Shown here piece after piece: positions 1-64,000 of a DNA stretch of 64,000 nucleotides. The position numbers were made by a program, and so were the translations under genes. The stretch covers positions 3,782,001 through 3,846,000 of the forward strand of contig OU015568.1 of NCBI GenBank assembly GCA_907165135.1. Reading direction: 5' to 3'. The notes below the pieces were generated by a model. The model was given only the letters and a program-made list of their open reading frames with translations, had not been told where the DNA came from and did no database searches. Numbering within the stretch: the stretch's first letter is position 1; each line of letters begins with the position of its first letter. The stretch comes from Oikopleura dioica (taxonomy: Eukaryota > Animalia > Chordata).

Positions 1-698
1 TAAAATGATTCTTTTATTCGAAATTTCAACAATTTTATTTTTACCTGACACAGCCATTGCTATTTTTTCCTCTTCAGTGAAGGCGGAAACAAATGCAAGA
101 AACAACGAAAAAAACATCATAGTAATTGAAATTATTAAAATTATTTGCAGGAGACGAGTTTTTATACAGTTTCTGTATTACAGGGTTAATTTGATTTACG
201 AGCGTGAATAAACAGATTAATATTGGCAAATTTGTCGATGAAGTGCAAAATCATGGTCTGCTCTTGCACAATTATTTGGAATTAGGCACAATTGAACGCG
301 ACTCAAGCACTTATTCGGTTGCTGTTTGCCCAACAGCCAAAAACAAAGTCCTTTATTTTGCCTTTCTGTGATGTCTAAATATGATCCAACTAATTGGTAA
401 CTTGAACTTAATAGAGTTCTCAAGAATTTGAGAAATAACATAAAAAGTATTGACGGTTCCTTGATATGCATAAAAACAGCTGTTTGCTGACACAGCTGAT
501 TCAGTTATTTAAAAATCATTATAGCCAGTCCTGATCTTCCGAGTAACCGCATAATGAAAATCATAAAATGATGGTACAAAAACGCACCAACTTCCCAAAC
601 GAAAAAAAAGATCAGACTTAAAAAAAATGATTGATGAATAATGATGAAAAATAAAGAGAAAAGAAAAAATCAAGACTTCAAGAGAAAAAAAACAATTA

Positions 699-859
699 CA
701 GTGGGTTGCGCAGGTAGTTGACCCTTTGCGATTGCCGCTTTGGTTGCCCCTTCGCCCGCGCTTTTTCTATTGTTTCTTTCTAGACTTGCTCAAAGTGATT
801 GCAGGATTGGTTGACCCTTCGCCCGCTCTTTAGGGGGCAACTACCTGCGCAACCCACTG
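699..859. mobile_element. Tc1/mariner-type MITE (161 bp)
   Basis: TIR CAGTGGGTTGCGCAGGTAGTTG at 699 and its reverse complement ending at 859; TA on both flanks (697-698, 860-861); internal repeated TTGGTTG(A/C)CCCTTCGCCCGC. Confidence 0.85.
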
Positions 860-2011
860 TATTGAAATGTATTCAAAAGGTTCAAAATTCTGACACCAAA
901 TATTTGTATGTGTTAGCACAAAATAAATAAAATCAATAAAGATCTTTATTCATAAAATTGCAGTAAATTTTCAGCAAGTCTAAAACGTACAAAAAACGCA
1001 CCAGATCTCCGCGATCATAGACTTAACCGGATCAAAAGCTCCACGATAGGATCAAACGTCAAAAAAAAAGATCGAGAAAATAAAATGTGAGCGCGCGGTC
1101 GGTGGCGCTCCCGAGCGCGCTCATGATTTCTCAGCTCTTCCGACCGTGACTGAAGGACAACATTCGTAAAAAATCGTGTTTTTTTTGGAAGAGAAACTCA
1201 GATTTTGAAACGAAAAAAAAGCATTTCTGTTGATTTTGTTTTTGAAGAAAAAATTTGAAGGTAAAAATTGATTTCCAGGTTTCAAATAAGACAAAAACTT
1301 GAGCCAACTGAGGTTATTCTCATGTTTATATTTCTCATTACTTATCACTTTTGAGAATTGAGGGTTCCTATTTTAATTTCTTCTTTTCGATAAAAATGAG
1401 AAGATGAGACCGGCGAGTCGTCGATTTAACCGATATTATATCGCTCTTCTCTGAAATATACCATCGCTTTATTGTCTCTTGTGCTTCAATCAATTTATCA
1501 AATGATAAAAAAGTCTCACTAAGAATGGTTAAATTTCTCAATTCAAAAATTCTCAATGAAAGATGAGAATTTCAGCGATTGATATTCTTATTGATTTTTC
1601 ATCGCAGAAATATCGCTCGAAAAATCCTTTGCTTTAAAATTTCGACGGATTCACGTCAAATTTCTAAAAATTCGCCCACCATCAGCTGGTTGGCTTTCTG
1701 ATTGTTTTACGAATTTTTACAAAGTTTTCGCGGATTCCGCGTGCGAGCGCTCTTCTTTATGGCAGCTTTGCAAATTTTGTGCGCCGCGACGCAACGTGAT
1801 TTAGATTACGACAAGAGTCGGCCATTTTTTTAATTTAAACCCACGTGATGCACCTGCTTTCCGCCGGAATATATTAAAAAACGACTCCAAGGAGCCCGGG
1901 ATAATAATTTTCGGCGCGCAGGTGTTTTCTTTAGCAGCGAAATCTCAATCAATATTAACGAAAAACTCCCCAGAAAGGTCTTTCTTTTAACGGAAATTCT
2001 AGGAACCGAAA

Positions 2012-3990
2012 ATGTTCTCGACCGGAATGATGAATCAACAGCAACTGGCTCAACTCCTTGCCCAACAAATGGCTCAATTGCAGCTGGCAAATATGAAGCA
2101 ACCACAAGCTATGCCGATGATGATTCCCGGTAAGAGCAAATAAATCCTTTATGAAAAAACCATAAAAATAGATTTTACCTAGCAGTCCGGAATTTTCGTT
2201 CTTCAGATCAGAGTTGAGAAAATCTTTTAACTGCTCATAATCTTACTCGTTTTTCTCCCGTTTAACGTAAACTGAAATATTTGCCAATTTTGACATCTAG
2301 GTGCTGGACCCTACATTCTTGTTCCACAGAATCAACTGATGAATCAGATCAAGTCACGGCTTTTTGAATACTTATTACAAAAGATTTTTTTCTTCAGTCA
2401 ACATAAACTTTTCTAGGATTCAATCTTTTCCAGAAATATAATTTCTAAAAGCCAGCTGAGCCGCAAAAATCAAAGGGAATGAAAGTTGCTGATTCCGTCA
2501 AGCTGGACCCAGATTATTTTGAAAGCAACTCTGTTTCTGGCAATTCTAGTGTTAATGCGTCTAAACCGAAAAATGTGCCAAAAGCGCTGCCAAAGCGCAT
2601 TTTAGTGACGAAATTGCCGCCCCATGTGCGGACGATGGAGGCCATCACTGAGGCGTTTTACCCTTATGGGATCATTTCGGAGGTGCAGATCTTTAAGGAG
2701 CCAGCGCACGTGCCAAAGCAGTTGATGGAGGAATTGAAGAAGGTCGATAATCGAATGGGAGCTCTTCCAGCCGGTAAGAATGGCATTCTAAACGAGTTAT
2801 TTTTGCCCTTTGATATTTGATAAAAATTTATTATTGGTAAGTTGTCGCTGATAAATAATGAAAAAGCTACTTTTATTAAGAAAAAAGAGTAAATAAAGAA
2901 TTGATTATCACACTTATATAAGAGATAAGGCGTTTCTTTGGTAGAGAAGCAAGAAAAGATTAATTTTTATCAAAAAAAATTGCTAGTTATCGAATCATCA
3001 ATTGATCAAAAAAGCTTTCGAGAAATTTCTTTTTCATGAAAAATAAATTTTTCACTTCTCGTTGATTCAAATTTTCGGGCTTGTGGAATGACGTTTCCTT
3101 TCCTCAAATTTTTCAATCTAGCGTTGGTGGAATTTGAAACCTCCCAAGCTGCCAAATTCGCGGTATCGATCATGCGCAAACGCGAAAAGACGCTTCAATT
3201 CCGGTAATCATCCCTTCCATTTATTTTTTCTTACATATTATTTTTTTCTAGAGTTGCGTTGATGAAGGGAGACAGCGTCGATCCAAAACACATTCAGAAC
3301 AACCAAGCTCCTAAATTTGCGAACTACAGTGCTGCCAACTGCGCCAGTTCAAATAGACGTTGCTCAGAAGGTAACTGATTTTCGCCGTGTTATCGGTACT
3401 TGACCAATTTGCAGCGCTATCACTTTCGGACGATATGATGAGTTCTTCCGGGTACGACACCTGCTCCAGTATCAAATCAGAGTCACCCCAGCCACGAGAC
3501 AGTATCCCCCACAATGGCGGAGGTTCGCAAACAGACTTTGGCCCGATTGGTTCGCCCCCGACAACGAAGAGCTACAGTAGCAGCGTGGGAAAGAGCCAGG
3601 GACCATTGTCGAAGTACAGACAAAATCAACGAGGAAAGGATCATTAATTTTTTAATTAGTTTGTCGAATTTGAAATTCCCCCATTTTCTCGATAAATTTG
3701 GCTGAAAGGGTTGTTTTCCCCCGGAAACTGCGGTGTCCAACCATCTCCCAAAAGCGGCATTCCCCACTAACTACCCGTTGCAAATTGTTTATCGCGAAGA
3801 GAGTCTTGAGATGATCTAACCGATCGAGCGCAAAATCAAACGGGCGCACTACCGACCACACAATTTCAGAAGCGCGTTACGATCCTCCTCCCGCGGTTTT
3901 GACAACGATCAAACTTGCGGTTTCATAGCTACTCAAGAATTCAAAGCGGAATTATTTATTTTTGGACAGCGCACACGTTGGATAATCGAC
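2012..3990 (+). CDS. Multi-exon RNA-binding protein with LARP6-type RRM; 3' end uncertain
   Basis: Gln/Met-rich exon from ATG 2012. ORF 2479-2820 plus exon ~3121-3203 give RILVTKLP..FYPYGIISEVQIFKEPAHVP..ALVEFETSQAAKFA, resembling the LARP6 RRM (FGTFGVISSVRILKPGRELP..AIVEFEEVEAA). A Ser-rich exon follows. Confidence 0.6.
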
Positions 3991-5890
3991 CGCTCAATAT
4001 TTTTGGACTAAACCAATTTATGGGAGTGAATTTTTGGACAACCAATAAGATTGCTGTATTTGGCCTACCGGCGAATCAAAACCCTGATCCATAAAATCAC
4101 TTCCATAAATTGGTTTAACCTATATTTTTTATCCTTTTTTTTTTGATCCTCAAAAGCCCATTTGTAAAAAAAAACTGATTTTCCCAAACCGACTTGAAAC
4201 AAAGCGGAAACCCTTAACGAAAAATCGACAAAAAAAAAATTTCCCCCCTTTTTTATAAAAAAACCTGCTTGGCCCAACTTTTACCAAGTGGCCATAACTG
4301 TATGCAAAATATCAATATTATTATTATAATCTTCTTATGCACAACTTATGCCTTCTGTAAATCGAAAAATTAAAATATGGAAAAAGTCTTTCTTTTGGAG
4401 AAAAGAGAAGATGCAATTTCATGAAAATTTTGGCTTGATCCCTGGAATACAGCTCACTGTGCTTTTTATAAATAAACGAAATGAAAATTGAATGTCTCAA
4501 TCAATTATTTGAACGGTGCTTGTTTTGACTCGAAACTCAATAATGAGGGCATCAATCTCAAAAATTTCTTATCAACCCCTTTTTTTCTTTAATAAAAGTC
4601 ATAAGTACCGAGCCGCTAGTTGTTTTGAACCATTGCTGTTTTGAAAACAACAAGTCAATTCAATCAGTATCGAGGATAATCGTGTTTCATTGATTAAATT
4701 TGCTCTAGTAACGTTTCTTTCCATGGGTTTGATGTTTTGATACGAAACAGCGCTGTGTTATCTCTGCGGCTGGATTCTTGCTCTCTCCTAATCTTTCAAT
4801 TCATACTTTCGATCTGAGCGAACTTCTGGTACGAAAATATCGGCAAGTCACTTTTTCAGCCTTATCTAAAAAATGGAGAAGGAATTTTTTTACTCCAGTT
4901 TATTTGACAGTAGAAAAGCTTGAGATAAAAAAAGACGAGCTGGAGGCTTCTTTAGTAATCGTAAAAATAATCAGGGTGCCGTCCGATAATCATTTTCATT
5001 TTGTTCACTTCCAGCCTGAAGAAAGTGTTCTTATTCATATCTCTTTCATTCAATCTGATGTTTAGCAATTTTTTAATACTGCAACTGCGCACTTACTTTC
5101 TGTGAAGAAGCATATTCATAAGCTCAAATTGAAAATCCCCACTGATTGAGTTTTCGCCACTTTGTGGAAGCATTTCGAATTGAGTTGCTAAAGCCAATTC
5201 ACAAAAAATATTAAGAAAAACGAAAATCTTCATTTTAATCGTTTCACTCCGGAATTTCTGCGTTTAAATACAAAGGGGTTTAAAAATTTGGTATAAATCT
5301 GTTGTCCCATCGACATGAGTGTCCGCAAAAGGTTCAATAAACAACGATAAAAGGAACACTTATCGATAGAATTGCTGCTGTATCGTGAAGAATAAAGTAT
5401 TCTGATCAAGCGGTTTCAAGGTCATATTGAGATTTTGAGGAAAAAAAATCCTTTTTAAAAGACTTTTTCATTCCAAAATTTCTATCCAAGCAGAACTTTT
5501 TTGATTATGTCCAAGGGAGGGGACGAGTTTTAGCATTGGTGCCACGACGTGAGAAAACAATCGAAGTAAGCTCGAGTTTTGAGAATGTCACTATTTTCAC
5601 AATAAATGTCAGTCAATTTACAATCAATCTACCAATTAATCAGCCCATAATAGAAAATAAATTTAATGAAACACGTTCAGGAAGTGGACAACTGATATTT
5701 TGATCATGTGATTTCAAGGTCACATGGTTAAAATAGAACGGAAAACAAATCTGACAAACAATGATATCAGGTCATAATTGATATTGTCGGAAGTTGTGAG
5801 ATAGTCACTTGTTTAACCATCCTTCTAAATCATAATTATCGGTAAGAAATTAATCAAAAAGGTAGTTCTCACTTCTTTTTGTCAAATATA

Positions 5891-8319
5891 ATGGTTGGTG
5901 TAAGAGTAATTGTGGCAGGCGCCTCAATATTTAGTGAGTGAAATTTTTTTCTTTAATTTTTACAAGAGAATAAAATTTCAAGTCGGAGCTGGAATAAATT
6001 CTGTGTCGTTATCATCTGGGGCTTTTCTTACTCCGCGACCTCCGACTGGGAATACAAATTGTCCGTAAGTGATGAAAATTTCGGCTCCGTATTGATGGAA
6101 ATTTTAAATAAGAGAATTCAAGCTTCAACAAGTATGCGGCCAAGATTGTCGAGATGACAAAGCACGGTGCAGAGTTTTGTGCGAAAGTGAATATTGCCCA
6201 TGTGCAGAAAACTGTCCAAACGGATGCACTAGTTGTGATCATCCCCTTTGCAAAGACTTCAATCAACAGGATGAAATAGTAAGACTGCTTTGTTTGAAAC
6301 CACAGTATAAATTTAATTCAAGAATTTCACCACTGAAAAAATGACCGAAAATGCAACCGAAACAACAGAAACAACAGAAATGATGGTTGAAACAACTGAA
6401 GGCTTTACCACGGAACCAGCGCTTTTCTACCATGCAGCGTATTCTGGAATCAGGAATATGGCGCACAGTCAATTCATTATCTCAAAATTTAGCGGAGATA
6501 AAGCTTGGCTTTCAGGTAGAGAATACGATTAGTTCAAGTATAAACTCAATCTTAGCCGGTTCGAGCGCGAGAGTTATTTATTTTGAACATCAACCCTCGG
6601 AAAAAAGTTCTTACGAGGAGGATCAGGAAACGATAAATAGATGTATTTGAGCTGGCATTATTGATTTTTTTATTGATGAAAGAACTACTTGATGATGTTT
6701 AAAAACTCGGCAAATCAATCATTGTATTGGTCCTTTTCTCAAAATAATAAAATTGAAGTCACTTCGCATTTTCAGAAAGCCAATGTTTTCAAAATAAATG
6801 TAAGTCAATTTTCTATTAATAAATCAATCAAAACCTATGATTGATCGTTTTGAAAAATGATAATCAAGTGAAACACAGGAAGTCGAAGAAGAAGATGATT
6901 TATTTACCGTTTGTCTCGCTGATGATGAAGATATTTGTCTTGCCCAGATGGATAATAAACCGAACGATGAATTTCTCAAAATGGAAAAGAAGAAAAACGC
7001 GAATTATCACAGAATATTTGAATGCCAGTTTCAGTCGTCAAATTTTGCGCCAGAAATATCTGAAAATGCGACAACAACCACGACAACAACAACAACGACA
7101 ACGACAAAGAAAGAACATGGAAACGGCAATAACAATGGCAATAACGGCAACAAACCTTCACCCTCGTTCGCGTCTCTTGGCAACTCTGCTGGAAATATAA
7201 AGAAAGGAAATCCCCACAAATTGGATCTTGACGTTTCAAAACAAAATGGAGACACCATGATTTTCGAATCTGAAAATGGCGTCGATTTTAAAATTTCAGT
7301 GGCTGCCAGTGGCAATAAAGGCCCATTTTATTGGACATCAGGAAGTCCGATTACTTTATCAGAAAACCCTGCTGACGCGGAAATTTTTATCATTAAAAAT
7401 GAGGTATAATTTTCAAAATAATATAGGTAGGCCTCGGACGTAAAAAGACGATTTTCACCATCCGGTCATCGTACGGGAAGATGAGAGGGCTCATTCGAAA
7501 GGTCTTGATAAGGGCTTTCTATTTGACCGATAAAAATAAAATATCTCGAAAAAGAAGCACAGGGCCCAGTTTTTTTATAAGCCCAATAGAAAGCCCCGTT
7601 CAAGAGCTTTCGAATGAGCCTACTCTTGTTACCGTACGACGACCGGCTGGTGGTGATAATTTTTTACATCCGAGGCCTAAATATAGGATAACGAATTGAA
7701 AATCATGCTTGCAAGCGACACAGAAAAATGCGTTGATGAAAGTGGTGACAAGCCAGTTCTTGCACTCTGTTCAGAATCATTGACACAAATTTGGTTGTCA
7801 GAAAGTACAATTATAACGACAACAACAACAACATCAGAAGCAATAAAGTCTTCGAGACCTGGCGAGACAACAAAGACTACATCATCGACTTCAACAACAA
7901 CAACTACCAGTACCACAACCACGAAAAAAAATGGAAACAATGGCAATGGTGGGAAGCCAACAACAACCACTACTACACTTACCTCTAACACAAGCTCTCC
8001 AACCAATACTTCAACAACAACAACAACCAAACAACATGGAAACGGTGGAAACGGTGGAAATGGTAAACCTACAACAACAACCACTACAACTACGAAAACA
8101 TCTACAAGGTCGACTTCAACGATGACCACGAAGACCACCCCAAGAACTACAACAACAACAACAACAAAGAAAGAGAATGGAAACGGAGGAAACGGCAAGC
8201 CTACAACAACGACCACAACAACAAGTTTACCAAGAACAACGACAACAAATGCAGCGGCAACAACAAAGTCTACTACTTCAACAACAACAACAACAACGAA
8301 GAAAAATAACGGAAATTGA
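5891..8319 (+). CDS. Secreted mucin-like protein: Cys-rich N-terminal module, Thr-rich tracts alternating with Gly-Asn (GNGGNGKP) motifs, ricin-B-like segment
   Basis: Hydrophobic start at ATG 5891. Exon ~6110-6280 encodes VCGQDCRDDKARCRVLCESEYCPCAENCPNGCTSCDHPLC. ORFs 6341-6532, 6948-7409 and 7696-8319 follow; KCVDESGDKPVLALCSESLTQIW resembles a CxD..C..QxW ricin-B subdomain. Confidence 0.65.
7428..7679. mobile_element. hAT-type MITE (252 bp) at an intron 3' end
   Basis: TIR TAGGCCTCGGACGTAAAAA / TTTTTACATCCGAGGCCTA; perfect 8-bp TSD AATATAGG (7420-7427, 7680-7687). Confidence 0.9.
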
Positions 8320-8577
8320 GGCAACGGTGGAAATAATGGAAACGGAGGAAAACCGTAAATAATTTTTTCGAGATCAAATTTCTGCATGAAAAATCAAAAT
8401 ACTGAATGAATAAATATCTTTATTATTTATGTTTATGAGCTTCGTCCAGGATAAAATTGATTTGTTCCAACAAAACGCCTTGACCGGAATTCGAGCAGTT
8501 TATTTTTGACTTCAACTTCACTTCGAGCGCATTTCTTTTCATTCGATTTTGAACTTGATCATTCATGTAGCCAAAAA

Positions 8578-9370
8578 TCAAGAATCGAACATTTTCCTGA
8601 TTTTATTCAGCGCTTTGGCGCCCAAATCGTCCGAAAACAGTCGAAAATCGGGTTCTCCAACAAGAGGGTATAATTGTGGTAGAAAAATTTCCATGCCGAT
8701 ATTTTTTGTGAGAATACGAAGACGAACGGTCGAAGCGGAATCTTCCAGAATGTTTCTGATGTCGTCCATGCTTTCAAGTCTTTACGCTTGATTTCCAGAG
8801 ACGGCATGATTTTTATTTTCTGAGCAAATCGCAGTGCATTACATGATCAAAGTGAACTATCAATGATAGTCTATCATCGTCTGCCCGGCAAGAGTTAAGC
8901 AAGTGGAAAATTACTAAATTAAACCTTTTTTTTTGTCCCGGGCTCGGCAATAAAATTGATCGTTCATCTGGAAACCAATTCCTAGGATAGTCAATGATAA
9001 GTTCTGCTTCTGGAATTAAAGAAACTTTTGATGGGCTTAATCTGTTTTTAAATAAAGAATCACTAACATTTTAATTTCTCAATCTTCGTGATATTTGTGA
9101 TAAGTTACGCAAATAATTCTTTTATTTTCAATGAATTTTTATCAAAAATGCTATCGTTAAATAATCTTTTTGAGCCATAACTATATCTTCGATTTCTTCA
9201 AATTGAATAGGTTTCATTTCTTCAGCAATAATTCGCCCAACATTCCAATGTCTTTTCTTGAAAATAATTTATTTTGAGAATAACCTCTGTTAAAACGGCT
9301 CTATTTGACCTTCAAACTTTACCTCAATATAAGCTTGAGTAGCCGAACTAAAAAAATTTTCTCTTTCCAT
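8578..9370 (-). CDS. Unknown multi-exon protein
   Basis: ORF 8578-8769 and a coding-like segment near 9270-9370; no family recognised. Confidence 0.3.
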
Positions 9371-10068
9371 CCGTGCTTCTCTCAATTTTGCACTATTTCG
9401 CTATAGTTCTTATTGAATTTTGAATACTGTGCTTGTATAACTATAAAAGCAGCGAGCTGTATATAATGCTCGCCAAGTAAAAAAATTGATGAAAAGCAGA
9501 TCTTCCTTTCATCGACAGAAAAGAAAAAAAAGAGCACTTGCCACGAACAAACTCAGAGGAATATTTATGAGCTCAATGCCACGCCTTCAAAAGAATTAAA
9601 ATAAAATGTGATGGATTATTCTGCAGACTAACTGTCCGACTACATCATTGTTTTGGAAAATTGACTCAATCTGACGGTAAGGCATCCTGCGCATTTTATG
9701 ATCATAGTATGATCCCAGAATTTGGATTGGTACCGGCACCGTCCATCCCCGTTATTTATGGGCCAGAAAGTGTATTTTTTATTATCAAATTTATTCCTTG
9801 ATCTTTTATTTGAGGAGAAGAATTCGAAACCTTGCTGGCAGACGTCGTATATAATATACGGTATATTACATATCATATGTAACATATGTAGCAAACTTTG
9901 TGTTCTTCTTTGATCGTTCTTGTCATTTATCACTATTCTGTCGTATTCAGAATGATGAATATTAAGATCAACAAAGACACTAGTATCTTATGATTCTTTT
10001 TGATTTTTATCGTTTTCTTATCAGTCAAGAAACAGAGAAAAAGTCATTCAAAAATCTTTTTAGAAATC

Positions 10069-11562
10069 TCAAATCTCAGCACAGCATCGTTTTGGAATAG
10101 AAATAGGAACCTTGATTCGCTCGATTTTCCCGGAGATTTTCTCGATCGACCTAAAATTCGATTAAAAGGATGAAAGCTTGCTTCGTGACTTACAGCTCAT
10201 ATTCCCGCGTTTTGAATCCTTTTGGGCTGCAGCTGATCATTTGATTCGCCGGTTTTGAGAGTTTTGCTTTGCAGCACTCGAAGTTAAACGTATCCTTCTG
10301 TTGCTGACTCGCTGAAAATTTTATAACAATAACAAGAAACCTGATTTTACGCTAACCATTGCTTCGATGTGCGAAATGAAGAGATGATTTCAAAAAACTT
10401 TTTGTGGGGCCGGAAATCGTAAAAAATCTGTAAGTGCAGTTTTCTTCAGCTCGTCGAGACGAGTTGAATGATGGGTCTAACTCCTGGTAACTCTAAGGAT
10501 TTACCGGTTTACCGGCTGGTTACCGGAAAATACGTTGTCACCCGCCGTTTTTGTTCTACAAGTGGTAAACAGATGATCGACCCAGGAAATTGTTCCTTAT
10601 AGTCAGATCTCCTCTAGGCTCAAAGATGAGGCTCGTATCAATACTCTGAAGAGAGTTATCAGTAAAAACAGTAAATTTTACGTACATTTTGTTGTTGCTG
10701 CACGTTCCTGATTTTCAGTCCCATTTCTGCCAAAAATAGTATTTTACTGATAACTCTCTTCAGAGTATTGATACGAGCCTCATCTTTGAGCCTAGAGGAG
10801 ATCTGACTATAAGGAACAATTTCCTGGGTCGATCATCTGTTTACCACTTGTAGAACAAAAACGGCGGGTGACAACGTATTTTCCGGTAACCAGCCGGTAA
10901 ACCGGTAAATCCTTAGAGTTACCAGGAGTTAGACCCATCATTCAACTCGTCTCGACGAGCTGAAGAAAACTGCACTTACAGATTTTTTACGATTTCTGGC
11001 CCCACAAAAAGTTTTTTGAAATCATCAAGAGGACCGAAAGACAAGGCATTTGAATTCTCGCAGACGCCCAAGGAAATTGATCGAACTGTACTGTCGCAAA
11101 TATGAGAAACAGTTTCGTGATCAAAGTGGTTGATTGATGGAGGGATGCAACTGGCAACTTCGATATGTCGATGGCCATGAAAATTGACGAAATTGGTGTG
11201 GCAATGGAAACAGCTTGGTTTTCCCCGACCACAAATCTTCAAATTATCATTTTATTGGCGAATTAAAGTCAAAAGTTCTACCTTTTCGGTCAAAATGTGT
11301 TTTGTCATCGGATGTCCACATATCATATCACTAACGACGTTTTCCATTTCATGTCTGATCTTGTTCAAGTAACAGACATCTTCGTCCTGAGGATTCCAGG
11401 GACGAAAAGCCCTTCCTCTCCTTCGGAGGCCCATCTGAAAACTCATCGTTGGTCGATCCGCAGGTACTGAGTCTATTAGCGACTTTGACACCATCATACC
11501 GAGCTCAAAACTTGTTTTCCTGCTCCAACCATGGAGACGAAGAGAGGGAAGAGAGAAATCAT
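10069..11562 (-). CDS. Secreted Cys-rich furin-processed protein, copy B; interrupted by a foldback element in exon 2 and carrying a 1-nt frameshift in the signal region
   Basis: Four exons collinear with copy C: RRRGR^AF site, CYLNKIRHEM..ICG..ICGRGKPSC..GVCE..FECCKAKLSKPANQMISC..IPKRCCAEI*. Removing 10383-11026 plus one TSD copy restores a frame of the same length as copy C. Confidence 0.75.
10383..11026. mobile_element. Foldback/MITE element, 644 bp, ~285 bp near-perfect TIRs, 4-bp TSD AAGA; superfamily unassigned
   Basis: 10383-10667 is the reverse complement of 10742-11026 (one mismatch seen); AAGA at 10379-10382 and 11027-11030. Confidence 0.92.
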
Positions 11563-12019
11563 TGCTGATCTTTCGTAGTTTTTGAACGAAGCTTCTGAGT
11601 AAACCTTCGCCGAAAAATTCTTTATTATACTACTGTTAAAACTAGCGCCATCTTCAATAAAAAATCAATCATGTTCGAAGAATCGAAATAGTCTTGACGT
11701 ATTTTTTGTCTGGGTGCCAGTCAGGCTCTGTTAGCGCAGCGCTTGTTTGATACGTAGCATACATGTATTTATTGCTCAGATTATCCAGACACGTACGGTA
11801 TGCCACGCGTCATAAGATACTGAAGTATATAACATTTCGAGTCTTTATTTCGAGTTTGATAATTAATAAGAAGAACAGAGCAAATGTGAATTTTTGTCAA
11901 GAACATTTGACCTAGAATGGCTTGTTTTAAATGCTCGCGTCAGTATCAAAACAGGAGAGACAGTCAAATTCATGATAAAAAAAATACCTAAGAATCTAAT
12001 GAAGATATTTTGTTGGAAA

Positions 12020-12858
12020 CTAGATGTCAGCGCAGCATCGTTTTGGCATCGCAACAGGAAAACGGATCGTAGTTAGTGCACCAGATGGTTTTTGAATCCA
12101 ACTAAAGTCGAGTTATCAATTGCATGTCAGTGATGAGAGGACTTACAGGCTATATTCTCGAGAATTGTATGCTCTTGGGATACAGTCGATCATCTGATTT
12201 TCCGGGTCGGAGAGTTTCGCTTTGCAGCACTCGTAATTCATCATCATTTTTTCTGCTTGGTTTCCTATAAATTTCGAAATGAAAAAACAAAATGTTGATA
12301 GCAAACTTACTGTTGTTACTGTAGGCAAAAAGGATATTGGCGCATGTTCGTCCCGAAGACAACTCGCAAACACCAAACGACGTTGACGAGACGTAACAGA
12401 TGTGAGACTTAGTGGCATGGTCGTAGTGAGAGATGACTGGAGCAATGCAGTTGGCGGCTTCAATAGCGGGGCCGTCGATTTTGATGTTTTTTGAGTTGCA
12501 TTCGAAGCATTCTTTTTGACCTCGTCCGCAAACCTTAATAAAGCGTTAGAAATCTTAAGGGATCCGATGAAAATCTTACATTATCGACTAGGTATCGTCG
12601 TGTCAAATCGTTCCCGCAGATGAAATCATCGACGACAGTGTCCATATCATGCTTGATTTTGTTCAAGTAGCAAAGTTGATCAGTATCTTGTCGAGAAAAA
12701 GCCCTTCCTCGCCTCTTGAGCCCCATTTGAAAGCTCATCGGGGGTCGATCATTCGGGACAGATGCCATGAGCGACTTCGAGATCATCAGACCCAACTGGA
12801 TGTCATCTTTACGTGATCCGGAAACAACGAGAAAGAGACATGAGAAGTAAGAAATCAT
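12020..12858 (-). CDS. Secreted Cys-rich furin-processed protein, copy C (intact); cystine-knot-like candidate ligand
   Basis: Signal MISYFSCLFLVVSG, KRRGR^AF, four exons with GT-AG introns, ends YECCKAKLSDPENQMIDC..IRFPVAMPKRCCADI* (TAG 12022-12020). Confidence 0.8.
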
Positions 12859-13464
12859 TGTTGATTTTATTGTTTACTGCTTGATGTTGCAAGCTGTTTT
12901 GATGGCTCCTAGACAACCAGTTGGATTTTATACGGAAAAAATCCTCTCCAACGCGCCATCCAAATTATTGAGAATAAAATTACTGCCGATAAACTATCAG
13001 TCGTCTGTGTGCCAAAATGGAAAGTGCGTAGCCGGCTCTTGATTGATAGTGTTGGATGACGAGCTCCCTCAATTTAAGCTTCCTTGTTCGTTCATGTTAT
13101 TTCTTAGTTATTTTATTATATTTTACGATTTTACTGTAACGAACCTTAGCTTAATAATAACATGAAATGGATGCACCGTTAGTGTACTTGAAAAAGAATT
13201 TGTCTATGAATGACCGAAAAGCTTCTAGATATGGAGGAAAAAATAACAGAAAAAATAAATTGGTAATCAAAGAAAAAAGAGAATGAGTTCTGATCAAAAT
13301 GATGAGAAAGCTGAGCCAAAGGAGAAGACCATCAAACAAGAATTCTGGGTCTCGGTTTTTAAAAAATATATACTCGACCTTGATCATCGTCGACCCTAGC
13401 ATGTGGCTTTATTTTAGATAATCTAAAAATAATTTTTTTTGTGAAACTCAGTGAAAGAAATTCG

Positions 13465-16400
13465 ATGAAGATGGCAACCCAATTTTCGAAGAAACCACCG
13501 ATGTGATCAAAACGGTTGAGTTCGAGCAAAAGAAAAGGTCGAGAAAAGATTCTGATGAGTACGAAGGTGATGATGAAGAGGAGCCATTGTTGCAAGAAGA
13601 TGAAAGGAAAAATACAAAGAAACGAAATTTCAACTATCTGAGAAATCTAATGGGATTGAACGACATTCGCCAGTCGGCTTCTATTGAGGAAAGCGTTTTC
13701 AAAAAAAAAGATACGAAATTAAGATGATTGTCAATGATTGATTTGCTTGTATTCTGAATATAGACAGATAATTGACCGAACATAATGTAAAAGAATCTCT
13801 CATTATTATGCCTATAAGAAAGACAACTCATGTTACTTTGATATTCGTTAATCTTCTGAAATATAATGGCAAATTTCTTAGAATGTACTAGTATAGTGAT
13901 CGTTGAAATATAAAGATGATGGCTCCCCTAGAGAAAACGGAGCCAGCCATGTCAGTTACATGTTTTTTTCTGAATTCAAATCGGCTCAAGCGAGCACACA
14001 TTAGAACAAAAATTTTGACTGAGACCTTCTTTTTTAATTTCTGTACAGACAAAACATATCGCGTCCATTGACGGTGAGGGTTAACAAGCATAAAGGCTGT
14101 TTATCGAGATGAAAATCTGAAAACGCTTCTTAGGATGCACTGCTACTTCTGAATAAAGGAGAAAAGCACACGAAATTCTCATGTGCCCAGCGATTAGGTT
14201 CTTTGTGGATTTGGTTCTCTTTCAGGTTCTTACTCGTATAAAATTTTCTTATCTCTCAATTCTCAAACTAAATTCTCGAAATTTGCCTATCAATATATTC
14301 TCAATGGGAACTTTCAAAAAGTACATTATTACTCCCCCTTTCTTATCACTAAATTCTCATAATGAGAGCTACAATTTGTAGCTGGTTGTTTCTGTTCGGA
14401 TTCTCGTGGTTCTACTTCCATCTGCTTCACAAGACAGTTTGGGAGACTTTCCTACGCGTCGTTCCTTTTTCGATAATTTCTTTTATCATCGGTCTGCTTT
14501 CCAAAACTTATAGGACCAGTTCGTACTTCAGAGAAAAAAGATATCGTATCAAGAAATTGCTTTATCGAACTGAGCAAAGAACGACTTGGTACATCTCTTT
14601 GCCGTCTATTTTTTGTTCGAGGGGAAGAATGTTTCTCATTTCTCTGATGATTATTGGTGTCATCAACGGACCTGGTAAAAAAGTATTTTCTGCTTCAGTC
14701 CTTTCAATTTTTAGTGAACAATATGAAGGTCAATTATGGCGTTTTCAACTCAACAATCGACTGTACCAAAAAAGATATCGCCGAGCTGCAGAAGCGAGGA
14801 ATCGACACTGCCGAAGAAATGAGGTAAAAATCAAAGTTTTCGGACAAAATATGGATCGTCGTATTCTAGGGATGCTGTGGTAGTCGCTTTGGATAAGTCA
14901 GCAACTCGGATAGAAGAGAAAGTTGAGCGGCTAAAGGGCAAATTCGGCATTTTTTCCGACGCCCTGACCCTGGTCGCTGAAAGAATGCGAGGATTTACCG
15001 AGTTCCTGGGCTCTCTCATGGTCAGCTGCGAAGAACAAGTAGCCGGGAGTATAGCAAGATATGTCTGCGACTTTCCAGAATGGGCGGGAGAGAAGCTCTT
15101 TGATCCGATCGAGAAGAAGCTTGATAAAACTGTCAAGGCTTTCAAAAAGCAGTTTGATATAGACATCAAAACTGAAGCGGAATCATCTTACAAGGTACCG
15201 GTTTATTTGCTTCTCTTCTTATCCATTTTTTCAGCATGAAGAACTAGAATCAAGCGTGAAACGAAGAGAAGAGCTCAAAAAGGAGATGGAAGAAAAATAC
15301 AAGGAAGCAAAAGACAAATTGGAAAAACGCCTCGAAACTGCGAGCAATGTTTCTCTTCTTGTTTTTTCTTGTCTGATGATGGTCTCTTCCTACTTTTATC
15401 TTCTCAATTACATGAACAAAGATGACTTCGACAACAAGTACTTGACGGCGGAATTCGAAAGAATGGACGAATTGAAAGCGCTGAAAGACGAGGAACTCCA
15501 GCCACTTGGTCCTTTAGGAACGGCTCTTCATTTGAGATTTTGATGAAAAACAGGTCTTTGAGAGTCAAAAATGAGAGAGTTTACGCTACATCGAGCCGGA
15601 CTCGATTCGTCTAGTAGACGAAGACTGGATGGATTTCTTCAGTGAGGCGAAAACTATTCTGATTTGGACTGCTGGAGCTTTTGCCGTTATCGGTAAGAAT
15701 TTCTCTTGCTTTCTTATTCTCTTAATAAAAACTAAGGACTTGATTGGGCGTTTTACGGAATTTTAAACGAAGCAGCTAAAAAAGCAAAACGCGCCGTGAG
15801 CACTGTTTTCCCAGGAATGGTCCAGCTTCATTTTCGCGCCGCACAAGATGTTCTCCACGAAGAGACTGAGAAAAGTGCGAAACCTGGTATTTTCGCCGAC
15901 ATTCTTGAAGATCTCGCGACTTCTTTCGAGCACATCAATGCAGCGAATCAGACAGAAATCAGAAAAGGCTTCCATGAGTGCATTGGGACCCCGTTTGAGC
16001 CGGACAAAGGCATCTGGACATATCAACTGACGATTTGTGGACTGTTGATTGTTCAGTTGATCTTGGGTCCGTATGTCAAAAGACTTAGATTTCTGATCTG
16101 CGCGGTTTCGTTTCCAAAAAGGCAGAAGGAGAGGATCACGTGGCTTTGGCATAAAATAAAAAGTAAGATAAGAAAAAAATCTTTTATTTTTTAATGATAA
16201 TTTCAGCCGATAGATCACGTGGCTATCTCCGCCGAGGACTGAACTCCCTCCGCCCAACTTCATGGAAAGGCTTGAAAGGAAAAATCGCCCGGTTTATTTT
16301 CCGAGCAAACGCATTCATGTGCAATAATTGTCGAAGATCGCGAGGTGCTGGCAATGACCATTTGTACATGATATGTCACGTGGCTGGCTGTAACGCTCAA

Positions 16401-16529
16401 TACTGCTTGGAATGCTTTGCTTGTATGGAGAATATGTGTGGAAGGTGCAATGGGGAGATTGAAAAGCTGGAGAGTGAGGATGAAATTTCAGACTGTGGAG
16501 ATGATACGGGAATGATGCCGTATTTCTGA
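13465..16529 (+). CDS. DC-STAMP-domain protein, DCST1/DCST2 (Sneaky/SPE-42)-like, with C-terminal C4C4 RING-like domain
   Basis: SRGRMFLISLMIIGVINGP TM segment, coiled region, YMNKDDFDNKYLTAEFERMDE motif, further TMs, and C-terminal CNNC..CHVAGC..YCLECF..MCGRC. DCST1 and DCST2 cannot be told apart by eye. Confidence 0.8.
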
Positions 16530-16668
16530 ACTTTATTTTATTCTTCCATTTATCACTGCCCTTAGTTATTTTTTGAATAAAATACATCACATGACTCTTA
16601 ACAACTTCTTTGTTTTACGAGTTAAAATAAGCGCTCCGTTTTTTTCTGTCTTCTTATATCCGGAGAGA

Positions 16669-18020
16669 ATGAGGCTGGAGCAAAAGATTGCCCTCGAAAA
16701 CCGCTCGAAAAACAAGGAGCAAATGGCGGAAACTGAAAATGAAAAAGCAGTGAAAGCAGATTTGCGCCAAGCTAGACTTGCTCTCACCTCGCTTGAAAGA
16801 AGTGTGAATAAGAATCTCTCTGAGAATAAAAAGCTTAGAGAAGACTTGAAGGCTGAAAAGGCTAAAAATGAGAAACTCATGGAGAAACTTTGTGATTCTC
16901 AAACTGAAGATGGGAAAATTAAAAAGCTACAAAATGACTTGATCGTTGAAAAACAGAAAAACAAGGAACTTCTTCAGAAAAGAACCTGTTCTAGCGACAA
17001 GAATGATCAGTAACGTTGATTGAAATGACGTCCTTTCAATTGTCTTAAAGCGTATTTTTAATCAAGAGATAGCTCTACTCTGATCATTTGAACTTTGTTA
17101 TGATGAGTTCAAAACTTAATTCTTTAGAAGAAAAAGCTCTTATTGTTTGGTAAGGCTAAATTGATGACAATTATATTTCACATAATTCAAGCTCTATGAA
17201 CACATACCTCGGACTTGGCCACTATTTTGGATCAGATAACCTTTCTGTCCGACCTGCCCATGACTCAGCGGACATTGAGAAGATCTTGGTAGCAATTAGC
17301 CTTGGCTTCAAAAATGTCAACATCAAAATTTCTCACAGGGACAACATCACTGTCTCGAAATTTGGAATAACAATTTCCCTCAAGTCGTATTCCCAAGTTT
17401 ACGGGGAGATGGCTTCTCGTGGGTATTGTCAATCAAAGGAAAAGGTTCGTATTTCCAAAGCTTCTTTAAAATTCCGCATTTTCAGGGAATTTTCGTGCGC
17501 AGGCTTTGACTCTGAGCCCCGATGAAAATCTCCGTGGCGCAAGAGAATCGAAATATACAGCTGAAAGGAATCCTAGCGACTGGTTCACAGTCCGACACTC
17601 TGACAAGTCGAAAAACTTCATTCGCTGGAATCTGACCTTTCTTTCTTGATTTCAAGTTGTGTTTTCGATTTCAATAAAACTTTTACTGCTTCTTTCTTTC
17701 TTATTTTACGATTATCAAAATCTCGATTTTCAAGATCGATTTTCTCATTTGACCAAAATGTCTGACAGAAAGAAGAGAAACTGAGAAATCAACTCGTCGC
17801 TGCTCAAGAATCCTTCGAGCACCTTGAGAATATCTTGACTCAATTCGTGATCAAAAAAGAGGAGGAAATCGAAACCTTGAAATCTGAAAATCTGCTTCTC
17901 AAGGAGAAAATCTCGCTTTTCCAATCTCACGATGGAGAAATCAAAACGCTAAAAAAGCATGTTTCCATTGAAAAAGAACAAGTTCTTGGCTTGATAAAAC
18001 GCCTTTCTGAAAAGTCATGA
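16669..18020 (+). CDS. Coiled-coil protein, unknown family
   Basis: K/E/L-rich heptad ORFs 16573-17013 and 17835-18020 with intervening coding-like exons. Confidence 0.45.
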
Positions 18021-18546
18021 GTCCTCCTTGATTTCAATAAAGATTTTTTTGTTGAATGGTTTCTTGTTTATTAGAAGAGCAGAAGAGGATGACCCTACCA
18101 TCAATAATATTAATACTTTATGAAATAAAATAATTAATTCGGGCAATGTACAGTCGGATAGACACAAGGAAACAGTACGCTAGAAATTACATTCAATATT
18201 TTTTAAATACAGACAATCTAATCTTTGCAGCGATTCTAGGAATTCAAAAGCTACAGAAAAAATAAAATTCCGAAAATTGTGAAATTAATTTTTAGCGCAG
18301 ATAGAGAAGATGGATTAATATAGCACCAATAAGTCATCAGGATCAGGATTATCGGTCAGGAAAGGAAATTTTGATCTGTTTCTGAAACAGGCAAATTGAA
18401 AAATTTTTTTATAGTCTTTCTTTTTTGATTTATAAGCTTTTTTTATGGTCCATAAATTATGGGTAAAATAAAAGAATTTCGAACAAAAATTCGGGTTGAA
18501 ATTTAGATGAGCCAATTTACGAGGCTGACTAAAAATGTCAAATTAT

Positions 18547-18680
18547 GGGGGAGGTGTCTGGAACCAACAAAAAAATTTCGACAAATTTTGCGTGGAAATT
18601 TTCGACCAATCAAAAGCCTGGATTGGATAGCCGCCCACGCAAAATTTTTCGAAATTTTTTGTCGGTTCCAGACACCACCC
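18547..18680. mobile_element. Small MITE (~135 bp)
   Basis: Imperfect inverted arms GGGGGAGGTGTCTGGAACC..TTTTGCGTGG / CCACGCAAAA..GGTTCCAGACACCACCC; flanking direct repeat CAAATTAT (18539-18546, 18681-18688). Confidence 0.7.
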
Positions 18681-19183
18681 CAAATTATTGTTGTCAGAAT
18701 TCAATGGATAGAATTTTGGCTATCTTAGATAGGCTATCTTGATTCTAGACACTAGAACTTTATTGAGGTTTAATGGTCACCTGAATAAAAAAATAATTGA
18801 GTTGAAACTCAAAAAATAAATGTAAAAAGGTTGGTTTTGAGGAACTAAGGTACAGCGGGCGTAATTTTTTCAACAATAAATAAATAGCAAATTATAAAAA
18901 TAATAAAATTCTGCCCAGAAATAAAAATCTTAAATGAGTGTGTGTTTTTTTGGAACTAAAGCGGATCAGGCTAGTTAAGAAAAAAAAGGATTGAATGAAA
19001 CTTTTTTAAAGAGAAGAAGAAGGGAATCAAGCTCACGTGTTTGATAAGTGATGAAAAAATCAGATGGGTTGAATTTGGAGGAAGAAGCGGTTTTACTGAG
19101 GATGGCCCATGAAATTCATCGCCGTTTGGGGAAGAGCTAGAATCGATGGATGCGGAGCTGGGGCTGGAGAAGACCGGGTTCTC

Positions 19184-21535
19184 TCAACCACTTCCTGAAA
19201 GAATTAATGAAAATTCTGAAATAATGATGTTCAAATCCACCTTGAAAATAAAGCCCAATCGATGCGTGTCGCTGACTTTCTTCAACTCCGCCGCTAGAAT
19301 TCTCATGTCCGGAATCGCTTTGATTAAATCTCTAAATCTTCCTTGTTGTCTTTTTCTGTCAACCAGCCAGTGCTGACAGAGGAACCAGAATCGTTTGTTG
19401 AGAGCTTCTACTTTCACCGATTCTTGGAGGCCGACAATATCTTAACGAAAAAGCTTGAACATCATCAACAGAAATTTAGAGTACCGTGATTCAGAAAATT
19501 GATGAGCTTCATGATACAAAACTCATCATGAGTAATGTCTAGCGCTGCAAACTGACTGTAAACCGATGCAGTCTTCTTGATCAGCTTTAACTCTTCTTCT
19601 GTTGGCTCGAAGTTGCTAGAATTAGGAATAGAATGATGAAAAAGAGGAGAAACAAACCTGAAATTCGAGGAATTCGCAACTGCGACACCAAGGGTTTCGA
19701 AAACGGCACGATGATGGATTGTTAGTGATGAGAGGAGCATCGTTTCAGCCCTAAAAATTTGTTGAGTAGGAGATCTGATGAACATTGGTCATATGATATG
19801 ACTCATATCCATACAAATGAAAGTAATTTGGGCTGATTATTATGCTATGAAGATATCTTGATTCTATAAATTATACACACTAGAAAAGAATTGAAAGTTA
19901 GCTCACCTAGCTTAGTATCGAAAATTTTAAACCTACTCATTTTTTTTAAGTTTTATGGTTTTTCGATTCAAGGCATTTGGTAAAAATTCTTCATTTTCTT
20001 CAGATAAAAAATTCCGAGCAAATTTTAATTGATAGTATATTTTCATATGTTCCGCTTTTACAATACCGATTAAGTCATTCGATTCAATATATATTTGAAA
20101 TTTTAAGCCCCGATTTAGATATTGCTATTTTAAGTGTCGGTATCAGAAAAAAATTTTCTTAGTAGAAAGCCCGAGTCAAGTTCTACGCGTTTTTTTTTAT
20201 TTAAGCTCTTTCAGAACCTGACTCAGGCTTTCTTCTATGGTTAACAAGCCCTTATGTCAGATAACTTAAGTTATCTGCGTTATCCTGATTCTTATCTTAC
20301 CATGTGCTCATGAGTAGGGTCGTATGATCATGAAGTGATATTTCGCTGGAAAAGGGAAGCGCTTTTGCCCAGTCTATTTGTCGCCGCAATAATTCGTCGG
20401 CGGTTTTGGCGAGAGTCATCATCAGCGACTTTAAATTGGAATGAAAAAGAAGGTCAAAGCTTAATTCCTTACATCCGGCGTAAACGGGTCGGCGGCGGTG
20501 ATATCGCGCAGGGGTGGCAGGGCGCCGCGCTCCTCGATTTCGATCACGTCCCCGACCGCGTCGTGGGTGCGCTGCTCGATGCTCTGGGTGGCGGTGAGGG
20601 CGGGGGCGAAGTTGGTGTGGTCAAGCATTGTGGGGCGGAAAATCGTCGATGCTAGGGAATTTTTTTGAAGAAAAATCAAAATTTTTTAAGAAAAGATGAA
20701 ATTTTTGACGATTTTTTTCATCAAAAAGTCGGAAGTAGTAATAAGTTCTTACGTTGTCTAAGAGCAGGCGACTGCTCAAGCGCTCTCGAGATCGGAAGTG
20801 AACTTTCGGGCAGCCGAAGTGGCATGTGACTCTGGGACTGCGAGTGGGGCTGCGTAAGAGCCTGAATGGGATTGGCGGATCCGCCGCTGATCGCAGCGCG
20901 CTCCTCGACGAACACGGAGCCGTCCATCACGGCGGCAATTTCTTCCGGGGTCATTTGAATCGGCCCGATTGATTTGTTACGACCACCTGGCATTCCATCT
21001 TCGCGGATGGCTGAAATAAGGGATTAAGACCTTTGGTTACGCAACATTCCTTTTTGGTCTTAAGAAATTACCTTTTCTGTTCATTCCGCATTCGAGACAT
21101 CTTTTCAGCCGACAGTATTGACATCGATTTCGCTGTTTTCGCGACATCATACACTGTTTATCCCTCGTACATCTATACACTCTTCTGTTGCATATCGATC
21201 GTTTAAAAAACCCCTTACAGCCTTAACAAATGATTAAAAATAATCCCCCCAATAAGGGTGTCTACCTTCACAACTGATGATTCCATAGTGAAGTCCTGTT
21301 GCCCTGTCGCCGCAAATTCGACAACTTTTTTCAGCATTTTGACTTCCGCCCCTCGAGACTTCAGATGTTTCTAGAGTCAATATCAGCATATATAATCATA
21401 TTATATTTTTACCGGTTCTGACGGGAGAACGACTTTGTTGAAGAATCGAAGCTGCTGGCTGCTGATGACTTTGCACCATGGAGTGCACCATCATGTTTGC
21501 CGTGGGAGGCGTGTTTCCTGCCCCGAAGCCATTGC
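19184..21535 (-). CDS. NR6A1: Germ cell nuclear factor (nuclear receptor NR6A1); 5' exons may extend to ~22510 or beyond
   Basis: DBD exons CRICGDRATGLHYGIISCE|GCKGFFKRSICNRRVYRCTRDKQCMMSRKQRNRCQYCRLKRCLECGMNRK|AIREDGMPGGRNKSIGPIQMTPEEI match the GCNF-specific extension. LBD has TADELLRRQIDWAKALPF and RFRDLIKAIPDMR. Confidence 0.93.
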
Positions 21536-24500
21536 CTGGAAATATTATTTTGAAGAGTTTTTACTAGGTTTTCAAAAAATAAGTCATCAATTACTAATTG
21601 ACAATTAACATTTTTCCTGTATTTTTTAGCTTTTTGACCCCATTTTAGCAAAATTTCGGTCCAAAAAGAGGAGAAATTTTCATTTTTGTTAAACAATTTT
21701 GCTTTATTATTGCTTGAATTAAAGAAAAAAAATCATCTTAGATAAATTGCTAATAAAAAATTCTGCATAATGAATGCGTAGGGTGTCCGTGTTCATATTT
21801 GATTCCGCTCTGGCTAAGTTCCACAGGTTCTATCTGCCTCGGGCTTCACTTTGGCGCCCTGCCAGCCCGAGCTGCCGAACGACGCGGCGGCGTTGGCAGA
21901 ACGCCAAGTCCAAGTACAATTCAAACTCAAATTTAAACGCCAAAGCCAAGACTTTCTCTCTTTTATCAGCACCTCACAACTTGATTGCAAATGTCAAAAA
22001 TATCTATATAATAATAGCCAGCCCCTCGCAATCTATTTTTAGCGCTATTCCCTCTGAAGCGCTTTTTCTAAAAACTTGCGTAATAGAGATCATGTGATCA
22101 GATCTCAAAAATATAAACATGGATTTTTATTTAGAAAGTCATTCTTAGATAAGCATTTTCAACCTTTTTTCGGGCCATTAAAAATGATCTGAAGTTTTTT
22201 AACATATAAAAAACGTCAAATAAAAGAGTTTTATGAAAAATGCCTTCTTTTTTATGCATAAAAATGACAAATTTCGATGATATTTATTAGCCTAATAAGC
22301 TCCTCTACCCCCTTAAAATCCTCTGAAACGTACCTGGTAGGCGAAATCCAGCAGGGAAGCGCCCCTGCTGGGGAAGGTGATATGGGAAAGTCGTAGGATA
22401 AATCGGCATCTGTAGGGATGGCCTTGCACTCGGATATCTCTGTTCTTTCTTTCTCGCTCTAGAATCTGATGAATGAAGAAATCCGTTTCCTATTCCCGTC
22501 GACGTTCCCAAGGCCGCTATTATTGTGGCTAATTTTGTTGCTTCTTTCTCTCTCTTGTTGTTATTCGGTTTCTTTTACTCTCTTCAAGGCTGATAGTGAT
22601 TAAATCTCTAGAAAACTCCTTAATTTTACGTCTCTTTTCTGGTCTATTCTGCGCGGCGCCAAGGTTAATGAGGTAAAACAAGACTGAAGTCTCAAGCTCA
22701 AGCTCCGGGCGCGGCGCCGCACCTCGCACAGTGGCCAAGATTTTGGCCCTGGCACAAGACCCAGGCGCTCAACTCAGAGTAGGGCCTGGCACAAGTCCCA
22801 CAAAACGATCCTGAAAACATGAAAGAGGCCATGTGACTGACTAAGGAACATAAGTTGACACTGTTAATGAGGAACTATTTTGTCTTTAATACCCTAACAG
22901 AATTCCATATCATTATCGAGTCCTGTAATATGTGAGATTCTTGAATATCTCCAACCATATTTCATTATTAAAAGTATATTTTAAGGATAGAATAGTCTAG
23001 TTTATGGTTTTTCAAACTAACTTTCGAATTCGCAAATTTTGCTTTAGTGGCTAAAATTGCTCTAATTCAAGTAAAATCTACAAAAATCTCCTTTCTTATC
23101 AATACGGTGGACGTACTAGAATCTTACTCCTTATATTCTTGTCATTCACGGGTCAGTTCAAGTTTCAGTAGTTTCGAAAAGTTTTCTTACTAGAATATTC
23201 TTCAAGTTTCTAGTAGAACTTAGTTGCTGCTTGTTACTCAAAGTAAACTATTGTAATTTTGAATTGTAATAGCCTGATCTTTATATGGGGCCATTGATAA
23301 TATAATACTCCTTTAAAATTTTCCATTTTCGAATTTTCAAAGTTGAAATTCGAATTCGTTGATAAGTTTTGCCAGCCTCTCCTGATTGGCAATAATCTCG
23401 TTTAGTCGCGTAATTTCCTCTTCATAAACAAAGCTTCATCGTTTCTCCACTTTCGTAAGTCGCAAGTCTTCGTAAATCTCTATGTCTTCGATTTGCAAGT
23501 GATCCTGTCTTGTCTTATAGACTTTACGGGTCTCTTGTTTCAGAAAAAAGTTCTCGCTGCGTTGCCGTTCGGCGGCTGGTCTCGGCCTTGACTGGTGAAA
23601 CGGTCACGATTGCTGGATAGTGAGTAGCGTCTCGTAGCGGAGGAGAGCCTTAAGGAACGCGAGGCCAGTCCGCTGATAGGCCAACTCAGCCGAGTAGTAA
23701 GGCCAGGGCCAGTAAGGTAGCTACTACTTCTAGGGTGCGCGCGGCGAAGGCGACGAAGCTACTACACCTTGGCGCGCCGCCAGTGACGCGGAGCAGGAGC
23801 TTGAGCGCCAGAGCAAGAAAAAAAATGAACGAAGAGGCCAAGTCAGAGGCCAGGAGCACAGCACCAGACTCGATGCTCTGACGGATACCAATTTGAAAGC
23901 CACGAGCGGGCACGAGCCCAGCCAGTGTACAGCTGAAAATGTAGCGTTAAATAGGAGAAATTACCAAATAAAAAGTACTTCCAGTCGAGTTCAATTGAAA
24001 GGAAAATTGAGCTACCGAAACAGATCAAGAGTAAAGTTTTGGGGTTAAATGTTATTCTGCCATTTTTAACAATTGTTTTGATTTTTGAGGGCCCTGATGT
24101 CTTGATGTTACATCAATGATGTAACAATACATCAGTTTTTATATAAAAATCAAGCTCGTTTATTCGTTCTTTTTGATTCTGAGAAAGTATAATTTTAATA
24201 GGAAGAAATGTCTACAGTTATGGCGCGACAATATGTGAGCAAATACGGGCTTACAGCGACTCAAGTCGATCATGTCCTGTCTGTCAATTATTGCACGTTT
24301 CTTTATTCCCGAGTCCGATTTGAATTCGGAATAAGATATGATCATACGATCTAATATCATTGTTTTTTCATATAATTTTCCTTTTCTAGTTAACTTTTGA
24401 AGAAGGAATCCATTTCTGAAGTAAATTTTATTCCGAATGTTTGAGAATTCTAAATATTATTGAAAAAAGCGTGCAGCGTGCTAAGTATGTCCGTGGCTTT

Positions 24501-27500
24501 GGCCGGCTAGGTAAGCTTACCCTCTTCACCTTTCTATCCTGCCCGCGAGTCCGAACTCGAAGGCTTTTGAAATCAGTATTTCTCGTCTTTCAAGCGTTTA
24601 GTGAAGTTTATCTTCATCCTTTCAGACAGCAATTTTTTCATGAGAATAGACTTTTCGGAAATTTTTGGGATATCTCAGTAGAGCTCGATTACGAAAATTA
24701 ATAGTATAGGTTTTGAAGTACTGACTTTTGGTTTTTCATTGATTGTCTTCTAGAACTTTTATCTTTGTAATGCAAATTAAATTGATTGAAATAGAATTGA
24801 CGGTGGTGATAAGAAAAATCGTGCTGACCCTAGCTAATTTTCTACTGCACGATCAAGCTCAGTGTTTTGGTCTTCGGCACGCGGAGGCGTCCGCGCAGCC
24901 AAAACATGTGACATGAGTTCTTCCAGAAGCCAGCCTCACGCGACTCAACTCGCCATCAATCATTTTTAGTTTCGAAAACACCATAAACAGTATTATTTCT
25001 TGAACTTTTTGTAATAAAATTATTCCAGAATTATCTGATATAATTAGCTCAGTACATCTAGTTCCATCAATCTTGATTCATACAGTACCATATTATATTC
25101 CTCAGGTGACCTGAGTCAGGTCTTTCCAGGTCTTGCATGCGAAATAAGCGATCTTTAAACGCCATTGAGTCCTCTTCAGATAGGCTTCGACAGACAAGCT
25201 ATATTTTTTAATATCTGCCGATAAGAAAGTCCTTTTCAAGAGCTTTAAAATTAGCCTTCCCTTACGACTCGTAAGTTACGAGGTTTTGCTTTCCTTTTTT
25301 TTTATTTCCAAATATCCAAAAATGGGCCCTTTGAGCGTAAAAAAACTACCACTCAAATTGATCGCCTTCTACGAAAGTATGGCAACCTTCGTTCAAAAAT
25401 TCACACTTTTGGCATCGATTTTCTGAGTCGAGAAGTTACCATTAGCATCAAAATCAGAATCATCGGACCGCATCAAAATCACTGAATTATGCACGATTTG
25501 AACTCCAGCGACGCGTTTTTTGACTGACAGTAGGTTCTCACCGTTCGGTTACTTTGTGCGAAAATGGTCAATTTCAGCCAATCGCTCTCCTCCATGTCTC
25601 CATGCGAAAAAGATGCTATAATGCCTGTTTTATTCAAAGAAAGAAAATGCAGCGAAATGATAATAGTAACAAAAAAGCGTAAAGAATAGATACAGATAAA
25701 ACTAAAGAAGAAAACGAATGGTGTGATTAAACTACCCGTCCTTTCTGAATCGCACCCTCTTTTGGCATGTAAGTGACGTAGGTGCCTTCAGTCGTCGCCT
25801 GCTTGTTAAAGACTTGGCCGCGCTCAGAGCGTTGAGCAGAACTTAATTGGAATGGAAAATCAAGATTGACATTCTCCCTATTCGAAATGAACTTACGGGA
25901 GGGGAGGGCGATTTTGCGCATCGTTCAATTCAGATCTCAATCTATCCAAGTCGTTTGCTTCTTTTAGTGGGCAGAATCGTGGACGGATGCATGTGTAGTA
26001 CCAAAATGCCCCCTTGAATTGGATTTAAGGGGGGGGTTCGATAAAGGTTGATAAACACTAACCAGGAGCAAAGAAGATGGAGCAAGAGGGAATATCATCA
26101 TTTGCCATAGACTTGTTTGCGCTTTTAAAATAGAAAGAAAATAATATTCAGAATATCAAAAATATTAATTAATTCAGTCAGATTGGCCGGCAATTTTAAA
26201 ACACTTTGACAGTAAAAGCCTTAAATTAGACTGTAACTGACAGTCTGAATTACAGAACTTGGTCTAAAATACCCTCAAATCTTGTTTTTAATAGACAAAA
26301 ATTGAATAGAGATTATGACTCATAATTATAGTTTTTACTATTTAGAAATGAGCTTATCAATAAGATAGATCATAAAAATTATTTGAAACGTTCCTGAGAT
26401 ATTTCCCTTCATCTTCTTCTTGCATTTTGTTTCTCTTTCTCTCTCTTTTAATATTTCTGTTATGTAAGAGACGAGTTGTTATTTCTCCGAAATCTGTTCT
26501 AATTTGACTTCAAGTTCAAATCTTAATCTCTTCTATGTTGACCGCATATTTTTATGTGTCAATATTGTTTTTTTATCTGACTTCGAAGAATTGAGGTTTG
26601 GTCGGACTGGCTCCTCCCTCTGGGTCGATATGGAAACATATTGCTTGACATTGGACATTCCGCTGCATAATGCACTCGATCGGATTAGCCGCTCATTATT
26701 TCTGAGCCCGATTCTAAATCCGTACAGATGTAAAATCATCAGCTCTGCAAATCACTCCAGGATAAGCAGAAGATCTATCTAAAGCCGGCCAACAATCACA
26801 ATATTGAGATAGATTGACCTTCAGAAATCATTATTCGAATTCAATTTGCTTCATCTACCGAGTAATCGATTTTGATAAGGAAAAACGACTATTTGAAGAC
26901 TTACAAAAATGAGCTATTATAATTATTGATACCTTCTTAGTCTTATTTTTCTAGCTTCCAAGATGGCAATTGGAGCATTTTGGTCCTTTTTTTGAGAATC
27001 TTCGTAAGAGGCCTTTAGTCTTCAACGCTAGAATTTTTGGTATAAATAGGTTTTTGGCTTTATTCGGCCTTAACGATGATTTTTGATGATTGCCCCGAAA
27101 ACTAAGCCAAAATTAGCGACACCAACCGAGCCTTGTTTCATGCCTGGAGGACCCCTCCTAGTGGAAGAATTATAAATTGAAAGAAGAATAATCTCCTACC
27201 AGGGAATCATCGGTAAAAGTCAGTAAAATATCTTAATAAAATTATCAAGTTGTTAATCATTAATTATCATTGTAATAAAATATAATTTTATATTTCGGAT
27301 TTTTTATTTCGGAGTCACCAAAAAGACAATTTATGTTATGTTGTTTAAAACAAAAAACAGGCCTACTAAGCCTGGATAACCAAAGTTTTTCTTCCATAAA
27401 GAAATCTGTCAAAGAAGAAAACTGGGCCATCATTCTGTCCAATATATCAATCGTTCTTATTGGCAATCTGGCTTGCTGGTCATTAAAAGTTAACATAAAT

Positions 27501-28046
27501 GGATCATTGTCAAGTGTAGACATCTTTAGAGTTCTTACTTAGAACACACTACTAAAATTCATTCCAGTCATTTTCATCAAAAATCACTTATTCTTCGATA
27601 CCTTGCTTTCCGAAAATTTCAATGATAATGAATAATTGAATTTTTAATTATCTTATTTCTGCGATCTCTCATAATATGAGGGTAATAATCAATAATTATT
27701 TCGAAACTGGTCTAGCTTCCAATTGCTATTCCAAAAACGAGCCGACTGCTGGTGTTATCCGTTTGTTATTACAACTCATTCTGCCTCTTACTTAATTTTA
27801 CCGATCGCGTTTGTAGTTAAATGCTGAGCAGCGTTTTCCGTAAAAACAATTGTCGTTCACAAGAAAATGAAGTTATTGATTTCTACATGAAAATTCTGAG
27901 GGGCTAACCGTTTTCCGACGACAAGCGGTGTAGATAACAAACACGGGGAAGACATGCAGCGGGGTATAAAACCGCTACGAAAAAAGAAAGAATCATTCTT
28001 TTCTTCAGAAGAGAGAGATTCGACGCAGAGAGAGAAATTTACAAAA

Positions 28047-29210
28047 ATGAAGGTTTGTTTCTTTGAGAAGATTTTCTGTAATAAGAAAATTTTTCTCATA
28101 GAAATCGAATAAATAATTAGTTTTTTTCCTTGAAATTCACAAAATTATCATTTTTTCGATTTATTACTCGAAAAATAAATTTTGAACGAAAAATTTTAAT
28201 AAATTAAAATTTTGTTTTTCAAATCGAAATCCGTACTTTTTTCGCTGATTTTAACCCTAACCCTAGATTGCCTGGACACTCGCCGCCCTTGCATCAGCCC
28301 GTGGGTTAGGAGAAGAAGAAGACCAAAGAATCTGGAGCCCAGATTTGACCGAAGCACAGATCACCCAAAATCTCCAAATCGGCGAGACTTTCAGCTGGTC
28401 CGTTCCGGTGTTCCCGGATGGCAACGGAGACCCACGATACTTGCCCAACCAGTACTACCGGATCTACGTCACGGTTCCGGAAAATACTGCAGTCAAACTC
28501 TCGTTCGGCGCCGTCTTCGACGTTGAAGAGCCTGGCATCACGAATCAGTGCACAAACGATGCTGCCATCGTCTTCAACGGCCCAGACGGCAATTACGAGC
28601 TCGGCCGATACTGTGGAAACTCGCTTCCTGAGCCCGTCTTCGGCACTCGACAGGACATGACCCTCGTCTTCAAAACCAACGAAAACTCCGTCGTCCACGA
28701 AGGATTCACGGCTACTTTCGAAGTCATCGATTTGGAAGAACACGTCATCTCCTGGAATTTGATTCACAACGCTTTCGAGGATCTCAAATCCGAGATCTTC
28801 GAGGGTCACGATCATAAGCGAGATCACATTCAGGACAAAAAGGTAATTTTTTTACTTTTTGAAAAAAACCTTCTCAAACTTAAATTCAGGCAATACACTT
28901 CCAAAGAATCTACAATCGATTCGCTTGGATGAGCATCCACAGCAGATCTGACGGCCAGTGCGCAGTGCCAGCCGTGCCGACTTCAGAAGGCTTCATCCCA
29001 CCAACATCGGATTACAGCGATCCTTGCTATGCCATCGGCAATTTTATCCACTCGATCCGCAGCTTTCACGCTGCCTATGTCTGCCAGGATAATATTCCGA
29101 TGGACGCTGAAAATCGACGAAAAATTCCATCAAAAACCCTGCGGATGCTCAAGACCCAGGAAGACAATTTCACCAATAAGAAATTCCACGCAATGGGCTG
29201 CCTCTTGTAA
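28047..29210 (+). CDS. Secreted CUB-domain protein with Cys-containing C-terminal extension (oikosin-like architecture)
   Basis: TATA-like GTATAAAA ~27963; MK|IAWTLAALASA signal; CUB motifs YLPNQ..VKLSF..FDVE..CTNDA..LGRYCGNSLP..LVFKTN..GFTATF. Confidence 0.85.
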
Positions 29211-29813
29211 CTGATCTCTCCTGTCCTCTAAAAATCGATCTAATGAAGAAAAGAAAATCTCCTGTACAAAATCATCCGACAAATGAAAACTCAAGCTTGA
29301 CTATAAGAAGAAAAATTTAAAAAGAATTATACTTTCTTCTGCTTATTTAAATGTGTGCTTTTTTACATTTTTTCAATAAAATAAATTTCAAATCAAAACT
29401 TCCGCCTCTTATCTGAAAATACCTCGAGCCAATAAAAAGGCTGTATTTGGCAAGCCGGCCAATAAGACCGTCGCCAAAGCAAATTTGATTGAAAAATTGC
29501 TCATTCGTAATTTGTAGTAAGCAGAAAAAGCCCGGTCTGGGGAAACTAATATTTTGACAATAGATATTGTTATCTTGTCTTGTCTTATTTCTATCAAATT
29601 CATTAAATTTGCGAAACTCAAAACAAGTTTGTCTTCAAAACTTTTAGTTTCCATTTGGACTTACTAATTGAATTCTCCGTACTCATGGAGTACGAACATC
29701 TGTTTTATGCAATTATTGCAAATTGCTGAGAAATTAGTCAAAGGACCATTTTTATTCATTTGATCAATTTAAATGCAAAATTGTGCTGGATTCACAAATT
29801 TCTGCAATAGTTA

Positions 29814-32635
29814 CTACTGCTTGACATTGAATTGAACAGAGTTAGTGTAAAGGGATCTATTGACTTCTGCAGATCTTCGTTTTCTAGAGCCGCAGCCGGG
29901 GTCAACAGAGCAGAGGGAGCCACTATCGTGTTCGTCACAGACGTAAATCTAAGAAAATAAAAGACGAAAGGGGATATAGAGACTTACAGAGCAACTGAGC
30001 TGCATTTGCGATTGTTCGGACCAGTTTCGCGATTTGGATGGGAACAAAAATGACATGAAGGAGAAGGTGATCATTTCCGAATCAGAGTAGCTGCCGATGC
30101 TCGTTTCGATGATTGGCTCACCGCATTGGGCGTCGATCATGGTCAGGCTCATTCCAGCGGCGGGATCTTCGATCACGCATTCCTATATTCAAAAATGAGG
30201 AAAAGTGAGAATATTTCTTTGTTTACCTCAATGGTGAATTCAAGCCCCGCAACAGGAACATCGACGCTAACGGCGGCGTAGATGGTATCGCCAACGCTGA
30301 CGATTTTGTTTTCCATATCCATCAGCGTATCGAAGCTCTCGTCCTCGTAGAATGCCAGGGTGTACGAGAAAGCGCCAAAAGCGGGTTGTTCATCACCAAC
30401 GCCGAAGGTTACTTCAATCGGAGCAGAAGCCAAAGAAGTGTTACCAAAGAGACCGTTGCCAGTGGTGGTCAGATTGACATTGGCGCCGACAGCGAAATCG
30501 CAGGAGAACTCGAGTTGAACTGGCTTGGAGGTCATGATTCCGCCAGTGACGCCTCCTGGAGCGAGAAGGTAATTCTTAAAAAGACTGTAAGCAGAATTTC
30601 AACAATTTGGCCAAGAGACTTGCTGCCTCAAAGCCACATTTTCTTTATAAAAAGGTGTTTTTTTCTTTCGATTTAATGCAGTTATTCACAAAGACGTTTA
30701 AGCGATAGCACATAAATATTTAAATGAAGGTACTTAAAATGATTTTCTTGGTGGATTGCGATCACTCCTTAGATAAAAGAAAAAGAGGTTGAGAAAATGA
30801 GATTCTTTTCCTTTTTCCTAGGCGCTTTTCTTTACACAGACTTTTGTCGAGGATTTCAGGTACCGTTTCTTTTCAACGCGAGAGGACCTGTCAAAAAATG
30901 ATGGTAAAGCTCAACCCTTTTTAGGTCTCGAAACGTCACTGGTATGGAAAAGTCCTTGACAATGCTGTTAAAATGACGGACAAGTCGCACGATGTCGTCG
31001 ATCACATTGACAGTGAAAGAGACACAACGCACTTTCACTACCCAAAACAAGTCTACACGAAAATGATCTCAACATATTTTGACAAAATGTTCCCCGAGGA
31101 AAACTACTAAATAAAACAAACTGCAATTACTTACGGTAAAAGTGACGACGTCGTCATCAAGAATGAAAGCCGTGTCGCATCCGTCAAGGGTCGTGTCGAG
31201 AGTGAATGTATCATCGGCGAGAGTGGCAGTGCAGTCGGTGTCGAGAAGGGTTGGCGCGGATACGCCGGGGAGGACGCATTGGTGAAGAGAAAGAGACATG
31301 CCAGTTGGCGAGCAGGTGATTTCAGCAAGATCGCTCTGTGGCAGGCAAGTTTTTCCATCTTCTTTCATGCTCCAGCAGTCTGGGCAAGAGCACATGTTGT
31401 TGTTGCAGTAGTGCGAGCAGCCTCCATTGAAACCGTCGTTACAGTCGGCAGGAGCTAGAATTCAATGTAAAAAATTTCGCATTCTTCAGAGAAAAAAGTT
31501 CCAAAAAGAAAAAAAATGAGCCAATAAGAAAGCTCTATCCACCCAAGAGGCCATCAGAATCAAAAATATACAAACGCTAATTCATAGCGAGTTTTTCTAT
31601 CAAAATTTGTGTGAAAATTTGTTTGGAGTTTATTCTTACGTGGAGGCATCAAATGACCGCCGCGAGTCTCTTGAATAAAAACAGGTAAAAAAGTGGCAAG
31701 AAGTTTCATTTTTTTCTCTCAAATGTCAATCTTGATCGAATGAAAATATTTTGTGAAAACGTTTGGTTTAAGAATAACGTCTGGCGCTGGAGTCTATTTG
31801 GGGTTACGACGCTGCGGTTTACCGTCAGGAAACGTGTCTCTAATCGAATGCGATATGCAATCGTATGGTTTTGCATATTCGAGTTGATTTCTATTCAAAA
31901 AGGCTTTTTCGTGGCAAAGAAAAAAGGCAAGAGAAAAGGTTTTTTCATGCATTACCTGGCTCATTTGTCGTCGTTGAAATTGACGTTGTTGAGGTTGTTG
32001 GTGGAGCAGTTGTTGTTGAGGTTGTTGATGTTGTTGATGAAGTTGTTGTGATAACCGTAGTTGTTGTAGAGGCTGTTGAGGTGGTTTCGTACTCTGTCGT
32101 AGTTGTTGATGTTGATTGAGTTGATGTTGTCGTCGACGTTGTCGTCGACGATGTAGTTGATGCATCTGTTGTCGTCGACGATGTTGTTGATGGATCCGTT
32201 GTCGTTGTTGAAGATGAAGTAGAATAGTCACTAGTTGTAGAAGTCGTTGACGTCGTCGTTGACGTTGAATATTCAAAAGTAGAAGTTGTTGAAAGTTCAG
32301 AAGTTGTCACCGTTGTCGAAGCAGTTGTGGTCGATGATGGATCCAAATCACAGCCCGAAGTATCCGTGTTAAATGGCCAGTCGCAGTTATTAATCGCCGG
32401 GTTAAAGACTGTTCCCGTACCGCAATTTTGAATATGAGTTACTCCATGGGCGCAGTTGTAAAATTTCTCGCAATCCCAAGGGTATTGATAGAGTCCATCT
32501 GTTCTACCATCGCAGAAATCATCGAAGACTGAGGCAGCTTTTGAAACCGAAGAAAGCTGAAAATGGATGAAAAACTCGTATTTTGAAAAAATCCTTCAAA
32601 ATTTTTTTTCTTACCAAAAGCGCCGAAATCTTCAT
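29814..32635 (-). CDS. Secreted CBM14 (chitin-binding type 2) - Thr/Ser mucin linker - EGF - ZP domain protein ending after an RKRR furin site
   Basis: MKISALL|LSSVSKA signal; FCDGRTDGLYQYPWDCEKFYNCAHG..NCGTGTVFNPAINNCDWP; Thr-rich ORF 31945-32346; EGF GGCSHYC..CSC..DGKTC; ZP-like exons 31395-29950; IYVC..C..CGSRKRRS; no TM helix seen. Confidence 0.85.
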
Positions 32636-34169
32636 TTGAAAATTCTCTGAAGTTTTTTCTTATTTTCTTGTCGAAAAAAAAGAACGAAAAACTGAATTTT
32701 CGCTCTGACAAGTCCTTTATATCAGGATTGGAAAGACGGATTATGTTATTTTCTAAAACAACTTGCCGCGCTAAAAAAAGACCTTCTTATCAGAAAAAAT
32801 GTTATCGCTTGTCAGAAGCCTGAGTAGACACGTGTTACATTGTTTCCACAACGAATTACGATATAACGTGAATTATAAGTGGTCTTATTTCAACTAGCGC
32901 CTGGGCATCTTATTATCGTATTTGCTTTCCTAGTGCTCTTTCTTTTTATCGTTCTATTTGTAAATTTAAACTGTATTTGCCTCCTTTTTATCAAAAACAT
33001 TAAGAATGATAACGAACATTTGGCCGAAAATGGCCATTATCACCTGAAAGCTGCAGCCTGCAATTGTCCAAGGAACTAGAAAACGAAGCAAATGGCTCTT
33101 TTCTTGGATTTTCAAGCCTTATCCTGTGATTTGGTGGAGCAGTTTATTGAAAAATATCAAGTAATAGAGCAGTCCATTTCAGAATCGTCGTTGTCGCAGC
33201 CTTCAATCTTGATCAACAGTCCAATCGCAACTATAAATGAAAAAACTCCCAATTAATCTTGAAAAAATGACTTACGAAGGACTCCGATGGAACTGAGCAT
33301 GATGAGGGGGAGAAGAAAAGTGCAAAGATTTCTCATTTTGACTCTCAAAATTTCAAATGAAGACTCAGATATTAAAAATCGAAGAAGCGATGGTCAGTTA
33401 TTCAAACAGTCGTCATTGATGGTCGCGGTAAAATTTAAGTAACTTGATATTTGATCCTCGTTTGATCTTTTATGGGAAATTCTGTAATCTTTTTTCGAAT
33501 AGGAAAGATTCTAGTATTTTGCTTTATTGTTAAATGCTGGCAGTGATAAGAAAATGATAATTTCTTCTAGCACAGGTGACGGACTAAAACTTAGTCTTTT
33601 ATTGAAGGTGTTAGTGGTCTAGTAGGTTTGATCTTTGATTTCAAAAGTGACTTGAAAAGATAAGAAATATATTTTTATTTTTAGAGGATTATTTAGTTGG
33701 TCTTATCTTTTCCTGGTTTACTATCTTTCTGTCGCCGGAGTTGAATAATTTTTCTCGGGCTTGAACTAAATTTTCGTTAAGGATAATTCGAGGGACTGTA
33801 TTTTCTACCTGTATCTTCTCAAATTCGGCACAGAAAACCACCTTCCAATCTTGACCGGACAATCGGCTTTTGAAGTGGAAAAATATCGAATTCTAAGTTG
33901 CCCCTGCAGCTCGTAACCCATTATCCATCTTAATAAAAATTTAAAGCGCCCCTTAAATGGACCAGAATGCTCCTTACCCGTAGTAGAGACGGCGCCCAAC
34001 CCGGAAATTTGCCTTTCTTATGAATAAATTGATATTCTGGCCTCTGCGGTTCGTCGTCATTCGAGTCCATTTTGGCGCGAGCGGCAATTTATGATACAAT
34101 CCACTGTATATCTTGCTTTGTCTGGACTCAAAAAAACTTCCATGCAGTATGGACGATACTACATATAAG

Positions 34170-34411
34170 CTGGGCTCGGCAACCTGAGTAGAAAACCCGA
34201 GTCAGACTCTGGAGAGCTAAAATGAAAAGCCGCGAAGCGGCTTTTATAGAAACGAAGCCGCAAAGCGGCTTTGCAAAAAATCATATAACTTTTTCTTAAA
34301 CTTCTGGCGAAGCCGCTTTGCGGCTTCGTTTTGAAAAAGCCGCTACGCGGCTTTTCATTTTAGCTCTTCCAGAGCCTTACTCAGGTTTTCTACTCAGGTT
34401 GCCGAGCCGAG
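34170..34411. mobile_element. hAT-type MITE (242 bp)
   Basis: TIR CTGGGCTCGGCAACCTGAGTAGAAAACC / GGTTTTCTACTCAGGTTGCCGAGCCGAG; 8-bp TSD CATATAAG (34162-34169, 34412-34419); internal AAGCCGC..GCGGCTT palindromes. Confidence 0.9.
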
Positions 34412-34747
34412 CATATAAGTTATTGGAGAATCTTCAGAAGCTCTCTGCTATGGTTATTTATGCGATAGTTAGCAAAACAATTTGTCAAAATCAGCAGGAG
34501 TCGTTTGAGAAAAGACCGGATAAATTATGTTAATTGGGCTTTTAGGAAGATTTATTACTTGAGCTTGAAAGCGTCTTTTAAGTCCGGGCCTTGTTGATTT
34601 CTGACGAGTCGCCGCTTTTTCGAAAAGCTGGAGGAAATGGCGTTGAAAATTTCAATCTCGGAGCATTGCTCTAGAATTTGAGTAAAATGGATAAAAAGAA
34701 GGCTTATTTAGATCAGTTATTTATTATTATTGCTGACTTATCCGTTG

Positions 34748-35364
34748 CCAATGCATCAAAACAACTCTAAAGCCGCCTTCCAACTCATTTTTGGCTCAGA
34801 AAAAGCGACAAATTGCCAGTTACCTGGTAATTTCTCGCATTTTCACATTAGTCTCTCAAGAAGAAAAAATGTTCTTCTTTTTCCTAACATTTTTCAGCGC
34901 CAGTTTTGGACTGTGACTGCGATAAATTGCCCGCGAATGGACCGGAAGCTGAAGGCGTCTGTGAGGAAGTTGACCGAAGAAGTATAAAAATGCTTTTTAC
35001 TTGTCCGACAAATCCGGCAAATTCGAAGGTAAAAGAGAAAATAAAGAAAAAGAAAATTTTTCACGCGAATTTTCTAGCGCTTCCGAGGAAAATGCAGGCA
35101 AGTCTCAAAAGCAAAATCATTCTCCCTCCCCATGCCCTGTGGCGAGTTAGACTGTCGATGCAAGGACGAAATGGCTATTTTCGCTGCTGATCGTGGCGCT
35201 GCCTCGCAATGCTGGAGCGGGGGCAAAAACCAACATATAGAATTTTCTGCGACAAGAACGGAAATGGAATTTGGGATGATGGCGAAGAAAGAAGGCAGAG
35301 CAAGATAAAATGTACTGCTGCGGGAGTTATCAAGAGACAAAACTTCGGCAATTTCAGCTGCTAA
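34748..35364 (+). CDS. Small Cys-rich secreted-type protein, tandem copy 1 (5' end uncertain)
   Basis: Exons DCDCDKLPANGPEAEGVCEE..LFTCP|..PMPCGELDCRC..QCW..IFCDKNGNGIWDDGEE..KCTAAGVIKRQNFGNFSC*. Confidence 0.7.
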
Positions 35365-35422
35365 AAATTCGTTCCTGTTTATCAGTTATTTTTACTTTCT
35401 AGGATTTTAAATAAAATTTTAC

Positions 35423-36169
35423 ATGTCAAAATTTGCCAATTTTTCTTCCTCGAATCTTTTCTTTTTGAGCGGACAAAATGATGAGGATTTTCCAAGAAAA
35501 GTTTTATTTGTTAATTATAATCAAATCAATTTGTCAATAAATAAACTCAGCATCAGTGCTCCAAAACTGCCCTCAAAACGGCGTTTCAACCCGCTTCTCG
35601 TCAGAAAAAGCGAAAAATTGCCAGTTACCTGGTCATTTCTCGCATTTTCAAGACACAATGCTTTGGAATGATAAGACACAGTCTTATCATTTTCCCTTCC
35701 TAACTTTTTCAGAACCAATTCTTGACTGCAATTGCGACAGAAAACCTGCTAATGGACCAGATGCCGAAGGTTTTTGCGAAGAAGTTGGAAGAAAAACGAT
35801 TCAGATGCTGTTTACTTGCCCTTCGAATCCATCGAATTTCAGAGTAAGAAAAAAGAGAAAAAATCGCTAGAATTATTTCAGCGCTTCAATGGAAAGTGCA
35901 AGAGAGTTTCAAAAGCAAAAGCTTTCTCCCTCCCCATGCCCTGCGGCGAGTTAAACTGCAAATGCAAGAACGCAATGGCAACCCTAGCTGCTGATCGGGG
36001 TGCTGTTGCTCAGTGCTGGACAGCAGCAAAGAAGCCGACGTACAGAATTTTCTGCGACACGAACGGAAACGGAGTTTGGGATAATGGCGAATCGAGAAGA
36101 GATAGCAAGATCAAGTGCACCGCTGCTGGAGTTGTCAAAAAGCATAACTTTGGCAATTTCAATTGTTAA
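35423..36169 (+). CDS. Small Cys-rich secreted-type protein, tandem copy 2 (5' end uncertain)
   Basis: Paralog of copy 1 with the same exon layout: DCNCDRKPANGPDAEGFCEE..IFCDTNGNGVWDNGES..NFGNFNC*. Confidence 0.7.
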
Positions 36170-37306
36170 TTTCAAAATATTCAAACTGTAAGATCTCTTG
36201 TAGAATAATGAGATATTCAATAAATTTCTTATGTAAATAATGACAAATATTTCTGATTCTTTTTTTGACCAAAGAAAGCTTTCATAAATAATAGTCGAAA
36301 AGCCGCTTGCGGCTTTGAGCTAAAGAAGAGAATAAATTAGCCGCGCTTTTCGCGGCTTTATTCTCTCATTCAAGAATTCTTGGAAAAATTTATTAAATTT
36401 TCAGCGCGGCTTTTTGTTCCTTTTTTCTTTCTCAAAGGAAATATTTTCTGCATAGTTGGGTGGTCAGAAAAAATCTGGACTAGGCCTGTCGCGATCAAAC
36501 ATTTACAGCTCGCAAAAACTGCCGTAAATTGTAATGTGCGCGTTTAACAATGTTGTAAAATGGAGATAAAGATGATGAATTCACGATTAAAGCACTCGTT
36601 CTATCGCGGATTTATCATTTTCGAGATAAGATTATTGCTCTTATTGGAGTTTTTTCGCAAAATTATGATCCAAAGGAATTTCAATTATCTTTATTTTCAC
36701 CCTAACCTAGGGTGAGCGGCTTTAAAAAGCCAAAAGAAAAGCCGCTTGCGGCTTTGCACAAAAGAATCAGAAGAAATTTTCAACCAATCAGAAACCTGGA
36801 ATCGACTAACAGGCGAATCAGCACTCGAGTAGCTGCCCACGCAAACAGCCCTTGAAAAATCCTTGAATAATCCACCCTTCTTATGTAATATGTCAAAAAA
36901 CTTAATTATCAAGCAAAAAGCTTCTTTTGTCATTAATGTCAAATTAATCATGTTATCGAAGCTGCGGGCGAAAATCCGGCGGAAGCGGTTAAATTGCCAA
37001 ATCCATTCCGGTAGCGACGATTTAATTGTAAAATCTCATCGTCTTAGAGTCGCCTTAAAGTTCCTGTCTGCTCGAATTTGCGGATTTTGCAATTTCTAGT
37101 TGTTCTTCAAAATGAAATCTGCACCTGATGGTTGAGAAAATAATGGGAAAAGCCGCAAGTACAAAACCAGAAAAAATGGCTTTACAACGAGCTTTGTCTT
37201 TCACACAAGAACTTCGGCGCCAGTTTCGAAATTGCAAAAACGAGTTGTGAAAGCAAAAATTTTAGGGTTGAAATTTTAAAGCTGCAAAACTAGAAATTAA
37301 AAATTT

Positions 37307-37627
37307 TCTCATTTATTGGCAGCGACTAGTTTCGGAAATAGATTCCTTCGTCAGGCTATAAGGTCAATGAACAGTTAACCCAGAAACAAGATGTTACCTC
37401 TGAGAAGCGAAAAGCGCGTCTGAGTAACAAGCGAGATTACAAAACGAGATATTTGAGCGTAACAGAAATTGCAAAAGGGGCGCCAAGGATGCAAAAAGGG
37501 GGCATTTAACTCAGACGCGCTTTACGCTTCTCAGAGGTAACATCTTGTTTCTGGGTTAACTGTTCATTGACCTTATAGCCTGACGAAGGAATCTATTTCC
37601 GAAACTAGTCGCTGCCAATAAATGAGA
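37307..37627. mobile_element. Foldback/MITE (~320 bp, ~119 bp arms)
   Basis: 37307-37425 is the reverse complement of 37509-37627 with one mismatch; TSD not resolved. Confidence 0.8.
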
Positions 37628-40083
37628 TAACGACATGGTCAACTAGAGAATAATTAAAAATTTGTTGTGAAAAGGGCTGTCTAAACTTACCACGTGGAGG
37701 AATGTAGAGCGGCGCGATCCCACGGAGCTGGACGGGTTGACTTGCCATTACTCGGCCTCTAGAATTTTATCAAACTGAGGGAGCGAAATTCCAAAATTAA
37801 AAAAGGGTGGACGCTCATAGCAATTTGCTATCTTCATATTTTTACATTTCTAAATTTTGAAATAAATGGCTGATAAATAACCCGCTCGCGGCTTTTGAGA
37901 TAAAGAAAAAGCCGCGCGCGGCTAGTAAATTAAACATTTTTATTTTATTTTATTGCGGCTTTCTCCCTTATTTTTCTAAATAAATTCTCGTCTTTTTTGC
38001 TAAAATGTAAGTTTTTACAAAGTTATCAAATAAATCAATCTTTTTGATGGAATGTTTAAACTCATTTGACTTTTTCAACTTTTGGAGAAAGAAATAAATT
38101 TATCTTCGACATCTGTATAAATAAAACTAGAGCTGTTGAAAGTTACCTGCCAGGTGTGATACTGTAAGATTTGACTGTAAGCAGAGCTCGTATTGCCACA
38201 GTGTGAATTTCCTACTGTTAGCTACTGTAGCCGGAAATATATGAAATGTGGAGCTTTTCCTTTTGAGAAGTCGTATGGAGATCCTTGGCCACGTCCTTTT
38301 TTCTATCTTTGTGTTTTGCTTATGAAAACAAACGGATTAAGGGTGTCATCATGATTATTTTTCGCAATTTAAAACACGTTCCTGTTTTGACCCCTCTTTT
38401 CGGATGAAAAAAGCCACCAGCGTTTATCCTAAAAACATCGATCTTCTCAAATTCTCCCAATCGGTCTGTGAGAAACTTTTTTATTTCATTGAAAATACAG
38501 AATCGAAATCAGACAATCAGACAATTCAAGTCTAAGACTCCCAAATCTTCCAAAAAAAAGAAAGAATGGCCTTTTTGGCGAGTTCTATTGTCAAAAAATT
38601 ATCAATAAGATAGATTGAGATAGAGAAATAAACAATGATTTTAGCTTTTCTCACTAGCGATTTTTACTTCATTATTTACAGTTAACATCTGTTACAGTAT
38701 GAAAATCGAAGGAGTATTTACATAGGTCAAGGATGAAACTTCAAATATAAACTACAGAATGTATAAATTAAGTGAATTAAATTTTATTTATGTAGAATTA
38801 AGGGTTTCCATAAGTCTTTTTCTCAGAATTTTGGTTGGCGTATGGCTTATTTGTAGATGGAAACCCTTAATCTTAACCCTAGCTTTTATTTTTCTACCGC
38901 TTTGTTAAATATTATCCTTACTCAAAAAAATCTGTCGAAGAAAGTACCTTCTTGGTGAAAATCTTCCTTGAGCCTCACAAAAGCTCCAAAAATAAAGCAA
39001 AAACAGAGTCTTCCTCATTTTCCTTTCTCTCTATTTTCTCCTCTTTCTCTCTCTAATGTGATGCCAATCAACACAGATGAAAAAGACACGTTCTATTCGG
39101 GGCCCGGATCAAAGAGAATCAATTTGTCGATAGTTTCTCTGAAAAATTGGGTCAGGTTGGGCTAGAAGGGAAAGAAAAGCCTGAGCGAAGGCAGTGGCCC
39201 AGGGACCAGCCCTGGGAGGTTTAGCGCCGCCGCCGTACCACCTCACGCTGCGCCAGGCCTTCTGACCCTAGTTCATCAAGTTCCTTTGGTCTTTATGGAA
39301 TTTTGAGAAGTTTATTGAGAATTTCCACCTCATGGAAGGAGTTTTTGTTTCTCGATTAACTGAGCATCATTTTCTTTTAATTTATCATTTTCACTAGACA
39401 AACAAATGTCAAACCGATGACAAAACTTTGGCAAAATCGGTGTTGATTGAATTTTGGGCACAAATCAATTCAAAAGACTTCTTTTCTTTGACCTTTGTAG
39501 ACCTTTCTTATAATAAAACATGACACGTGATGAAGAGTCTGTCAGGTTTAAAAGACAATCTTGATCATAAACAAGCGGGAAACAGGCGCCACACATGTTT
39601 CTCATAAATACAACAATTTTTTTTTGATCATCGTTTCTTTTCATTTTTACAAAATTGACCTTTCACAGTGGAGCTGCCAGCCTTTTTGTCAAAAAGAAAT
39701 CGAAAGATTGTTTTAATTTGGTCAGCTGCGGGTAAGATATAAAAAATGAATTTAAATTCTGAATAGGGTGAAAATTTAAATAGCCATCGCCCCAGCAAAT
39801 ACGCCTGTGAAATTATGCAATTTAGACAATTTTTAAGAGGGCTTTTGAAGGTCATTTTGGGATGCATGAAAGACATGATGTCTGCCTCACGCATTCTTTT
39901 TCAGAAAGAAATTTGTAAATTATTCTTTCTAGTGGGAATTTCGATGATTGATGAATTATTTCGCGCGTTAGCGTAAAAGATGAATCGGATACTGAAAAGA
40001 TTTTCCAGTTGATTACAGATGCTAACGATTATGCGCTCATAAAAAGATCAAGCATCCGGAAGAAAATTTCATTTTCAGTCAAG

Positions 40084-40934
40084 ATGAGAATTTTTCGAGT
40101 TTTTCTTCTAGAGATTGTCCTTTCGCAGCCTGATCCTGCTTGCCAAGGTAAGAAATGGCCCGATACGACCGATTTGAGCCTTTTTACGGCTTCTGATTGG
40201 CTTGACTCGGAAGAAAACCATTCTGATTGGCCTTTAATATAAAAAAGAAAGAAGGCTTTAGATGAATTTCTAGCGCCGCAAAAAGTATGCAATGGCATAA
40301 AAGACTGTTTCCTCGGAGAAGATGAAATGAATTGTCCAATACAAAGCTCGACTGGAGAAGAAAATTGTGTCAATCTTTTTCGATGCGATAACAAGTAAAA
40401 GAACAGCTTGCCTCACCTCTTTTTCAACCCCTTTTCAGATGCCTGGATAACTCAAAAGTCTGCGATGGGAACCAAGATTGCACCAACGGCATGGATGAAA
40501 CTTTGTGCTATTTTTACTCAAATCCGGAATTTTGGATGACCGAAAGCGAAGGCCCCTGCGGACAAGATCCAAAGTGTTCAAATCCGCTCACTTGCGACGA
40601 TGTTGAGTCTCTTTATCTAACTCTCATCAACTGTTCAATTCTAGAGTTGCGATTTGGTGGGATTCTATCGATGCTACGATGCAAGACAAAATCAAGTCGA
40701 TGATAGTTTTTGCGCGAGCGCCGGGCCCGTAAGAATCTCGTGAATTCGGGCTTTTCGATTATTCAAAATTTTCAGAACTACGTAAATAAAAAATGCAGTT
40801 CTTGTGTGGTGACTGAGCCCGGAAATTTGGCAACTGGAAATCAAGAAAATGAAACTGGCGAAAACGAAGAGAATGGTTCATCAACTCGTTTTCTTTCCTT
40901 TCTCATTTTTGCCTCAATCGTCATTTTACAATAA
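40084..40934 (+). CDS. Small LDL-receptor class A repeat protein with signal peptide and hydrophobic (GPI-like) C-terminus
   Basis: VCNGIKDCFLGEDEMNC and FRCDNK|CLDNSKVCDGNQDCTNGMDETLC; ends SSTRFLSFLIFASIVILQ*. Confidence 0.8.
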
Positions 40935-41060
40935 ATTTATTTGCAAAAAGCTTAAGGGACCCGGGCGAGTAACGCGTAGCCCAACTTCACGCGCCCGTAA
41001 TTATTCTTTTACAAAAGCTTTTTCGAAACTTTTTTTTTCTAAACATATCTACATTCATTC

Positions 41061-42628
41061 GGGATTGATGACTAAGTTCGTGGGGACTAGGTTCGTGGGA
41101 CTAGGTTCGTAGGTGGTTATGCCAAAGTATGCAAGATGGGGTATGGTTTCCTTTCTATAAGGAACAATGTGGTGCGACTAGGTTCGTGGGACTAGGTTCG
41201 TAGGGGTGCTAGGTTCGTGGGTTTTGAAATTAGAGATTTTTCTATAAGTATTATAAGTATTATAAAAATAATAAATTTTTTTTATAAGGAACAATTGAGT
41301 GCGACTAGGTTCGTGGGACTAGGTTCGTGGGTTTTGAAATTTTTTTTATAAGGAACAATTGAGTGCGACTAGGTTCGTGGGACTAGGTTCGTGGGTTTTG
41401 AAATTTTTTTTATAAGGAACAATTGAGTGCGACTAGGTTCGTGGGACTAGGTTCGTGAGTTTTGAAATTTTTTATAAGGAACAATTGAGTGCGACTAGGT
41501 TCGTGGGACTAGGTTCGTGGGTTTTGAAATTTTTTATAAGGAAAAGGAGGGTGCGACTAGGTTCGTGGGACTAGGTTCGTGGGTTTTGAAATTTTTTTAT
41601 AAGGAAAAGGGGGTGCGACTAGGTTCGTGGGACTAGGTTCGTGAAGACTAGGTTCGTGAAGACTAGGTTCGTGAAGACTAGGTTCGTGAAGACTAGGTTC
41701 GTGAAGACTAGGTTCGTGGGACTAGGTTCGTGGGACTAGGTTCGTGAAGATTAGGTTCGTGAAGACTAGGTTCGTGGGACTAGGTTCGTGGGTTGTAAAA
41801 TTGGGTAAAGTTGAATGGTAAAAAAATGACTTCCCACCCCCACCCCCAAAATAAGCCGCTAGGCTCTTTAACTGAATTTCTATGTTAGCGCTGAATAACA
41901 ATGGTTGCCTTGGAAGAATTGGTGATAACTATAACGCAGCAAAGCTAACTTTTTGAAACACGATTCTACTGCACCTTAACTTTCTTAAAACCCACGAACC
42001 TAGTCCCACGAACCTAGTCGCACCCCATTTTCCTTATATAAAAAAATTTTTAAAAGCCACGAACCTAGTCCCACGAACCAAGTCGCACCTCCCTTTTCCT
42101 TATAAAAAATTTCAGAACCCACGAACCTAGTCTCACGAACCTAGTCGCACCCCACTTTTCCTTATAAAAAAATTTCAAAACCCACGAACCTAGTCCCACG
42201 AACCTAGTCGCACCCTCCTTTTCCTTATAAAAAAATTTCAAAACCCACGAACCTAGTCCCACGAACCTAGTCGCACATAATTTCTCCTTATAGAATAAAA
42301 ATAATTACCAATTAAAAACCCACGAACCTAGTCCCACGAACCTAGTCGCACATATTTTTTCCTTATAGAATAAAAATTCTAACCAATCAAAAACCCCCGA
42401 ACCTATATTTAGATAGCAATATTATATTATATGATCATATAATTACAATACATATATATAAATATATATAAATAAATATATACATATAAATAACACTTTA
42501 TCATTATAAATAAAATATACATATAAAATCAAAAACTCACGAACCTAGTCCCACGAACCACGTTTTCAAGCCAGCCACCCACGAACCTAGTCCCACGAAC
42601 CTAGTCCCCACGAACTTAGTCATCCCAC
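41061..42628. mobile_element. Nested non-autonomous foldback element with modular tandem-repeat arms, inserted in the Kolobok left TIR
   Basis: ACATTCATTC duplicated at 41051-41060 and 42629-42638 (9-10 bp TSD, Mutator/Foldback-like). ACTAGGTTCGTG(GG/AAG) arrays on + at 41070-41793 and inverted at ~41985-42620. Confidence 0.88.
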
Positions 42629-43022
42629 ACATTCATTCAGCTTTTACCTCCCACTTTCAGTTTTCTCTATCGTTATTAATTCTTGAGCTAGGGTGAAAAA
42701 GAGAAGTTCAACTTCAAAAGGAATCAACTCCTGCAAATTTCATTTGTTCTCAACGAAATTTATACTGGATGAAAGCCCAGAAAATTCTCTACAAATTCCA
42801 CGTAGTGCGCTAATCTGAAATTGCTAATTACAGTAGATTATGGCCGATAAGCAATGTAACTTAGCGCGCGCGCAGCGGGATCGCAGCATGATCTCGCTCG
42901 GCGGGTCGCGCTGGTGCAACTATTCTTGGCTTCCTGGGCGATGTAACTAAGATTTTTCTTATCAAAATCTATTTGAACATAACTTGCTCAATTGCTCCAT
43001 CTTTTGAAGAATAACAAATATA

Positions 43023-45161
43023 ATGACTCGTTTTTCTTGTTTCTGTTTTCAAAATGCCGAAAAAGTAAAAAGCAACTTCTTGGCGAAATTAATAACAAAC
43101 AGAAATATGCAAAAATCACGATCAGAAGACGACTCTTCATCCAGAACAGTATATTTTATTTACCACTCAAGACTGTCGAAGATCGTGAACAAGCTTGCTT
43201 GTCCGAAATGCACCAACGTCGGATCATTTGATGTCAACTTTACGAAGATGAATCTGCTGAACTTTTACATCGTAATAAGCTGCTCGAGGTGCAAGAAGTG
43301 GACAAGCGGAAGCTGGCTTCTTCCAGACAAGTTCAACGAAGCCTTTCAAGCAGCGAAAACTTGTGTTGGAATCGTCGACGCTCAAATCAACCGCTTCTTA
43401 GCACTGATCGGAATGAGCGGGAAAGCGAAAAACGGGGAGGAGAGGATGCCAGACTTTCATCATTCAAGCTCGACTGCTCAAGATCTTCAAAATTTGGTCG
43501 ACGGAAAAATCATCGAGCTTGCAAAGAAGTCAATGCTTGCTGCTAGAAATTCTCTCGTCTCCGAAGCCCGGAAATTCAAAGCCAAATCGATGCAAGTAGC
43601 TGTTGACGGTTGTTATAACGATACTGGTAAGTTCATTTGACGGGCTTTATCTAGCCATATTTCGAAGGGCTGAATTTGAGGGGCTTTATCTGGCCAAATT
43701 TTGAAGGGCAAGATTTGAGAGGCTTTATCTGGCCAAATTTTGAAGGGCTGTAATTGGACAAATTATGAAGGGCTTTATCTAGCCAAATTTTGAAGGGCTG
43801 TAGTTGGACAAATTTCGAAGGGCTTTATCTGGCCAAATTTTGAAGGGCTGTAGTTGGACAAATTTCGAAGGGCTTTATCTGGCCAAATTTTGAAGGGCTG
43901 AATTTGATGGGCTGTAGTTGGACAAATTGCTAAAATCTTGAAATAATAAGTTCTTTTCAGGTCACAAAAGAAACTCTGCTCAAGCATGCATCGTCAGCGT
44001 CGTTGCAAAAGTCCGAGGGCTATGGAAAATCATCGGCAACAAAGTCGTCAAAAAACCACAAGAAATATCCGAAGAGCAGCTGAAAGCTGAAGGCAAGGGA
44101 TTCATCGCTCCTCGAGGAACTGTCTCATCACAACTGGAGAAAATTGGCACTCGTGAAGTTTTCGAGCAGACATTGCTTCCGGTACATCAACAGCTCCAGA
44201 TACTGTCATCAAAATCGCTTGTGATAAAGACGCTGGTATTCGAGATCCGAAAAATACAAATGTCTTTGTTGATGAAGAAAGAAGCAACCAGCTCATGATT
44301 CCAATGAACCGATATGAATTCGTGGACGACCGAGCTCACATCTCCAAAAACATCCCCGGCACCGTCAACCGAAATTTCAAGACTGGCTCTTCAGAAATGC
44401 GATTCACGCCGCTGCAAAAATTGGAGATTCTTTCCCGTCTTCAGCGTGCTACAGAAGAAACTATGGACAAATGCAGTACAGGTGAATGGGGACTTGCTGA
44501 GGCCACCGCAAAAATGAACAAGACTCGTCTCCATTCTTATGGCGATCACTCGATGTGCGACTCCAATTGCCCCGGAAAACCACCTATCTTTCAACCCCAT
44601 GGCGCCTTTACTCAGGAGAAAATTGTTTCCGAAGTCGATGCATTCTTCGCAGCTCACTTTGGGGAAAAATTCATCGAATCTCTCGTCGCAACTGGCTCAT
44701 CATCTCCTGTTGAGTTTTACCACGCACTTATGATTCGAAGGCGACTTTGGGTAAAAGGAACACATGCAAGTGTTCTTTCTCGACGATATGAGGTCGCAGC
44801 AGCGATCTCGACGCTCATCTACAATGAAGGACAAGACAAAGCTTTCAAAATGATGCTTGAAGCTGTCAGCTATGCAGTTCCAGAAGTTGGGCTTGAGAGG
44901 ATCGAGGCACAGGAGAAGGAACGAAAAGAAAAATGCGAAGAAAAACAGAAGAAGAAGTCAAAAGTTGAGAATGCAAGACGACGAAATCAAAAACAATACA
45001 CGGAAATGGGAGGATATGCCACTCAGAAACAGCGCGACATCGAAAACTCAAGACGAATTTTTGAAGAAAAAGAAGAGGACCTGCCTGAATTCGATGAACT
45101 TCTTGCAATGGAGTCATCAGAAGATTTTGATGACTACGAAACGACAGTTGTAGAAATCTAA
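43023..45161 (+). CDS. Kolobok-type DDE transposase; intron 43628-43960; 1-nt frameshift near 44160
   Basis: N-terminal CPKC..CSRC zinc motif; VAVDGCYNDTG|HKRNS, KIACDKDAG, DDRAHISKN and SSPVEFYHA correspond to the D, D, H and E motifs; K/E-rich C-terminal tail. Confidence 0.8.
43640..43925. repeat. 50-bp minisatellite (two ~25-bp subunits) filling the transposase intron
   Basis: GAAGGGCTTTATCTGGCCAAATTTT-GAAGGGCTGTAGTTGGACAAATTTC repeated; period 50 (e.g. 43801 and 43851). Confidence 0.9.
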
Positions 45162-45810
45162 GCTTTCTTATTTATTTATGATCCACTCTTATCCCAAAAA
45201 TAAAATGAACCACTTTATGAAAATTGTGACAGTTCGTTCCTTCAGAATCACCGCGAGCTCGAGGCGCTGCGATCCCGCTGCGCGCGCGCTTAGTTACATA
45301 GCTTATCGGCCATAATCTACTGTTATTAGCAATTTCAGATTAGCGCACTACGTGGAATTTGTAGAGAATTTTCTGGGCTTTCATCCAGTATAAATTTTGT
45401 TGAGAACAAATGAAATTTGCAGGAGTTGATTCCTTTTGAAGTTGAACTTCTCTTTTTCACCCTAGCTCAAGAATTAATAACGATAGAGAAAAACTGAAAG
45501 TGGTAGGTAAAAGCTGAATGAATGTAGATATGTTTAGAAAAAAAAAGTTTCGAAAAAGCTTTTGTAAAAGAATAATTACGGGCGCGTGAAGTTGGGCTAC
45601 GCGTTACTCGCCCGGGTCCCTTAAATCACGAGATCTTTCTCTGACCAACACGTTCAAAACGCATGAAAAGGCGATAAAAATAACGTCATATAAGTATGGA
45701 TCCGTGGTGACGGGGAAACATTATCTACCGCCCGGATAGTCGAAGATTAGATTCTCGCTGTTATTTATAAGCTCAACTCTCTTTTTTTTTCAATTCAGAT
45801 ATTTAGAGAA

Positions 45811-47494
45811 ATGAAGTTGATAGGAGCCCTTTTTGGGCTGGCGAGAGCGCTGACTGATGATGAGGTCGCTCAATTTGTCTGTAGAGATCAGGACTACTCC
45901 CAGGTAAACAACAATTTTCGTGGAAAGGAGGAATTACTGTTTGTTTAATGAAAAAATATTCAGTACAACATGGTAGATACAGCTGGTGGCGATTACATGA
46001 CCACCACTGCTACCGCCGACAACGGCTGGATCGGCTGCCATCCGGACATGAGCGAGTGCTACCGAACCCAGCTCGCATGTTCCGTAAGCATGACCTATCT
46101 CTCCGGCCCGGACAAATACCAGTTCGATTCCAACGGCATTCCCGATCATAATGCCTGGGGAATGGCGGGAAATTCCGCAACAATTGTCGAACAGAGCAAT
46201 AGTTTCCGAGTTCCACGAGTTCCTGTTCTTTTGGACATTTCTGAAATGACGCCTGCTGGGCAAGGAGCTATCGCATTCGCGAAGAATGGTGTGTCGATTT
46301 TCGGACCGTACAATTCGAATTGCTGCGACGCTACTTTTCAAGAAATCCGCTCGATGGACTATTGCCTCGGTCATCCTGCGAATGGCAACTATCATTATCA
46401 CTACTTTTCCTACAATACCCAAGGTACCTTTCCCCTGGCGAAAATTATTCTTATTTTGACTAAAATTTTAGGCGGACAGGGCTGTTTGAATTCTTGCGCC
46501 GCTGGAGAAGTTTCCGACCTCGTTGGCGTAGCAAAAGATGGCTTCCCAATCTACGGGCCAATGCAATGGTGGTCCCCGTCCGAGGAGAAAATATACATGG
46601 ACGAATCACTTTGCTCCGACTGCGAGCTTCGCCAGATCCGAGAATACCAGACTGACATTTGCGGAGGAATCGAAGTCGCTGATGGCAGTGCTGATGATGG
46701 TACGAGATATCGATACATTGTCACTGGAACCTTTCCCTTCAATTTACAGTGCTATCGAGGCGATATCAGCCTCTCTCGAGCGCCGACAAATTCTGGTGGA
46801 TGGAGAGAATTTACTGTTAACAATAGCTGCGGTGTTGACAATACTGCGGGAACCGTTTTTATAAAGATGTGATTTTGATAACATAACTAAAACATCTAAA
46901 AACGCTTTGAAAGATGGAACATGTGAGATTATGAACGAAGAATTTCTGCAAGCTCTTGGTTGTTCCCCAGGAAACTGTCCTTACAATCCGAATAGTTTGA
47001 GAAAACTCAACTGGTGGCAGAGATCGAAGACTCATGTTGTCGATGATGTTTATCATCTTTGCGAGGGGTGCACTGTAAGTACTCGATGATTGATTGTTGA
47101 GAAGGATGGTGACGATCTTTTGAAGGATGAAAATTGTATTACATATACAACGACTACTACAACTACCACACCAACAACAACCTCAACAACTACGACTTCA
47201 ACGACAACAACGACAACTACTACCACCACTACGACGACGACTACCACTACGACCACTACTACGACAACAACCACGACAACCACTACGTCAACGACAACGA
47301 CGACAACAACTACAACTACTACAACTACTACAACTACGACATCTACGACGACAACATCAACAACAACGACATCAGGCACAACGACAACAACAACATTGAT
47401 TCCGACAAGTAAGCGAATAAGAGACACCCTATATTTTTCCAGAAATTCAAAGACAGAAACAGAGCAAAATATAATTATACAAAATTATAAATAG
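45811..47494 (+). CDS. Secreted YHYH-domain protein with C-terminal Cys segment and poly-Thr tail
   Basis: Signal MKLIGALFGLARA; NGIPDH..FRVP..GAIAFAKNGVSIFGP..DYCLGHPANGNYHYHY..VGVAKDGFPIYGP..DICGG..YRYIVTGTFPF..CYRG; short GT-AG introns. Confidence 0.85.
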
Positions 47495-47699
47495 TTCACA
47501 AAAGGTGAACAGAAAAATGACCTTTGTTCCGGCCACGTCCGCTGCTTTTAATTTTCCATTTCTCAAGTGGTTGACAAGTTGACAGACAAACCGACCACAA
47601 GGTGGCATAACATTATGGTAATTACTACCCCTAAGTGGGTTATATAAACGTTTCATCTTCCTTGAATGGAACAAACGAAAATCAGCAGAAAATCGAAAA

Positions 47700-48356
47700 A
47701 TGGTCAAAATACAGAGCCTCTTGATCGGAGCTGCTTTTGCAGGAAGGCAAAGAAACTCGACGGAATTTGGCTTCCGGTAGTCTTCAACTTGTCTTTATTT
47801 TTTCATCCCTTTTTCAGAAGCGTAGAAGTCGATCCAGAAGCCCCAATCACGTGTTGGACCTGCAAAAGCGCGAGAAACTTTGCCAACTGTGAAAATATAG
47901 GAAATGGTTCAAAAATATTTTAAGATTCTCTTCGTTCAATTTTGTCGTTTCAATTTTTGAACCAAATCAAGGCAAGCAAAAAATTTGCAAAAAAGATCAA
48001 GTCTGCCAACTGACCGTTCGAGAACGAAACGACAATAAGGGAGTACGAAAGATAATCAGGGTCGATACAGGATGCAAGCAAAGAAAAGCTTGTAACAGAA
48101 ATCATGCGAATAATTTCAAAGGTAAAAATATTCAAGTGTCGTTGACATTCATTTTTCCGAAGGATGGAAGCAAGGAAAAGACCAGACACAATGTCGACCT
48201 GAACACGAATTCATTCATTCAGTCTGTCGTCAGGTAAGATTTAACTGTTTTAAGCTCGTTGAATAAGATTTCTTCTAGTGCTGCGATTATAACAACTGCG
48301 TTCGAGATCCAGATTGGTGGTATCCTCAATCAAGATTCGAATGGGCTTGGAAGTAA
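47700..48356 (+). CDS. Secreted Ly6/three-finger-type protein (paralog 1)
   Basis: Signal MVKIQSLLIGAAFA; CWTCKSARNFANC..TGCKQRKAC..CRPE..SVCR..CCDYNNC..WWYPQSRFEWAWK*. Confidence 0.7.
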
Positions 48357-48445
48357 AAAATCATATTCCCTGCTTTATTTCAAATTCATAATGTAAATAA
48401 AAGAAAGAAAAATGATAGACTTCTCAAATTTCAGTGAAGTAAAAT

Positions 48446-50043
48446 TTATTCAACGTAATTAATCTTGATGGGCATCCTCGGGGTGTACCTCATTATCCTG
48501 CTTCTTTTTTTCTCTGAAGAATATCCACAGTAAAAAGCAAGAAAGCGGAATGAAAAAGATCAGTAAGGGCAGCCAAATTTCCCATAGAGACGGTGAGAGA
48601 CGATCAATCAGAAAACTTGAAGTTGTGTTTGAGTAAATTGTCGTTGTTTCTTCTTCTAAAGAAGTTCATGATAGATTGTGATTAATGAACTTGCTATATT
48701 TGTGAACTCTTTCCTGTGGTCAACTCAATCGGTTCAGTTATCAAAGCGGTAGTTGTGTTGCTGGAAACTGCCGCATTCGTGGTTTCCAGAATTAGTTGCG
48801 CGCTGGTGGTAAGCAACGGATTCTGCAGCGTCGTCACTTCCTGGGTTGGTTCATCCGTTGTAACCGGCTGAGTTGTTGTTTCTAAAGGAGATGATAAAGA
48901 GATGAGTGACGTCGATAGCTCAAATGTGGTTGTCTTTGAAAATTTTCATTTTAGTATTCCAATCATTGATAACCATAATATTTTAACGTATAGTGATCAA
49001 TTTTAAGTTTTTTCAAAGGATCATGACTGAATAATCATTTAAAGTATGAGCCGTTCCGTTATATTGGAGACGAAAAATTCTGATGAACAAAATCACAAAA
49101 ATGAGTCTTTCATAAATAAAAATTTCCTGAGGAACAGCTGTTGTTTCAACATCTTGAATCGTCGTATTTTGGACTAAGTTTGAAACTACCGTTGTCGTTT
49201 CTGGTGCGACTATTTCAGCAGATAATGGCGAAAGTCCCTGATCAAGGCATTCTTGATTGGATATTCCTAAAAAGAATTAAGGTTAGGTAGAAAAGTACGT
49301 CTTACCATTTTGAGCAGTTGAACTAAAAGGCAAAGACGAAAAATATGCATCTTTTGTTGATAAAATTGTGTATTCAACGGTTATATCTGCCAAACTTATC
49401 GATGGATCGTCTCGGTACCAAACAGGCAGGATGAACCCATCTTGGGCGGATTCTATCAGCTCATAACCGAGAAACACTAAAAGCTCTGTAAATGGATTCT
49501 AGTGCTAATTGAAAGACTTACGGACAGTATCATTGAGGTTCTGGCAGTCGATGAGGTTAAATGTTTGGTCTCGTTGATCCTAATATAGTTGATATTGGCT
49601 TATTTTATTGGGCACTTTTACCTGTAACCACTGAGGAATCGTGAATCTCGGGTCCCAGTCGAATCGTCCGACTGCTTCTCCCTGCTGATTTCTGACTTGA
49701 ATCACCAGGCCTCGTACTTCAAACGGAAACACATTGATGTCCATGGTCAGTATCCAAAAATCTTCTTGAAGGGCGAGCGGAGTGTCGAGGAAATTGGTGT
49801 TTCCAGATGGGTCAGAAAGTGTGATATCTCGGACTTCGCATCCTATGACACCAGAAGAATTTGTGAAGAAAAGATGTTTGGGCTTTTACAGGCTCTCTAC
49901 ATGGAGTAGGGTTAAAAAGGAATAAAAAATAGAGCCGGTTTCTTAAGGGTAGAGCAGACGAAATCAAGATCATCATCGCTGAATTGCTGTAGTTGACTGT
50001 AAGCGGAAATGAGCTCTAAAAAGCAGACAAGAAAAACTATCAT
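48446..50043 (-). CDS. Single-pass membrane protein: signal peptide, Reeler-like domain, Thr/Ser stalk, TM, short tail
   Basis: MIVFLVCFLELISA; PFEVRGLVIQVRNQQGEAVGRF resembles Reeler F.GF.LQAR..VG.F; TM IWLPLLIFFIPLSCFFTV. Confidence 0.55.
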
Positions 50044-50337
50044 CTCCTTAAAATTTTCTTCACTAAAAATCGATTATTGGATTGCTGTTGAACTAAGTCC
50101 GTTTTTATTATTTCAGCCATAACAATTCTCGATTCTCGATTATTTTCGTGGGAACCGATTTTTTTTATCAAAACATTTTTTCATCCAAAAATGATTTGAA
50201 AATCATGTTGTTACGTGTTCCATGAAATTCGCGAGCATGGCGACCTTTTGCTCGAAAAATGCCACGCTAGAAATTTTGGGATAAAATGGAACTCATCCAA
50301 TATGAACTCAACTCTTTTGATAAAAAGAAAATCTCCG

Positions 50338-52404
50338 ATGAAATTCTTGCTTTTGATCCCTTCTCTCGTTATGAGCCAAGATCTCGAAGAAAATGATGAG
50401 GACTTGGATTTATTCCGAAATGGGATCTTTCAAGACGGCCCTGGAGGAACAAGAAAAATCGGTAAGAACCAACCCAACAATGTCAAATTGTAATTTTTTT
50501 TCAGGAAAATACTTCCCAGCAGAAGCTCTTGAAGATGAACCAACCGGTCTTAGATGCTGGAAATGTGACCACAAATCTGTCGCTGCCTGCCAAGGTAAAG
50601 CCCATCAAGAAACCTCCGTTTCCTTACTGTATCTTCATTTTTCTAGCACAAGGATCGCTAGAAACATGCGAATCAAACGAAGACTCCTGCCAGCTAGAAA
50701 TCCGAACACGAAAATCGAATATCACCAAGATCAAAACTGGCTGCAAGCAGAAAAAGGCCTGTCAAAGAAATCAAGCAAATAACTTTTTCGAGCAGAGTTT
50801 TTGGTACAACAAGGATAAGACTCAATGTCGACCGGAGACGAATCGCGGATATACTGTTTCTGTCTGTAGGCAATGGTAAGATCAATGATCTTAGATCAGC
50901 AACTCGGCTGGGCATACTGCGGTAAAACCTGAGTCAGGGTCCTGAAAGATGGATTTTTTACCAAAGATCTTTCAGGACCCTGACTCAGGTTTTTACGCAA
51001 GTTTGGGAGCCTAGACTATTAAATAAGGAGAAACCCCTTTAAAATATTTTCCCCTTTTTTAAGCTGCTGGACTGACAACTGCGTGAATCAGGGGTCTGGA
51101 TTTTGGCCAAAAATGAAAAGCGAAAGCGAAGCGAAAGCGAAAAATTTTCAAAAATTTTAAGCGAAAGCGAAGCGAAGCGAATCAAAATTTCGTGAGCGAA
51201 AGCGAAGCGAAGCGAAAAATTTTTCTAAAGGCGAAAAAAAGCGAAAAATTTCCGGAAATGTTTAACCTTTGAGAAAGTGTCCCTTTCAAGTATGGTTTCA
51301 TTTTTATTACTTTTTTGGAAATTTGGACGGTGGTCTCAGTTTGCCCGCGTCGCCGTTAACCCAAGTCGCCGTCTCTCAAAATCGTCGTTTACCTTACTTT
51401 GGTAAACGGAGATCTTGGGCAAACAGCGATGTGAATAAATTTATAAAGATTGATAATTAGACATTGTTTGGCTTTTCAAACGTCAATCTTGGCTTCATCA
51501 ATGCCAGTCCTGGCTTCACATATTTCAATCATGTCTTCTTCAATATCATTAATATTTTATCAACAATGGTTTATCCATCGTCAAGTCTGCTTTCAACATT
51601 TTCAAATTTTGGCTTTACCGACTTCAATCATGGCTTTTCCAATCTCAATCCCGGGTTTATCGACGTCAATTACGACTTCTCCAACGTCAATCGTGGCTTC
51701 TCCAATGCTAATCTAATCTTGAAAAAGCCATGATCGACAACTGAGAAGCCGGAACTTACGTCTGAGAGGCTAGGATTGAAATTAGTGACGCCCGGATCGG
51801 TTTTGCCGGGATTGATGTGAAGCCGGAATCGAGGCTGGAGATGACAAGAATGATATTTAATCAGCCAGGATCGACGTCTGAAAAGCAAGGATCGAAGTTT
51901 TTGAAGCCGGGATTGAAGATGGTGATGTCAGGATTGATTGTTGGGAGGCCAATACATGAAATTAAAAGATCAATCAATTTAAATTATAATACATCGCCCT
52001 TTGTCCAATTCGTCGATTCCCCAAGTTGGCAAACAGAGATGAAAACAATAAAATTTCTCTCAGCACAGCTTTTGCAAGTGCCAGCTTACCTCATTCAGAA
52101 AAATTTCCACTTGAGTTTAAGCTAAAGCTAAGCAAAAAAGGCGAAATTTTCAACTCCTGGAAAGAATTCTTTTGAGCGAAATTTTCGCGAAAATTTTTGG
52201 TGAAAAGCGAAAGCGAAGCGAAGCGAATTGAAATTACAAAAAGCGAAAGCGAAGCGAAGTGAATTCGCTTCGCTTCGCTTCGCTTCGCTCATGAGCGAAT
52301 TCGCAAAGCGAATCCAGACCCCTGCCGTGAATGCCGATGGAAACTTCTGGAATCTCTCCACTAGATGGCAGTGGGGTCAAGATTCTGGTCGATACGGAGT
52401 TTGA
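50338..52404 (+). CDS. Secreted Ly6/three-finger-type protein (paralog 2); last exon interrupted by a hAT element
   Basis: Signal MKFLLLIPSLVMS; CWKCDHKSVAACQ..TCESNEDSCQLEIR..TGCKQKKAC..QCRPET..SVCRQC|CWTDNCVN[insertion]ADGNFWNLSTRWQWGQDSGRYGV*. Confidence 0.8.
50904..51013. mobile_element. Degenerate palindromic MITE in an intron
   Basis: AAAACCTGAGTCAGGGTCCTGAAAGAT and its exact reverse complement ~50924-50993; related CCTGA(G/C)TCAGG motif also near 20218, 25110 and 58820; no clear TSD. Confidence 0.6.
51089..52324. mobile_element. Non-autonomous hAT-type element (1236 bp) in a coding exon
   Basis: TIR CAGGGGTCTGGATT / AATCCAGACCCCTG; 8-bp TSD GCGTGAAT / CCGTGAAT (one mismatch); subterminal GCGAA(A)GCGAA arrays; internal inverted 21-bp-period repeats. 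Confidence 0.9.
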
Positions 52405-53070
52405 GCATTTCTTTCACTCCCTTTTTCTGTAAATTTCTTTTTACCTCAACTTCGAATAAAAAACTTTTTTTCCTGAACTTTCGACTTTCCAAAACTTTTA
52501 AATCACAAATCAATTTCTGTCCGGAAATGACGAGAGTTTCCGAAATTTCCGAAATTGCCTGAAAAGAAAAATGTGGCTTGCTTGTTACGGGGACGTGTCG
52601 AAGCTCTTTCTTTTTTAACACAATTTGCTCTGGCGAGAAACCGCATGGCAAAAAAGTTGGGTAAAATTGCTACAACGCTTTTTCTAACGTTAAAAAAGAG
52701 CGTGAAATTATCCGGCTGCTTTATTTGATATAAAGAGGGGTGATATTCGGGTTGTTAGCACATAAGGGCTGCCCGATAACGAGCGCTTTTTGGAAAGAAT
52801 TTTTTAGAGAAAGAATCGCCGATGAAGGAATTGTTCAGAATTAAAACATTTAAAGCAATTCGAATAAGTTGACTTAAACTGGATTGAAAGATTTCTAGAC
52901 AGGAATAATTCTCAAACTTATGAAGAGATCATAAACTCATTATATTTATTTATAGATTTGTAATATTTGAAGTAATTATTAGTGATTAAAAGTTTTAAAT
53001 TTTAAGTATATTTCCCTCCAAACAATGACCATCGCTAGGATAATGTAAACATTATTTATATCTGAACATT

Positions 53071-53990
53071 ATGAAGGTTATTCTTGCAGCATTCATTTCC
53101 CTCGGTTCTGCCCAGGACGATGGTGTCGTAGCGTACAACTATGATGACAACACCTATGAGTACTCCTACTCCTACTATGACGACAGTTCAAGTCTTGACG
53201 GAGATCTGGCTCGACGAAAGAAAAAGAAGAAGAAGGCCAACAGTAAGATTACCATTTTCAACTCCATTTTCATTCCACTCAGAAAACTACACAACTCCAC
53301 CTCCAACAACAACGCCTCCAACAACTTATCCTCCTACAACGACCACTTCTACAACAACCACGACGACGACAACTACAACGACCTACACAACGGACAACTA
53401 CGGAGCTGAAGCAAGCCAGTACGGTTATGACAGCGGAGCCAATCAGAATGGCGGAGCCAATGGTGGAGCAAACTATGGCAACAACGGAGGATATGGCGGA
53501 GACGGCGGTGAAGACGAGCCAGCTTCAAACTTGAGCTGCTGGACTTGCGTCGCTACTTCTATCGAAGATTGCCAAGGTTCGGTCTTTTCTGTGATTCTAG
53601 AGTCGATAATTGAGTATTGTTAAGCCAACGGATCGCTGGTGAGCTGTTTGGAAAACGAAGAATCCTGCGAGCTGGAAGTTCGCACGCGGCTTAACTCGGA
53701 AAGCGGTGATTATTTCGTCGAGCAAATCATGACTGGCTGCAAACAGAAGCTCGCCTGTCAAAACAACCAGTCGAACAACTTCATCGGCAAAATGGGCAAT
53801 TTCAACAAGAAAAAGGCGGAGACTCAGTGTCGACCGGAAACGGACCAGGGCTATGATCACTCGGTTTGCAGACAATGGTAGGATAGAAGAAGTTTGTTTA
53901 GTTTTATCAAAAAAATTAAAGCTGCTGGACTGATAATTGCGTGAACGCCGATGGAAACTTCTGGGATCCCCAAACCCGATGGCAGTGGGG
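53071..53990 (+). CDS. Secreted Ly6/three-finger-type protein (paralog 3) with Tyr/Asp-, Lys-, Thr- and Gly/Asn-rich N-terminal segments
   Basis: Signal MKVILAAFISLGSA; CWTCVATSIEDCQ..SCLENEESCELEVR..TGCKQKLAC..QCRPET..SVCRQC|CWTDNCVNADGNFWDPQTRWQWGQNNGRYGV*. Confidence 0.8.
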
Positions 53991-54082
53991 ACAAAACAAC
54001 GGCCGATACGGAGTCTGATTTATTCAAAAAAATACATGACAAAAATACACTTTCATATTTTCCACTTTATTATTCTAAAATT

Positions 54083-55793
54083 TCATTGCTTGGCATCAGG
54101 ATCATAATCTACAGGAAGCATTTCACTTGCTTCTTCTGATTCTTTACTGTCAGTCTTTTCTTTCTTCGTTTTTCCAAGACTGGCGACATAGGTGACCGGT
54201 TTGACGACAGGCTTTAGTACGCGATTGTTCACTTCTGTGGGAAGCTTTTTGAGGTCGCCGAGGAGGTTGTCTGGGGTCATGTTTGCGAGCTCTAGAAGCA
54301 GGGTTAAAGGATGAAAATGGGATGAAAATTACCGAGTTGATATTCTGGGCGGATTTTGAAGATGTAAACAAAGATGAAGACGATGAGAATGAGCGCATAG
54401 GAACACATCAAAATCACCATTATCCAATCAAGAGGTCTAAAGCACTCTTTGCTGAAAGTATGCTGATCGGCAATGTAGAGCGGTTCGTTGTTCTCGTCCG
54501 TGTCAATCGCTGCTAGCCAGACGCAGCCAGGTCTAAAATTTTTGAAATTTTTGAAGCGTGAAAGAGCCAACCTGAATTTCTGGTATCCAAAAGCTTGGAA
54601 TAAAAAGCGATAAGTTCGAAGAGAAGAAAGAACGAGCTCCATCAGCGGAACAACCATCGAAAGACTGTTCATCGCGACGTTTTGATATTTATGCTGCTTC
54701 CTAGAATTACGGTTAGGTTCCAATACAGTAAGAAAAGGCACCTGAAGTTCATCACAAAGGCAAGAAAGCTCAAAAGAGCGATCAAATTCAGCGTAACAGA
54801 GCTGATTCCAGCCGCGAAACTTTGAGCACTCGTTTCGTAATCATAATAAGTAATGAATTTCTCGACAACAAAATATTCGACGAAAAGCTCAGCGAAATCT
54901 TCGAGGATGAAAGCAAAAGCGATGACGATCACTTCCATGTGCACTTCAATTCTGGCCAGAGTTGCGCCAGATTCAGTGTCGAGTTTTTCCGTGAATTTCC
55001 AAAGAAGAACTCCGCATAAGAAAATTCTAAAATTGTCTTTTTGAGAACGGGAAAATCAAACTTACCGGAAACAGCCGACGATGTCGAAGATTCCCATGAT
55101 GATGAAAGCTGAGTTTTCGACGTGAATGAACTCGTTTAACATTCTGGTCTCGTTGGAGACGAAGGACGATACGTAGCCGATATCAAGGAAGAGGTCGGAC
55201 CAGGCAATGAGAAGCGGAATGCAGTAGATTCTAAAATAGAGATGATCAAAAAATTCGATGTATCACCTTGGGGTCTAAACTTTGATAATTCTTTATTTTC
55301 AGAAATTTTTGATACGAAAAAATTCTAAAGGGGCGATTTCTATCACCTTTATGGTTTTCATTTTTACCTGTACAAAATTTTGATCCTCTTCTCGACCGGC
55401 TTCTCATGAATCTTCCAAACTCCTAGCGCCGTATCAACATCATACGCGAGCCCTTCTTTAAACTCATATTGCCCATCTTCTTTCCTCTCCGCCAACGTAT
55501 CGCGAAATTTGACATATGTTTTGTACAGCATTCGGATGGAAAAACCGGACGCGATGAGAAACAAGAACCAAAGGAAGGAAATCCAAGGGCCGAGCCAGTC
55601 GTCCAAAATTTCTGTCTGGCGAATGCAGTTGTAAGTTCCATTGTAGCATTTTATAAGTCCTTCGTCTGAGAAAACTTCTTCCAGTGTTCCTGAGAAAAAT
55701 GCGATACAAAGCTGCTTTATTTGATTTTTGAAAAGAAGACCGGTTTTTTCAAATATTCAATTTACCTGGAATATAATCTTTTTCGTCCAGCAT
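54083..55793 (-). CDS. Multi-pass membrane protein, family unassigned
   Basis: Several hydrophobic exons (WISFLWFLFLIASGF; IYCIPLLIAWSDLFLDIGYV; VIVIAFAFILEDFAELFVEYF; LNLIALLSFLAFV) with short introns and a hydrophilic tail. Confidence 0.6.
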
Positions 55794-56249
55794 CTGTTTA
55801 TTTCTATAATTTTCTCTCTACGATTGGAATTATTTGACAATTTTCTCTGTGAATTTTGGACTTGCGCCATGCAAAGAAGGCATGATTCAGCTATTTGTTG
55901 ACTGATGTTTGCTCTTTAAGGATATTTGCGAATCATTTTCATACTGACGTATTCTGGGACCACCAGGGTGCAAGTTTAATTTTATTTGATAGAGCTACTA
56001 TGCTCTTTGCGCCTGAAAAGATATGTTTTGAACGCCGCGGGGCGAAAATCGCTCCATCAATTTTTTATTTCAGAAAGGAATTTATTTAATAAAATTGGTT
56101 TAACCCAGAGAAAGAGTCAGGCACAAACTCAAGGAAGCTTTTTATGTTAAATTTCATTTTACACTTCACATTTTGTTAAAAAACTCATTGACTTCAGCGG
56201 TCGAAAGCAGGGAACTCTCCTAAATACAATTACTTATATTTTAAAAAGG

Positions 56250-56950
56250 TCTAACTGTACCTTAGCGGGTTCAGAACGAGATCTAGTGTGAGGCGAGCTG
56301 GCAGAAAGAGGTGCTCGGCCTAAGTCTGGAGAAAATTGCTTGACATCTTCTTCTGTAAAAATCATCTTTCTAGGCATCTAAGAAAAAGGTTTTTGTTTGT
56401 GGATGATGTTTTGGGAGGTACCTTGTCTGATTTTGGCGGTTTTAATTGATGAAAATGCGTGGAAATATTGGGCCGAGATGTTGACTTTGGAAAGGTATTG
56501 AGATTTATATCTTGTGAGTATCCAAGGCTAGGGTTCATTTCAATTGGGGTGACTGAGAATTAAGGGTATACCTTCTGAAGCCAAATGCATTTGGTGAGCG
56601 GCTCAAAACGGGCGATTGTAAACTTGGGGAGCGCAATCGTTTCATCTCTCTTGCTGGCTCCATGTAAGTAAAACTTTGATTTGTCTGCTGCACTTCTGTT
56701 TGGCTTATCAAAAGGGTAAGGGAAGGGAAACGGAAGGGGATTACCTATGTGCCTCGCATGATTTTGGTCGTTTATGATTTTTGATCACAATTGAAAGGAT
56801 AATAACAACGATTGTCAGTAATACAACTGCTCCGGCAAGTCCGCAAATTATTATAATATACAGTTCTTTCTCTAAAGCGCCTCATTAATCTTGGTTTTCA
56901 AGCAATCCTTACCAGAAATACTGGACCGAAACAAAATCTCTTCATTCATT
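56250..56950 (-). CDS. Small single-pass membrane protein, unknown
   Basis: Exon ~56745-56875 encodes ELYIIIICGLAGAVVLLTIVVIILSIVIKNHKRP; the remaining exons are tentative. Confidence 0.35.
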
Positions 56951-57366
56951 TTACAAAAATATTTATTTTCTTCTTTTACTCATCGAAACAAAAAAAAAAC
57001 TGAGTCAATGCGTCCGACACGACGCAGGTAATTTTTACGGCCAAAAATGCAATAAAACTCGACCATTTTATGCATCGTAATTTCTTTGCATGATGCGTAT
57101 GGAAGCGTTGATTATTGCTCGTGCTTCTCATTACAGAAATTAACTGTCAGTTATTCTGTAAGGAGCGAAAAGTCAATTAGGCAGTGGTTTCTTCTGCTTG
57201 TTTTATTTTCGCCTGTCTTAATTTATATGCTGTGGAGATACGTTTAACGAAGTGTTAACTTTACTATGTACCTTGGCTTTCCGTCCCTTTTCTAGCGCCT
57301 TGAGCAAGGCAGGGGGCTCACTCTGCTTTCGTTCAAGAACGCGCGAGTCAAATTTCGGATTTTTAG

Positions 57367-58214
57367 AGCGCTAGAAATTCGACGAGAGAAACAAGAATGG
57401 ACGAGTTTCAGCAAAAAAAGCTCGAAAAAGAGCTGAGCGAGTTGAAAAAACTCATCGACTTGCATTTCGTCCAACGAAGGAAGGATGAAGAAGAGCTGAA
57501 AGGACTTGAAGATCGAATCGAAAAACGAAAAGAGTATCGAGCTGCTCAACTTGCTGAGCGTGCCAGAGTAAGATTCCGGTGTTCTTCTCTTCCGTTGATT
57601 TCTTTTTGTAGAGGGAGCAAGAAAAAGAAGCGCGACTTCAAGCGGAAAAAGAGCGAAAAGAAGCGGAAGCTCAGCGAAGAGCCGATGAAGAAGCGGCTAG
57701 AAAGAAGGAGCTTCTTCAAGCTCTCAACGCAGCTGCTCATGGAAATCAACGACAAGGTCAGTTCTAGAGCTGTTAAGCGAGTTTGCTAAAAAACACTCTT
57801 TAGACAGGCGAAAGGGACGAGGCACAGAGCGAGAAAAGAAGAAGAAGGTTCTTGCCGAGCGAAGAAAACAGCTCAACATCGACCATTTGGATGTTGAAAA
57901 GCTCAAGGCGAAGGCGAAAGAACTTTTTGATCATCTCAATGTTCTCGAAAACTCAAGGTAAGAAGTGTCTCTTTTTCTCAGATTTCCTATGAAATATGGG
58001 GCTTATGGGGAATGTCAGCCAATCAAAGACCAGTACTCCTAAAAACTCTTGAAATGGTGAGAATCATGAGTAACCTTTAAGAATTACTCTGGAGAAAGAA
58101 ACTGGCGAGCAAAAATACGAGCTTGCTCTCTGTCGATACCGAGTAAACACCCTTAACGACGCCAACACCAAGGCAACCTCCAAGGCCCGCACTCGCGTTG
58201 GAAAGCTCCGATAA
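57367..58214 (+). CDS. TNNT: Troponin T (5' exons upstream not resolved)
   Basis: [45 protein letters not shown] and [32 protein letters not shown] match troponin T T1/T2 motifs; stop TAA 58212-58214. Confidence 0.92.
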
Positions 58215-58803
58215 AAAAGGAAAACCCAGACTTCCTGTGAAACATCTTTGACCATGAAATGTCTCACCGAATGGGATCTTTCTTGTGCCAAAAACTTTCT
58301 AGCACCGATTTAGACTAAGCCCGGATCCGGATTTAAAACCAACTTGATCAAGTTCATACTTCTATTTCTATTCTTTTTTGTCTACTGTTTATATTACTAT
58401 CTTACTAATAAATGAGTACTCGAGTTACTTCTTTTTTTTTACCTTTGATCTTTTTTTCTGCAAGCATGGTTTATCGTCGAAATTTATCATGTGTGGACAG
58501 AATTTTCTGTAGTGTTAACGAGGCGGCGAGAGCCAAGATGAACCTGAAAAAAATTGAAAATCGCAATGACAGCTCATTAAAAAGGACTTTGAATGAGGCA
58601 AGGGAGGATCAACGGTATCAACTGTACTGTGGCTTGATTTATTTACAGTATGTTACACGGGGCAGGTTACAACGAGTAAAAAGGAGAGCTCATTCTAGAG
58701 TCAAGAATCTAGAAATTCTAGATCAGACTTGTTCCACGTGAGAAATCGTTAAGAGATGATCGCCGGGTAAATTCGCTCTAGAAATCAAAAGTTCTTGAAT
58801 TGG

Positions 58804-59339
58804 TCATTTTATTGAACCCTGACTCAGGTTGCTGATCTTCGGAAAACTTACATTAACTTGCGAATTATCCCTCGAGAATCCCTTCTTATCATCCCCATCA
58901 TTTTTCTTCCTGGAAATTATGAAAGCTCCGAGGTTGACTACGTAGATTTGAAGAAGAAATTTAACGAAAACATCGAAGAAGCTTATTTCGCTGGATTGAT
59001 TAGAGTCGTCAAAGCAATTTTCATATATTGCTTCCAGCGTGTAATCATCATGAATCGGGTGGAGAATTTCTCCGAGGCAAGAAAGAGCGGCTTGATCTTC
59101 GAGTTTCGGATTCACAGAATCGCCTGAATGTTTTTTAAAAGCTTCAAGGGTCGTAGTTCAAATTTGTTTCCCATTTGAGAATGAGACCATTTTCATCAGC
59201 TACCTGGAAAGTCAAACAAGCTCATTAACGCAGGTAGGAATCCTAGGCTTCTTCTTGAGACTTGAATCAACGCTGGTAGAAGCACACAAACAGACAAAAT
59301 AACGATAAAGAACAGAAGGTCAAAAGATCGTCGGCTCAT
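58804..59339 (-). CDS. Small membrane protein, unknown
   Basis: MSRRSFDLLFFIVILSVCVLLPALIQV exon spliced to ORF 58804-59115, which carries a second hydrophobic segment. Confidence 0.4.
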
Positions 59340-59399
59340 TTTGAACTTTGTCGTTATTTTCTGTCTGAAATATTCATAGATTTTCGCCATCGAGAGCTG

Positions 59400-60812
59400 A
59401 AAAAAATGACGTTTTTTCTTTGAATAAAAAAGAAATATACCGTGAAATTGAACAGCGTAAAATAATTAAGCATTCTGAAGCAAAATGAAACGAAATCAAA
59501 AGTCGTCGAAGAGATGATTTCTTCGGGCAGTTTCTTCATCCCAAGAATGTGAAGAAAGACGAGCATGGGAGTCCAATCGAATCTGCAATTAATTTTCGCA
59601 TTCTTTAACTCGGTTAGCCGGTTTTCGTTCTAGTTTCAACTCGACTCGTAATTAATGAACTCGTTTGCTTTTTCTAAGAACGCGATGACCGATCCTCTAA
59701 TTCGATGAAAACTGCGCGGGATTGGCGAAAAACGAGTTCAGCCAAGTCCTCTCCAGTTAGCCTGAGTTCTTGTTGCTCGAAGCTCTGTTTGTTTAGTTCG
59801 ATGTTGGAAAGGGCGTAATTATACATTTTCGAAAACTCGCTGGCCACTAATGCGCCGTTATCTGAATTCAATAATGACGTACCCCATTTATTCAAAATTT
59901 ATCTCACCTTTCAACACATCAGTTATATTTTCAAGGCTTTTTTGGGTGCAGTTTTCCGCCCTGAAATCGCCCATGATTTGAAGACTTGTTGAAGAAAAAT
60001 TGCCAGATTCAGACCAAGTTGGAAGGATTTGAGAGAGCTCGTTGCATAATTTGGTGTGGAAGTTGAGGGCGAAGAAATTTTCATTTTGCATGTCGGATAA
60101 GCGGATTTCAAGGAGATTACGGGACTCTGAGCATTTGTCCATCCTGTTGTTGTCTTGAAAAATATGTATTAAGACCTGGTTTTCATCTTTTTTCTCGAGA
60201 TAAAATCATTTGCCATGAGTTATCATGAGCCGGATCCAGAGTTGCAGATTTCTATTAATTTTTCTGAGCTGAGCTGAGCTGACCTGAGTAAAAATTTCTC
60301 TGAGCTGAGCTGAGATGAGCTGGCCTATTTCGGAGGTTACTGAGCTGAGCTGAGCTGAGCTGAGCTGGCCTTTTCAGAGGTCATTGAGCGGAGCTGAGCT
60401 GAGCAGACCTTTTGTTTAAGAGAGTTGAGCCGAGGTGAGCTGATTGAGCCTAGCTGAGCTGTTTTACTGTTTTTTGGTAGTAAAATTGTATTCAAATCAT
60501 TGAGCTGAGCTGAGCAAAGCTAAATTAGAGTTGTCTGAGCTGAGCAGAACAGATTATGTTCGAAAATAATTGATCTGAGCTGAGCTGAGCTGAGCAGATC
60601 AGATCATTTTCAAAAATCACTGAGCTGAGCGACTGCTCAGCTCACTCAGCTCAGCAAATTTGCAAGTCTGGCCGGATCCCGAACCTAATTCTTCCCTCTA
60701 CCCGTATTTTTCAATTTAAACTTACCTTTGAAGCTTAAAAACTTGATAATCAAGCAACCATGAATCAAAAGCCCCAAAAAATGAACGAGACTCCAACCAA
60801 TCGCGCAGCTTT
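59400..60812 (-). CDS. Unknown multi-exon protein; one small exon interrupted by a hAT MITE
   Basis: Exons LRDWLESR..KLQR|FGIRLMITH|DNNRMDKCSESR.. (ORF 59888-60142) and ORF 59674-59895; the model is tentative. Confidence 0.4.
60237..60670. mobile_element. hAT-type MITE (434 bp) with internal (CTGAG)n arrays
   Basis: Imperfect TIR CAGAGTTGCAGATTT / AAATTTGCAAGTCTG; perfect 8-bp TSD GCCGGATC (60229-60236, 60671-60678). Confidence 0.9.
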
Positions 60813-61951
60813 TCAAGCATATCATTTTTCATAAATCGACCTTCTCTTGATTTCAGAATTATATATCTGCGTCTATCTCTTCGCTCAGAAACGAAACGGG
60901 TTCACCAGATTTGGCGCGTTTCATTTTTGAAGATCCTTAAAGCTTCTGAAAAAATGCTAATGAAAGGAAACAGTGTTGGAACGTGTCATTCATCGAATGA
61001 ACCAGGGTTCTCTCTCTTTTTTTCGTGAAAGAGAAAGGCAAGATTTTTAACACAGCGCCAACAATAGGAACAGATCAATAGTAAGGCATCTTAAAAGCCA
61101 AAGCTTTTTGTAGTTTGAAATTTATATTTCAAATGAAATTCATCGAGCGATTTCATAAATTGAAAGTTCAAAAAGGAGAAAGATGAAAGGTGAGAAGTTT
61201 TCCTTGCTTTTGTAATTATTTCGGAGTTTCCATAGTAAATACGTAACGCAAATAATTTCGAACACACCTTGAGGTGGTTGTCCTTGACCCCATGCATCGT
61301 TCATTTATCGATTTTTATTAACCGCTCGTCAACTTTGCATCAAAATTTAAAATCAAAAGTCAGTTTTTGATCATCAAATTCATTATAAAACAAAGAGTAC
61401 ACTGCACTTCAATGACTGAAGGGGGAGGTCGACGAGGATCGGAATTTTCGTGACCAAAAATGCGGAAAAACCGGACTCGATAGCAGAATTTTGATTTTTT
61501 GGCTGTCAGAAAAAGCGTTTGAAAATTCAGGCGGTAAGAAGAAAATTTGTGTTTTATTCAAAAATTTTCGAGAAAATGAGTCAAAGAAGGGGTGTCTCTT
61601 GACCAAAAATCAGCCCCAAGAAGTCGTTTTTTCGGTCATTCTTCTATTCTATTATAAACTGCCGAATAATTGGACATAATTTATGTCACATAAATAAATC
61701 AAAGATCCGTAACGTTTATTTCGCCTTCTGTAACATTGTCATTTTCAAAACAGATCCGTTCAGATTCTTCGTTTCGTCATTGACTTCAGTAAATTTTACC
61801 GCGACTCAACTGGCCTCACCACGGCCTCGACCAGACTTCAAGGCCGTACGCAAATATCACTGAGTGGAGCGTTGCACTCTTCTCTCGTCCCATTCACCAC
61901 AATTTTCAATCACGAATTTTCGCAAAACGTTTTTTTTCTCAAAAAACAACG

Positions 61952-62709
61952 ATGTTCCACACTCGGAACGAAACTGGCAGAGTAAGAGCTTCATCAATCG
62001 ACAGTGAAGGGTAAGAAAAATATTTTTTATTCTCGATTATAATTTTCATTAATTTAAGACGTTCTCGTCCATCAACACCAGAAGGATCGATTCTATACGA
62101 TCTTCTGACAACCGGGAGATCAAAAGCTTCCGGAAATAGCTCTGCTAGTCAAGCTGCCTTCAAAAATACCCTCGGTAGTGATTTTCTTAAATTCCTTTTT
62201 CAACCCTTTTTTAGACGAGTCGATCAACTATCTGATCCGAAAATGCACCTTCCTGAAAATCCCCTCCCCGAACAACTTCAACTCATCCGCCGTGACTGGC
62301 TCTGCGTCTTTCTTATCAAATGCGCTCTCTCTGGTCTGACCCCAAATCTTGGACTCAACGACCCGAAAGAGCGGGAGATCTACGCTGAGTTCAAAAACAT
62401 GACAGAATTGTAAGTCCTATCAACCAAAGCTCCTCATCATCAAAATCTTCTAGCGTTCAAAACAGCGAAGCGACAGAAAACGAGTTGACAGACATCATAT
62501 CCGCAGTTGTCTTCAACGAACGCTCTCTCCAACTCTCCCGCCTGTCGCAGCAGCACCAGCTCCAACTTGGTAATATCCTTCTTTGCGTTTCTGAGGCGAG
62601 AAGAATGGACTCCCAGCTTCTTTCCTCAGCTCTTTTCAAAGATGTTGAGCTCCCGACTCGACGAACAATCACCTTTCTCCAACAACTTGCTTCGGCAAAA
62701 CATATGTAA
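61952..62709 (+). CDS. Nuclear receptor LBD without DNA-binding domain, NR0B (SHP/DAX1)-like; 1-nt frameshift in a C run at 62261-62264
   Basis: N-terminal PEGSILYDLLTT (cf. DAX1 QGSILYSLLTS); LDESINYLIRKCTFLKIP[L]PEQLQLIRRDWLCVFLI (H3-H5 signature); ELTDIISAVVFN (H8); QLGNILLCVSEARRMDSQLLSSALF (H10-11); no zinc fingers seen nearby upstream. Confidence 0.7.
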
Positions 62710-63343
62710 AATGCCCTTCAAAAGGCTCTTTTACTACATTCACTGACGATTCAGATCTTTATATCTGATGATTATGCTTTCTTTTTCCTCCCCAAAAAGG
62801 GGTCATTCTAGAGCGATAAAATGTCGAATGACTGATTTTTTCCTTATTCTTGCTAGCAAACAATTTTTTCAAACTCTACCGACCCCAGGAATTTTCGAAA
62901 ACAACGCTCTTTCAACAATTTATATCGCTCTGAATGACTCCGGAAATGCTCCCCTCTTTAAATTTTATCTGTCCATCTGTACACACTGGTGAGCGGTTGA
63001 ATGTCAGTTGGGCTATGCCTTCTTATGCAAACTCTGAGCAATGCTTACTTTAATCACATGTTTACCAGACTTTCCGTGGAATTTCTTTCCGCGGGATTTT
63101 GTTTTTATCTTTTTCCGACAAATTGAGAAGGGTCCAAGGTCATTCAAGTGCGAGCCAAAATAAATAAATGTCTCTCATTAGATTGTTACGCATTACTATT
63201 TATTTTCAAGAACGGAAAGAATTTGAAAGTGATCTAGCAAACTACATTAATTCATTGATGTCAGGAAAATAATTGGTTCAAAGAAAAAGGAATCATGCTT
63301 TCCAATTCTTTCAATATTAATTAAGTCGTCCCCGTCTTTTAAC

Positions 63344-63718
63344 TCAGTTGATCACTAAAGTTGCCACTGCAGATTTAAAAATTTTGAAAAATAAAATTCG
63401 CAATGAATCAACATTTCCTAAAATGAGTCGAAATATTATTTTATCACTGTTTGTTTCTCCGGGGAAAACATAAATACAGTTTTCCACAAGAATGACAGAT
63501 CCGGCGAAAAAACTCTTAAAATTCAAATTATTCGTGAAAGAACTATTTATATTAACCTGTTTTAAATATCCTATTAATTTCCAAAATTTGTCGCCAAGCA
63601 CCCAAATTTCTTTCGAAGGATAATTATCCCAGCCACTTTTGCCTCCTATCGTTGCGATTGATCCCGATGGAAGTCCAACAACACAATGCGCATAGACAGT
63701 ACTGAATTTGTACTCCAC
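63344..63718 (-). CDS. Kelch-like beta-propeller fragment
   Basis: YAHCVVGLPSGSIATIGGKSG..EIWVL..WKLIG shows the hydrophobic-GG..W blade pattern; the gene is probably incomplete. Confidence 0.45.
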   Translation of the reverse strand: MEYKFSTVYAHCVVGLPSGSIATIGGKSGWDNYPSKEIWVLGDKFWKLIGYLKQVNINSSFTNNLNFKSFFAGSVILVENCIYVFPGETNSDKIIFRLILGNVDSLRILFFKIFKSAVATLVIN

Positions 63719-63808
63719 AATAAAATAAAATAAAATAAAAAATAATCTTTATTTTCTAGATAAAATTCGACGTTGTCGATTTAATCAACTTGATTAGGCA
63801 GTATTTCT

Positions 63809-63980
63809 CGGTTAGCGGACATCATAAACAAACAGACATTATAAACAAACGGACATTATAAACAACGGACATTAAAAACGTTTTAAATTTTGTTTTTAAT
63901 GTCCGTCCGTTTATAATGTCCGTTTGTTTATAATGTCCGTTTGTTTATAATGTCCGTTTGTTTATAATGTCCGTTAACCG
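63809..63980. mobile_element. MITE with ~20-bp tandem subterminal repeats
   Basis: Termini CGGTTAGCGGAC / GTCCGTTAACCG; arrays (ATTATAAACAAACGGAC)n and their reverse complement; direct repeat TATTTCT at 63802-63808 and 63981-63987. Confidence 0.8.
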
Positions 63981-64000
63981 TATTTCTTATAAGTTACCCT

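Follow-up and report, generated by a model that had tools for sequence, protein, structure and literature searches.

A family of secreted pre-pro-proteins with a predicted cystine-knot fold in the appendicularian Oikopleura dioica, including a tandem pair of one intact and one damaged gene

INTRODUCTION

Ligands of the TGF-beta/GDNF group are made with a signal peptide, a pro-segment of 200 to 300 residues (LAP-type, PF00688, in TGF-beta), an RxxR cleavage site, and a C-terminal mature domain with 7 to 9 cysteines. In this cystine-knot domain, the TGF-beta ring is built from the motifs CxGxC and CxC, about 31 residues separate knot cysteines III and IV, a helical region (the "heel") lies ahead of the last long hairpin, an unpaired cysteine beside the fourth knot cysteine serves the interchain bond, and the protein ends a few residues past the last cysteine. 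PDGF/VEGF ligands share the cystine-knot fold and are distinguished by a C-x-G-C-C signature and a short loop between knot cysteines III and IV; PDGF-A and PDGF-B carry a short N-terminal pro-peptide with a furin-type site. Norrin, CTCK, DAN, and glycoprotein-hormone proteins are likewise small and secreted and have the ring motifs CxGxC and CxC, and to our knowledge no furin-cleaved pro-segment occurs in these families.

Among chordates, Oikopleura dioica serves as a model of rapid evolution and extreme gene loss, and many of the classical signalling ligands are either absent from this species or beyond recognition. Here, we describe a locus within a window of 64,000 nt (contig OU015568.1, positions 3,782,001 to 3,846,000), for which an initial annotation had proposed a tandem pair of furin-cleaved secreted ligands with a very divergent TGF-beta-like or other cystine knot.

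RESULTS

Gene structure of the tandem pair

The locus in O. dioica OKI2018_I69 consists of two tandem four-exon paralogues, both on the minus strand, whose exon plans are identical (exon 3 of 118 nt, exon 4 of 82 nt, and introns of 43 to 46 nt). The tandem pair was thus correctly recognised, and its limits are exact: position 10069 is the first base of the copy 1 stop codon, and position 12858 marks the copy 2 ATG. Copy 2 (g9492; 12858-12020, minus strand) is intact, and its exon model reproduces P0002 (i.e., CAG5080164.1, a public annotated but unnamed protein) letter for letter. The encoded protein comprises a signal peptide (aa 1 to 15), a 38-aa pro-segment (aa 16 to 53) that closes with RRGR, and a domain of 180 aa containing 14 cysteines. 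Exon 2 is flanked on both sides by 46-nt GT..AG introns. The parts of copy 2 are as follows.

12580..12858, minus strand: exon 1 (residues 1 to 93 of P0002), with the ATG, signal peptide, pro-segment, and start of the mature part, including Cys63 and Cys81
12311..12533, minus strand: exon 2, ending in phase 1, with the CGRG..C ring candidate and its invariant Gly, seven cysteines, and most of the helical insert
12147..12264, minus strand: exon 3, with the CC pair (aa 180-181) and Cys195, where the C-terminal hairpin starts
12020..12101, minus strand: exon 4, with the second hairpin strand, the terminal CC (aa 229-230), and a TAG stop

Copy 1 retains the same exon order and is damaged; its parts are as follows.

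11494..11562, minus strand: signal-like open reading frame that starts with ATG and runs for 22 aa to a stop, in frame -1 relative to the remaining exon 1
11282..11497, minus strand: in-frame part of exon 1, with the pro-segment containing MSFQMGLRRRGR and the start of the mature part
11027..11236, minus strand: exon 2 upstream of the transposon, with Phe in place of the ninth conserved cysteine
10383..11026, no strand assigned: foldback transposon in exon 2 (644 bp), with 285-nt arms that are 100% complementary, a 74-nt loop, and a 4-bp TCTT target duplication
10357..10382, minus strand: exon 2 downstream of the transposon, opening with the second TCTT
10194..10311, minus strand: exon 3 (118 nt, as in copy 2)
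10069..10150, minus strand: exon 4 (82 nt, as in copy 2), with the terminal CC and a TGA stop

The motifs on which the initial annotation was based are present in both copies, i.e., MSFQMGL(K/R)RRGR followed by AF, CYLNKI, ICG, CGRG..C, CCKAKLS.P.NQMI.C, and PKRCC near the end. The mature part contains 14 cysteines in copy 2 and 13 in copy 1, in agreement with the 13 to 14 counted earlier. The proposed layout is also supported: a secreted pre-pro-protein whose pro-segment is very short and closes with an RxxR convertase motif. A signal peptide had been assigned to both copies; this holds for copy 2, whereas the signal-like reading frame of copy 1 is shifted by -1 relative to the rest of exon 1, the apparent frameshift lying near positions 11505-11515. 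The OKI2018_I69 assembly is Nanopore-based (PMC8008620), and the shift may be genuine or a sequencing error. The foldback transposon has at least 40 full-length copies in the genome, at 88 to 94% identity. Copy 2 is probably the working gene of the pair, and copy 1 was damaged recently and is probably decaying. Because of this damage, the "pair of ligands" amounts to one intact gene and one doubtful gene. Copy 1 also provides a dated case of a foldback transposon in a coding exon, carrying usable splice sites.

Relatives and selection

A family profile matched four loci in the genome. Beyond these four O. dioica loci, the only relatives were larvacean-like sequences on marine metagenome or read-archive contigs. 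When a profile of exon 2 was searched exhaustively, seven matches were real, all of them unnamed and larvacean-like; three further matches were repetitive Cys-rich proteins and were taken as spurious. Word searches with exon 1, P0002, and the family profile as queries returned family members only. The four-gene family appears to be restricted to appendicularians. In the literature on Oikopleura together with cystine knot, TGF-beta, or PDGF/VEGFR, we found nothing on this family.

All 14 cysteine columns are retained in every relative found, and the Gly of the ring segment is invariant across the family. The dN/dS ratio is 0.12 for L004 against L011 and 0.19 when copy 2 is compared with L005, an orthologue of 80% identity. 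The family is under purifying selection, and these values of 0.12 to 0.19 indicate that the gene pair is not a chance product. In clade A (RRGR), in clade B (RTSR, RSAR, and RKPR), and in a single sequence of clade C (RSRR), an RxxR motif stands directly before the first cysteine region. L009, also of clade C, has no basic cleavage motif. Proprotein-convertase P domains were found in the O. dioica genome. Among paralogues, the pro-peptide is conserved at 71 to 79%, versus about 50% for the growth-factor domain, a pattern suggesting that it may be bioactive in its own right or serve as a small latency element.

Sequence comparison with cystine-knot families

The family has no sequence-level link to any cystine-knot family. 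The TGF_beta profile (PF00019) had no match at E<=10 on P0002, P0005, or single exons; scanned against the genome, it recovered canonical TGF-beta loci and none of the four family loci. Alignment of the family with the C-terminal halves of the genome's own TGF-beta proteins (hhalign) gave a probability of 0.3%. The PDGF profile (PF00341) matched neither the family proteins nor their loci, and a six-frame scan of the genome gave no above-threshold match anywhere. Genome scans with PF03045 (DAN) and PF00007 (Cys_knot) hit other loci only, and these Pfam models gave nothing on the proteins. Pfam searches of single exons and of full-length P0002, P0005, P0008, and P0011 yielded sub-threshold noise (Defensin_3 at E 0.017, Ribosomal_L30, and Ogg-HhH), and PDB sequence searches with P0002 and the family profile returned nothing relevant.

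The family resembles TGF-beta/GDNF ligands in its signal peptide, pro-segment, and C-terminal mature domain, immediately preceded, as judged by motif, by a candidate RxxR convertase site. It differs in the following details: the pro-segment is 38 aa long, with no LAP-type domain and no Pfam match; the cysteines number 14; about 90 residues separate ring cysteine III from cysteine IV; and no unpaired cysteine for an interchain bond accompanies the predicted fourth knot cysteine. In place of CxGxC and CxC, the family has C-x5/6-C with one invariant Gly and an adjacent terminal CC. The short pro-peptide with its furin-type site recalls PDGF-A and PDGF-B, but the C-x-G-C-C signature is absent and the loop between knot cysteines III and IV is long and helical. 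The ring motifs of the Norrin, CTCK, DAN, and glycoprotein-hormone proteins are also absent. A different locus in the genome, L015 (C4:3848538), keeps C-G-G-x-C and C-S-C and gives a weak PF00019 match; it has no profile similarity to the family, which is set apart by its 14 cysteines and insert.

Predicted structure and fold matches

Two AlphaFold2 models were built from sequences that are 27% identical, namely, P0002 (model 1; pLDDT 72, pTM 0.60) and the mature domain of L006 (model 2; pLDDT 70, pTM 0.54, with pLDDT 44 to 46 in three of the five runs). The alignment behind both is shallow (23 rows, about eight independent sequences), and neither model captures the central insert well, pLDDT being below 50 over much of its length. 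Both models show an overall beta architecture of two fingers, with the first and last cysteines as anchors. The AlphaFold and Foldseek check suggested by the initial annotation returned cystine-knot growth factors only: for both models, the top approximately 50 PDB matches were all TGF-beta-family or VEGF/PDGF chains (E 0.013 to 0.2; probability up to 0.99). An independent structure search of 48,161 PDB representatives placed cystine-knot growth-factor-fold chains in all of the top 12 positions for model 1 (Z 4.8 to 4.0) and all of the top 33 for model 2 (Z 6.0 to 3.3), covering 65 to 91 residues of targets 87 to 129 long, with unrelated chains from Z 3.2 down; all of these Z scores are below 8, a range that the search tool itself calls common for chance arrangements. 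For every family, the alignments start 0 to 5 residues before the first mature cysteine and end 0 to 3 residues after the terminal CC.

The likeness could be an artefact of moderate-confidence models, the family being lineage-specific disulfide-rich secreted proteins of another fold. Z scores of 6 or less, the shallow alignment, the low-confidence insert, the weak runs of model 2, and a poor ESM Atlas model of the P0002 protein (pLDDT 0.43) that matches no structure are all consistent with this explanation. We nevertheless consider it very unlikely, given that two models of such distant sequences yield the same architecture, that the 12 of 12 and 33 of 33 top matches fall in one small fold class, and that the high-confidence parts (pLDDT 80 to 94) are exactly the strands that align. 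The models thus support a cystine-knot growth-factor fold at the level of fold, and TGF-beta membership does not follow from them. A neurophysin-like arrangement (a peptide plus a 14-Cys carrier) was also considered and dropped, as size and cysteine spacing differ and no neurophysin is among the fold matches.

Within this fold, TGF-beta/GDNF, PDGF/VEGF, Norrin/DAN, and glycoprotein-hormone chains score equally, since Z differences below 1 are ties. The cystine-knot half of the earlier proposal is therefore supported by both models, whereas nothing specific to TGF-beta was found, and the decision to leave the family unassigned was right. TGF-beta/GDNF chains (GDF15, BMP-6, myostatin, GDNF, and artemin) score Z 4.2 to 5.6, and the predicted helical region ahead of the last long hairpin, with the chain ending a few residues past the last cysteine, is a further resemblance. 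An extremely derived true member of this group, descended from a canonical ligand or from the small TGF-beta-like genes of the genome and acting on TGF-beta-type or RET-type receptors, would account for the pro-segment, the RxxR motif, a mature domain reaching to within 3 to 4 residues of the C-terminus, helices between ring cysteines III and IV at the site of the heel, and the TGF-beta chains at the top of both Foldseek lists; one small TGF-beta-like locus (L015) is indeed present. The PF00019 and hhalign results for protein and loci, the missing ring motifs and LAP-type prodomain, and the equal or higher scores of PDGF/VEGF chains in model 2 make this descent unlikely.

The three best matches of model 2 are the PDGF-A precursor (3mjk), VEGF-A, and PDGF-B (Z 6.0, 86 to 87 residues aligned, 17 to 18% identity). 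A derived PDGF/VEGF-type ligand, which might replace the canonical PDGF/VEGF gene that the six-frame scan did not find, would fit these matches as well as the short pro-peptide ending in a furin-type site. We judge this to be the least probable of the origins weighed here, as PF00341 does not match the family, neither the PDGF signature nor its short III-IV loop is present, and the lead of these chains over other cystine-knot families is a tie.

Tied matches also include Norrin (Z 4.8 to 5.3), Caenorhabditis elegans alpha2/beta5 (4.8 to 5.8), sclerostin, gremlin, NBL1, noggin, and the VWF CTCK domain. The houses of larvaceans contain many secreted Cys-rich proteins specific to the lineage, and the family could have the cystine-knot fold without being a receptor ligand, serving instead as an antagonist or binding protein (as DAN, noggin, and sclerostin do) or as a structural or dimerising module of the matrix or house. 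We regard such a role as quite unlikely: we know of no antagonists or CTCK modules that are small furin-cleaved pro-proteins, and the conserved pro-segment and small size better suit a pro-hormone or growth factor.

Cysteine layout

The initial annotation had likened CCKAKLS to the CCxPxKLSP of TGF-beta and allowed for a Cys-bearing insertion of about 50 aa. In both models, the internal CC (aa 180-181) lies in a predicted helix 14 residues before Cys195, which is placed at the base of the C-terminal hairpin, in the position of the fourth knot cysteine. The match of CCKAKLS to the TGF-beta motif is probably coincidental, because the next cysteine is modelled where the last hairpin begins, and with Cys195 as the fourth knot cysteine the modelled insertion would be nearer 60 to 90 aa than 50. 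From alignment end-points and spacing, we infer a candidate pairing in which Cys63-Cys195 would pass through a ring formed by Cys95/102 and Cys229/230. We know of no precedent for an adjacent CC supplying both ring cysteines.

DISCUSSION

The reading that we favour, with a probability of roughly 0.6, is that these genes form an appendicularian family of convertase-processed pre-pro-proteins with a predicted cystine-knot fold, likely signalling ligands, of which copy 2 is a working gene and copy 1 a decaying one. The signal peptide would direct the protein into the secretory pathway, where a furin-type proprotein convertase may cut just past the conserved RxxR (in copy 2, the RRGR that ends at residue 53), freeing the 38-aa, strongly conserved pro-peptide and the 180-aa domain, whose 14 cysteines could form seven disulfides. 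The mature domain would fold as a cystine-knot growth factor, beginning with the first mature cysteine and a strand and continuing through the C-x5/6-C ring segment with its invariant Gly and a helical insert of about 60 to 90 aa with extra cysteines. A long beta-hairpin would then run from Cys195 to the adjacent CC pair, a putative substitute for the usual C-x-C. Such a protein would most likely act outside the cell, as a signalling ligand or hormone for a surface receptor.

As a tentative and less likely extension, the family may be a new type of appendicularian ligand with a non-canonical knot, in which a 9- to 10-residue ring is closed by an adjacent CC and a disulfide-stapled helical module occupies the TGF-beta receptor-binding heel site. 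Its pro-peptide might then act in either of the ways suggested by its conservation, and the protein may bind, as an orphan ligand, a receptor that is left without its canonical ligand in Oikopleura. If this is true, the known range of cystine-knot ring geometries would be extended. Because the genes are public but unnamed in the annotation, a fold-level annotation is already useful, and the proteins are small enough for expression and directly testable in the animal. For replacement signalling in this chordate, or signalling of a new kind, a conserved, lineage-restricted family of putative convertase-processed cystine-knot proteins is a concrete candidate.

Gene models of the tandem copies

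The window corresponds to C1:3782001-3846000 of the 64.28-Mb, 19-contig assembly OKI2018_I69, which all genome scans cover, and protein records place it in the pseudo-autosomal region of O. dioica OKI2018_I69. Read on the minus strand, the two copies lie in tandem and share a four-exon plan with introns of 43-46 nt.

Features of the two copies (window positions)
12858-12580, minus: copy 2 exon 1
12533-12311, minus: copy 2 exon 2
12264-12147, minus: copy 2 exon 3 (118 nt)
12101-12020, minus: copy 2 exon 4 (82 nt); product, 233 aa
11497-11282, minus: copy 1 exon 1, in-frame part
11236-11027 and 10382-10357, minus: copy 1 exon 2, split by a transposon
10383-11026: foldback transposon in copy 1 exon 2 (644 bp)
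10311-10194, minus: copy 1 exon 3 (118 nt)
10150-10069, minus: copy 1 exon 4 (82 nt); product disrupted

The copy 2 exon model is identical at every residue to the public protein CAG5080164.1 (P0002; gene g9492), which was retrieved by an exon 2 profile search; single exons were used for searches from the window, and P0002 served as the full-length sequence. This protein comprises a signal peptide (aa 1-15), a 38-aa pro-segment (aa 16-53) with RRGR at its end, and a 180-aa part containing 14 Cys (positions 63, 81, 95, 102, 105, 122, 139, 149, 157, 180, 181, 195, 229, and 230). All motifs quoted in the initial annotation were recovered in both copies, but the signal peptide it assigned to both holds for copy 2 only, since the signal-like ATG open reading frame (ORF) of copy 1 is out of frame.

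Copy 1 carries three lesions. Its signal-like ORF (11562-11494) lies in a frame offset by -1 from the remainder of exon 1, owing to a one-base deletion (11505-11515, in an A/T-run context) compared with copy 2 and the related loci L002 and L005. Because the assembly is Nanopore based (PMC8008620), this deletion could be a sequencing error instead of a real lesion. In addition, Phe replaces the ninth conserved Cys, and exon 2 is interrupted by the foldback element, whose 285-nt arms are perfectly complementary and whose target duplication is the 4-bp TCTT. This element belongs to a genuine mobile family; the genome contains at least 40 full-length copies (88-94% identity). Its arms contain GTAAGT (donor GT at 10979) and TTACAG (acceptor AG ending at 10428), and predicted splicing at these sites leaves 96 nt, in frame. 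The public copy 1 model (g9491; P0004, 136 aa) takes an internal Met as its start, lacks a signal peptide, and skips the foldback via a donor farther upstream in exon 2, not the internal GT. Apart from these lesions, the exons are still open and of the right lengths; thus, the lesions seem to be of recent origin, or else the frameshift may reflect an error in sequencing.

Distribution and conservation of the family

A family profile scan identified exactly four loci in the genome, i.e., the two copies and the following:

C4:5653870-5654580: family gene matched by the profile, within L002 (G000:C4:5652692-5655916)
C5:2456805-2457572: L004, annotated as chr2.g4530 (P0017)

L002, an intact clade A paralogue on contig 4, returned no protein in any public-collection search and may be unannotated. 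When the exon 2 profile was run exhaustively by HMM against 1.84 billion representative proteins, just seven true relatives emerged, all unnamed, consisting of annotated O. dioica proteins together with read-archive contigs and contigs of TARA-type marine metagenomes. These contigs have equally tiny introns, and one transcript-like contig (L006) carries an uninterrupted 232-aa ORF. The family forms three clades: A (the window copies, L002, and L005), B (L004, L011, and L006), and C (L007 to L010). Every member retains the 14 Cys columns, the Gly of the C-x5/6-C segment, and the terminal CC, apart from the ninth Cys of copy 1. The dN/dS ratios (0.19 for copy 2 versus L005; 0.12 for L004 versus L011) indicate that the genes are constrained. 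The family genes are real, conserved, and lineage restricted, and are publicly annotated yet unnamed. On the clade C TARA contig L009, positions 92-238 encode a thrombospondin type-1-repeat-like motif (W-S-x-W ... C-S-x-S-C-G), and the open frame continues into the family gene; this segment could be an exon of a neighboring gene or part of a fused architecture.

An RxxR motif lies ahead of the first Cys in clades A and B, and also in a single clade C sequence; none was found at this position in L009. The genome encodes convertase P domains. Within clade A (three paralogues), conservation is highest in the pro-segment (P0002 residues 16-53; window 12700-12813, minus strand), with 79% and 71% identity versus approximately 50% for the mature part, which is unusual for a mere pro-peptide. 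The pro-segment may be another bioactive product or an element serving latency or folding.

Predicted fold

We modeled P0002 (model 1; 23-row alignment A7; pLDDT 72, pTM 0.60) and the 27% identical mature domain of L006 (model 2; alignment A8; pLDDT 70, pTM 0.54); two of five model 2 runs were good, the others having pLDDT values of 44-46. In both models, a strand and a pair of helices follow the first Cys and lead into the ring segment; a small hairpin and a poorly modeled helical insert come next, ahead of a long, confident C-terminal hairpin (P0002 residues 194-210 and 216-232). The structure comparison named as a check in the initial annotation (AlphaFold plus Foldseek) came out in favor of the cystine-knot fold: the top ~50 PDB matches are exclusively TGF-beta-family (GDF5, BMP-2/6/7, activin, AMH, and myostatin) and VEGF/PDGF chains (E values, 0.013-0.2; probability up to 0.99). 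In an independent search of 48,161 PDB representatives, cystine-knot growth-factor-fold chains occupied the top 12 ranks for model 1 (Z, 4.8-4.0) and the top 33 for model 2 (Z, 6.0-3.3). The latter include PDGF-A precursor, VEGF-A, PDGF-B, alpha2/beta5, GDF15, Norrin, GDNF, artemin, sclerostin, VWF CTCK, gremlin, TGF-beta2, noggin, AMH, FSH, IL-17, PTTH, and NGF; unrelated chains start at Z 3.2. The resemblance might be a modeling artifact, as the Z-scores are modest and all below 8, where the search tool advises caution; however, chance hardly explains why a single small fold class should fill the top ranks wholly for both models. Less than 1 Z unit separates the cystine-knot subfamilies, which are thus tied.

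In every family, the structural alignments start 0-5 residues ahead of the first mature Cys and finish 0-3 residues past the terminal CC. In PDGF, VEGF, and BMP numbering, this would make Cys63 the first knot Cys (I) and Cys229 the fifth (V). In the models, the base of the final hairpin is occupied by Cys195, 33 residues ahead of Cys229, which is the usual IV-to-V spacing in cystine knots. The internal CC (180-181) lies within a helix, and the match of CCKAKLS to the TGF-beta CC motif, drawn in the initial annotation, is therefore probably coincidental. A candidate ring of 9-10 residues would be formed by Cys95-x6-Cys102 (x5 in clades B and C) and the adjacent Cys229-Cys230 and would be threadable. 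A ring via Cys102-x2-Cys105 would be too small. The other eight Cys would form four extra disulfides in or around the insert, in a putative pairing.

Relationship to known families

Pfam searches with exons or full-length family proteins gave no match (TGF_beta and PDGF were absent even at E<=10), and no family locus was matched in genome scans with PF00019, PF00341, PF03045, or PF00007. The PF00019 scan detected three or four canonical TGF-beta loci, whose ends are of the usual kind (CCVP..L.PL and C-x-C). The PDB sequence search and the family profile search against PDB were empty, and hhalign of the family profile with the genome's own TGF-beta C-terminal halves gave a probability of 0.3%. 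Sequence-level tests thus placed the family in neither the TGF-beta/GDNF nor the PDGF family. The cystine-knot reading is supported at the fold level by moderate-confidence models, but a TGF-beta assignment is not supported.

Elsewhere in the genome, the six-frame PF00341 (PDGF) scan gave no above-threshold match (best, 21 bits), and DAN and Cys_knot (CTCK-type) matches fall within giant open frames of 5529 and 4257 aa (C2:12010964 and C4:7157339). A small single-exon TGF-beta-like segment (L015; G000:C4:3848300-3848900, minus strand) has C-G-G-I-C and C-S-C, with a single Cys where ligands have CC (PF00019, 20.9 bits, below the cutoff). Unlike the family, with which it has no profile similarity, L015 retains the canonical ring motifs and matches PF00019 weakly.

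The family resembles TGF-beta/GDNF in its pro-segment, RxxR motif, mature domain extending to the C terminus, and helices before the last finger, and PDGF-A and PDGF-B in its short pro-peptide with furin cleavage (predicted here from the motif). A rival reading is a cystine-knot protein that is not a ligand, i.e., an antagonist or a structural protein. We favor, at a probability of roughly 60%, a secreted, convertase-processed cystine-knot family acting as an extracellular ligand or hormone, with copy 2 as the functional gene and copy 1 in decay.

Follow-up and report, generated by a model that had tools for sequence, protein, structure and literature searches.

Gene structure and transcripts

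The DNA analysed here (the window) is a stretch of 64,000 nucleotides from the Okinawa assembly OKI2018_I69 of Oikopleura dioica. A four-exon gene lies on its forward strand at positions 61952-62709, in the pseudo-autosomal region (PAR) of the assembly. The gene, its flanking regions and its neighbours are listed in Table 1.

Table 1. Features at the locus. Positions are those of the window unless another sequence is named; LBD assignments are predictions.
Feature	Position	Strand	Remarks
Exon 1	61952-62010	+	Start codon and N-terminal tail MFHTRNETGRVRASSIDSE(G), with the RxRAxS motif conserved in the family
Exon 2	62059-62174	+	Encodes SRPSTP and the NR box GSILYDLLTT (62084-62113)
Exon 3	62215-62409	+	LBD from H3 to H5 and the stretch beyond (ESINYLIRKCTFLKIP / LPEQLQLIRRDWLCVFLIKCALSGL...)
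C4 run	62261-62264	+	One base longer in orthologues (CCCCC in L001 and L005; CCCTC in L002)
Exon 4	62454-62709	+	C-terminal half of the LBD, from H8 to the equivalent of H12; stop TAA at 62707-62709
5' UTR (unspliced) and promoter region	61700-61951	+	Colinear with the 284-nt 5' UTR of L005
3' UTR	62710-63165	+	Extends to AATAAA at 63159
Conserved 3' UTR block	63113-63165; L005 1340-1395; L002 9500-9560		
Canonical nuclear receptor gene	19465-21389	-	Zinc-finger exons including ...GCKGFFKR / CQYCRLKRCLECGM; zinc-finger motifs at 21199-21323; LBD exon ...DEFCIMKLINFLN
Troponin-like gene	57397-57789; L002 4025-4950	+	About 4 kb upstream in the Okinawa window and in the Norwegian scaffold
Inverted-repeat element	60283-60595		GAGCT-rich loose ends in RNA reads

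The gene model is borne out by spliced orthologous mRNAs of sister lineages. Two environmental RNA contigs that are free of introns, L001 (1138 nt) and L005 (1893 nt), carry the orthologous coding sequence and align with the window exon by exon, the junctions falling exactly at the predicted splice sites; in both of them the acceptor used for exon 3 is AG 62213-14. The three introns are all GT-AG and 44-48 nt long. A preliminary description of this DNA, made from the letters alone, had placed a four-exon gene at 61952-62709, and the exon borders indeed match the sister-lineage mRNAs. Its estimate of about 190 residues has to be corrected, since the intact protein would have 206.

As read from the DNA, the ATG of exon 1 is the first in frame downstream of a stop at 61790. 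Exon 1 aligns to positions 42-106 of the L001 mRNA, and the same start is shared by the orthologous proteins P0002 and P0003 and by L005. At the other end of the gene, the product of exon 4 is 86-90% identical to its orthologues, with pN 0.07 compared with pS 0.71.

The 3' UTR of L001 aligns at 62938-63076. Expression of the exact Okinawa allele is almost unsupported: the support consists of oligo-dT metatranscriptome contigs reaching into the 3' UTR (62673-63007) and of coding-exon reads numbering about 1 in each of three bulk RNA-seq runs, with no joints listed. These runs say little, because the neighbouring genes are likewise without coverage.

Upstream, the gene order is kept between the Okinawa and the Norwegian genome, because the troponin-like gene lies on that side in both the window and the Norwegian sequence L002. 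Downstream, the order may differ between L005 and the window: the L005 transcript enters another ORF on the same strand, and the largest downstream ORF of the window (63344-63718) is on the minus strand. Reads of the three RNA runs pile up on the inverted-repeat element, with joints of the 'opposite strands' kind between 60283 and 60595. Its appearance is that of an expressed repeat or MITE with no relation to the gene described here.

The reading frame of exon 3

When exon 3 is entered through AG 62213-14, translation gives ...DESINYLIRKCTFLKIP, after which it continues out of frame as far as a stop at 62337-62339, the remainder of the LBD (LPEQLQLIRRDWLCVFLIKCA...) being in the -1 frame. The sequence at the break is ATCCCCCTCCCC in L001 and L005, ATCCCTCTTCCC in the Norwegian genome (L002) and ATCCCCTCCCC in the window. 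The C run at 62261, which the preliminary description had singled out for verification, is therefore one base shorter than its counterpart in each of three orthologues.

The public annotation has been affected by this single base. Because of the one-base frameshift it splits the gene into g9513 (P0005, 99 residues, with out-of-frame residues at its end) and g9514 (P0011, 88 residues, beginning MTEF), so that these two OKI2018_I69 models are two halves of one gene; the stop-free stretch 62015-62407 is a 100% protein match to Oidioi.mRNA.OKI2018_I69.PAR.g9513.

The gene is under purifying selection. A codon comparison with L001 gives dS 1.17 and dN/dS 0.10, the latter value holding before the break as well as after it, and the segments downstream (pN 0.11 and 0.07) show the same degree of constraint as those upstream. 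There is no other damage: the splice sites are all intact, and the expected frames contain no stops. A dN/dS of 0.10 on either side indicates that the missing base stems from an error of assembly or from a lesion of very recent date. Of these two we lean towards the assembly error. The break is located in a homopolymer, and homopolymers are the places where long-read assemblies are expected to err; the intact splice sites and open frames, and the strong constraint downstream of the break, also argue against a real lesion.

That the frameshift is real is a more doubtful reading, in which the Okinawa lineage or individual would carry a very young pseudogene, a segregating null allele, or an allele rescued through another splice acceptor. 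The window, the only sequence available for this lineage, does read C4, RNA reads are nearly absent on the coding exons, and a full-length protein of Okinawa type is absent from a collection of 5.8 billion proteins. When metagenomes were scanned for the pattern spanning the C run, no contig of Okinawa type was found, only a Norwegian-type mRNA (L005) with C5. The rescue would use AG 62218-19, which retains an open frame and would yield an in-frame product without helix H3. It would cost the exon its best-conserved part and is unused in both spliced mRNAs that span the junction (L001 and L005), which splice at 62213-14. The same acceptor was considered as the normal form of the gene, since the frame is open, and was rejected because the conserved H3 would be lost and neither of the two mRNAs uses it. 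If the missing C is real, the tamer version of the finding is that one cryptic O. dioica species would just have lost its only NR0B-type corepressor.

It is very improbable that the missing C is real and that the full protein is still made because the ribosome or the polymerase slips by -1 on 62261-62264. Re-reading base 62264 does restore ...KIPLPEQ... exactly as in the orthologues, and the roughly 45 nt before the run could take part in such a slip.

The same stretch is unusual in its conservation. Exon 3 opens with 45 nt (62215-62260) that are 90-93% identical in three lineages, compared with 55-80% for the rest of the exon, and the approximately 10 synonymous sites of this opening show 1 synonymous change, against an expectation of about 6-7. 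The comparison suggests constraint at the nucleotide level directly upstream of the C run.

Domain composition and predicted fold

The family to which the protein belongs is so far known only from O. dioica and marine plankton sequences, the plankton members probably being other appendicularians. P0001 to P0003 are three O. dioica lineage variants with 82-94% mutual identity; P0012 and P0014 are full-length distant members (25-33% identity), and there are several fragments besides. The Norwegian model P0001 has an aberrant N-terminus (MLIFRRFSWSCAAKI...), which is wrong because the site of exon 1 lies in a run of N (about 8150-8300 in L002, scaffold FN654998.1).

The N-terminal organisation is kept across the family: RxRAxS, SRPS[T/S]P and SIL[Y/F]DLLT occur in this order, followed by the conserved core of the LBD. 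The short tail that carries the first two motifs looks, from its sequence, as if it could be phosphorylated. The third is an NR box of the LYxLL type, N-terminal to the LBD, and is invariant in every member that covers it, despite an overall identity down to 25-30%. The layout of GSILYDLLTT followed by an LBD, as first described, thus stands: the box is encoded where it was reported and is invariant in the family. The DAX1 repeat of Pfam (PF14046) matches the box of P0003 weakly (E 0.76). This is the only weak Pfam match related to nuclear receptors, but it is found in 1 of 12 members and at the level of unrelated noise hits, and is to be read as a hint only.

The protein has no DNA-binding domain (DBD). 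A six-frame scan of the whole window found no C4 zinc-finger motif on the plus strand, and the only receptor zinc-finger motifs in the window are those of the canonical minus-strand receptor gene (Table 1), which is 40 kb away and a separate gene. Upstream of the shared ATG there is an in-frame stop in L003, which encodes P0012 (TGA, 2 codons), in L004, which encodes P0014 (TAA, 4 codons), and in L005 (31 codons), whose 284-nt 5' UTR contains several stops. Stops thus precede the common ATG in the orthologous mRNAs, which means that the model lacks no DNA-binding exon; the colinearity of the L005 5' UTR with the window shows in addition that no sequence from further upstream is spliced in. The homologous methionine is the start in all family members. 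The original observation of a gene without zinc fingers is in this way borne out by the in-frame stops of three mRNAs.

The LBD is far less easily recognised. The queries were taken from single exons, from one uninterrupted stop-free piece of the genome and from database orthologues. Pfam PF00104 (Hormone_recep) gave no match even at E 10, with single exons or with any full-length family member. The window's own exons gave no matches when searched against Pfam one by one, or with phmmer (exons 3 and 4) against the PDB; nor did a profile of the three O. dioica proteins match anything in the PDB. A HMMER search of 1.84 billion protein representatives with the same profile returned no canonical nuclear receptor, the hits being family fragments and P0008, a spurious repeat protein. 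Iterated word searches with A4 and A6 added further family members and no bridge to canonical NR0B.

A profile built from the 12-sequence family alignment (A5) was run against 177,635 PDB sequences, and all 42 of its matches are LBDs of nuclear receptors. DAX1 (E 0.0021) and SHP (E 0.0078) are the first two, and ER and ERR come after them with E values of 0.24 or weaker. With a second alignment (A6) DAX1 is again first (E 0.0028), ER second and SHP third, so that the rank of SHP varies with the alignment. NR2 chains are absent at E 10 from both of these searches. The matches are weak (about 20 bits) and limited to the region from H3 to just past H5, including the ELA....F.E..E stretch after H5; the C-terminal half of the LBD, used as a profile of its own, gave no PDB match.

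The region matched to DAX1 and SHP falls in exon 3. Its signature, F..L...[DE]Q..LL...W.E...L..A, given also as F..L...[DE]Q..L.R..W...L.LA in the comparison of A5 with the PDB, aligns column by column with DAX1, SHP, ER and ERR, which agrees with the H3-H5 signature noted at the outset; in the window the frameshift divides it between two frames. Language-model features from the ESM Atlas point in the same direction, PF00104 being found in 26 of the 30 nearest clusters for P0002 and in 27 of 30 for P0012, with an NR0B1 cluster among them. P0001 is named 'NR LBD domain-containing' by one source.

In order to obtain a structure, AlphaFold2 (AF2) was run. For the O. dioica orthologue, with a 7-sequence alignment, the model reached a pLDDT of only 42, and the fold assignment therefore rests on P0012, a family member with 30% identity, modelled on the family alignment with pLDDT 80.2 and pTM 0.71. 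Three structure searches with this model agree. Foldseek places SHP first (E 2.9e-4) and DAX1 third, the best 50 matches all being NR LBDs. The listed rows of VIA-align are also all NR LBDs, headed by DAX1 (Z 15.8, 2.5 Å over 155 residues) and SHP (15.5) and continuing with NR2F6 (14.9), TLX (14.6), TR4 and COUP-TFII (13.7), PNR (12.9) and the rest at 11.4 or below; NR2F6 and TLX follow NR0B at a distance of no more than 1 Z, a difference that the tool counts as a tie. The ESM Atlas shape search gives an NR0B2-like protein at TM 0.67 (177 residues, 2.8 Å), NR0B1 at 0.63 and the next at 0.32. The predicted fold of the family is the helical sandwich of an NR LBD.

Within this fold the O. dioica proteins lack about 20 residues around H6-H7 that their own relatives possess. 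The C-terminal AF-2 is divergent and is without the conserved acidic residue in the product of exon 4, as the earlier remark on a divergent AF-2 had anticipated. Taken together, the mRNAs, the profile and the P0012 model agree with the main claim of the preliminary description, an NR LBD without a DBD behind a box of DAX1/SHP type.

Relationship to NR0B and possible function

DAX1 and SHP were long regarded as vertebrate inventions. According to recent work, NR0B1/2 is ancestral in bilaterians (PMC13012086, 2026): a single nr0b1/2 with LXXLL-related motifs is present in annelids and molluscs, was lost in ecdysozoans, and was duplicated in vertebrates to give DAX1 and SHP (PMC13012086). As NR0B predates vertebrates, a tunicate NR0B is expected rather than anomalous, and the initial view of these receptors as best known from vertebrates is superseded by the reports from annelids and molluscs (PMC13012086). 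Nor does Oikopleura have a reduced receptor set, as had been supposed, since it has some 40 candidates for nuclear receptors (PMC3292500). Our literature search found no paper describing a tunicate NR0B.

On the basis of these observations we propose, with reasonable confidence, that the gene is a fast-evolving tunicate NR0B, descended from the single nr0b1/2 that is ancestral to DAX1 and SHP, with a layout like that of SHP and no DBD, and that its broken frame is an error of the assembly. By profile and by predicted structure NR0B is the nearest known relative of the family, and on the same comparisons orthology to NR0B is likely.

The resemblance to SHP (NR0B2) is one of architecture and shape. 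Like SHP, the protein has no DBD, is short, and has one LYxLL-type box; in SHP too the box directly precedes the LBD. SHP is the best shape match in Foldseek and in the Atlas, it gives the longest alignment of all in VIA-align (model residues 31-223), and its profile match (E 0.0078) extends over H3-H5 and the stretch that follows. The differences are an identity of about 16%, a length about 50 residues shorter with no second box seen, a C-terminal helix without the acidic AF-2 residue, and a gene with three introns.

DAX1 (NR0B1), for its part, is the top match of each family profile (E 0.0021 with A5, 0.0028 with A6) and of VIA-align. The Oikopleura box resembles the core of the DAX1 repeat, with the weak PF14046 match lying at QGSILYDLLTNG, and the ELA...F.E..E stretch after H5 aligns. 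Unlike DAX1, the Oikopleura protein has none of the N-terminal repeats of 65-70 residues, carries one box only, and does not reach half the length of mammalian DAX1 (470 residues in the numbering of chain 3f5c_B). The Nr0b1/2 proteins of Platynereis and molluscs, compared here by their description only, also combine LXXLL-related motifs with an LBD, but they are DAX1-sized with a longer N-terminal region, whereas the Oikopleura protein is minimal (PMC13012086).

The next-best structure matches (Z 12.9-14.9) are receptors of the NR2E, NR2F and NR2C groups (TLX, PNR, COUP-TF, NR2F6 and TR4), to which the similarity is structural only. These have ligand-free LBDs of repressor type. They also have a C4 zinc-finger DBD, which the Oikopleura protein lacks, and they are not known to have an N-terminal NR box.

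An NR2-class receptor (NR2E, NR2F or NR2C), or some other receptor, might nevertheless have lost its DBD in appendicularians, acquired an LxxLL-type box by convergence, and come to work in the manner of SHP. NR2F6, TLX, TR4 and COUP-TFII are structurally nearly as close as NR0B, the similarity to NR0B in sequence is weak and confined to H3-H5, one of the two profiles ranks ER above SHP, and Oikopleura has many lineage-specific NR duplicates (PMC3292500). We consider such an origin unlikely. DAX1 leads both profile searches, from which NR2 chains are absent even at E 10; VIA-align and the Atlas shape search both place NR0B receptors in the first two ranks, and Foldseek has SHP first; the box is directly N-terminal of the LBD, as in SHP; and the one NR-related weak Pfam match is to the DAX1 repeat. 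Convergence of both box and LBD is moreover less parsimonious than descent from an ancestral nr0b1/2 (PMC13012086). Of the two origins offered in the preliminary description, a true NR0B orthologue or a convergent loss of the DBD, the profile and the three structure searches thus favour the first, while NR2F6 and TLX, within 1 Z, leave orthology short of proof.

It is scarcely credible that the protein is not a nuclear receptor at all but an unrelated small helical protein matching LBDs by chance or through helical-bundle bias: Pfam is without a match, the search of 1.84 billion proteins retrieved no nuclear receptor, and chance Z scores of about 13 are frequent for helical models (VIA-align tool note), but the 42 PDB sequence matches, the best 50 of Foldseek and the listed rows of VIA-align are NR LBDs without exception, the NR signature aligns column by column, the Atlas shape match has TM 0.67 over 177 residues at 2.8 Å, and P0001 bears an NR LBD name in its source.

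If the gene is an NR0B, its architecture suggests how it would act. A protein without a DBD would be unable to bind DNA. Its LYDLL box would instead dock in the AF-2 coactivator groove of DNA-bound receptors, candidate partners being NR5A/FTZ-F1, HNF4, ERR and RXR, and this docking would displace coactivators from them. The LBD, lacking the canonical AF-2 glutamate, may then hold corepressors and serve as a repressor platform. Both partner binding and repression are inferred here from the architecture only.

The gene would represent the NR0B type in the fastest-evolving chordate, with a divergence so great that ordinary domain searches fail to detect it, while annotation pipelines divide it or model it wrongly. 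Its minimal layout of one box and an LBD would provide a simple system for the ancestral function of chordate NR0B, and for asking which of the approximately 40 receptors of Oikopleura it restrains.

Two short elements flanking the gene may be added. Three lineages with saturated silent sites share a nearly identical block, about 50 nt long, at the end of the 3' UTR, directly before AATAAA. Its sequence is CGACAAATTGAGA..GT[C/T]CAAGGTCATTCAAG..CGAGCCAA and has at its centre [T/C]CAAGGTCA, which we take to be the NR5A/ERR half-site consensus; in the window the block surrounds CCAAGGTCA at 63134-63142. The block could alternatively be a 3'-end or intercistronic signal, because the L005 transcript continues into the next gene. 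On the other side, 106 nt upstream of the ATG, TCAAGGCCG at 61838-61846 fits YCAAGGYCR. It lies inside an 11-nt island, TTCAAGGCCGT, that is shared with L005, the surrounding 5' region having diverged. Vertebrate Dax1 and Shp are targets of NR5A. The window contains 7 YCAAGGYCR sites compared with 2.9 expected, and two of them flank the NR0B-like gene.
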